A stretch of 63,725 bases of DNA, the filler included, from Octopus bimaculoides (Eukaryota): NCBI RefSeq assembly GCF_001194135.2. It is 7 parts of 7 records of this genome, joined end to end, with 100 filler letters (N's around TTAATTAATTAA, not from the genome) between each part and the next. Parts side by side here need not be neighbours in the genome. Positions count along the whole stretch, not along the records: positions 36,343 to 43,238 come from NC_069004.1; 6 more parts are not named here. One strand, written 5' to 3'. Under the pieces are notes generated by a model. It made no database searches. It was given only the letters and a program-made list of their open reading frames with translations, and was not told where the DNA came from. The translations under genes and the position numbers were made by a program. Of this stretch, positions 1-63,725 are shown piece by piece (position 1 is the stretch's first letter; the number at the start of each line of letters is the position of its first letter).

Positions 1-526
1 ACAATGTTACATCTATCTAGCAAGTTATAATTCTAGTTTATAGCTAAATATATTAGGTCAATGATGATAATAACACAGCATGGATACAGTGAATTATCAA
101 TAACATGAGAGAGTACATGTCAAACTAGTATGGCTAATAAGTTGGCATTTTACTTAGCAGTGGCTTTCAGAAAATCTTAGTCCCACTTCAAAATATATTC
201 TTTACTGGTATTTGAAATCAATATGATTCATAATTCTTCTGGCCTTTACAATTTCAAATATAATTGTTTTAATTGTTATATTTACAATCATTATTACCCA
301 GTTCACTCTTACATTTACTCTTACCTTCCTTTGGCCTACCAGCTTTCTTACCACCTCTTTTCTTACTCTTAGCTTGTAGTAGTTCTTAGATCAAACAATG
401 ACTCCAGATGTTAAGAAAATGGTATTGTATATGCAATAATGAATTTTAAAATTAAGAGAAGTAAAAAACAAAAATATCATATCTTCACATAAGGGTGAAA
501 ATAAGGAATATGAAACTGGAGATAAC

Positions 527-608
527 CTCATCTGTTTTGGCAGATACTTCAAGAAAAGGAATTTCCCATTCGTCGGCAAGTTTTTTTCCATCTTCCATTG
601 CAACTGCT
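527..608 (-). CDS. Rheb: Rheb-like GTPase coding exon (equivalent to RHEB exon 7), R-AVAMEDGKKLADEWEIPFLEVSAKTDE
   Basis: 82-nt exon bounded by ttcag| acceptor and |gttatc donor on the minus strand. Contains the G5 motif (EVSAK). Phase joins correctly to the exon at 3748-3795. Confidence 0.9.
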
Positions 609-746
609 CTGAAATAGGGAAAAGTAGAGGATTAAAGAATTTCAAAGTAACATACACTGTAATGAATCACATTTGTGTAAACATATCGCCAGAGAAGTAA
701 TAGAAACTTCCACTCCTGCATATAAAAATATTGATAGAGGCACACA

Positions 747-990
747 ACAAAACATCACCTACTTCATGTGAACATGTTGGTGGAAGAGCACCACAAACAT
801 CACTTCCTCCATGTGAATATGTTATTTGAGGAGTAATACAAACATCAACTCCTAGTGGAGAAGTACTAGAAACATTAACCCCTTCATTTGAATATAATGA
901 AGGAGCACTACCAACATCATCAGTTCCACCATGTGAAAATGTTGGTGAAGGAGCACTACAAACTTCATTTATGTCATGTGAAATTGTTGC
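747..990. repeat. Degenerate ~40-bp tandem repeat in a Rheb intron
   Basis: Recurring units such as caaacatcacttcctccatgtgaatatgtt...ggagcactac, about 5-6 diverged copies. Confidence 0.6.
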
Positions 991-1089
991 TTCAAAAATA
1001 CAAAGGAAAAAAGATCCAGTTTTGTATGCCACTTTGTAGCAGTAGCAGCAATGATTTCTTCAACTTTGAATTTTTCATATGTAAAATAA

Positions 1090-1250
1090 AACACTGTTTT
1101 AATTATTCAAACCATATGTTCAACAACCTTCATCCACTGTTCTGATCATCTGCTTTCTTATTAGAATTTCTTTGGATTTCCTGCAAAAAGATCCTTCACT
1201 TGTTTTTTGATATCATTGAAAGTGAAATCGTCATTGTTTAATGTCTGTTT
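1090..1250 (-). mobile_element. Mariner transposase C-terminal remnant
   Basis: Minus translation F-TFNDIKKQVKDLFAGNPKKF...EQWMKVVEH resembles the mariner C-terminus; contains stops. Confidence 0.45.
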
Positions 1251-2239
1251 TCTATACTAGCATGGGTTCGAGGATTTGACAGGAACTGAGTCAAAAGACT
1301 GTGCTGAGCTTCAGTGTCTGCTTTGGCATAGTTTGTCCAGTTGGATTCCCTTCCTAACATCAACTACTTCACAGAATGCACTGGGTGCTTTTTATGTGGA
1401 ACCAGCGCTAGTGAAGTCACCAAGTAACTTGTGAGACAGGATCCCTCAACTGAGTAGAGGTATAGTATTGAGGCAGGTGGCTTTATACCAGGTGATGAGA
1501 GATTAGGAGAGGAGATACATTGCTACCCCAGCTGAAAAAAAAAAGTGAGAAAATGGTGATGCTGTAGTGTCAGGGTGTACACTCAAGGTACAGAAGGTGA
1601 ATATAAGAAAATGAAACAGAGTATCAGACATGATGAGTGGGTGGGTAAATTCACAAGAGTGTGTAAAGAGGATGGCAGATGGATAGAGGTAAATGCAGTG
1701 AATGGTAAACAGAGGTGGGGGCATGGTTAATGGCATATACCAACTTTCTGGAGGGGGTGGATAGAGAAAATAGGAATGGGTAAGGGAGTAATAGGTGGCA
1801 GTACAGATGATGTGGAGTGTGTGTGTTGGGGGTGCTATAGAGAAATATAGTGCTAGGGATGAGGCCAGAGGTACATAGTGGTAGAAATAGTGATGGAGAA
1901 AGGTAGTGGGGGCTGTCAATGGAAGAGTGTACAAGGGAAAGGAGTGTGTGTGAGAGGGGCATTCAGAGGGAAATAATGTGGTGTGGGAGGTATTGGGAAT
2001 GCGAGTGATGAAAGGAAGTGGTTCTAGGGAGAGTGATAACACAAAAGTGGGGATGAAATATGCACAGTTCTGCATATAATTACAGTGAGTGAATAGTGCT
2101 ATAGTCATAAGAGTTATTGAGGGTGGGGGAGGTGTGAGGATGATGAGTTGTCAGGGAGAGAAAGAGAAAGATTTGATGCCGGAGCATAAATATAAACAAT
2201 ATGCTTTTAGGGCTTCATTTTTACTGAGACAGATAAGTC

Positions 2240-3290
2240 TTCTTGAGTACAGCAAATTGCCTATCATTTTAGTCCTTCGTCATATCCTCAGTGAGGCTCA
2301 GCATTTGGAGGTTATGCTTCATTATTTCATACCATGTCTTCCTGGGTTTCTCCTTCCACAGGTTCCATCCACATTTTGGCAATTGGTACTTCTTTATGCA
2401 TCTGCCCTCATCCATGCACATCACACGATCATACCAGCACAGTCTTGCACACAACTACTGATTCCTCTTATGCTCAATTTTTCTCTCATTACATATGCAT
2501 GTTCATTTGAGCATGTGAGCTTCATTTCTTACCTTTGCATGTCCTCTGCATTCATGGCTCACATTTCACGATTGTGTATCATCATGTAGTGTTGCTATTT
2601 GTAAACAAGAATCATACAATCGGCCTTTCACTTTCAGAGATAGGTATTTGTTTCCGACAGAGGTAAGTCACTATACTCCTCCTCCACTGCTAACTTGGTC
2701 ACCAAGAAACAAACTGTCTCTTAACTCTAAGGATCCTCTTGGATATTCAAGAAAATCTATTTCTTGTGCATTCTTATTTTTTATTCCTCCTGCACACACA
2801 AAGTTCACTTTCTTTGTTAACCCTCTTGATATTACACTGCATCTCTTAAGTGTCCAGGTTTTCCAATGGGAACACCATATGGAATTTCTATCTACACCTT
2901 TTTTACATGCCGAACAGGAGCATTTTCCTCAAGGGATTAGTGGTATGTGTTTTCCTGCATACTAGAACTTTGGTCTTTGCTAAGTTAACTTTAATTCCAG
3001 GCCTGGAACTTCTTTCCTATTCTACTACAGAATCAGCTATAAGAAGATCGTCAGCACAGAAGAGCTCCCACAAGCCACCAATCTTAAACTCCTCTTTTAT
3101 AGCCTGAAGGATAACGATAAATAAGAGCGGACTCAGAACCAAGTCCTGGTTAATCCCTAGCCATACACTAAATTCACTGCTGAAAACAGCACCCCTGTAC
3201 ATAGCTTGGATGGCTCTCACTGGCTATTTGTCTATTCCTAGCTTCCACAGTAACCACTAGATCAAGAGTGGGGGTCACTATCAAAGGCTG
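2240..3290 (-). mobile_element. RTE-clade LINE RT 3' remnants
   Basis: Fragments GINQDLVLSPLLFIVILQAIKEEFKIGGLWELFCADDL and the GxGRPRKTWxE-like C-terminus (ORFs 3017-3220 and 2269-2454). Confidence 0.7.
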
Positions 3291-3299
3291 ACAGAACCC

Positions 3300-3610
3300 A
3301 AACATCTTAGTAGTATTTGTACCTCAAAATTGCTGCTAACTCTCTGACAGTGTAGTGTGGGCTTTCATTGATAGCAGTCATGATTCTGTTGTCATTAGAA
3401 GTTGGTGGCCATCAAGAATGGTCTTTACCTTGGAGACTGAAATAATAAGCATTAAATTTTGCAAATCTAGTTCTGCATATCCTTTTATTTAGCACCTCTT
3501 TTCTATACACAGTACATATCTCCTCTGGTTGTCTGGGTGAAACTTTTTTCTTGTCTCTTAAGCATTTTCTGGTTTTTGATCCTTAATAAGTCATATGTTG
3601 TTTCACATAT
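3300..3610 (-). mobile_element. Mariner transposase N-terminal remnant
   Basis: Minus translation EEICTVYRKEVLNKRICRTRFAKF...PHYTVRELAAIL resembles the mariner HTH region. Confidence 0.55.
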
Positions 3611-3747
3611 TATGAAGAAAAGAAAAAAAGCTTTCCAGATAATTCAATATAACCATATAGTAGGCTAAATGTTTAGATACATACACACCATATCTACTAA
3701 CAACAGTAAATAAAGAGACCAAGTATAATCTTACAAAAATAACTTAC

Positions 3748-3795
3748 CTATCTTCTTCAAGATCTGTTTTGTTTCCAACTAGGACAATTGGAACC
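3748..3795 (-). CDS. Rheb: Rheb-like GTPase coding exon (exon 6 equivalent), W-VPIVLVGNKTDLEEDR
   Basis: 48 nt, ttgcag| acceptor and |gtaagt donor; G4 motif NKTD. Confidence 0.92.
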
Positions 3796-4381
3796 CTGCA
3801 ACAATAAGATGAAATTGCTATAAAATATAACATATATTAATATAATATAGAACATATCTATAGATATCTTTTGCAGTCAACACTGTATGTAATGACAAAT
3901 GTAAATATTGCACCTACACAATATGCTCTCAATTCCAAAACACAAAGCATCCAGGACCACATTTACCAATGAGTCCTTTTCTAAGATCACAGGGTAATTG
4001 AAAGGAGGGATTATTTATTTGGTTGCTGTTTCTGGTACATCAAATGATTGTGTAGAGATTTTCTTTAAAATAAGTGTCTTGATAGGAAATAGAAACCAAA
4101 TTTAAAACATAACTAAACTTTCTTTACAGTGTCATAGGTAGAAACAAGCTCACTCTTTTGCTTTTGTGCACTCTTTAATATTATATATTGAAAAAAATTT
4201 CCTTTGATATATTCAGGTTATATATAAACCCCATTAAATCTAAACATCATATCAATATTTATGTTACTTGATAATTTCCAATTCCAAATCTATTACAAAG
4301 TAGGGCCAGATGTGTATCTAGAATTCAGTAGTAAAAACGGAATTGTAAGAAAATAGAAACTGTTATAGAATTAATACTTAC

Positions 4382-4438
4382 CATATTTTGCCTTTCATGT
4401 CACTTATCTTGTCGTAAATCAATTTGATAATATCAAGG
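4382..4438 (-). CDS. Rheb: Rheb-like GTPase coding exon (exon 5 equivalent), S-LDIIKLIYDKISDMKGKI-W
   Basis: 57 nt, ttcacag| acceptor and |gtaagt donor; aligns to RHEB FEVIKVIHGKLLDMVGKV; in phase with both neighbours. Confidence 0.9.
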
Positions 4439-5070
4439 CTGTGAAGAAAGAAAAAAAGATTATTATAAATTAATGACACTAAAAATGTAGAAAGGCTAAC
4501 AATATGCAAAATGAGTTAAATACTTGCCATGCTAAATGACTCATTTAACTAGTGAGTAAAATACAAAATCCCATTGTTATTTGTCATAATATATGTCTTT
4601 TTCTAATTCTCTCCAACTCTTAAATTCTATTGGAGTGTGTTTAAAAGGAGATAAATCAGTCCAAAACTTGATCAACGATCAACTCTCTTCTATAACATTA
4701 AGTGTACTAATATATTAAATATTGGAGACAGAAGGTATTACATTAAAGGTATTATAAGTAAAGTCATATATATCAAACCAATTCAATCATACCAGATTTT
4801 GAACAAAAATTATAAAATATTACTAAATTTTAAAAATTAGTATATAGTTTGGTGCATTACTATTAGCAATAATTACAAGTTACATTTAAATCAAGGAGAC
4901 TGCTTCGGTGTAGCTGTGTGATTAGAATCTTCAGCCAAACACTAGAAATAATCAGTTATCTGATGTACAGTTAACATAGCTAAACCAGAAATTGAAAACA
5001 AATAACAACAGCTGTTAACTTTTCATTTAAGAAGAAAAGTAAAGTGTTCAGTTTATATAACAAGACATAC

Positions 5071-5153
5071 CTTCTTTGTGATGTTATTGAGTACACAAGA
5101 ATGTATCCATCAACATTCATATAATAATCATTTGGAGTTACTGAATATTCATC
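5071..5153 (-). CDS. Rheb: Rheb-like GTPase coding exon (exon 4 equivalent), DEYSVTPNDYYMNVDGYILVYSITSQR-S
   Basis: 83 nt, ttcag| acceptor and |gtatgt donor; DEYS (Rheb-type rather than Ras EEYS) and GYILVYSITS. Confidence 0.93.
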
Positions 5154-6149
5154 CTGAAATAAGACAGTTAATTTCATATCAATCTAACAAAGCATAAAAC
5201 AAAATGTTCAATATATTATTAAAACTTGGATCATATGATTAATGTAGAGGAACTCTGACTCTATATGTAAGCTAAAACACTATTACAGATATTAATCTTT
5301 ACTTTACATTTTTTATTCATAGCATTTCTGAGTCTTGTTAGACAAGAATGGCTGAATAATATCAGAGCAGATGCCATTTGAAAAACTGGGCAAAAGAAAA
5401 TTTAAAGCAAAATGTTTAGTAACTGATCTAGAGTGGTGAGACAATGGAAGAAAAGGAATTACATCAATTAAATTTAAATGACCAGTCAGTAATGAAGAGA
5501 CAATTGTTGAAGAGATGAAAGATATAACTGAATGATTGGAGGGTGGGTAGAATATAAATGAAGATTTACCTATTTATTGTCTGGCTTCTTTCAATCAACA
5601 CAGATAAAAGTACCAGTTCATCTTACAAGTCATGCAAATATTTGAATTTGCAAAAATAGCCAAAATATATAAATAGGGGAAAATGATTGTAAAATCAATA
5701 GAAAAATAAATTGCGGCAATGCTGTAATGTGGCCAAAACAATGTAGATGGAAATCTGATATTGAAATATTATTAGTTTATTATTAACAATTAATCCCATT
5801 AGAATATGTATAGATGGATCAGTGGTGAAATGTTTAAAATATTATCAGAATCAAGTCATCAAATAATGTAGCCTGAAAAGTGTTTCTATAAGGTAACCAT
5901 GACAAATTCACTTTGAATTAATCATGCCTATCCAAATGTCTTAATCATTAAACAGATTAACTGAACAGGTCAACAATATGCTACTGGAAAAGAGCTAAGC
6001 AGGACTACACAACAAAAACAAGATGTAGCAGAGAAACTGAAAACTCAACAACACAGATCTAAAGGAATTGATTTGACTGAACTATTAGGCAATAAAGACA
6101 CCAATCTGCTAGACTGAAACTTACCAGAGTACTTCCTTGCTTGTATATA

Positions 6150-6450
6150 GTTGCCCCTCAGATTTAATAATGCTTTCTTAGATTTCTGTACATTCCAATC
6201 CTTGATGTGAAACTTCAGATGCAAATAGGACATGTGAATGCTTGGTTGAAGATAACAGATATTAATCTGCATCTGTGTCTCCTCAAAGTGCTCTCGCTGA
6301 TGGGAGCAATGTCCTCCATTTTTGAAATGTTGATGTTATTCTTCTTCAAAAAGGTCTTCAGTTGGTCTTTGAAAAACATCTTTCGTCCTCCAACCATAGT
6401 GTAGGTGGCCATAGAGGATCCCACTAGGGTTGAGGAGAATGTTAGATATG
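6150..6450 (-). mobile_element. RTE-BovB-like LINE C-terminal remnant
   Basis: GGRKMFFKDQLKTFLKKNNINISKMEDIA...FTCPIC matches the BovB-type C-terminus. Confidence 0.55.
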
Positions 6451-7554
6451 TCTCAGTCAACTCAGATAATGTACGTACAGTGTGGATTCAATACTGCTGT
6501 CATGAAAGATGACATCTGTATGTGTAATCCTATCTCACCAGAAGACTAAAAGATCTTCTGTATATGCTGGGTATCAAAGATTTGAAGTCCTTAATGTTTT
6601 GACTGTATTTCTTGTATTCACACAGGAAAGTGGAAATGAGTGTGCAGTGAGTAGTTATTTAGACTCACTTTGTGAGCTTTCCAAAGGTTACAGAGGTATA
6701 TCTAAAGTAGTTTATAGTCCTCTTGTTCAGTCACTGGAAACTTTATTGCCAAGGTATCTAGAATTAGGAGGGTGTAATTAGTTGTTGCACCAAGAAAATG
6801 AAGAGGAGAAAAGGTGGTGTTGGGTACCATTAACAAATGACTCAGTTTTCTGGGTGTTAATTGTCAGGTTCATTCTTTTATAAGTTATAACAGTTCCAAG
6901 ATGGTAGCTTCTGGAGTGTGAGCTATCACAGCAAACATTAACATACTGTAGCTCAATGATTTGTTCATATTTAAGCTTAATGGTGGCCTCCACAAATGTT
7001 GAAATGGTTTCTGTCATGCTGAATGTTTATGATTCCTTCTTATTCCATCCTTCTGCATAACAGTGTAGTAACATAAATGAGGAAACTATCATGCAGTACA
7101 AGAGCAAGTATGCAACAATGTCTGAATCCTGTTTTTATACTGAAGGGATTAGATCTTAGTCCTCAAACAACAACTCAGGGCATCACAGCTGTGAGGAACT
7201 AGTGTAGGAGATTCACAATTTTGGATGGAAAATTAAACTTTCTAAGAACATTACACAGAAGTTCCTTGCTGGCTGCATTAAAACCTTTGATAGATACGCA
7301 AATGCAATGAACAGATGTGTTGGTGTTTGTGGAAATCATACTGTGATCCTGTTGTGATATTCTCTGATACTGATTGGACCAGTCTTTTAGGTAAAACCTC
7401 GACAGAATCTTCCCAATAATATATGGGAATACTGTACCCTAACTGAGTTTGTCTCCTTTGTTTTTCTAGATAGTGACAAAGTCAGCACCCTTTCAATATT
7501 GGGGTATATACTATTGTTTCTAGTGTCAATAAAAATATCAAAAGTAATACCCAC

Positions 7555-7622
7555 CTGTCCAGCAGTATCTATCACTTCTAGTTGGTAGACTTGACCAGAA
7601 ACAGTTACATTCTTGGTGTAGG
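7555..7622 (-). CDS. Rheb: Rheb-like GTPase coding exon (exon 3 equivalent), A-YTKNVTVSGQVYQLEVIDTAGQ
   Basis: 68 nt, ttttag| acceptor and |gtgggt donor; G3 motif DTAGQ. Confidence 0.93.
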
Positions 7623-8439
7623 CTAAAAGAACAAGAAAAGAAGATTAGAATGGTAATTTAATAAATAATGATTCTTTTTTTTTTTACATAGACACAAGAC
7701 TAAAATTTTGAGGGAGGGATATATTGGTTTGACTAGTATGTATTTTATCAACCCCAGAAGGTGAAAGGCAAAGTTGACACAGTGGGATTTAAACTCTTTG
7801 CTTAAGAAATATTACTGAAAATTGCAAGATTTGGACTATATCATTTCTGCTACTTAGTCTTATAATGTACTATTTCTGCTACTCAATCTTGCAATGTACC
7901 ATTTTTAATACCCTGCTGTCCTGTTAATTATATTTTGCTATGTCTTTAGAGTATAGAAAATACATTAAAAAAAAGTAGATAATGCTGTGTACAAAATTCT
8001 ACAAGGTGAACAAATTTTACACGCAGTAAAAAGAAAAAAAAATGTGAAAATGAGGGTATGTATATTTTTTTAAACCTTAAAGTATATTTTAAAAGATAAT
8101 CAGAAAAGTTAGATTAAAATTTGTTTGCATAAGATCCAAATTAAATTTTCTTTCAATTATTTTCTTTTAAACAAGACACTTAAAAGTCAATATTGGGTCA
8201 TCATCATCATCATCATCATTGTTTAACATCTGCCTTTCATGCTGGCATGGTGGGTGTAAACAAATAACAATGATAAACAAAGTCTTCAGATTTCAAACAG
8301 TGCTTTAAGAAGAAATAAATATAAATGAAGGCTATTTTGGTTAGGATATCTTATTAAATTAGTGTATGATTAAGGGGCTTCTCTTGGTCAAGGTTGACAA
8401 TGCATCTGCACATGCGCGTGTGCAAGGCTGGGCAAGTTC

Positions 8440-8760
8440 ATTTTTTAAAGGAAGACCAGGAGTTGTCCCCGCAGGCGAGTCTTGCCTCTTTTCCCCACTG
8501 ATGTTTATCGAAGAGAAAGGCCACTAACTGGCATCAGGTCATTACAGAAAAAAAAAAAAAAAAAAAAGAGCATAAAGATCTTGAAACATAAACATGCAAA
8601 TGTAAAAGAAATCTTCAAGTATTCATCTATAATTATAAACATGTAGCAGTTGCAGCTAGACAGCAGTAGAGGACCTCTGAAGTCAATACTGAAATGCTCA
8701 AATGGTAGAATCATGGTTTTAATTCCAATCATAAGTTTTTATACATCTTCCAGAGAAAAT
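8440..8760 (-). mobile_element. Ty3/gypsy integrase remnant
   Basis: PFEHFSIDFRGPLLLSSCNCYMFIIIDEYLKISFTFAC matches the integrase core (PFERLSIDFKGPL...IVDEYSRFPFAF). Confidence 0.7.
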
Positions 8761-11700
8761 GGTAAGTTCCCAAATCTGACATAGGCCCATAACTGAATCA
8801 ATCTAGGGTGATACAAAAGCTTATGTAAATTTCTGATTCCAGGAAAAGATGTTATAGAAGAGCAACAGATAAGATAATCAGTAATAATGTTATCTTTGTC
8901 AGGTATGAGATGTCATAATTGTAAAGCAATAATTCTATGTGCCAACAAAAAAAATCTCATCATTCTCATTTTCCCCCTCAACTTTTATGACTAAATATGA
9001 ATGAGATTGCTTACTGATCAGTGCATAAGACAAAATAACTTTAGAGTTAAAATTTCCTAATACTTTCTGTGACAGCCATGAGCCTTCTTTCTCAGTTGAT
9101 CAAGAGATTTTGTTCAAAGCAAAAGTTCTGGGGAAGAAAGTGACATAATGAAAGGACACTTGAAATTGTACTTCTAGAAGCATTAGTTTCAATATGGGGT
9201 AGAAGTTCAGATGAGAGAGGTGGGGGGGGGGATTTACTTTTTATGTTTTAAGAAGACAAATAGCATCTGGGTGTCTTTTTTGCACTGATAAAAAATGGTG
9301 AAGTAGGAGTAGAATTAATTTAAGAAAAAGAGAACCCATTTAGAGTATAAACTAAGCAAACTTAGTAGTCTAAGTTGTTTAGGTGATATCAGCATTTATA
9401 AACGTTAGGTTATCAACATGAGGTTTCAATCGTTCTCTTGCCAGTTGCAGGGAATCTTAACTTAAGAAATACGATGTTGAGTTTCTTTCTAAATGAAATA
9501 AACGAAGCCAAGTTATCATCATGTTCCTCATCAATGTTAGTCTTTGGACAGCTTGATGTCCTTGGTTGTCATTTTCAGTAAAATATACAATTCATCACCT
9601 TCAGCATTGATCAAACCAAAGGGTAACCTTATAAACATCCATCAATTTCAAATGCCACATATCTTTTACCATTATTTTGAAGAAATGTGATGTTAAGTGG
9701 TTTTCAGATCTAGCTTGTAGAATTTATTGTAGAAACAGAATGCATGAGATTTTCACTATTAGAAAATAGACAGACATCTAGAAAGCAATTTTGGTTTATC
9801 AACAAGGTATTGTTTGCCATTATTTCTTACAACTATCACCTGTACTCACCATGGAGGAACTGAAGACTCAATAATGTCATCATCAAGAAGCTGCTTAGCT
9901 TCCTTTTTTTTTTTTATTAATATTTGATCAAATAGAGAAAAATAATTGGCTTCAAATGATTGTATAGATGGGAAAAATACAAGGATAGGCTACCAACAAG
10001 GTGAGCTACACTAAGAGTTTTAATGATCATCTGAATTTAAATATAACAATCATGTCATCAAAAAAGAGTCATACCCTAGTAAGGAGGAATACAAGTTAGG
10101 CACAGCATTTAAATATACACTGGTAGCTTTTTCAAGTCTACTATTACCACGATGTGCCCTTGTAACATGGATTGTGATACTTTTGCAGTTGTGGCAAGTT
10201 TCATTCTTTCCTGGACTAACAGAATGGTCATGGCAGAGGCCACCATCAAAATAGCACCTGCATTTATTGGTTGATTAGTTCATGACAGCAGCAGTATGGT
10301 TATTTTTATGGAAGCTGGACTCTTTTTTTTTTGCAAGCCCAGAAAGGACAATGAGAAAGAGAGAGAATTGCTTGTTAGCCTCTGCATTTCTCTGAGCATC
10401 TTCTCAGGGAGTCTTTGCTGACTATGGGCTGAGGAGATCCTAGAAATAATAAATTTCAAATTTTTTACACTTTTAGATTACAAGCTGAAATTCAAAGTGT
10501 CTGGTTAGGCTACATAGAATTGTAACATTAGATTCAATGTCTTTACTGAGCTGGGAATTTGTTTTTTTGGATACTAGTTGGAATTTGCAAAGTATCATAT
10601 ACTATTATTTAATGTAGTTGCAACCAAGGGTAACAACTGAAATATCAAAGTCATTGTAATATACAACATTAAGCAAAATAAGTCCTTGTTACTCAGTTCA
10701 CCATGGGAATTCATCAAAAAAATTTCGAAGTGTAGTTTATTAGTGTCCACTCTGAGCTTTGAGAAGAATGGTGAAATTTACAGACAAAGTCACATGGCAA
10801 AATTTTTTCCAGTTGTACTTGTAGAAAGATGTGTCCAGAGAACTTTCTAGTTGAACTGTTGCCAAATAAATCGTTTCAATGAGAAATAGTTGCTACAAAA
10901 CATGTAATTTATTTAGCTAAAATACTAATTAACTTCAGTATTCAAGTCACATGTTATAAACATCTTTATCTGTTGCAAACGATTGGCTGTCAGTCTTCAA
11001 TCAAAATATACCATAATGTACCTGGACTGATGAACCAAAAGTAACAATAACGGTTCCATAACATACAGATGCATACATAAACATATGTATAGATACATAC
11101 ACACACATAAAAAACTATTTTGAAATGTAGTAACAATATGCCATACATTAAAATTTGGGCTGCTTTGAGAATTGTTTAGTTACTAATTATAAAATAATCT
11201 CTCTCTAAGATATTTCTTCGATGTTTGTAAACCTAAATAGAGTATCAAGCTAAATGAGAGGGTCAAAGTGTGTTTATAGCTGTCACAGTAATAAAGAAAA
11301 ATTAATAATACAAGAGAACTGCCAGGCAATATGTTGGCTTTGGCATCCCTAGAAGCATACATTGCCTATCTCTACTATAAACTTCATCAAAATCATTAAA
11401 TAAATCAAAACAAACTATACAATGGGCAGAATAGAGATGACACTATCTCACCTGATACAATATGTCTCTTATGGTCACACTACATCTTATGCAATTAGCT
11501 GCTGCATGTTAGAAAACATGACACGCAGATTACTCTTAGCTTAAGTCTACCAGAGCAGGGCTAATTAGAGATGCTAAAAGTAATAACAGCCACAAAATGA
11601 TGTCAACACAAGATCCAAACTATATACAGATTCTAGAGTATTCAAGTAATGGACATAATCACCTCCAGAGAGACAAAAGAATCAAATATTGGTTGATAAC

Positions 11701-12049
11701 CCACTTGTAACTGATAATGGGCTACATATATAATTATGTAATTCTTCTGCATAAATTTCTCTATAGAATTAAGTGATGAATGTCCATATTAAAGATATAT
11801 TCTTGTGAACATTAATGTTAATAATATTTAAGATAACACATGATTAATTCAAAACAATGTGAATAAAGATTTTAGGCAACAAAGATTTTGTTACAGAAGA
11901 TCAAATAGGTATTCCTAGCTAATTAGATTTTCTCTATCACATCTAGATTTGGTGTAAAATGCAAATCACAGTAAAATTTCCTACCACATCAAGATTTTGG
12001 TTTTAATCATCTTAATGCCAGTAATATGAAACTTGCTTTTCAAGGTTGA

Positions 12050-13040
12050 AGCAATTTTCATTTGCCAACTATATACAAATTCTAATGATTTTGATCAATA
12101 AAATTTATCCCGAGTTGGCAACATTGAGTCAAGAGCATAGTAAAGGTCAGTTGCTATGTGACAGTCAAGTAGACCAGTTGTTGAAGACACCAGCTAATTT
12201 GAAGATTCTGCAAGTGATAGAGAAATAGGGAAAGATGGTGTGTATGTTTCAGATGCAACTTGTTTCCCACATTTGTTGAGTCAAGTGGATGTTAAATGAC
12301 TTAGTGCACAATTTGGAATTATCAAAAGAAAAAGCAGAGTTGTTTGGTTCCAGACTTCAAGAATGGAGTTATCTCTAGCCAAACACCAAAGTTTCCCATT
12401 TCCAACTTTGCCATCTGCAGTTTTCATCATTTCACTTACAGGAGGAAAACGTTTGTTTCTGCCATATCAGAGGCCTGCTGGAAAGGATTGGCTTTTGCAA
12501 TGATCCAAAAGAATAGAGACTGACTCTAGTAAAGCTAGCCTTAAAGCTGTATTACTGTGCAATGAAAATGGAAAACCTTCAATACTTGTAACACATGCCT
12601 CTGGCCTTAATGATACTTATGAATCAATGGAACTGCTGTTAAGACTCATCAAATATAAGGACCACATACGTAATATTTGTAATGACCTTAAAGTTGTATC
12701 ATTACTTCTTGGGTTACAGCTGAGCTACACAAAGCATATGTGTTTTTTGTGTCCATGGAAATCAGAGATGACAAGAACCACTACAAAAAACATGATTGGC
12801 CATCTAGAACTGGACATCTTCCACCACTTCACGTTAAACTTGGCCTTATGAAAAACTTCATGAAGGGTATGGATCATCAAGGTAGTGGTTTCCAGTATTT
12901 AAAGGATTAAGCTAGAAACTAGTGTTTTCACTGGACCACAGACCTGCAGTGTCATTTGTGACTCATAATTTCCATCTAATCTAAATGAGAATGAACTATG
13001 AGCATGGACATCTTTTGTTGAAATAGTCAAAAATTCATCA
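12050..13040 (+). mobile_element. DNA transposon transposase remnant, probably Chapaev3/CMC type
   Basis: Fragments TYESMELLLRLIKYKDHIRNICNDLKVVSLLLGLQLSYTKHMCFLC and HVKLGLMKNFMKGMDHQGSGFQYL; multiple frameshifts. Family name is from recalled motifs. Confidence 0.55.
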
Positions 13041-13059
13041 GCAAAGAGGAGCTCCCAGG

Positions 13060-24369: not shown

Positions 24370-24806
24370 TTCTTTTATTCTTTTTTTTACTTCAGTCATT
24401 TGACTGCAGCCATGCTGGAGCACCGCCTTTAGTCGAGCAAATCAACCCCAGGACTTATTCTTTGTAAGCCTAGTATCGATCTTTTTTGCTGAACCTCTAA
24501 ATTATGGTGATGTAAACACACTAGCATCGGTTGTCAAGCAATGTTGGGGGGGACAAACACCGATACACAAACATATATATATATATACTTATATACGACG
24601 GGCTTCTTTCAGTTTCTGTCTACCAAATCCACTCACAAAGCTTTGGCCAGCCTGAGGCTACAGTAGAAGACACTTGCCCAAGGTGCCATGCAGTGGGACT
24701 GAACCCAGAACCATGTGATTGGTAAACATGCTACTTTATTTCATAAAAATTCGCCATCAAGGCGTTACAGAGAGGGATGCTACTTACCACACAGCCATTC
24801 CTGCAC
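24370..24806 (-). mobile_element. Abundant SINE (head aggcgcaggagtggctgtgtggtaag, core ccttgggcaagtgtcttc)
   Basis: Same ~410-bp sequence recurs at 25180-25585, 36343-36633, 38824-39180, 44490-44615 and 52636-53046. Confidence 0.8.
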
Positions 24807-25179
24807 ATATATATAGTTTTTGCCTAATTAAAACAGGTTTAACTTTTTAACATAAGGGGAAAATAGTTTTGTTTTATGTATAAAAATAAATATACAAAAA
24901 TGTTTTCACAGAATAAATGTTTGTATATTCCAGTTTAACTGAAAATATATTGGTGTACTTACTCATGAGATAAGTTTGACATATATAACACAAGTGAGAT
25001 GGAAAAAAGGAAAAAAAGATCACATGCTACTCAAAATCTTTTGATAGAAAATGGTTCTAGTGTATATAATTTTGCATGTGTTTTAGCTAAAAGAGGTTTT
25101 GTATTAGAATAAAAGAAATTATATGTAACTGACCAGGATCCAGTTTATGTAGAACTTCAGCTTTTCAAAAGTTTACTCT

Positions 25180-25585
25180 TTTACTCCTTTTCTTGTTTCA
25201 GTCATTTGACTGAGGCCATGATGGAGCACCACCTTTAGTCGAGAAAATCGACCCCAGGACTTATTCTTTGAAAGCCTAGTACTTATTCTATCGGTCTCTT
25301 TTGCCGATCCACTAAGTTACGGGGACGTAAACACACCAGGATCAGTTGTCAAGCAATGCTGTGGGGGACAAACACAGACATACAAACATATACACACACA
25401 TACATATATATATATATACATATATACGACGGAGTTCTTTCAGTTTCCGTCTACCAAATCCACTCACAAGGCTTTGGTAGGCCTGAGGCTATTGTAGAAG
25501 ACACTTGCCCAAGGTGCCACGCAGTGGGACTGAACCCAGACCCATGTGGTTGTTAAGCAAGGTACTTACCACACAGCCACTCCCG
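25180..25585 (-). mobile_element. SINE copy, same family as 24370-24806
   Basis: Near full-length match to the other copies. Confidence 0.8.
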
Positions 25586-25868
25586 CGAAAAGTATACATG
25601 GATTAATGAATAAGTAAGCATGTTTCTTCTAACAATGCACATGTATGCATGCACACATACACACACACACATCATTGGACTGTGGCTGGTTGGGGCACTA
25701 CCTTAAGAGGTTTTGGTCAAATGAAACAACCCCAGTAGTTATTTTTTTCTTAAAACCTGGTAATTTTTCTATCAGTCTATTGTGCTGAACTGTTATGGGG
25801 ACATGAATACACCACCACCAGTTGTCAAGTGGTGGTGTGTGCCAAATACAATGATGCACACAGAGTTT

Positions 25869-25909
<41 letters not shown>

Positions 25910-26132
25910 CACTATGGATTCATTCACAAACTTTCAAGTGCATGGACTAAAAACTTCTTAAGAAAATATGAAATCACAATAATTTAAATGTCATGATTAG
26001 CAAAATGTGAAACCGGTTGAGTACAACAATACTCTATCATTTGAAATATAAAAAAACTATGTAAACTGTGTGCATTTTCCTTCTTTTATTTTTTGTATAT
26101 AAACATATATATATATGGCTGATGATAGTACC

Positions 26133-26430
26133 GCCTGGTTGGCACTCGTGCCAGTGGAACATTAAAAGCACATCCAAGCGTGATTGTTGCCAGGGCCGCG
26201 GATTGGCTCCCATGCCAGTGACACATGAAAAGCACCATTCGAGCGTAATCGTTGCCAGCATTGCCTTACCAGCACATGTGCCAGTGGCACATGAAAAACA
26301 ACATTTGAGCATGGTCGTTGCCAGTACCGCCGGACTGGCTCCTGTGCAGTTAGCACGTAAAAACACCTTCTGAGCATGGTCGTTGCCAGTAACTCCTGAC
26401 TGGCCCTTGTGCCGGTGGCACGTAACAAGC
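26133..26430 (+). repeat. About five tandem ~60-bp units preceding an RTE-tail repeat
   Basis: Unit tgccagtggcacatgaaaagcaccattcgagcgtggtcgttgccag...ctggctcc repeated, then merging into the RTE-tail sequence. Confidence 0.75.
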
Positions 26431-26580
26431 ACCCACTACACTCTCAGAGTGGTTAGTGCTAGGAAGGGTATCCAGCTGTAGAAACTTTGCCTGACTAGAT
26501 TGAGCCTGGTGCAGCCTCTGGTTCACCAGTCCTCAGTCAAACCATCCAACCCATGCCAGCCTGGAAAACGGACGTTAAAC

Positions 26581-26616
<36 letters not shown>

Positions 26617-26617
<1 letters not shown>

Positions 26618-27055
26618 TATATAGTTGAAATTTATAGAAAAACAAAAGACAAAGACAGGTGTAATAACAAGCAAGTGTATTAGTTTGATGCTCTGGAAAA
26701 ATAGAAAGAGTTAAACAGATGGAGAGCATGGTTAGTGTTATGGGGAGGGAAGGGAAGCCACCAGGAGGGCAAGGACATGATCGAGGTATTTGGAGATCAT
26801 TTCCATGGGGTAGCTGCAGACAGAGACAATGGAGCGGCCAGGGTTGTTGGGCTTGTGAATTTTGGGAAGGAAGTAAATAGTGGAGGTGTGTGGAGTATGG
26901 GCAATGAGACCGGAGACAGTTGGAGGAAGAAATGAGGTCATGAATAGGGGAGGACAGAGTCTGTTGGTAGTTAGGCATGGGATTGGAGAACAGAGGGCAA
27001 TAGGAGGAGGTGTCTTGAAGTTGATGGAGAGCTTCAGCTTTGTAAAGGTCTGCAT
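26617..27055 (-). mobile_element. Penelope-like RT remnant joined to a terminal-repeat remnant
   Basis: TSTIYFLPKIHKPNNPGRSIVSVCSYPMEMISKYLD is the Penelope RT LPKIHK motif; a related fragment lies at 28820-29010. Confidence 0.8.
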
Positions 27056-27169
27056 GCCACACCACTACAGCTCCACCCTTGTCAGCCGGTTTAATGACAA
27101 TATCTTTGCAAAGTTGGAGACATGTATTTTTAAAAATAAAAATATACCAACTGGATTATGGATGGGACA

Positions 27170-27934
27170 TAACAATTTATTCAAAGTAGCTGCCCTCAGC
27201 TTTCACAACAGTCTCAAGGTGGCTCTGGAACCTGGTACATGTATTCTTCATTGTGCCCCCTATGAAGATCATTGAACTCCTCTTTGATCTTGGCTACCAG
27301 CCCAGCTTTGGTGTTGCAGACAGAACAGCTGGTGTCTTTCTCAACCCTTCCCCACACATAGTAATCCATGGGATTACAATTACAATTAGGAACCAGAAAT
27401 TGGAGCTGTGGTAGTTGTAGAAGTTCACCCGCAACTAACTCTGACTCTTTTTGGAGGTATAACAAGGAGCTGAAGCCTGCTGCCACACATACGATCTTCT
27501 AGTGGGAAACTTCCCCTGCCAGGGTTTGACCACAGTCTCTAGCTAATTCACATAGCCATCTGAATTGAGCCTGGAGCCCTGCTCAATGATGTGTGGATGA
27601 ATTCCAATGTGTGGTTGCAGTAAGAATGCCTGTTGTGTCCCTTCCTGCAGGCCAGAGCTTCATCCTTTCTATTGCTGTTCTCTATGCTGTGTCTGACCAC
27701 CTTTACAATATTCACAGAGCATTAAGCAGACATCGATACCCAGTGTGAACCATAACAATGCAGGTAACTCCTTTCCAATATTCAGATGGCTTCTACTCCT
27801 CTGTGCCAGTTAACTTTTTGTCAACTACAGCTTTAAAATTTATGCCCTACAAAGATATTAACTATTGATCAATGCAGGAAGTTGTTTCTGTAAAAAGAAA
27901 GCAAAACATTTGTCAAAAATAGCCTGGCCACTGT
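27170..27934 (-). mobile_element. Tc1/maT-like transposon remnant
   Basis: NPMDYYVWGRVEKDTSCSVCNTKAGLVAKIKEEF resembles the DD37D-type C-terminus; cagtggccaggctatttttgac next to TA at about 27934. Confidence 0.6.
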
Positions 27935-28503
27935 ATATATATATATCATCATCATCATCATCATCATCATCGTCGTTTAACGTCCGCCTTCCATGCTAGC
28001 ATGGGTTGGATGATTTGACTGAGGACTGGCGAACCAGATGGCTGCATCAAACTCCAATCTGATCTGGCAGAGTTTCTACAGCTGGATGCCCTTTCTAACA
28101 CCAACCACTCTGCGAGTGTAGTGGCTGCTTTTACATGCCACCAGCACAAGTGCCAGTAAGGCGACACTGGTAACGATTATGCTCAAATGGTGCTATTTAC
28201 GTGCCACTTGCACAGAAGCCAGACAGCGGCTCTGGCAATGATCACGCTCGGTAGGCACTCAAGCCATTACAATTTTGATTTCACTTGCCTCAACAGGTCT
28301 TCAGAAGTTTAGTGTCCAATGAAGGAAAGATACGCATAAGTGAGCTGGCATATATANNNNNNNNNNNNNNNNNNNNNNNNNNNNNNNNNNNNNNNNNNNN
28401 NNNNNNNNNNNNNNNNNNNNNNNNNNNNNNNNNNNNNNNNNNNNNNNNNNNNNNNNNNNNNNNNNNNNNNNNNNNNNNNNNNNNNNNNNNNNNNNNNNNN
28501 NNN

Positions 28504-28540
<37 letters not shown>

Positions 28541-29065
28541 GTATATGTATATATCTGTGTGTGTGTGTGTGTGTGTGTGTGTAACCAAAGCATTAGCGTT
28601 GGTGCTTGTATCACTCAAAAGCACCCAATATATTCTGTAAAGTGGTTGGCATTAGGAAGGGCATCTAGCTGTAGAAACCAAGCTGAAACAGGCCTTTTGT
28701 CTAGCAACCCTTTGTCTTCCTAGTTCCTGGTTAAGCTGTCCAACCCATGAAAAATAAATGTTAAATGATGATGATGATGATGATGATGGTGATGATGAAT
28801 ATGATGATGATGATAATGATGATGATCATGGGCAATAAGGCTGGAGACAGTGGGAGGGATATGGGAGGAAGAAATGAGGTCATGAATAGTGGAGGACAGA
28901 GCCTGTTGGTAGTTAGGCGTGGGGCTGGAGGACAGAGGGCAATAGAAGGAGGTGTCTTGAAGTTGACGGAGAGCTTTGAAGTTGACGGAGAGCTTTGAAG
29001 TTGACGGAGATGATGGTGATGGTGGTGGTGGTGGTGGTGTGTGTGTGTGTGTATGTATTTATGTA

Positions 29066-29610
29066 TGATGTGCCATCAAAAAGTTCCTGAATCATCACAG
29101 TGAGAGTTTTATGAGGCAGTGACCCTCATGATACATTGTGTTGAGTAACATCACTGCATTTGCGATCACATGTATGCTGTGGGTCTGCAATTTTTGTCAT
29201 GGACAGGAAGTTGGAACAAAGAGCCTTATGTGAAATTTCATGTTAAACTCGAGAAGTCTGCTATAGAGACATTGAGCATGCTTTGGCAAGCTTACAGTAA
29301 TTAGGCAATGGGTTATACATGATGTTACAAGTGGCATGAGTGCTTCAAAAGTGGAGGAATGTTCCTGGAAGTGATCTGGAAGATCTGCTACAAGTTCAAT
29401 CCCTAAAAATGTGGAGAAAATTCATCAGCTTGTGGCATCAGGATGATCAAAGAACGGCCAGCAAACATTGCTGATGTTCTTCTTCTGTCCTATGGATCTT
29501 ACTGTCTGAATTGAACATGCAGCCAGTCTCTGCCAAGCTTGTCCCCCTGCTTGCTGACCACTGAGCAGAAAGAACATTGCGTCAAAGTCTCCATCATCAT
29601 GCCACTGATG
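29066..29610 (+). mobile_element. Mariner 5' remnant (TIR plus HTH region)
   Basis: EQRA-VKFHVKLEKSAIETLSMLWQAY...NVEKIHQL...ELNM..VSAKLVP.LLTTEQKEHCV. Confidence 0.7.
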
Positions 29611-29729
29611 AGCAAAGAATGTACATGTACTTTGAAATTATAGACATGTCATGTACTTGTTACATACTCTGCCTTAGGATTATGTTAAAAATACATATTC
29701 TTGTTGAATATTGCTCCACTTGGAACTCT

Positions 29730-29761
29730 AATTAGATAGATAGATAGATAGATAGAGAGAG

Positions 29762-29796
<35 letters not shown>

Positions 29797-29801
29797 GAGA
29801 G

Positions 29802-29836
<35 letters not shown>

Positions 29837-29873
29837 AAGAAAGGTAGACAGGCAGACAGACAGACAGACAGAC

Positions 29874-29923
<50 letters not shown>

Positions 29924-30039
29924 ATGTATGTATGTATGTATGTATGTATAGATAGATAGATGGATGGATAGATGGTTGGATGGATAGACAGAAAGAAAGA
30001 AATGTACATAAACAGATAAATAGATAAACAGATGGATAT

Positions 30040-30080
<41 letters not shown>

Positions 30081-30140
30081 AAGATAGAAAGATGGATGTA
30101 CAGTTCCGATTGTACTCTAGAAAAAAGTGTGTGTGTGTGT
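29730..30140. repeat. Compound microsatellite (GATA, GA, GAAA, GACA, TA, TATG, GT)
   Basis: Directly visible. Confidence 0.95.
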
Positions 30141-30471
30141 ATGTTGAAAGAAAGAGTGGTTGACTGACTGTCAGAAAGAGAGAGGGCGAGAGAGGAAATG
30201 AGATGGAGGAAGAGAGAGGACGACAGGTAGTCAAGCATCTTTATACTGAAGAGGACAGAATGCGTGGGCGTACATGTGACTAAATGAACGTCTATCTATA
30301 GATCGATGTGTTGTTTGTAAATACACAAACAGAATGTTATATTGACAGATAGCTTTATCAACCTACCTATCTACATGTGAACGCATGTATATGTGTGTGT
30401 GTGCATGTTTGTGCATGTATAATATATATATATATATATATAGAAAGAGATACAGACAGACAGATATATAC

Positions 30472-30508
<37 letters not shown>

Positions 30509-30608
30509 NNNNNNNNNNNNNNNNNNNNNNNNNNNNNNNNNNNNNNNNNNNNTTAATTAATTAANNNNNNNNNNNNNNNNNNNNNNNNNNNNNNNNNNNN
30601 NNNNNNNN

Positions 30609-30646
<38 letters not shown>

Positions 30647-30691
30647 TGTTAGCTTTTAATTTTAAACTGATTTGATTATTTATTTTGACAG

Positions 30692-30802
30692 GTCTTACCA
30701 AAATTGGTGCCATTCCTTCCTTATTGAACTACAATCTTCGAAGTAGTGGCCTTGTTCATAATTTGAAAATCAGCCATCCAAAGATTATCATTATTGATAG
30801 TG
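30692..30802 (+). CDS. SLC27A/FATP (very-long-chain acyl-CoA synthetase) internal exon, G-LTKIGAIPSLLNYNLRSSGLVHNLKISHPKIIIIDS
   Basis: 111 nt, ttttgacag| acceptor and |gtaagt donor, phase 1-1; resembles the FATP segment LGLxKLGxxxALLNYNIRxxSLxHC. Confidence 0.8.
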
Positions 30803-30879
30803 GTAAGTATATATTTCCATATAAGCAGCTTAACCCCCTCAACAGTCATGTTGAAGACAGTTACATAAGAGGTGCAACT

Positions 30880-31130
30880 CTGACAAGACCACTTTGTACA
30901 GACAGGAACTGCATTGTGTGCTCTTTTAAACCTAGCATTAACTGTAAGACCAGAAATGTAGTCTACCAAATAGAATGCATGGAGGGTGATTGTAGGAAAT
31001 GGAATCTGACGTACATTGGGAAGGACTTCTAGGAGTTTAGCTGAGAGGCTAAATGAGTACAACTTGGAGTTTAAGGACAGGAAACAATTGTCAATACTCT
31101 ACCACCATGTCCAAGATGAAGATAGTGGCT
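30880..31130 (+). mobile_element. Penelope GIY-YIG endonuclease remnant in a FATP intron
   Basis: CTDRNCIVCS...NCKTRNVVYQIECMEGDC...YIGK. Confidence 0.7.
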
Positions 31131-31791
31131 TGCTGAATTAAACTGGAATCGAAATCTTGTGTAAATACTTGTGCAACTCATTGCTAAGACAGATGCATAA
31201 GTCTGTTCTCATAAATGAGACAATGCCAACACTAAATAGAAAGTATACAAATGATAGAGAGATGTGGGCCCTGAATGCAGAGAACAGGCAAAGGTTAGGG
31301 AGGAACGAGGCTAGATGTTCTGAGACAGAAGTTAGGCATAAGAGGAATTGGATGCTGTGTGCAAGCGAGAAGATTGCAATGGTGATGTGGGTGGATGCTG
31401 ACAGATCCATAAAAAAGTGCCAATCTCTCAAAGTAGATGGAATATGTGGAAGTGGGAGACATGGGACGAAGTACTGAAGAATGACCTCAGGATGCTGAAT
31501 CTTTTAGGCGAGATGACAAAGGACTAAGATGCTTGATGCCTTGCCATTCTCAAGAAGACCCGTGCCCCACGGCAGAAATGTTACGACTGGTCCTTCCAGT
31601 GATGTAAAGCATTCATGGCGGTGCCACATAAAAGTGCCGGTGCTGCGCCATGTAGAAACGCCTGTGCCACAAAAAAAAAGCTTTCAGCCCCAGAAACCAA
31701 AACCAGACTGGAGCGTGGTGTAGCTAGCCAGCTCTGGCCGTCAAACTGCCCAACCCATGCCGGCATGGACATCAGGCGTTAAATGATGATG

Positions 31792-31936
<145 letters not shown>

Positions 31937-32932
31937 GCATAAGAGTAATTCTGAGGCTGACTCAAAGCTGACCTTGAAGAGTGAAGGCATAGCATTGATG
32001 TGAATAGCAACGAAAGGACTTTGACAGAGAAAACTAATTGACTGTTCAATCAAAATACATGAAACAAACCGCTGGACAGTTAATTAGGGAAATAAAGAAG
32101 TGGTATTGATCTAGTTACATGTATTTTAATTTTTATTGGTATAATGACCATCCATAGACACGTACACAACCAGGTTCCCCTGCAGACATCAACGATGGTG
32201 ACAGCGGCAATGCCATAGTTCATTCTTTAGTCATTTCTGATTCAGGAATCCTGTCATCCATGGCATTCCACTCTTTGACAATCCTTTATTATATCCCAGA
32301 TTTCAACGACCCATATGTCATTTGTTTTTTGTGATGTTAGGATGTAATTTGATGACTATTTGGCTGCTATTTCTAGCAGTTTGAGTAACTGCATAGAATT
32401 TCCCTCTTACACTCACTGCCACCCCTCCTAGGGCAACAGTGTTGCTGGTTGGTCCTTCTTTCTACTCCACTAGTTTATGCATTTTTGCAATCAAATCTTT
32501 AAAAAAATAAAAGTAAATTTAGAAATGTCTTTCTCTGTCACTGGAACCTGAAGATGAAGTGCTGACTCATTAATCTTTCAATACTTTGTTTCAATTGTTC
32601 CTGTCTGTGGAATCTAAAATATTTACGGATGTCACTTCAAAGCAGAACAACCCTTTTTATAATATTTCACCAAACATTTAAGATGGTCGGCTAACAGAAT
32701 TATGAAGATGCCAGGCAAAATGCTTTGTGGCATTTCATCTGTCTTTAAGTTTGGAGTCCAAATTTCGCCAAGATCATACTTTGCCTTTCATCCTTTCAGG
32801 GTCAATAGAATAAGTACCAGTTGTACACTGGGGTCAATGAAATTCTCCTACAAAACTGCTGGCCTTGTGCCAAAATTTGAGACCAATATTTCACCAAACA
32901 TCATTTTCTCTTTTTCTTTCCATTTTTTCCAG

Positions 32933-33148
32933 ATATTGATATTCAAAACAACATGAAAGAAATCCAACCTGAATTCCACATCCCAATCTATGTCGTATCA
33001 ACTTCAACGAAATCCTGTATTTTACCAGACTTTTTGTCATTTGATGATGTTTTGGAATTGTCTTCAGATGCAATAGTAGATCCTTCTTTGAGGAAGCCAT
33101 TACATATGTCATCTTTGTTCTGTTATATCTACACATCAGGCACCACAG
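32933..33148 (+). CDS. SLC27A/FATP internal exon ending in the AMP-binding motif, D-IDIQNNMKEIQPEFHIPIYVVSTSTKSCILPDFLSFDDVLELSSDAIVDPSLRKPLHMSSLFCYIYTSGTT-G
   Basis: 216 nt, long polypyrimidine tract with ttccag| acceptor and G|gtaaat donor. YIYTSGTTG is the FATP AMP-binding signature. In frame with exon 30692-30802. Confidence 0.85.
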
Positions 33149-33196
33149 GTAAATCAACAGCTGCAATTATTGATCACAGAATGCACACTACACATG

Positions 33197-33231
<35 letters not shown>

Positions 33232-33579
33232 CTATATATGTCTACCTATATCCTAAGTTGTTGTATTAATTATTAATGCATTGTTAAACCCCAGTACGTT
33301 ATATAAATGCAATGAATATTGATGGAATATATTTACATGTGTAGTGAATAGATTAAAATGATAGTCAACCTGTTTAGAATTATATGGTTATATATTTAGA
33401 ATAATAAACAGCAGAAAACCTTAAATTTGAGGGTAAAAATTATTCAACAGTCCTGATTTGCATAATAATGTGGGACGCAGTGTATGTCTGTGTGCGTATA
33501 TATATATATATATATACATATATATCTATCTATGTGTGTGTATGTATGTATATATATATATATATGTATGTATATATAT

Positions 33580-33943
33580 TCGATAGCTTCCGCTATCTGG
33601 GCGACCAAGTTAGTAGTGGGGGTGGGTGCGCTGAAAGTGTAGCTGCTAGAATAAGAATAGCTTGGGCAAAGTTTAGAGAGCTCTTACCCCTGCTGGCGAC
33701 AAAGGGACTCTCACTCAGAGTAAAGGGCAGACTGTATGACGCATGTGTACGAACAGCCATGCTACATGGCAGTGAAACATGGGCTGTAACTGCTGAGGAC
33801 ATACGTAAGCTCGCAAGGAATGAAGCCAGTATGCTCCGTTGGATGTGTAATGTCAATGTGAATACCCGTCAGAGTGTAAGTATCTTGAGAGAAAAGCTGA
33901 ACATTAGAAGCATCAGTTGTGGCGTGCAAAAGAGACGATTGCG
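33580..33943 (+). mobile_element. RTE LINE RT C-terminal fragment, open up to the gap
   Basis: SFRYLGDQVSSGGGCAESVAARIRIAWAKFRELLPLL...AMLHGSETWAV. Confidence 0.88.
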
Positions 33944-34329
33944 NNNNNNNNNNNNNNNNNNNNNNNNNNNNNNNNNNNNNNNNNNNNTTAATTAATTAAN
34001 NNNNNNNNNNNNNNNNNNNNNNNNNNNNNNNNNNNNNNNNNNNATACACATCTATATACATACATATATATATACATATATGTATATATATATATATATA
34101 TATACATACATACACATCTATATACATACATATATATATACATATATGTATATATATATATATATAAATATATACATACATACACATCTATATACATACA
34201 TATATATATATATATATACATACATATATATATAAATATATACATACATACACATCTATATACATACATATATATATACATACATATACATGCATATATA
34301 CATACATATATAAAGATATATACATACAT

Positions 34330-35390
34330 TCAGATGGTCGGCTCCAGCTCATATCGAGCATTGGGTTTGTCAGTCCTCCAGGCTGTCCTATCCATGGCAA
34401 TCTGATGGATGTTAGCTTGAGCCAAGGTCCGTTTGAGTTAGTCTTTAAAACGGAATTTTGGACCTCCTCTGGGTCTTGTTCCAAATGCAAGTTCTCCGTA
34501 GAGCATGCAAGTTCTCAGTGAAGACGATGGTGTAGAATGGTAGCTTTGACACTTGGTAGTGAGGTGCAGCAAAGAACCTCGTTGTTGGTAACATGATCTT
34601 CCCATTGTATGTTGAGGATCTGTCATAGCTTCGATTGTTGGAAGCATTGAAGGCACTTGAAGTCACGGTGGTACAATGTCCAAGTTTCACAAGTGTAGAG
34701 TATAGTTGACAGGACAATGGCACGGAAGACCATGGTCTTTGTCTGGATGATCAGCATGTGATTGGAGAATACACGTTGGCTGAGTCTGCCACCCCAATCC
34801 GGTTCTCCACATCCCTTTCACATGTGGGGGTCTTCGAAAGGATACTTTCAAGGTATGTGAAGTGTTCAACTTCTTTTAGGGGTTGGCCATTGATGTTAAT
34901 GTTTGTGGGTGGACTGTTCAGGCCTGGTGCAGGTGGAGCAGTGTCTTGGTCTTTAATGTGTTTACCAGCATATCGAAGCGTTTGTAAGCCATGTTGTAAA
35001 GATTGCCCGTCCTTTGTAGGCAATCTGCAGTCCGGCTCGGAGTGGTATTGTTGTTGGCATACTGCATTTCACAGACTGCGATAGTGGAAGTCCTCATCTT
35101 TGCACGGATGTGTGCGAGATTGAAGAGTCCGCCATCCAAGCGACAGCGCATGTTGATGGAAGGCGAGTCTAGTGGAATTTTGTTGAACATGGTAGCCACG
35201 TACACAGAGAAACAGGATAGTGCCAGGACGCATCCTTGCTTAAGATCCCTAGTGATGGGAAACGGGTCTGTGAAGGCATTTTGATGGCATACCCTACCCA
35301 CCATGCCATTGTGGAGGGAGTGGCTCAGGGCAACGAAGTCCTCCGGACATCCAAACCAGGCTAGGACAGCTCACATTGCAGGATGGGGGG
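34330..35390 (-). mobile_element. RTE-BovB-like LINE RT remnant
   Basis: DPFPITRDLKQGCVLALSCFSVY, EMQYANN, NINGQPLKEVEHFTYLESILS and LYGELAFGTRPRGGPKFRFKD. Confidence 0.85.
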
Positions 35391-35607
35391 ACCTTGTATG
35401 CATACATATATATATATACATACATACATACATTCATATAAACATATACATACATATACATTCATATAAATATATGCATATACATACATATATATATATA
35501 CATATACATACATATACATTCATATAAATATATGCATATACATACATATATATATATACATATACATACATATATAAACATATATAAATATACACACATA
35601 TATAAAC

Positions 35608-35648
<41 letters not shown>

Positions 35649-35914
35649 CACATATATAAACATAAATATATAAATATATACACACATATATAAACATAAA
35701 TATATATATATATATATATACATATACATACATATAGACATGCATACATACATACATATGCATATACATACATATATACATATATAAATGTATATACATA
35801 TATGTACATACATACATATATATACATGCATGAATATGTATATGTATAAACATACATATATATACACACATATATATATATATACATTCATCTATATATA
35901 TAAAAATGAGAATG

Positions 35915-36240
35915 TGTGTGTGTCTGTCTGTCTGTCTGTCTGTGTTAATCCCTAAAACTCGAGAACTACGCCACCAATTTCATTCAAATTTTACACATGC
36001 CTTACTTAGGGTTCCAGTTGTGTTTTAGTCAAAAAAAATCATTAACTTCTTGCAGAGTTCGAGCACACGGCAACATAATATCTCCTCCCCTATTTAAGTA
36101 TTACGTGTCAAAAGTGAAACAAAAACACTCATGTCAAATACTTTCACTTTAAAAATGAAACTATTCCACTAACTGAAACAATCACATTTCGATACTGTAG
36201 TGACAGATACTTTCACAGAGAGAGAAAGAGAGAGACAGAA
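35915..36240. mobile_element. Possible Helitron/Helentron-derived non-autonomous repeat (DINE-1/HINE-like)
   Basis: (GTCT)n followed by aactacgccaccaatttcattcaaattttacac, the layout recalled for DINE-1-like elements. Confidence 0.4.
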
Positions 36241-36342
36241 AGNNNNNNNNNNNNNNNNNNNNNNNNNNNNNNNNNNNNNNNNNNNNTTAATTAATTAANN
36301 NNNNNNNNNNNNNNNNNNNNNNNNNNNNNNNNNNNNNNNNNN

Positions 36343-36633
36343 GCCGAACCGCTAAGTTACGGGGACGCAATCACACCAGCATCGGTTGTCAAGCGATGTT
36401 GGGGGGACAAACACAGACACACAAACATATACACACACATACATATATATACATATATACACATATATACGACGGGCTTCTTTCAGTTTCTGTCTACCAA
36501 ATCCACTCATAAGGCTTTGGTCGGCCCAAGGCTATAGTAGAAGACACTTGCCCAAGGTGCCACGCAGTGGGACTGAACCCAGAACCATGTGGCTGGTAAG
36601 CAAGCTACTTATCACACAACCACTCCGGCGCCT
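36343..36633 (-). mobile_element. SINE copy, family of 24370-24806
   Basis: Head (reverse) ends ...ccactccggcgcct at 36633. Confidence 0.8.
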
Positions 36634-36638
36634 ATTAA

Positions 36639-36679
36639 AAAAATATGGAACGCTTCACGAATTTGCGTGTCATCCTTGC
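36639..36679 (-). pseudogene. U6: U6 snRNA 3'-terminal fragment (about nt 67-107)
   Basis: Reverse complement reads GCAAGGATGACACGCAAATTCGTGAAGCGTTCCATATTTTT, matching the conserved metazoan U6 3' end as recalled. Confidence 0.9.
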
Positions 36680-38808
36680 TGAAGAATATTGAAGCAATCG
36701 AACCTCATCAGGGTTTTTTCATACCTAGAAATTATCTTCTGATTCCTAAGCTACTATGTTTGCTCAGAATCAGCTCCTCTCACTAATTCCCGTCTTGCCT
36801 CCAACACTTCGACGACCTAATCTTTGAGAGACACGAATGCTTGGTCAATGTCAGGCTCTCTCCGACGTCCCGCGATCAGGCTGCATTGCCCAAGTGATTT
36901 GGGAGTCTTAGTCTTCATAAGTGTTCGTCTATCTCTCTCTCTACCCTACTTCCTTTCCTTCACTCACGCCTGCCCCACCCTGGTGAGCAACATCCTCTCC
37001 TCTCCGATATGGACCAGTTCCAACAGGGAGTTAGATGGCGCTCTCCAACAGTGGAGTGAATTGAGCTTGTCTGCTCCTGAGAAGGTGGAGGACAGTCGGA
37101 GTCAGAGAGCTTGGGACAACATAATTTCGAAGGCCACCTTCGACTCCTCCCTCATCCATGCGGACCAGTTTTCAAGGCGCCGCTTACTGTCTGCTAGTGC
37201 CCAAATACTCAGGTGACTGGATTGATACCATTCCTGTGGCTAACGGTGGCCTACTCAGCTTGGAGGAACTTCGTGTCTCCATTGCTCTAAGAGTGGCAGC
37301 TGACGTCTGTGTAAAAATTAACACTTCCTTCTCCAAGCCTAGATTCGAAACCGAATCTAAGAATTCTCGATCGTCCAAACCACCACGATCAACAGGCGCG
37401 AAAACAGGTTTTCTTTGTCCTGTTAAAAAGTGATTGATTATCTCCCTTTGACCAACAGGCGAAGTTCAAATGGACAGGAGCTGACGTATTTAGGTACAAA
37501 CTCTGCTGCAGTATGTCTGTCCTTCTAGCTGCCACGTTTATTATAAATACCTGTGGTCTACAGACAGACGAGAGAGAGAAAGGCCTAGCAAGCGAACGAG
37601 CAAGGTCTACGACACGATAGCTTTTCTCAGAGACCAGAGTAATGTTCGAAGTTCCACGGTAGATTACTGCCTCAGTTGAACTACGTACACACACACACAG
37701 ACGTATATTCATTTATCACTTCTACAGATGTATCATTTCTACAGATGTACCCTGTTTCTATTTCTAGCAACTCGTAGCAGTTGTCAACATTTTGCATGTA
37801 GTGAAGAATTATGTGTACCAACGACAAATTAAGTCCAGTGAATAAATGATTTTTAATTATGAATTCATTCACTCATTTGTTTGCTTCAAAGGCATACACA
37901 TTTCTTTTGCATCTGTTTACCATGATACACATCTAACCCCTACATCTACATGGGTTTGAGCTGTCTTTGTGACAAGCTCCTCGACTTCCACAGGCTTCCA
38001 CGGTTTTTCTTACCGCTTGAATGCTGGTCGCTTCGCGCGTCACACGAAGTTAGACTTTATACTCAAGAGGAATTAGGCCCGGGCAAACACCCCCTCTATC
38101 TTGGAACCATTTGGGTTGTCCAGATGTGATGGCAAAAGACCTGATGGCCTCTCCCTGTGCCCCTGGTTGAGAGGCAGATAACTTGTCTGGGAGGCCACAG
38201 TTAGCGACTCCTTTGCTTCTTACATTCTGGAAGTTGCGGCCAGGGCGAGATCCACAGCTTCTGTGGTCAAGTGGAACGAAATCCTGAAGTACCGCGATCT
38301 GTCGGCCAACTACATTTTCCATCTTGTGGTGATCGAAACGTTTGGTGGGGTCGAGCCTCTGACTGCGAGATTCCTGTCTTCACTGGCAGCTCTCCTAGCA
38401 GAGGTAACTGGTGAAGCCTCGCCATCACCCGCGGCAACGTTGTAATCGTGCTGGCCTGCCTCAATAGCTATTAGAGAGGTTTCCCAGCGCCCCAAAACTT
38501 TCTACTTGTCCGAGTAATATGATACTTTAAAAAATCATTATGGAGTTTCTATTGATNNNNNNNNNNNNNNNNNNNNNNNNNNNNNNNNNNNNNNNNNNNN
38601 NNNNNNNNNNNNNNNNNNNNNNNNNNNNNNNNNNNNNNNNNNNNNNNNNNNNNNNNNNNNNNNNNNNNNNNNNNNNNNNNNNNNNNNNNNNNNNNNNNNN
38701 NNNNNNNNNNNNNNNNNNNNNNNNNNNNNNNNNNNNNNNNNNNNNNNNNNNNNNNNNNNNNNNNNNNNNNNNNNNNNNNNNNATTGATTAAATAAAATAT
38801 ATAATTAT
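36680..38808 (+). mobile_element. 5'-truncated CRE-clade (RLE) non-LTR retrotransposon with a ~640-bp unrelated insertion (about 37320-37957)
   Basis: IPKLLCLLR...QHFDDL...QAALP, GDWIDTIPVANGGLL-LEELRVSIALR, GFHGFSY...AGRFARH and [21 protein letters not shown]...VIETFG match the CRE RT tail, zinc knuckle and RLE; aataaa near the end. Confidence 0.78.
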
Positions 38809-38823
38809 TATTAAAAAAATTTC

Positions 38824-39180
38824 AGACGCAGGAGTGGCTGTGTGGTAAGTAGCTTGCTTACTAACCACATGGTTCCGGGTTCAGTCCCACTGCGTGGCAC
38901 CTTGGGCAAGTGCCAACCAAAGCCTTGTGAGTGGATTTGGTAGACGGAAACTGAAAGAAGCCTGTCGTATATATGTATATATATATGTGTGTGTTTGTGT
39001 GTCTGTGTTTGTCCCCCTCGCCATGTTTACGTCCCCGTAACTTAGCGGTTTGGCAAAAGAGACTGATAGAATAAGTACTAGGCTTACAAAGAATAAGTCC
39101 TGGGGTCGATTTGCTCGACTTCAGGTGGTGCTCCAGCATGGCCACAGTCAAATGACTGAAACAAGTAAAAGAGTAAAAGA
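38824..39180 (+). mobile_element. SINE copy with internal deletions, family of 24370-24806
   Basis: Starts agacgcaggagtggctgtgtggtaag; ends acaagtaaaagagtaaaag. Confidence 0.8.
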
Positions 39181-39574
39181 GATACTTTGAGTGGTCCCTG
39201 TTGACTTATAGACCTTTATATACTTTGTGGCATTTGATGGTTGCAGAACGAAATACCGTGTCCCTACCAGCCATTGATACAACAATAAAACGTAATTTGA
39301 GACGCAGAGCTTTTGGCTGCTATTTCTAGAGGATTTAGAGACCACATTGAGTCGGTGACCTTGTTGTCTGGTGCTTTCGAAGTCTTTGGTTTGTTAGATG
39401 CCACGATAATCAATTGTGATTAGATGACTGGGTGAGGAAGAGATATTTCAAAGAAATGTTTCCAAGTTCGTACAAATAAAACTTAGTATTTGCTGCTAAT
39501 CACAGACTTTTTGTGGTGATTTATGCAGACAAGGAGACAGCTAATACAGAAGACTAGATTTGAGAAATATAGGT

Positions 39575-39643
<69 letters not shown>

Positions 39644-39693
39644 CGGTTAATCTTGATGCTTCACCGAAACAATATTTCTTTATTATCTCCCTT

Positions 39694-39707
39694 GTTGTCA
39701 TGACAAC
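39694..39707. promoter_or_regulatory. Perfect palindromic RFX X-box-like motif GTTGTCATGACAAC
   Basis: Matches the GTTNCCATGGNAAC-type X-box consensus; TGACTCA (AP-1) lies at 39757-39763. Motif match only. Confidence 0.3.
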
Positions 39708-40151
39708 GTCGTGCTTTTTCGCGTGCCAAGTTGGATAAAGGAAAAAAAAAAAATTGTGACTCAGAGAAGAAAATATAGGAAATATTGAAGCAAATGTACA
39801 TAAAAAAAAAACAAAGAAAAATAAAACTAAAACAAAACGCAAAAAAAACAAACAAAACAGGCAAAATACCTTAGAGAACGTTGGTCTTGCTGTTGGTGGT
39901 GGTGATGGTGGTGGTGATGGTGGTGGTGGTGGTGGTGGTTGTCTATCCCCACGCCCGCTACGAAGGTGAAACATTTTCGCTTGATGTCAAAAATTAGAAA
40001 AACTATAAATTATGTGCAAATATAATAAACTTATCGGGAATAAAATAGGAAAATAAGACAAAATAAACAAAGAAAAGGTAAACTGTGTGTATGTGTATGT
40101 GTGTATGCACTCATGTATATATATATGTATATTGGCGTGCGTGCGTATCTG

Positions 40152-40204
<53 letters not shown>

Positions 40205-40447
40205 TCCATAGCACCATATTTACGTTTCTCTCCAAGAAAATGTGTGTGCCTAGGTATCTATGTGTGGTGTGTACGTGTGTGTGTGTGTGTGGGAGAGAGA
40301 GAGAGAGAGTGCGTGTATGTATGTATGTATGTATGTATGTATGTATCTATCTATCTATCTATCTATCTATCTGCGTATATGTGTTTGCGTATGCGTGCGT
40401 GTGTATAAGACAGAGGTAGATAGATAGTTGTACATACATATATGTAT

Positions 40448-40515
<68 letters not shown>

Positions 40516-41164
40516 ACGCACACACATACATACAGGTAGAAAGATAGATAGAGAAAGGATAGATTGATAAACAGACAAATATATAGATAGACAGATAGAT
40601 AGAGAAATAGATATATATCTAGAGAGACAGATAAATGGATAGATGGTCAGATAAATAGACAAAGAAATAGATATCAAACAATTTCGAGGGCTAAACAGCA
40701 TAGCAACGAAACTTGCTCCAACGAGATCCAACAAATTTTGCTTTTTAAAAAAGCAGAAGCGAGGAGCAGAGAAGTTCAAAGTTTTGTAGGAAAAAGGATA
40801 GAACATCGTTTGAAAGCATAATGGCGGCGACAGTCAAACAGCAGAAGTTCACGTCGGACAGCCACCGAAGACGATGGCAGACAAGCAAGCAGGCGGCAGG
40901 CAGTTTGACAGACGACATCTGAGGGATGAAGAGTCGGCTGGCTGTCCAATAGATTATGAATTATAGGTCTTTTTAGCTGTCATTTGTATGGTCACCTCGC
41001 TGACACCGATTGGTTTTTAATGATGGCGTTAGCTGTAGTCTTAATGCACAGCTCTGATATAGTCCAGAACATCATCTTAACATCAAGGAAGACGGGTGTC
41101 TTCAAGAAAACAATTTCATCAACTTCAGCCGCGAAAACGGTGAAACAATGATATCATGTTGTTA

Positions 41165-41741
41165 AGATTGACAATGGCGACTAGTATGATGATGACGATG
41201 GTGGTAATGATGATGATGATGACGATGTTGATGATGAAAGTTGTGGTGATGAAGATGATGATGATGACGATGACGATGATGGAAATGATGTTCATGATAA
41301 CGACGATGGTGAAGGCAGCGGTGGTGGTGGTGGTGGTGGTGGTGGTGGACAACGACTATGATGATGATAATGATGATGATAATGATGATGATGAAGGCGG
41401 TGGTGGGATGACGATCACGACGACGCCGATGGTGATGATGACGGTGATGATGATGATGGTGATAATGTTCATGATGACGATAGTGAAGCAGTGGTGGTGA
41501 TGATGATGGTGATGATGATGATGATGACGATGACGACGTTCTCTCTCTCCTTGCACTCATTTTTTTCATCCTCTCTTCTTCCCACCCATTCTCATCATCG
41601 TCATCATCGTCATCATCATCTCCGTCATCGTCACCATTGTTCGTCGTCTTTAAAAGCAAATTATATGTTGTTCACTTGTAAGACATAATCTCCGACCCAC
41701 GTTATCATCCATACCACCGCCGCCACCACCACCACCACCGC
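41165..41741. repeat. Mixed trinucleotide microsatellite field (GAT/GAC/GGT, then CAT/CGT/CAC)
   Basis: Directly visible. Confidence 0.9.
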
Positions 41742-42522
41742 NNNNNNNNNNNNNNNNNNNNNNNNNNNNNNNNNNNNNNNNNNNNNNNNNNNNNNNNNNN
41801 NNNNNNNNNNNNNNNNNNNNNNNNNNNNNNNNNNNNNNNNNNNNNNNNNNNNNNNNNNNNNNNNNNNNNNNNNNNNNNNNNNNNNNNNNNNNNNNNNNNN
41901 NNNNNNNNNNNNNNNNNNNNNNNNNNNNNNNNNNNNNNNNNNNNNNNNNNNNNNNNNNNNNNNNNNNNNNNNNNNNNNNNNNNNNNNNNNNNNNNNNNNN
42001 NNNNNNNNNNNNNNNNNNNNNNNNCTCTCTCTCTCTCTCTCTCTCTTCTTCACTTCGTTCCAACTGTTTCAATATATCTAATTCAATCGGAAATCCCATT
42101 TAAAGAGACTGACTCCCACTACTCCTCTCTCCTCCCTCCTTGTCTAACACAGACAACACTCTCTAAAGTAGTCACTCCTTCTCTCTCTCTCACACTCTCC
42201 GCTTCCTCCCACTCTCTTTCTTTCTCTCTTTAACAGAGATATCACCGCCTCACACCCCTTACTCTTCCTATCCCCTATTCTGTTCCATTTCTTTCCCAAA
42301 TCGTTCAACGTCTCCCTCACAAACTCCTCAAATGTTCTCTCTTGGGTTATTCTCTTCTGGGTTAGGTTCCAAGCCACCACTTCCCTCAAGCTACTCCTCT
42401 GTCTGTCTCGTTATCTCTCTCGCTCTCCCTTTCTCTCACTTCTTCTATCTGTCTACCAATCTGTATTCTTTCTGTCTATGTTTCTCTCTGTCTGTCCTTT
42501 TCTGTCTGTCTGTCTCTCCCTG

Positions 42523-42580
<58 letters not shown>

Positions 42581-42595
42581 ATATANNNNNNNNNN

Positions 42596-42638
<43 letters not shown>

Positions 42639-43191
42639 GTCTATCTGTCCATCTGGCTGGTTGACTAACTGTTTTTCTTTCTCTCTGTCTGCGTCTGTCT
42701 CTCTCTGTATCGTTCTCTCTTTCTCTCCCTATATCCCAGTCTTTCTGTCTGTCTATTTCTCTCTTTATGTCTCTGTCTCACCCTCCCTCTTTCCGTCTAT
42801 CTGTTCAATTCTTTCTTTCTCTCTCTGTCTGTCAGTCTATCCGTCGCGTTCTCGGTCCCCGCCCCCTGCTCCCCCTCTCTCAGTGGTGATAAATCGTAAC
42901 TATTCACTCCTCCCCTTCGCATTACACACCCACAAACTCATTCGCTCACCTTTCCTCCCTCTCCACATTTCTCTCCCTCCCTCCTCCCTTCTCATCCGCA
43001 CTTCCATCCTTCCTCTTCCCCTTTCTTTATTTTACACCGAACCAGGTGTCCTTCGCTCTCTCACTTCACACCATATCATTTCTCTCTCTCTCTCTCTTTA
43101 ACACGCGCGTGCACACACACACACGCCTCTCCTCCCCCTCTCACTTTCTCACACACATCTCTTTCTTTCTTTGCAATCTTACATTCTCCAT

Positions 43192-43223
<32 letters not shown>

Positions 43224-43593
43224 CACACACTCTCATCTNNNNNNNNNNNNNNNNNNNNNNNNNNNNNNNNNNNNNNNNNNNNTTAATTAATTAANNNNNN
43301 NNNNNNNNNNNNNNNNNNNNNNNNNNNNNNNNNNNNNNCTAGCGCAGCTATTAAATGTTAATTGCATAAAGTAAATGCAGTAATTGATAATATTGCTGTT
43401 AACAAGCAAGTATTTCGATCTCTTAATCGATAGCTGTCACATCAAGTAGAAAAAGAGAGAGAGAGAGGGGGGGGGGATGAGATTAATGAAAGAAAGTCAG
43501 AGATGGCTAAACGAAAAAAACAAAAACACACTACAAACGGTGTTAAGGAGAAATACCCCAACGGTATCAGGTCTCTGTCTTCCAGCCATACTA

Positions 43594-43976
43594 TGGCGCT
43601 CCGTCGGTTACGACGAGGAGGGTTTCGAGTTGATCCGATCAACGGAACAGCCTACTCGTGAAATTAACGTGCAAGTGGCTGAGCACTCCACAGACACGTG
43701 TACCCTTAACGTAGTTCTCGGGGGATATTCAGCGTGACACAGTGTGTGACAAGGCTGACCCTTTGAATTACAGGCACAGCAAAAACAGGAAGAAAGAGTA
43801 AGAGAAAGTTGTGGTTAAAGAGTACAACAAGGTTCGCCACCGCCCCCTACCGGAGCCTCGTGGAGCTTTAGGTGTTTTCGCCCAATAAACACTCACAACA
43901 CCCGGTCTGGGAATCGAAACCACGATCCTACGACCGCGAGTCAGCTACCATAACCACTGGGCCTTTGCGCCTCCAC
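43594..43976 (-). mobile_element. tRNA-derived SINE of about 385 bp (octopus OK/OR-type)
   Basis: Reverse complement of the copy at 48597-48980, including the tRNA-like head. Confidence 0.8.
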
Positions 43977-44367
43977 TCTTACAACCATAGACTAAAAAGG
44001 AAACAAGCACGGTTTAATATATAAAGCTCACACGCTGTGTAAGGCGTAGCACTCTTCACTGAATGCGCGCACTGATCCTCAAACGCTCAGGCGATCAGTT
44101 CAAGGAGAGACTTGATTCAACTTTGGATTTTGTAGCAAAGGAAACCAGCTAAAACCTTCATGAGAGGAGTGTATTCCCTCTGAACCGGTTGTGGCGGGGG
44201 TGGATCTGAAGAATAAAAAGAAAGAAAAGAAAATGGTTACAATCCACAACGGGAGAACGGGCGAAGGATGAATTATGATGGCTTACTAGGCTGAAACTTC
44301 GAAGTCACTACCAATATAATTCTTGGTAAAGATTAATCTATCTATCTATCTATTTATCTATCTATTC

Positions 44368-44403
<36 letters not shown>

Positions 44404-44421
44404 CCCCCCCTCTCTCTCTCT

Positions 44422-44459
<38 letters not shown>

Positions 44460-44613
44460 TACACACACACACATATATATATAGGACATGCTACTTTTGA
44501 ATCCACTTACAAGGTTTTGGTTGGCCCGGGGCTGTAGTAGAAAACACCCACGCAGTGGGACTGAACCTGGAAACATGTTGTTCGTAAGCAACCGTATTAT
44601 CACACAACCACGC

Positions 44614-44686
<73 letters not shown>

Positions 44687-45296
44687 CACGCACACATATA
44701 CATATACATATACATACACACACACACACACACACACATACACATATGTCTCATATACATCCACACACGTAGATACATACATAATACACCATGGTCTTTT
44801 ACTGGAAAATTTAGCAACACACGGCGCACGCACNNNNNNNNNNNNNNNNNNNNNNNNNNNNNNNNNNNNNNNNNNNNNNNNNNNNNNNNNNNNNNNNNNN
44901 NNNNNNNNNNNNNNNNNNNNNNNNNNNNNNNNNNNNNNNNNNNNNNNNNNNNNNNNNNNNNNNNNNNNNNNNNNNNNNNNNNNNNNNNNNNNNNNNNNNN
45001 NNNNNNNNNNNNNNNNNNNNNNNNNNNNNNNNNNNNNNNNNNNNNNNNNNNNNNNNNNNNNNNNNNNNNNNNNNNNNNNNNNNNNNNNNNNNNNNNNNNN
45101 NNNNNNNNNNNNNNNNNNNNNNNNNNNNNNNNNNNNNNNNNNNNNNNNNNNNNNNNNNNNNNNNNNNNNNNNNNNNNNNNNNNNNNNNNNNNNNNNNNNN
45201 NNNNNNNNNNNNNNNNNNNNNNNNNNNNNNNNNNNNNNNNNNNNNNNNNNNNNNNNNNNNNNNNNNNNNNNNNNNNNNNNNNNNNNNNNNNNNNNN

Positions 45297-45352
<56 letters not shown>

Positions 45353-45562
45353 TGTATGTGTATGTGTATGTGTGTGTGTATACATAATTATCCTGTCGAT
45401 ATTTCTGCCTGTAGGTTTGAATAATTTGATAATTATTGTTCAATTTGATGTCCTTGATGGAAATGGTTTAACTTCGAAAGAGCCTCGATTTTTAATGATA
45501 GTTTCCATATAGCTTTAATAGTTTACTATACACCTACATACACCGACACATACATACATACA

Positions 45563-45597
<35 letters not shown>

Positions 45598-45718
45598 GCG
45601 TATATAAGCATGTATATATATATAATTTGTTTATATAATATACACATATGTTGATGTATGTATATATTGTATGTTTCTCTAAGTGATACATGTAATATGT
45701 ATGTGTATNNNNNNNNNN

Positions 45719-45764
<46 letters not shown>

Positions 45765-45987
45765 ATATAAACGTGTATGTGCGCATGCGTGTGTATAAGT
45801 TAAATATATATTAGTGTGTGTAGATATACATATACGTATGCATACATAATTTGTGAGTCCTTGTATATGTGTATGTATGTATGCTTGTATGTATATATGT
45901 ATGTATGTACATACATACATATATATATGTATGTATTTATCTAACTATCTACCTCTCTATATACATATACATGTATATATGTATATG

Positions 45988-46019
<32 letters not shown>

Positions 46020-46119
46020 NNNNNNNNNNNNNNNNNNNNNNNNNNNNNNNNNNNNNNNNNNNNTTAATTAATTAANNNNNNNNNNNNNNNNNNNNNNNNN
46101 NNNNNNNNNNNNNNNNNNN

Positions 46120-46177
<58 letters not shown>

Positions 46178-46717
46178 GAATGTAGGTATGTATGTATATA
46201 CGTACATACGTTCACACATAATTGTATATGACTATATATTCAATCGACCGTTTAACGTACTAAGGACAGGAATAGCGAACCACTAGGTACAACGAAACCA
46301 TCGTGATTATCCACATGCAAAAGCTCTCTATATTTGTGTCTTAGTGTACCAAAAACATTCAAGCAACAACATTCACATACGCACACGCACACACACACAC
46401 ACACACACATAGACACTCACTCATACACGTACACACACACATATATATCTTTATATATGTAACAGTTTGGTTTAGCTCTACCATTAAATACATGTGTCGA
46501 ATGTTACTTTTGAGATATGTCTGTGTGTGTGTGTGTGAGTGCATTTCTATTGACGTATGATACATACATGCATAATATATATGTAATATATATATACTAT
46601 GAATGTATGTATGTATTTATATATGTGTGTGTGAGTGTGTATGTGTGTGTGTTTGTGTTGTGTGAGTGTGTGTGTATGCATGTATATGTATGCATAGATG
46701 CGTGTGTATCTGTGTAC

Positions 46718-46771
<54 letters not shown>

Positions 46772-48033
46772 NNNNNNNNNNNNNNNNNNNNNNNNNNNNN
46801 NNNNNNNNNNNNNNNNNNNNNNNNNNNNNNNNNNNNNNNNNNNNNNNNNNNNNNNNNNNNNNNNNNNNNNNNNNNNNNNNNNNNNNNNNNNNNNNNNNNN
46901 NNNNNNNNNNNNNNNNNNNNNNNNNNNNNNNNNNNNNNNNNNNNNNNNNNNNNNNNNNNNNNNNNNNNNNNNNNNNNNNNNNNNNNNNNNNNNNNNNNNN
47001 NNNNNNNNNNNNNNNNNNNNNNNNNNNNNNNNNNNNNNNNNNNNNNNNNNNNNNNNNNNNNNNNNNNNNNNNNNNNNNNNNNNNNNNNNNNNNNNNNNNN
47101 NNNNNNNNNNNNNNNNNNNNNNNNNNNNNNNNNNNNNNNNNNNNNNNNNNNNNNNNNNNNNNNNNNNNNNNNNNNNNNNNNNNNNNNNNNNNNNNNNNNN
47201 NNNNNNNNNNNNNNNNNNNNNNNNNNNNNNNNNNNNNNNNNNNNNNNNNNNNNNNNNNNNNNNNNNNNNNNNNNNNNNNNNNNNNNNNNNNNNNNNNNNN
47301 NNNNNNNNNNNNNNNNNNNNNNNNNNNNNNNNNNNNNNNNNNNNNNNNNNNNNNNNNNNNNNNNNNNNNNNNNNNNNNNNNNNNNNNNNNNNNNNNNNNN
47401 NNNNNNNNNNNNNNNNNNNNNNNNNNNNNNNNNNNNNNNNNNNNNNNNNNNNNNNNNNNNNNNNNNNNNNNNNNNNNNNNNNNNNNNNNNNNNNNNNNNN
47501 NNNNNNNNNNNNNNNNNNNNNNNNNNNNNNNNNNNNNNNNNNNNNNNNNNNNNNNNNNNNNNNNNNNNNNNNNNNNNNNNNNNNNNNNNNNNNNNNNNNN
47601 NNNNNNNNNNNNNNNNNNNNNNNNNNNNNNNNNNNNNNNNNNNNNNNNNNNNNNNNNNNNNNNNNNNNNNNGGCGGTGGTGGATGTGGTGGCGGTGGTGG
47701 TGGTGGTGGTGGAGGTGTTCCTGGCGGTGGTGTGACCGGTTGAGGTGGTGATAGTTGCTATTGCTATGAACGTTGTGATGGTTTGTTAATATTGTGTGTG
47801 TATGTTGTGGTGGGTGGTGGCGGTGACTTGCGGTGGCGCGGGAAAGAATTGCTATTGTGGATATGAGTGTGGTTGTGATTCTTATTGCTCTTGGTAGAGG
47901 GGCGTGAGCGTGGTGGTGATGGTGGTGGTCGTGGTGGGTTGTGGTGATGGTATTGTGTTGTTATCGTTTTTGTTGTTGGTAATTGCTGTAATGTTGTGGA
48001 TGTTGTTGCAAATATTGTAAATATTGTTGTTGC

Positions 48034-48064
<31 letters not shown>

Positions 48065-48335
48065 ATTGTTCTTGTCAACATGTATGCTGCCGTTGTTGTT
48101 GTAGTTTTTGTTGTGCATGCTGCTGCCGTTGTTATGTGTTAGGGATTATGTGGTTATTTATTGTTTACGGTGTTATTGTAGGCGCAGTTGTTGTTATTAT
48201 GGGCGCAGTTGTTGTTGTTAGTACAGCTGTTATTGTTAGGGCATTTGTTGTTGTTAGTGCAGTTGTTGTTAGTGTTTAGGTTTAAGTTGGTCTTGACCGT
48301 TTCAGCCGTGACCATTCCATTTACTTATTTATATA

Positions 48336-48540
48336 CGAGGTGGTGCTGAAATGCTCCTGGCTTTGGGTAAAAGAAAATCCTGGAGGATCAGTTAATTATG
48401 GTTTTATTCAACATATTACCCTTTCAGATTCACACACTTATTGCAGTGGTCCCTCAGGTCTTCTAAGCCTTGTAAAAGAACTCAGAGGATAAGGCCTTTT
48501 GCTATACCATTAAAGCCAGAAACTTTTCACCACCCCCTTG
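48336..48540. mobile_element. Mariner-derived MITE, copy 1
   Basis: TIRs cgaggtggtgctgaaatgctcctggcttt / aaagccagaaacttttcaccacccccttg, TA-flanked. Confidence 0.75.
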
Positions 48541-48596
48541 TATGTATGTATAAATGTGTGTGTATATGTGTGTGTATACATATGAGGGGGGGATGT

Positions 48597-48980
48597 GGAG
48601 GCGCAATGGCCCAGTGGTTAGGGCAGCGGACTCGCGATCATAAGATCGCGGTTTCGATTCCCAGACCGGGCGTTGTGAGTGTTTATTGAGCGAAAACACC
48701 TAAAAGCTCCACGAGGCTCCGGCAGAGGTGGTGGCGAATCCTGCTGTACTCTTTCACCACAACTTTCTCTCACTCTTACTTCCTGTTTCTGTTGTGCCTG
48801 TAATTCAAAGGGTCAGCCTTGTCACACTGTGTCACGCTGAATATCCCCCAAAAACTACGTTAAGGGTACACGTGTCTGTAGAGTGCTCAGCCACTTGCAC
48901 GTTAATTTCACGAGCAGGCTGTTCCATTGATCGGATCAACTGGAACCCTCGACGTCGTAAGCGACGGAGTGCCAACAACA
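48597..48980 (+). mobile_element. tRNA-derived SINE of about 385 bp (octopus OK/OR-type)
   Basis: A box TGGCCCAGTGG and B box GTTTCGATTCC in the head; short caa tail; second copy at 43594-43976. Confidence 0.82.
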
Positions 48981-48982
48981 TA

Positions 48983-49215
48983 TGAGGGGGTGCTGAAAAG
49001 TTCCTGGCTTTGGGTAAAAGAAAATACAGGAGATTCAGTTTATTACGATTTTATTCAGCACATACCCCTCTCAGATTCACACTCTTATTGCAGCGGCCCT
49101 TCAGTTTTTCTAAGTCCTGTAAAAGAACGCGAAAGGGTGGGCCGCCAACCAGGCCTTTTGCAACCCTAACCCTAACCCTAACCTTTAAAGCCAGGAACCT
49201 TTCAGCACCCTTTCA
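48983..49215. mobile_element. Mariner-derived MITE, copy 2
   Basis: Same family as 48336-48540, TA-flanked; carries (AACCCT)3 internally. Confidence 0.75.
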
Positions 49216-49565
49216 TATATTTGTATATTTACAAGATTATACAATGAAGCGTCCTTTTCTCAAAAAGTGCGATACGATTTGAGGAAGTTTGGGTGCTATT
49301 CCTAGCCGGTCATGTGACCACGTTTCAGCTTCCCCTGAGAGTTGTCGCTCTTACTGTTTGACCACAAGTGAGTCGTGATTGAACATGCATGATCAAAAGC
49401 ATACCAGCCATGACCATCCAATCCTTTCGTATAGCAGGTTACACTGCAATGTCCAACGCGTCCTTCCCTTCTTCAAACAGTAGGGTGTGGTTTGAGGGAC
49501 ATTCGGTTACTATATCTTGCAGGCAGAGCTACCACATACAAGTTATGTCGTTTGCTCATTCGCTT

Positions 49566-49602
<37 letters not shown>

Positions 49603-50014
49603 TAGTAGTATAGTTGTTATTGTTTTAAGTATCGTTGTTGTTGTTATGCAGTTTCGTTTTGTAGTTATCTTCTTTGTTTGGTGGTGTAATTATTTTCGTC
49701 ATTGCTATTGCTGTTGTCATTAATATTGTGTGGTGTTTGTGGTTGAGTTGTTGCGAACGTGATCGTTGCTAGTTTCTTGTGGTAGTGTGATTACTACTGT
49801 TGTTGTTTCAGTGATTGTGATTGTACTGACTGTTGCCGTTGTGGTGGTGGCGGTGGTGGTGGTGGTGGTGGTGGTGGAAGAGATCGTTTTGTTTGTTGTT
49901 CTGCTCTTTGAGGTTGTTGTAAATGCCACAGATGCTATTTACTTGCTGTCGTCTTCGTCGTTGTTGTTGTTGTTATTGTTATGTAGTAGCATTAAAGCTG
50001 TTATTATAATTGAT

Positions 50015-50226
50015 TTCAAATGTCGGGGCGGCAAGGCCAGCAATTTGGGGGCGAGTGTCAGTCGATTACATCGACCCCAGTGCTCAATTGGTAATTATTT
50101 TATCGATCCAGAAAGGATAAAAGGCATTGTCGACCTCAGTGGAATTTGAACTCAGAACGCAATGACGAGCGCAACACTGCTAAGCATTTTGCCCTGCGTG
50201 CTAACGACTCTGCCAGCTCGCTTCCT
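50015..50226. mobile_element. Third abundant short interspersed repeat (gcaaggccagcaattt...cgaccccagtgctcaa...gaatttgaactcagaac)
   Basis: Copies at 50605-50803 (same orientation) and 58545-58745 (reversed); degenerate copies near 7680-7800 and 32700-32880. Confidence 0.7.
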
Positions 50227-51354
50227 TAATGCTGCTATTGTGTTTGTGATTGCAATTATGCTTTTTGTGTCTGCTGTTTGTAGGTGGTTGTTGTTGTTGT
50301 TATCACTGCTACTGCAGTCATTGTGTTCATTGTTGTTGTTGTTGTAGACGTGATTGTCGACATCTCGTTTTGGCTGTGAATGTTTATGTTTACAGTAACT
50401 GTCATAAAAATTATCGATGCTCGTGTTCATGTTGTTGCCATTAATAACGTTTCAATGTTCTTATTGTTGTTACTATTATTGTTGCAGTTATTGTTGTTGT
50501 TGCTGTTGTTTTTATTGTTGCTGCATTTGTTATAATTGTTAGTGTTTTTGTTATTGCTAATATTGTTGTTGTCTTTATTGGAAAACCAAAAGGAAAATAT
50601 CATTTTCAAATTTTTGGCACAAGACCAGCAATTTTAGGGATTACATTGACCAGAGTGTTCAACTGCTACTTATTTTATCAACCCCTAAATGATGAAAGAC
50701 GCAGTCGACCTCTGCAGAATTTGAACTCAGAATATAAAGACAGACAAAATGCCGCTGAGAATTTTGCCCGGCGTGCTAACGATTCTGCCTGCTCACCGCC
50801 TTCTAAGAATCAAAATATTGCGAAGAGGACGAGGTGAACATGTAAAATATAAAGGAGCTAACTGATAGTGTAGTTGTGGCGCCTATGTAAAGGGTGATAT
50901 GATAGGATACAGGAAAGACACTTTCCCCTTCATCTTTGATCAAACCCTCAATGTCTTTTTCAAATAACACTTGGAAAGAAAAGTGAGGGTGGAGAGGGAA
51001 ATGCTACTTCACAGTGAATTTGTGAAAAGGTGAGTGACAGTAGCAAAATACTTAGGGTGAATGGACCTGCTGTAACAATACGCCTGGAGATTAGAGAACA
51101 ACAGTTGGTCGAAGGATCATGCTTTTTCTGGGTAAAGCCATCCTTATCTGTAAGGTTTCTCGATTATTATTTGTTGGAAGTTCTCCTGTATCCGGAGGAC
51201 TGCCTCATTCATGTTATCACAAACTTTGTATACTATGTATACTTTTTATCACATTTCACCCTCTGGAGATTGTCCTTGTGACGTTCCCCTCCATTTATGC
51301 CCCTGTGGCAAATAAAAGAAATTGTTATTATGGTACTGATTTCTGTGTATGCGA

Positions 51355-51459
51355 TGGTGGTTCGGTGGTGGTGGTGGTGGTGGTGGTTGTGTCGGTGTTG
51401 GTGGTGGTTGTTGCGGTGGTGATGGGAGTGATGGTGATAATGATGATGATGATGATGAC

Positions 51460-51491
<32 letters not shown>

Positions 51492-51538
51492 TGACGATGA
51501 TGATGACGATGATGATGATGATGATGATGATGATGAAG
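51355..51538. repeat. (GGT)n/(GAT)n/(GAC)n microsatellite
   Basis: Directly visible. Confidence 0.95.
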
Positions 51539-51807
51539 ATTTTGGGTCGGTGTTTCAGATTTTATTCGAATTCTCTACACTGATGTAGTTTTGCATGCAA
51601 ATTACGAAAATCGCTAACGACGTAACATTTGTCTATTTCATTTAAAAACTACTCGTCAGAATTCAACGAAATTTCCACAGAATGATGGCAACAGTTATAT
51701 ACGCGTGGTGTGTAAAAGGCGTGAGGTTTTGCACAAGTGTCAACAAACCGGTGTCATTTGCAAGATTTCCACGAACTTGCAGTGTTCCAAATTATTAACG
51801 AGTAATT

Positions 51808-52200
51808 GTGGGTCGTAAATGTGACTTAAGTGCTTCAGAGAAACTTGTTATTACTTCTGAACTTGCAAAAGGTAAATCAACATTAGAAATATCTAAAATA
51901 ATTGGAAGATGTCATCAAGCTGTGAAAAGATTTGTTATAGCTCCTACGAAAATACGTAATAGAGCCAACAAAGATCAGTCGAGGGCTATTTCTTAACGTT
52001 CTCTGTCACGAATTAAGCGTGAAGCTGTAAAGAAGCTATGCCTTACAAGTAGAGAACTTTTCAAACGTATTGGCGAAACAACTGTGTCCAGAACTACCAG
52101 CTGTCGTCTTCTGAAAAAATGTCGGTAAACCAGTGATATCAGTTAAAAAGCCTCCTTTAAAGAAAAATTACATATACAAAATCGTCTGAGATAGAGAGAA
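51808..52200 (+). mobile_element. Tc1-like transposase N-terminal remnant
   Basis: MGRKCDLSASEKLVITSELAKGKSTLEISKIIGRCHQAVKRFV followed by RIKREAVK...VSRTT.CRLL. Confidence 0.7.
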
Positions 52201-52352
52201 GATAACATGAACGGATTTTTAGTTCAATCCCAGGCTGGGACTTGGGAAATAATATCAACAGAAAAAATAACATCAGCAAAGAAGAATACCTTAGGAATGA
52301 GAACCAAATACCCCATTAGTCAAATAAAAGGCTGGGTTCGATATTCTGCCAG

Positions 52353-52398
52353 AACACCTGATGAAGGCTGACGAGTACATCAACCGAAACGTTGCGAT
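52353..52398 (+). ncRNA. Minimal hammerhead motif (canonical core, damaged stem I) in a Penelope-type terminal fragment
   Basis: CTGATGA A GGCTGA cgagtaca TCAACC GAAAC GT T; stem II has 5 of 6 pairs; stem I (aacac/gcgat) has only 3 of 5 pairs. Confidence 0.55.
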
Positions 52399-52635
52399 AA
52401 CAACAAACAAGGTGTGGATACCTATCCGTCTATTGTAAATAATGTACATAATTCCTCATCTCAAAAATATAAGAATAGAAAATGAAACGCAATTTATAAA
52501 CAATGGTAAAATTTTTTTTGACTGTTTTCATTAACCTCTCATGAATCCTAAAATTCCTTTTTGGGAAACATTTTTTAAATTATAGTTTTATAATATGGAC
52601 AGTTCGAATCTGCACTTTGTTTCTCGTGTACTCTT

Positions 52636-53046
52636 TTACTCTTTTACTTGTTTCAGTCATTTGACTGCGGCCATGCTGGAGTGCTGCCTTTAGTCGAGCA
52701 AATCGACCCCAGGACTTATTCTTTGTTAGCCTAGTACTTATTCTATCGGTCTCTTTTGCCGAACCGCTAAGTTACGGGGACATAAACACACCAGCATCGG
52801 TTGTCAAGCGATGTTGGGCAGACAAATACAGACACACAAACATACACACACACATACATATACATATATATATACATATGTACGACAGGCTTCTTTCAGT
52901 TTCCGTCTACCAAATCCACTCACAAGGCTTTGGTCGGCCCGAGGCTATAGCAGAAGACACTTGCCCAAGGTGTCACGCAGTGGGAATGAACCCGGAACCA
53001 TGTGGTTGTTTAGCAAGCTACTTACCACACAGCCACTCCTGCGCCT
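52636..53046 (-). mobile_element. Full-length SINE copy, family of 24370-24806
   Basis: From the ttttactcttttacttg tail to the ccactcctgcgcct head. Confidence 0.85.
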
Positions 53047-53298
53047 TTATAATTTTAAAATAATTTTCAGACGAAAAGGGGATTTGAAGGAAATTTAGCT
53101 GTTGCTTCTAGCACATCCTGTCACTCTGGGATGTTTAGATGTTTTTCAATATTTTCCACCCATAAACATATTTTTTGTAATGATGATGAAGTAGCCCATT
53201 GCTGGGATTTAAGTAACAACAAAAAAATTCTCTAAGCCCGCCCATATCAATCAGGCGAGCTCATGCGCAACATTTGTGTGTATGTTTGTGTGTGTGTA

Positions 53299-53338
<40 letters not shown>

Positions 53339-54169
53339 TGTGTAACAAAAAACTGTTTACTAACAGAAAAGTATGTTATTAAAATAAATTATCTTTTACA
53401 TACTTTTTTTAAATCACATGCATACACACACTGACAAACATACACATTGACACACTCACACACACTAACTCAACATGAGCGATACACTTTAATAGGAAGT
53501 GAAAAAGTTTACCACTGAAAATGAAAGAGACAAATGTAGAGAGAAAGAGAGGGAGAGAGGGATCTTTTCTGTCGCTGTAACTGATTTTGGAATTTTAAAA
53601 TTAGGTGAAAATGTTCAAATTTGGTAAATTGACGTACTTTTTCATTATGAATCCAAGTTTGTGATTCATTTATTCCAGAAAAAATTGTCACTGATGTTTT
53701 AAAGTTTGATTATTTTTAGCGAATCAGAAAACAGGATTTGGAACCTAAGCATTCTGTGCATAAGCTGTGTATCATAAAATTGAAAGTAGACATTAAAAGA
53801 CAAGGTTTTAAATAAAATGAAAGTCATGGATGTGAGTTAATACATATACAAAGAGAATGAGTGTCAAAGATTATGGTAAATATATGCAGAGAGATAAATT
53901 GATTGTAATAGATAAAGAGTGGGAGAAGTTGTTGTTCTAAAAGTTAAGTTATTTCTCGTAATAAATTATATTTTTTTATTATTATTTATGAACGACATTG
54001 TCTGTGAGGTGTAGATTTCAAAAATCAAATTCGCTTATCTCGAGTTTTGTGCGTTGGCACTCATATAGACAGATAATAACTGAGTGAATTTATGTGTGTT
54101 TGTTTGTTTGTGTGTGTGTATGTGTATGTGTGTGTGTGTGTGTGTGTTTTATGTGTGTGTTTTATGTGT

Positions 54170-54217
<48 letters not shown>

Positions 54218-55398
54218 ATGCGTGTGTGTGTGAGCGTACGTATTTAGGTAGCATGATAAGAGTACACTTCAATTCAAATTTCACACTCTTGTTAATGATC
54301 GAACTTAGTCGATCATTCGTGGTAATGATGATGCCATTTCTAGACAACAATCTTGTAACTTGAATGTTAGTGTTTGGAAATTCGTAGTGCGTCTCTATTT
54401 GAGAATAAGTTTGTTTTTTTTTTTGTAATGTTATTATTAGTCGAACGTGCATCAAACATATTCCAACTGATAATAACATTACAATTTTACTTATCACTAT
54501 TTAGCGCTTCCCCTCCGTAGTTTATTTTCTCTTGTTCTGCCTGCGCAGTAGCTCTAGATGCACTGATTGATTAAAATATGTGTTTGTGCCTTTACATCCC
54601 TCATAGTAATGTCCCGCACGAGACATCGGCCTCACCTCTAAGGGTTACATGTTAGACCAGCGTCTCCTAACATGAGTTCGGCGGAACCCACGTGTTCCGC
54701 GAGAATAGTGATAAATAGGCTGGCTTTTTTAGTCATTTTTATGTTCAATTTTATATTCATAATTCATTATCCCTGTAAGGTATATATTCTCTAAGGTAGG
54801 GAGATCCTGGAATATACGGATAGTAAGGTGACCCTACGGAGGAAAAATAGTGTCTTGCTAGAAAATTGTAGCGGAATGTATCAAATATACCTCATGAGAC
54901 GTGGAAAATATTTCAAGGTTTTCCGAGAGAGAATGACTGAGAAATGTTACGTCATAGAATCTGGGTTTTTTCAAATTGACCAATTCTCTTCATTCCAGTG
55001 AACTCAGCACTCAGTCAAATTGATTATCGCGTTGATGCTTAAGACGGATCGTGTAAAACAACAGACAACTGGCGCAAGGTCTTGTTTCTTCGCCAACGTA
55101 TTTCAGTAACTTTGAAAGAAAGTAACGTGACTATTATAAGAAATTGTAAGGAATTGCATATAGCTCACATAATGTGTTTTGGATAAAATAAAACAATGAT
55201 TTAAATGATTAAATTCTTTTACCTTATTTATATATAATGTGTATCTTTAGTTTTTTGAATTGTACTCGCTGCTAATTGACTTGATCTGAGGTCGTGTTTT
55301 GAAATTGAAACAATTAAAATGTGGAAAAGGTATGAAAAACATTTCAAAGCAAACAACAAACTTGAATTCGATCGCTTCCGAACCGAATTTTGTTTCGG

Positions 55399-56125
55399 CT
55401 AGCTCTGAACTATATTGCATCTAAAAAGAAATCTTTCCCAAGATGACCACTGCAGCTTCTGACTTTTCAGAGCTATGACATACATTAAGTACGTCACATA
55501 GATAAATATTTCAATCTAGAACTACTTCTGTTGCATAATTTGAATATTATTCAGCCCTGCGGCCTCTTTACAAACCAGTGTATTGTTTATTCACTTCTTC
55601 TATATACTTCGAACTGACCGAGGCGACTTCATGTCAGAGGTGACCTGAGTGCATGGTATTGACAAATTGCAAAAAAGTGCGAAATGTGCATCTGTCCCTC
55701 CTGCGGTCGCCTCGCCTCGTCTAGCTCTGAGGCGTATTGTGATTTTAACACACACTACGTCTATAATGGATCTTTCTCGAGACGACCACCGCAACGAAAT
55801 AATATACGTTAAGTATGTATACAGATAACTATTTTAATCTAGAGCTGCTTCTATTGCATAATTTGCATTTTATTGAACCTAGCAGTCGCATTGTGTCTTG
55901 TGAATTGTTAATTCACTGATTTTATATACTTCAGAGTGGTCAAAGTGATTTCGTGTCGGAAGTGATTCGAGTGCACGGCATTGACAAACCACAAAAAAAA
56001 AAAAATGGTGAAATACGCATCTGTCACTCGCGCCCACCTCCATTCGTCTAGCTCTGAAAAATATTGCTTTTTTAACACACTACGTTTATAAACATATTTT
56101 TCCTGACACGACCGCTACAGCTGCT
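55399..56125. repeat. Degenerate tandem repeat, unit about 325 bp, about 2.3 copies
   Basis: Anchor ctagctctga at 55399, 55721 and 56048; shared blocks aatctaga.ct.cttct.ttgcataatttg and gagtgca.gg.attgacaaa. Confidence 0.75.
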
Positions 56126-57644
56126 GACTGAATGAAGTACTACGCTCCGCCCTGTCCATAAATTGAACACATGGCCCTATGGTCGTGAGCCCAGCATCTT
56201 AACTAATAGGTTAAGGACCTTCGCTGCGCTATTACTATAACGAAATGATGATTTTTGTCACTTCAGTACTTCATTAACACTGCAACATATTTGTCGTCTC
56301 CACAGAGTAGTAGTGAAAGTATTTGTAAGATCTGTGAATACGCTTTTTATTTTCTTTTGGGGGAAATTAATCCCTTTTAACAACATTAGTTATATTTTTG
56401 TCAATGACTTGGTGACGTATAAATCGTAATTAGTCTAATCAACGCGCTATTTTGCCAGCTCGCCGCCTTAAACATGGTTCATACGTGAAGAGAAATTATA
56501 TAAAAGCAAAGGAATTTGAAGTCAGGGCGCCAGGACAATTACTACAAATACAACACACACACAAATGTGTGTGCGTGTGTGTATTATTAAAATATTTGCA
56601 AATGTCATTGAGTATAACCACTCGTATACGTCTCGGCGAGGGAATGCAAAAAATGTAGAAGACGCCGAAAATTCTAGAATATTCTCTACAGTCTCTTAGG
56701 CATGAACGAAAAATCGAATTAGACACAAATATACTTTAGGAAATAGTTATTAATTTATCAAGTTCTACGGTTCTATACGGTTCTTACTGAGCATCTTTTG
56801 GTGTCTGTATATATAGATATCCTTCCAAATCATATAATAACCCCAGTTGTGTTGTGTTGATGTGTTTCGATGAAATACTCCCATTATTTCACAGCAATTT
56901 TCGTCCAAAGACGCTTGTATATTTTTTTCAGAGTTGCTATACATTTAACCGCATACTGATGGATCTCCTACAATAGCAGTGAAAATGTAGGGCCATATTT
57001 CTGAACCAAATAATGCGCCAAACTTCAACCCTATCGTTCGGTTACCATGATATAAGCACGAGATCGTATGATAGAGATGAAGTTAGTGAAAGAATATTCT
57101 TGCACATCTTTAACTTAAACCGGAAGGATCTTTATAGTTCGGTCTTATCGTGATCACGGTATATTTCTTTTGAGAAGTATGACTAACTATAGAATGAATG
57201 TTGTTATGAAGGAGTTCGTTAAGATATCCAAATAGATTTTAAAGATTAATGTTTATACGAATCTCAGTATAATTAATTCCTTGGCTATAACTTGAGATTA
57301 AGGCACTGGAATATACTGTTTTTATGGTAAACCTAACGGAGAGTTGCAATACATTCATATAAAGTTTAACTATTCCCCCAATAATGCAAAGCTATTTAGT
57401 TAATAAAATTAGTAAGCACATAGCTAATTAATCATCTGAAGAGAACTCCTGTAAACATGTTGCCCGTTATTACACTGAGGCTTTAACAAACAGTGGCATC
57501 ACACATAGAATACATTATTATATAAACGCAAGCAGGATTCGAAAGATTGTCTATAATCTAAATGTTCTAACATTGCTAGGATTTTCCTAATACACCATAA
57601 ATTTCGCTCCACACACGCACACACACACATATACATATATACAT

Positions 57645-58220
57645 TATTTCCCCTTCTTCCTAGCTCTCCTGTCTGACCATTCTGTCCGGTATTCGCTATG
57701 ATAGATAGCTAGCAACTACACCTTTATTTTCTCTACCTGTTTCTTTCTGTGTTCCTTTCTGTGTTCCTTTCTGTGAAAGAGCATAGGCTCGAAACGTTAA
57801 AGACCTTTTCACTTCGCGAGCGTTAAACTAATACATCAGTTTGTTGTCTACACCACCTGTCTTCGTCTTTTGTTTTTTTATTAATTCCCCCTATNNNNNN
57901 NNNNNNNNNNNNNNNNNNNNNNNNNNNNNNNNNNNNNNNNNNNNNNNNNNNNNNNNNNNNNNNNNNNNNNNNNNATACACCATAAATTTCGCTCCACACA
58001 CGCACACACACACATATACATATATAGTTCAAATGTGCAAAAAAAAATACAGAGACAGATAAAAATGTATTAGTTCGACAAACAAGATGTATTAGTTTGA
58101 AGTTCAGGAGAGATGGAAAAATCGTGGATGCTTCGAGCCTATGCTCTTCGACAGACAGAAATGAGGTAAAAAAAAAACAAAAAAACGGAGACATGAACAA
58201 CGGAAAATGGAAAAAAACGT
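57645..58220. mobile_element. Two oppositely oriented Penelope terminal-repeat fragments separated by a gap
   Basis: gagcataggctcgaaacgttaaagac...taatacatc on the plus strand at 57779-57837, and its reverse (gatgtattagttt, ttcgagcctatgctcttcgacag) at 58085-58154. Confidence 0.7.
57767..57802 (+). ncRNA. Hammerhead-like variant motif, second copy (CTTT CTGTGAAA GAGC ATAG GCTC GAAAC GT T AAAG)
   Basis: Same architecture as 15854-15890. Confidence 0.45.
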
Positions 58221-58882
58221 GTTTGAGTTAACGGTTTCACATGTTGAATTGACTGGAAGGAAATGGTTGAATGGAAAGGGAATTAACAGTCACCTGGCTA
58301 AATATGCACGCAAGCGCGTGTGAACGTGTGTGTGCAGATGATGTATGTGAGCGTATATGTGTGTAGGGGGTATGTACAAGTATAAGATAATGTGAGCCTA
58401 TGTGTGTGTGCATGTATGGGAGTGTGTGTGCATGTATGGGAGTGTGCGTGTGTGTATGTGCATGAAGCATGTATGTGAGGCATTGTTGGGCGCGAGTGTA
58501 TTCTGTGTCTTTATGCGTATGCAATATATAGAGACACAAAGGTGGCGAGCTGTCAGAATCGTTAACACGCCAGTAAAATTCTTTGAGGAATTTCGCCCAT
58601 CTTTACATCGTTAGTTCAAATTCCACCGATATCGACTTCCTCTTTCGTCCATTCGGACTATAAAATAAGTACCAGTTAAGCACTGGGGTAGATGTAATCG
58701 ACCTTTTCTTTCCCTCCAACTTGCTGACCTTGTGCCAAAATTTGAAACCAATGGATAGACACACACACACACGCACACGCGCGCGTGCACACACACATAC
58801 ACACACACACACACGCATATACAGAGAGGCAATTATTTGCATACACAAATTAAATATAATAGCTTGGGTTTGGTATAAAATA

Positions 58883-58947
<65 letters not shown>

Positions 58948-58949
58948 CA

Positions 58950-59926
58950 CGCACTGTACGTCGATGGTTTGAGAAGTTCCGGTCTGATGACTTTACTCTT
59001 GAAAATCAGTCCCATGGTAGACCTGAGACCAAGGTGGATAATGATAAACTGGAAACTGTAGTGGGATCGGATACGTCTCAAACTACGTGTGAGTTAGCAG
59101 CAAGGTTTGATGTTTCGATTCCAACTGTATTGGACCATCTAAAACAAATTGGCATGGTAAAAGTTGGCTGGACAAGCGAATACCACACGAACTAAACGAG
59201 CGTCAAATGGCACATTGTCTTGAAACTTGCTGTTCTTTGCTGTCACGGCATAAAAGTGAACCATTTTTGCATCATATTATTACGTTTGGTGAAAAATGGA
59301 TTCTTTTCAACAATAGCAAGCGTTTTACACGGTGTTTGGATAGAAACGAAATGCCAAAACACAATCCAAAAAGAATATTCACCAAACAAGCTAATGATGT
59401 TTGTTTGGCGGTCCAGTGCTGGTATCATCCAATACAGCTTCATGAGACCTGGTAACTCAATTACAGCGGATGTATACATCAACCAATTGGATGAAATAAT
59501 GAGTGAACTTACAATTAAACAATCGAGATTGGTCAATAGAGACAGGTCAATTCTCTTGCAAGACAATGTTCGATCACATGTTGCACAAAAAACGCTACTC
59601 AAGTTATAGGAACTGACTCTGTCATCCACCATATTCCCCAGACCTTACACCAGCTGACTATCAAGTTTTCCAGGCATTAGACAACTTTTTGAAAGGAAAA
59701 AGCTTTAAATCTGAAGAAGATGCAAAAACAGCCTTTTGTGATTTCATCACCTCTTGCGCACCGGAATTCTACGCTGACGGCATAAATAAGCTAGCGATAA
59801 ATTGGCAAAATTGTGTTTATGTTTAAAATTTAGGTACATACTTTGATTAACTGCATTACTTTTTGTTGAGATAAAATAAAATAAACTTTCAATTCAAAAT
59901 CGGACATTTCGTTATAAATGACCTGA
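58950..59926 (+). mobile_element. Mariner (DD34D) transposon, 5'-truncated and pseudogenised
   Basis: RTVRRWFEKFRSDDFTLEN..GRP, IITFGEKWILFNN, LMMFVWRSSAGII and ILLQDNVRSH; 3' TIR-like end ...ataaatgacctga|ta. Confidence 0.9.
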
Positions 59927-59935
59927 TATACATAC

Positions 59936-59978
<43 letters not shown>

Positions 59979-60674
59979 NNNNNNNNNNNNNNNNNNNNNN
60001 NNNNNNNNNNNNNNNNNNNNNNNNNNNNNNNNNNNNNNNNNNNNNNNNNNNNNNNNNNNNNNNNNNNNNNNNNNNNNNNNNNNNNNNNNNNNNNNNNNNN
60101 NNNNNNNNNNNNNNNNNNNNNNNNNNNNNNNNNNNNNNNNNNNNNNNNNNNNNNNNNNNNNNNNNNNNNNNNNNNNNNNNNNNNNNNNNNNNNNNNNNNN
60201 NNNNNNNNNNNNNNNNNNNNNNNNNNNNNNNNNNNNNNNNNNNNNNNNNNNNNNNNNNNNNNNNNNNNNNNNNNNNNNNNNNNNNNNNNNNNNNNNNNNN
60301 NNNNNNNNNNNNNNNNNNNNNNNNNNNNNNNNNNNNNNNNNNNNNNNNNNNNNNNNNNNNNNNNNNNNNNNNNNNNNNNNNNNNNNNNNNNNNNNNNNNN
60401 NNNNNNNNNNNNNNNNNNNNNNNNNNNNNNNNNNNNNNNNNNNNNNNNNNNNNNNNNNNNNNNNNNNNNNNNNNNNNNNNNNNNNNNNNNNNNNNNNNNN
60501 NNNNNNNNNNNNNNNNNNNNNNNNNNNNNNNNNNNNNNNNNNNNNNNNNNNNNNNNNNNNNNNNNNNNNNNNNNNNNNNNNNNNNNNNNNNNNNNNNNNN
60601 NNNNNNNNNNNNNNNNNNNNNNNNNNNNNNNNNNNNNNNNNNNNNNNNNNNNNNNNNNNNNNNNNNNNNNNNNN

Positions 60675-60708
<34 letters not shown>

Positions 60709-61499
60709 GACAGAGTGAGTTGGCAGTTTATAATTGGGTATGGTCATAAATATTGTCAGGATTTAGAAAATGTATAAGTAATTGTCTATAAAGGAGGTTG
60801 GGTAGGGGAAGACCCTAAATCAAGATGTTAATTACCAATTAAAGGGGCAAAACGCTAATAAAACCTGTGATGTTAATACAGAGGAAATTATCAAGGGGTA
60901 CAATGGATGATTGTATATAAACAATATTGTTGTGTTGTACGAAGATAAAATTTAAGATTACTAAAAATGATATTATAACCAGAATAGAAAAACTGTATAT
61001 ATATATATACCAATTTTCAACATTAGAAAGGGAAGATTACATAGAATTAGTTTAATATTCATACCAGTTCTTAATTATTTACTTATAAGGTGGTTTCTAT
61101 AAAGATTGCTCTGGGTATTCACTTATGGAATACTGGGGCGATAAATCATGCTATTTTTATATTAGTTATAAGCCAAGAATCACAAAATAATCAGAAAAAT
61201 AAGTTGTTCACAGATACATACACATATTTAACTATGTGCATACATGCAAGTATACACAAATACTTGTACTTTATTGTGGGTATGTTATAACCAACTCTTC
61301 TAGACTTAAGTAACTAGAAAGTTTATATTTCTCTTTAAGAACATTAATAACTTATAAGAGATAGGAGGTTAATGGGTAAATATATCAAAATAAGAAAGCA
61401 CAATAGTAAGAAATTATAGAGAATAGTAATAAAATATATATAACTTATCATATATAATACTAGCGGGTAAGTTCACGTCATATACGACGCTAAAATTAA

Positions 61500-62005
61500 T
61501 TTCTCCTGTCTAGGTTCAAGTGCAGTACCTATAAACGCTAATTTCGAAAATATTTAAATGTACGCGTGACACTATGTATGCATGATACCCTTAGGTCTAA
61601 TATATTATTAACCAGGTTGCTCTTGTTCCTATACTTAAAAATTTCATAAGTTTCCATAGAGCGCAGCTCGCACCCGTACCGATTATCTCTATAAGGCTGC
61701 GCTTTCCTTATAATATCCTATTTGATGTTAAATTCGATTCTGCTTCCCTTCAGTTCTCAAATCTTGCTAGATAAGGACATACAATTGGCCTTATGTATGA
61801 GCCCAAAAAGATGAAAAATGCTTATTAATGCGTTTTTTCATATTTATTGAACATCCTATATAAACAAAGTTACCAGCTACAGTTGTGATAGTACACTTAT
61901 AGATTACGTTTTGGGTTAGACATCGGCTTAATAACGGACAATGGAATTTAACCCTACAATTGCAACTAGGAGAATTACCACTATTAATATTATTGATATT
62001 CATAC

Positions 62006-62039
<34 letters not shown>

Positions 62040-62072
62040 NNNNNNNNNNATTAATATTATTGATATTCATAC

Positions 62073-62135
<63 letters not shown>

Positions 62136-63600
62136 TGTTAATATTCATCCTGCTACTACTATTGTATGTGTTATTTTCATATCCGGTATTATCTCTCCAT
62201 CCTTCAATTGTAGTATCATTCACATTCATCCCACCATCATCACGCGTATCAGTAGTCCCTATGCTAGTATGGACCTCAGAGCTATAGCTGTATTGCATGT
62301 ATTAAAAGCATTTGTACCGCTGTTTCTATTTTTTTTAGTCGTCACCATTGATATTATTATTCACATTGTAGGGGGTTACGTTAGTGTCGACATTAACATT
62401 ATTATTGTTACCACATCTTGCTAATTTAATATTCGACATAACTACAGAGCTGTACCCCCCAGACTTTGGAAGGTCATAACTTTCAGAAAAATGAATATTT
62501 TTTTAATGAAATTTTCTATGCATATTGTATTTATTATATAGATTCCGAATATACAAAAATTTCCGGTGAAAGTGTTTTGGAATAGGGGTGGTGGACAATT
62601 TTCGGAAATTCCAACAGAGTTCACTTAAATTCTTCTTAACTTCCAGGAAAATTAATATTTTTTCGTGAAATTTTCTACAAATATACCTTGATGTATGTAC
62701 ATTTCGAGCATGTAGAAATTTTGAAGGAAACAACTGCAGGTTATTTTTGAGAAGCGTTCCCCACTTGGTGGTGTTTCGGAGCAAGTCGTCCATATTTGTT
62801 TNNNNNNNNNNATAAGAAAACTTACGTTAAAAATAACATGCACACGATTTTTTTTTCTCAATAGAAGTAAATTCCAAAGTAAACGTTTCTAGTAGAGAAG
62901 TAGAAGAGAACAGAAGCAGCGTATTACTTCATTACAAACCTACGGATGCACATACGCACATAATAGAGAAAAATGAAACAATTATGGACGACTTGCTCCG
63001 AAACACCACCGAGTGGGGAACACTTCTCAAAAATAACCTGCAGTTGTTTCCTTCAAAATTCCTACATACTCGAAATGTACATACATCAAGGTATATTTGT
63101 AGAAAATTTCACGAAAAAATATTCATTTTCCTGGAAGTTAAGAAGAATTTAAGTGGACTCTGTAGTTATGCCTAATATTCTTCTATTTAACCTTGTTATG
63201 ATGGGACCCATATTAGGGAGAGTAGACTATGAGATTCTAACTGTCTTCTGGAGAAAAATTATGTTGTATCAATGGGAAACAGGAAAGTTTTTTCTAAAAT
63301 TGTCATAAATTTTCTATATATGTTTATGGATATAACACAGTTGTAGGGAACGTTATACCAGATCAAGTCCTTATTTTCATACTTACGGCGCATATAATGT
63401 CGGAGTCTACCTGTTCTCTCAACGTCTTTCAAAATCGTGGCTTGATTATTAGGTATGTCTCTATTACCAGTATATTTCTTATCCTTATAGGATAGAGCAA
63501 CCTGTCCATTCTCTTTACCTCACTTATTATCTAATCTAAAATTCCTACTTGTTATAGCATCTACTTTTCTGTTGTTGCTTTTTTTTTTTAAATTGATGGG
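61500..63600 (-). mobile_element. Penelope-like element (RT tail, Asn-rich linker, GIY-YIG), interrupted at 62435-63172
   Basis: LIWYNVPYN (WFNPPY-like), then HNKVK-KNIKLARCGNNNN..., then CNCRVKFHCPLLSRCLTQNVIYKCTITT..FVYIG and KAQPYRDNRYGCEL...LVNNILDLRVSCIH. Confidence 0.75.
62435..63172. mobile_element. Foldback / long-TIR non-autonomous DNA transposon with 8-bp TSD TAATATTC
   Basis: Ends gacataactacagag...ctctgtagttatgcc; arms 62435-62801 and 62976-63172 are reverse complements apart from one block; TSD at 62427-62434 and 63173-63180. Confidence 0.85.
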
Positions 63601-63691
63601 TTTACTGGATGCTTTTCTAGTTGGTATGTTTTTCCGACCAAGTAAGTTTGTAATCTCTCTATCACTTAAAATCTCATTACATTCACTATAA

Positions 63692-63725
<34 letters not shown>

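What the first reader, a model, noticed from the sequence alone, without database searches (positions are those of the whole stretch)
36633..38820. Inverted U6 snRNA 3' end fused to the 5' junction of a CRE retrotransposon, with a candidate 12-bp TSD
Seen: TATTAAAAAAAT at 36633-36644 and again at 38809-38820 brackets a unit made of 41 nt of antisense U6 3' end, a 5'-truncated CRE element and an aataaa-containing tail. The A-run of the left repeat is also the complement of the U6 oligo(U) tail. Known: trypanosome CRE/SLACS elements target spliced-leader snRNA genes; mammalian U6-L1 chimeras carry U6 in sense; twin priming creates inverted 5' segments. Inference A: the second target strand primed on a U6 RNA tail (twin priming in trans). 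Inference B: a CRE family that inserts site-specifically into U6 genes. The U6 piece looks unmutated while the CRE ORF is decayed, which either model must explain.
Basis: partly seen in the sequence, partly recalled or inferred. Interest (0 to 1): 0.75.

Follow-up and report, generated by a model that had tools for sequence, protein, structure and literature searches.

The report
U6 snRNA fragment fused to octopus SINE
A 43-base copy of the end of the U6 spliceosomal RNA sits in octopus DNA between a SINE repeat and a decayed R2-like jumping gene; it is most likely a by-product of reverse transcriptase switching templates, a kind of event already known in vertebrates.

Summary
The raw observation holds. 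TATTAAAAAAAT occurs exactly twice. The last 36 nt of U6 plus seven U lie in antisense at 36637-36679. They are joined through a 4-nt microhomology (TTGC) to a 5'-truncated, decayed retroelement on the + strand.

The element is an R2-like non-LTR retrotransposon with a restriction-like endonuclease. The "CRE" label could not be verified.

On the minus strand the U6 piece is in sense, 3 nt upstream of a full-length SINE. That is the layout of the 5'-truncated U6/SINE template-switch chimeras described for platypus, lizard and opossum.

Best reading (about 0.5): a U6-SINE chimera landed in an older element, and the 12-mer is coincidence, made of the 3'UTR end plus poly(A) on the right and SINE base 1, three extra bases and the U-tail on the left.

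It needs a target exactly between two SINE heads and an element that was already dead on arrival. That mechanism is already published for human L1.

Inference B (U6-gene targeting) is not supported.

The parts
36343..36633 (-). Octopus SINE copy. It is 5'-complete, with head base A1 as the complement of T36633. Its 3' part is cut off by the piece edge.
   Evidence: Inverted repeat with the right SINE (I1/I2/I10). The 5' end consensus AGGCGCAGGAGTGG comes from about 10 other copies. The copy is 5.2% from a crude consensus.
36633..36644 (+). Left TATTAAAAAAAT. It is made of SINE base 1 (T), three extra bases (ATT), A7 (the complement of the U6 U-tail) and T (the complement of the U6 A before the U-run).
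36637..36679 (-). U6 snRNA 3' end: a 36-nt body plus 7 U. In human numbering this is about nt 67-107. It is 5'-truncated.
   Evidence: Rfam RF00026 model positions 65-105, 31.5 bits, no mismatch at conserved positions.
36676..36679 (.). TTGC microhomology, shared by antisense U6 (…CCTTGC|GCAGG) and the element (…CAGTTGC|TGAAAA).
   Evidence: Window sequence compared with L001 9672-9690. The U6 continuation comes from the Rfam consensus and from general knowledge of U6.
36676..37309 (+). Decayed R2-like (RLE-type) non-LTR element: the linker region downstream of the RT. It is 5'-truncated at 36676.
   Evidence: 77-82% nucleotide identity to L001 9672-10161. tblastn hits to P0002, P0003 and P0006 with stops and frame changes.
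37310..37948 (.). 639-bp insert of unknown origin that interrupts the element between ...ADVCV and the CCHC motif.
   Evidence: Absent from L001 (10161|10162 are contiguous) and from all protein relatives. It is not a repeat in L001-L003.
37949..38517 (+). CCHC knuckle (degenerate) and PD-(D/E)XK restriction-like endonuclease domain (KRPDG…WEATV…KY), ending in the stop codon TAA at 38515-38517.
   Evidence: 61% amino-acid identity to O. vulgaris P0001, with 3 in-frame stops. Invariant columns.
38518..38812 (+). 3'UTR, interrupted by the assembly gap at 38557-38782. The contig ends share ATTGAT. AATAAA is at 38791-38796.
38809..38820 (+). Right TATTAAAAAAAT. It is either the last 4 nt of the UTR, an A7 poly(A) remnant (38813-38819) and T, or the 3' copy of a TSD.
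38824..39186 (+). Second Octopus SINE copy. It is full length with the tail …CAAGTAAAAGAGTAAAAGAG, and its head lies 3 nt (TTC) after the right 12-mer.
   Evidence: It is 4.2% from the consensus. It has no clear TSD of its own.

Best explanation
Read on the minus strand, the locus is 5'-[old R2-like element, antisense]-U6 nt ~67-107-U7-AAU-[full-length SINE]-3'.

The most likely history has four steps:
1. An R2-like, poly(A)-tailed non-LTR element inserted long ago and decayed in place.
2. Much later a SINE RNA was reverse-transcribed at a nick to the left of the piece by its partner LINE. The short SINE TSDs and repeat tail suggest a stringent type.
3. On reaching the SINE's 5' end, the RT added about 3 nt and jumped to the 3' oligo(U) end of a U6 snRNA. 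It copied 43 nt.
4. The cDNA end was then joined to the upstream target, inside the old element, through 4 nt of microhomology (GCAA/TTGC).

A second SINE inserted independently just beyond the old element's poly(A).

On this reading the 12-mer 'TSD' is a coincidence. The left copy is SINE base 1, 3 extra nt, the U-tail and an A. The right copy is the last 4 nt of the UTR, an A7 poly(A) remnant and a T.

Shown: the orientations, the adjacency, the 5'-complete SINE, the 3'-complete U6, the microhomology and the relative ages.

Inferred: that U6 and the SINE arrived in one event, and that the element was already in place.
For: - U6 and the left SINE are on the same strand, 3 nt apart. The U6 3' end is intact and the SINE starts at consensus base 1.
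- Precedent (PMC4476161). In platypus almost all U6/L2 chimeras carry a 5'-truncated U6 and TSDs of only 1-9 bp. U6/Mon-1, six U6/AnolisSINE2 and an opossum 5'-truncated U6/RTESINE1 chimera are also described.
- This SINE shows short TSDs of 6-8 nt. RTE and Dong are the candidate active LINEs in Octopus (PMC9115989).
- The ages fit without extra assumptions. The element has at least 5 stops and at least 3 frameshifts, and is 77-82% identical to its paralogue, which suggests roughly 10% decay. The SINEs are 4-5% from consensus. U6 shows 0 changes in 43 nt: P is about 0.1 at 5% divergence and about 0.01 at 10%.
- The family looks old and inactive. Only one decayed Octopus protein hit was found, and the two copies share no lesions.
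- The right A7 sits where relatives carry their poly(A) tail.
Against: - The exact 12/12 direct repeat is unlikely by chance, at about 0.2-0.7%. It lies precisely at the outer edge of the U-tail and at the expected 3' end of the element.
- The right SINE head only 3 nt beyond it is a second coincidence.
- The chimera's own TSD and the predicted continuation of the element to the left of the SINE cannot be seen, because the piece ends inside the SINE.
- Three unexplained bases lie between the U-tail and the SINE.
- None of about 10 other SINE copies carries U6, so this is a single case.
Confidence: 0.5

Rival explanations
1. Reader's inference A, refined. The 12-mer is a true TSD of a single event.
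- A staggered break opened in the 15-nt spacer between two head-to-head SINEs.
- The bottom-strand 3' end (…TTTTTTTAATA-3') primed at the UTR/poly(A) boundary of a polyadenylated transcript from an already dead R2-like copy.
- The top-strand 3' end (…AAAAAAAT-3') annealed to the AUUUUUUU-3' end of U6 and primed a second cDNA (twin priming in trans).
- The two cDNAs were then joined at the TTGC microhomology.
For: - The 12-nt direct repeat is exact and is the only such pair.
- The target end has 8-nt complementarity to the U6 tail, and the inversion joint has a 4-nt microhomology.
- The right copy sits at the family-typical 3' end, 16 nt after AATAAA.
- The gap is probably of zero length.
- Inverted snRNA, 5S and tRNA/L1 chimeras attributed to twin priming are published (PMC4476161; PMC11838501).
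- The reconstructed empty site is a 290-nt-arm quasi-palindrome with a 15-nt spacer (hairpin dG -252 kcal/mol). Such repeats are known fragile sites (PMC7999016; PMC10164571).
- An unmutated U6 is expected if the event is young.
Against: - A target exactly between two SINE heads has a prior of about 1e-6 to 1e-7 unless palindrome centres are hot spots for such events. That is unproven.
- The insertion would have to be younger than SINEs that are 4-5% diverged. Most of the element's lesions and the 639-bp insert would then predate it, so a dead copy's RNA was mobilised in trans. No active family member is in evidence.
- There is no poly(A) beyond the A7.
- In published twin-primed chimeras the snRNA is 3'-truncated, and U6 is almost always in sense.
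Confidence: 0.22
2. Two or more independent insertions that happen to be adjacent. For example, a 5'-truncated U6 retropseudogene inserted first and a SINE later inserted at its T-run, or the reverse order.
For: - Three extra bases lie at the U6/SINE joint.
- Doucet et al. interpret one U6atac/Alu pair with an extra A and no TSD in this way.
- SINE density is high, at about one per 6 kb.
Against: - It requires base-precise adjacency of a full SINE 5' end to the U6 3' end.
- Solitary U6 retrocopies are not expected where LINEs are of the stringent type.
Confidence: 0.08
3. One reading: the element family inserts site-specifically into U6 genes near nt 67, and the U6 piece is the remnant of a target gene.
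For: - RLE-type clades are often target-specific; Utopia targets U2 genes (PMC4640811).
- The 3' junction lies next to an assembly gap.
Against: - No U6 or other Rfam hit lies around the O. vulgaris paralogue or three relatives.
- Two of those relatives end in poly(A) followed by unrelated flank.
- Contig B shows the UTR end and A7 followed by a SINE, not U6 nt 1-66.
- The gap is probably of zero length.
- The paralogue runs straight through the junction point.
Confidence: 0.03
4. Assembly artefact: a chimeric contig or scaffold mis-join at high-copy SINEs, so that the right 12-mer, or the SINE/U6 joint, is not real.
For: - This is a short-read style scaffold with three estimated gaps.
- The right 12-mer lies in a different contig, only 26 nt from its start.
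- Both flanks are high-copy repeats.
Against: - The U6/element and SINE/U6 joints lie inside one contig, in unique sequence.
- The contig ends overlap by ATTGAT, and the joined UTR fits the family.
Confidence: 0.05

Closest known systems
Sense U6/SINE and U6/LINE template-switch chimeras of stringent LINE systems: platypus U6/L2 and U6/Mon-1, lizard U6/AnolisSINE2, opossum U6/RTE_Mdo and U6/RTESINE1 (Doucet et al. 2015, PMC4476161)
   Same: U6 lies upstream of, and in the same orientation as, the retroposon. The joint is at the U6 oligo(U) end. U6 is 5'-truncated. Small TSDs are expected for the partner system.
   Different: The host is a mollusc. Three extra bases lie at the joint. The chimera's TSD cannot be seen. 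The insertion lies inside an older R2-like element. It is a single case.
Inverted snRNA, 5S and tRNA/L1 chimeras attributed to twin priming (Doucet et al. 2015; PMC11838501; Ostertag & Kazazian 2001, cited there)
   Same: A small RNA lies in antisense at the 5' junction of a 5'-truncated LINE. The RNA is complementary to the target end. There is microhomology at the inversion joint. A candidate TSD encloses both.
   Different: Here U6 keeps its whole 3' end and would be primed on the U-tail; in the published cases the snRNA is 3'-truncated. The LINE is RLE-type and decayed, not an L1. The putative empty site is a SINE quasi-palindrome.
R2 and other restriction-like-endonuclease non-LTR retrotransposons (CRE, R2, R4/Dong, NeSL/Utopia, HERO)
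   Same: The domain order is RT, then a CCHC knuckle, then a PD-(D/E)XK nuclease, with no APE domain. R2 proteins are the nearest solved structures.
   Different: The relatives have poly(A) tails and no detectable specific target. The clade is unresolved. The window copy lacks the RT and is dead.

Membership tests
U6 spliceosomal snRNA (Rfam RF00026) | Sequence match to the conserved 3' domain ending in oligo(U) | tested here: met
   Model positions 65-105 are aligned and all conserved positions are identical. The T-run is 7 long.
U6 spliceosomal snRNA (Rfam RF00026) | Full-length RNA or gene (5' stem-loop, ACAGAGA box, score at or above gathering) | tested here: not met
   Only the last ~41-43 nt are present. 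The score is 31.5 bits against a gathering score of 44. It is a fragment, not a gene.
RLE-type non-LTR retrotransposons (R2 supergroup) | C-terminal CCHC motif plus a PD-(D/E)XK motif (RPD…D/E-x-T/V…K) | tested here: met
   The window reads [11 protein letters not shown]…WEATV…KY. Invariant columns are G-x-R-P-D-G, D/T and K in the alignments. tblastn results are. The CCHC motif is degenerate in the window copy.
RLE-type non-LTR retrotransposons (R2 supergroup) | Reverse transcriptase domain upstream of the nuclease, and no APE domain | tested here: met
   Met for the family, not for the window copy, which is 5'-truncated. P0006 hits RVT_1 at 88.7 bits and has no other Pfam domain. The L001 paralogue has YLDD upstream. 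R2 proteins are the best PDB sequence hits and the best fold hits (though the model is poor at pLDDT 39.5).
CRE clade (CRE1/CRE2/SLACS/CZAR and Repbase CRE group) | RT phylogeny groups with CRE reference elements | not testable with these tools
CRE clade (CRE1/CRE2/SLACS/CZAR and Repbase CRE group) | Site-specific insertion into spliced-leader or other small-RNA genes | tested here: not met
   There are no Rfam hits in the flanks of L001, L004, L005 or L006. The sample is small, at 4 copies.
Sense U6 template-switch chimera | U6 lies 5' of, and co-oriented with, the retroposon; the joint is at the U6 3' oligo(U) end | tested here: met
   The minus strand reads …CCATATTTTTTT-AAT-AGGCGCCGGAGTGG…. 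The SINE starts at consensus base 1.
Sense U6 template-switch chimera | One TSD encloses U6 plus the retroposon | not testable with these tools
   The SINE tail and the left flank lie outside the piece.
Twin-primed inverted snRNA/LINE chimera | snRNA in antisense at the 5' end of a 5'-truncated LINE, with complementarity to the target end | tested here: met
   U6 lies in antisense next to the truncated element. The 8 nt AAAAAAAT are complementary to AUUUUUUU-3'.
Twin-primed inverted snRNA/LINE chimera | A single TSD encloses both parts, confirmed by an empty site | tested here: inconclusive
   A 12/12 direct repeat is present. However, the right copy lies across a gap and can equally be read as UTR end plus poly(A). 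The implied empty site is a SINE-SINE quasi-palindrome. No orthologue could be reached.

The most novel reading that the evidence does not exclude
The 12-mer is a true TSD. A head-to-head SINE pair with a 15-nt spacer, which is a fragile quasi-palindrome, broke at its centre. Both 12-nt 3' overhangs then primed reverse transcription on whatever RNA they could pair with. One primed on the oligo(U) tail of U6. The other primed at the UTR/poly(A) boundary of a transcript from a dead R2-like element. The resulting 2.2-kb filler pushed the arms apart and stabilised the palindrome. This would be a retro-mediated repair of a palindrome centre, and the first tail-primed inverted U6 chimera, in a mollusc.
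Probability: 0.18. Interest if true: 0.6.

Novelty: new member of a known kind. Interest (0 to 1): 0.3.

Why it matters
Either reading shows that U6 snRNA is captured by reverse transcriptases in a cephalopod. In the library searched, U6 chimeras are documented only for vertebrates and one fungus.

If the sense U6-SINE reading is right, it is a marker that the octopus SINE's partner LINE switches templates as L2 and RTE do in vertebrates.

If the TSD reading is right, it would link palindrome fragility to RT-mediated repair.

It is a single locus without functional consequence, so the value is as a lead for a genome-wide census rather than as a discovery in itself.

Tried and rejected
Steps that led nowhere:
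- Exact look-up of 10 window ORFs found none in the protein collection, so the window's own locus could not be fetched.
- No plausible exon lies in 39060-43238 to anchor an orthologous locus.
- Two metagenome scans, one for the U6/element joint and one for the SINE core, gave 0 hits.
- Pfam on six-frame translations of the window gave nothing.
- The 3'UTR of the window copy is not alignable to the O. vulgaris paralogue; the score is below the shuffled mean. The family's 3' end had to be inferred from distant relatives.
- Neither the ends nor a TSD could be defined for the L001 paralogue.
- ARAGORN calls no tRNA in the SINE heads. 'tRNA-derived' therefore rests on reading the A/B-box-like motifs and on literature recalled from memory.
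- The AlphaFold model of P0006 was poor (pLDDT 39.5). The fold hits to R2 are supportive only.

Ideas considered and rejected:
- The two SINEs and the 12-mers as parts of one duplication. The 12-mers are direct while the SINEs are inverted.
- SINE-SINE inversion as an explanation. It would leave the same adjacencies.
- Later insertion of both SINEs exactly at the TSD edges. This needs two positional coincidences, and an unmutated U6 at about 10% divergence has P of about 0.01.
- The miRNA and snoRNA Rfam hits in 39500-41700. These are microsatellite artefacts.
Full report
**What is there**

The piece is cephalopod DNA. The best protein hit of its only coding remnant is an Octopus vulgaris hypothetical protein. 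Its flanking repeats recur in three O. vulgaris loci fetched for comparison.

- TATTAAAAAAAT is at 36633-36644 and 38809-38820. These are the only two matches even with one mismatch allowed.
- On the minus strand, 36639-36679 aligns to positions 65-105 of the Rfam U6 model with every conserved position identical. The T-run is seven long, so the U6-derived stretch is 36637-36679.
- The score of 31.5 bits is below the gathering score only because it is a fragment.

**The element**

From 36676 a decayed ORF runs on the + strand to a TAA at 38515-38517. It aligns at 77-85% nucleotide identity to a paralogue in O. vulgaris (L001 9672-10729). That paralogue continues upstream of the junction into an RT domain with YLDD. 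The window copy is therefore truly 5'-truncated at 36676.

The junction has a 4-nt microhomology.
- Antisense U6 reads …CCTTGC|GCAGG.
- The element reads …CAGTTGC|TGAAAA.
- The window reads …CCTTGCTGAAGA, so the shared TTGC is at 36676-36679.

The protein part is the linker plus a degenerate CCHC knuckle plus a PD-(D/E)XK nuclease (CDGKRPDG…WEATV…KY).
- A near full-length relative (P0006, 842 aa) has RVT_1 and no other Pfam domain.
- Its best solved relatives by sequence and by fold are R2 proteins. The model was poor.
- The element is thus an R2-like, RLE-type non-LTR retrotransposon.
- The 'CRE' label could not be tested. The one CRE-like trait that could be tested, small-RNA-gene targeting, was not seen in four copies.

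The window copy carries at least 5 premature stops, at least 3 frame changes and a 639-bp foreign insert at 37310-37948. None of these lesions is shared with the L001 copy.

**The gap**

- The stop codon lies upstream of the gap, so the reading frame is not at issue.
- The two contig ends share an exact ATTGAT (…TTTCTATTGAT / ATTGATTAAATAAAA). P is about 5e-4 by shuffling.
- Collapsing the gap gives a 63-nt 3'UTR with AATAAA (38791-96) 16 nt before the A7 (38813-19).
- Distant relatives end the same way. L004 has a 103-nt UTR, AATAAA and A16. L005 has a 68-nt UTR and A8.
- Continuity is therefore likely but unproven.

Both 12-mers abut the 5' heads of two inverted copies of an abundant Octopus SINE. 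One lies at 36343-36633 on the minus strand and one at 38824-39186 on the plus strand (I1/I2/I10).
- Ten further copies define the SINE 5' end as AGGCGCAGGAGTGG….
- T36633, the first base of the left 12-mer, is therefore SINE base 1.
- Only ATT separates the SINE head from the A7.
- On the right, only TTC separates the 12-mer from the other SINE head.
- The two copies are 5.2% and 4.2% from a crude consensus.
- The minus strand thus reads …U6(67-107)-U7-AAT-SINE(full length): U6 in sense, directly upstream of a SINE.

**Two competing readings**

(i) Sense template-switch chimera.
- While copying a SINE RNA, the partner LINE's RT reached the 5' end, added about 3 nt, jumped to the U6 oligo(U) end and copied 43 nt.
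- The cDNA was then joined by microhomology inside an older element that was already in place.
- The 12-mer is then coincidence. The left copy is SINE base 1, ATT and the U-tail complement. The right copy is the UTR end, a poly(A) remnant and a T.

- The 12-mer is a TSD.
- The top-strand end …AAAAAAAT-3' primed on U6 AUUUUUUU-3' (8 nt of complementarity).
- The bottom strand primed on the element RNA.
- The two cDNAs met at TTGC.

**Literature**

Reading (ii) is not new as a mechanism.
- Doucet et al. 2015 describe inverted U5, U1, U2 and one U6/L1 chimera and propose exactly twin priming on the snRNA, with complementarity at the junction (PMC4476161).
- A 2025 preprint extends this to 5S and tRNA. 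It notes that U6 in L1 chimeras is consistently full length and in sense (PMC11838501).

Reading (i) has closer precedent.
- In platypus almost all U6/L2 chimeras carry a 5'-truncated U6 with TSDs of 1-9 bp.
- U6/Mon-1, six U6/AnolisSINE2 and an opossum 5'-truncated U6/RTESINE1 chimera are reported.
- The octopus SINE shows short TSDs of 6-8 nt. RTE and Dong are the candidate active LINEs in Octopus (PMC9115989).

**Weighing**

- Under (i), two coincidences are needed. One is the 12-mer. It is about 0.2% from base composition, and it is at most 0.7% empirically for A6-containing 12-mers recurring within 3 kb. The other is a SINE head 3 nt past the poly(A), about 1e-3 at the observed density of one SINE per ~6 kb.
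- Under (ii), the target must be the 15-nt spacer between two SINE heads. That is also about 1e-6 to 1e-7, unless such a site is a hot spot.
- The reconstructed empty site would be a quasi-palindrome with 290-nt arms and a 15-nt spacer (single-strand hairpin dG -252 kcal/mol, 217 pairs across the centre). Inverted repeats with ~12-bp spacers are known fragile sites (PMC7999016; PMC10164571). A hot-spot effect is therefore conceivable but unproven for retro-insertion.
- Ages favour (i). The element looks about 10% decayed, the SINEs 4-5%, and U6 shows 0 changes in 43 nt (P about 0.1 at 5% divergence and about 0.01 at 10%).
- Under (ii), the event must post-date both SINEs. The element RNA must then have come from an already dead copy mobilised in trans.
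- No active family member is in evidence. Only one decayed Octopus protein was found in two searches.
- Later insertion of both SINEs at the TSD edges is rejected on the same numbers.

I put (i) at about 0.5 and (ii) at about 0.2. The other readings get about 0.08 for independent adjacent insertions, 0.03 for U6-gene targeting and 0.05 for an assembly artefact.

**Verdict**

- Either way the locus is a one-off chimeric retrocopy of a kind already described in vertebrates.
- It is new only in host phylum, in the partner (an octopus SINE, or an RLE-type element) and, under reading (ii), in tail-priming on U6.
- The decisive data are the sequence to the left of 36343, closure of the gap, and an orthologous empty site.

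Noticed in passing
window 37310-37948: A 639-bp insert interrupts the element ORF between …ADVCV and the CCHC motif. It is absent from the O. vulgaris paralogue and from all protein relatives. It matches no repeat in 61 kb of O. vulgaris DNA. Both edges (TCTGTGTA / TCTACAT) resemble the uninterrupted TATGCAC of the paralogue, which may be a decayed ~7-nt TSD.
   Followed up: partly
window 38551-38556 and 38783-38788: The contig ends on both sides of the 226-N gap share an exact ATTGAT. This suggests that the 'gap' is an unmerged overlap of zero or negative length.
   Followed up: yes
window 39560-43238: The rest of the piece is almost entirely microsatellites: (GA)n, (GGT)n, (CTAT)n, (CA)n, and inverted (GAT)n/(ATC)n around 41160-41640. 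It has two more gaps. These repeats produce spurious sub-threshold miRNA and snoRNA Rfam hits (mir-598, mir-297 and others). No credible ORF is present.
   Followed up: partly
L002 18201-18328 (- strand), O. vulgaris OX597836.1: There is a U4 snRNA hit above Rfam's gathering score (69.8 bits). By eye it is a U4 5' portion followed by (ATA)n and then another abundant octopus repeat. It may be a further snRNA-containing retro-chimera, or a U4-headed repeat.
   Followed up: no
L003 1286-2918 and 13372-14637: Two more head-to-head SINE(-)/SINE(+) pairs were found, with spacers of 635 and 381 bp of ordinary sequence. Given the SINE density this is only marginally more than expected. No TSD-like repeats were found at the spacer ends, apart from a weak 11/15 match in the second pair.
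   Followed up: partly
window 38824-39200: The right SINE copy has no recognisable TSD between its 5' flank (…AAAAAAATTTC) and its 3' flank (ATACTTTGAG…). Two better-preserved O. vulgaris copies show TSDs of 6-8 nt. The right copy also carries two internal deletions relative to the consensus.
   Followed up: partly
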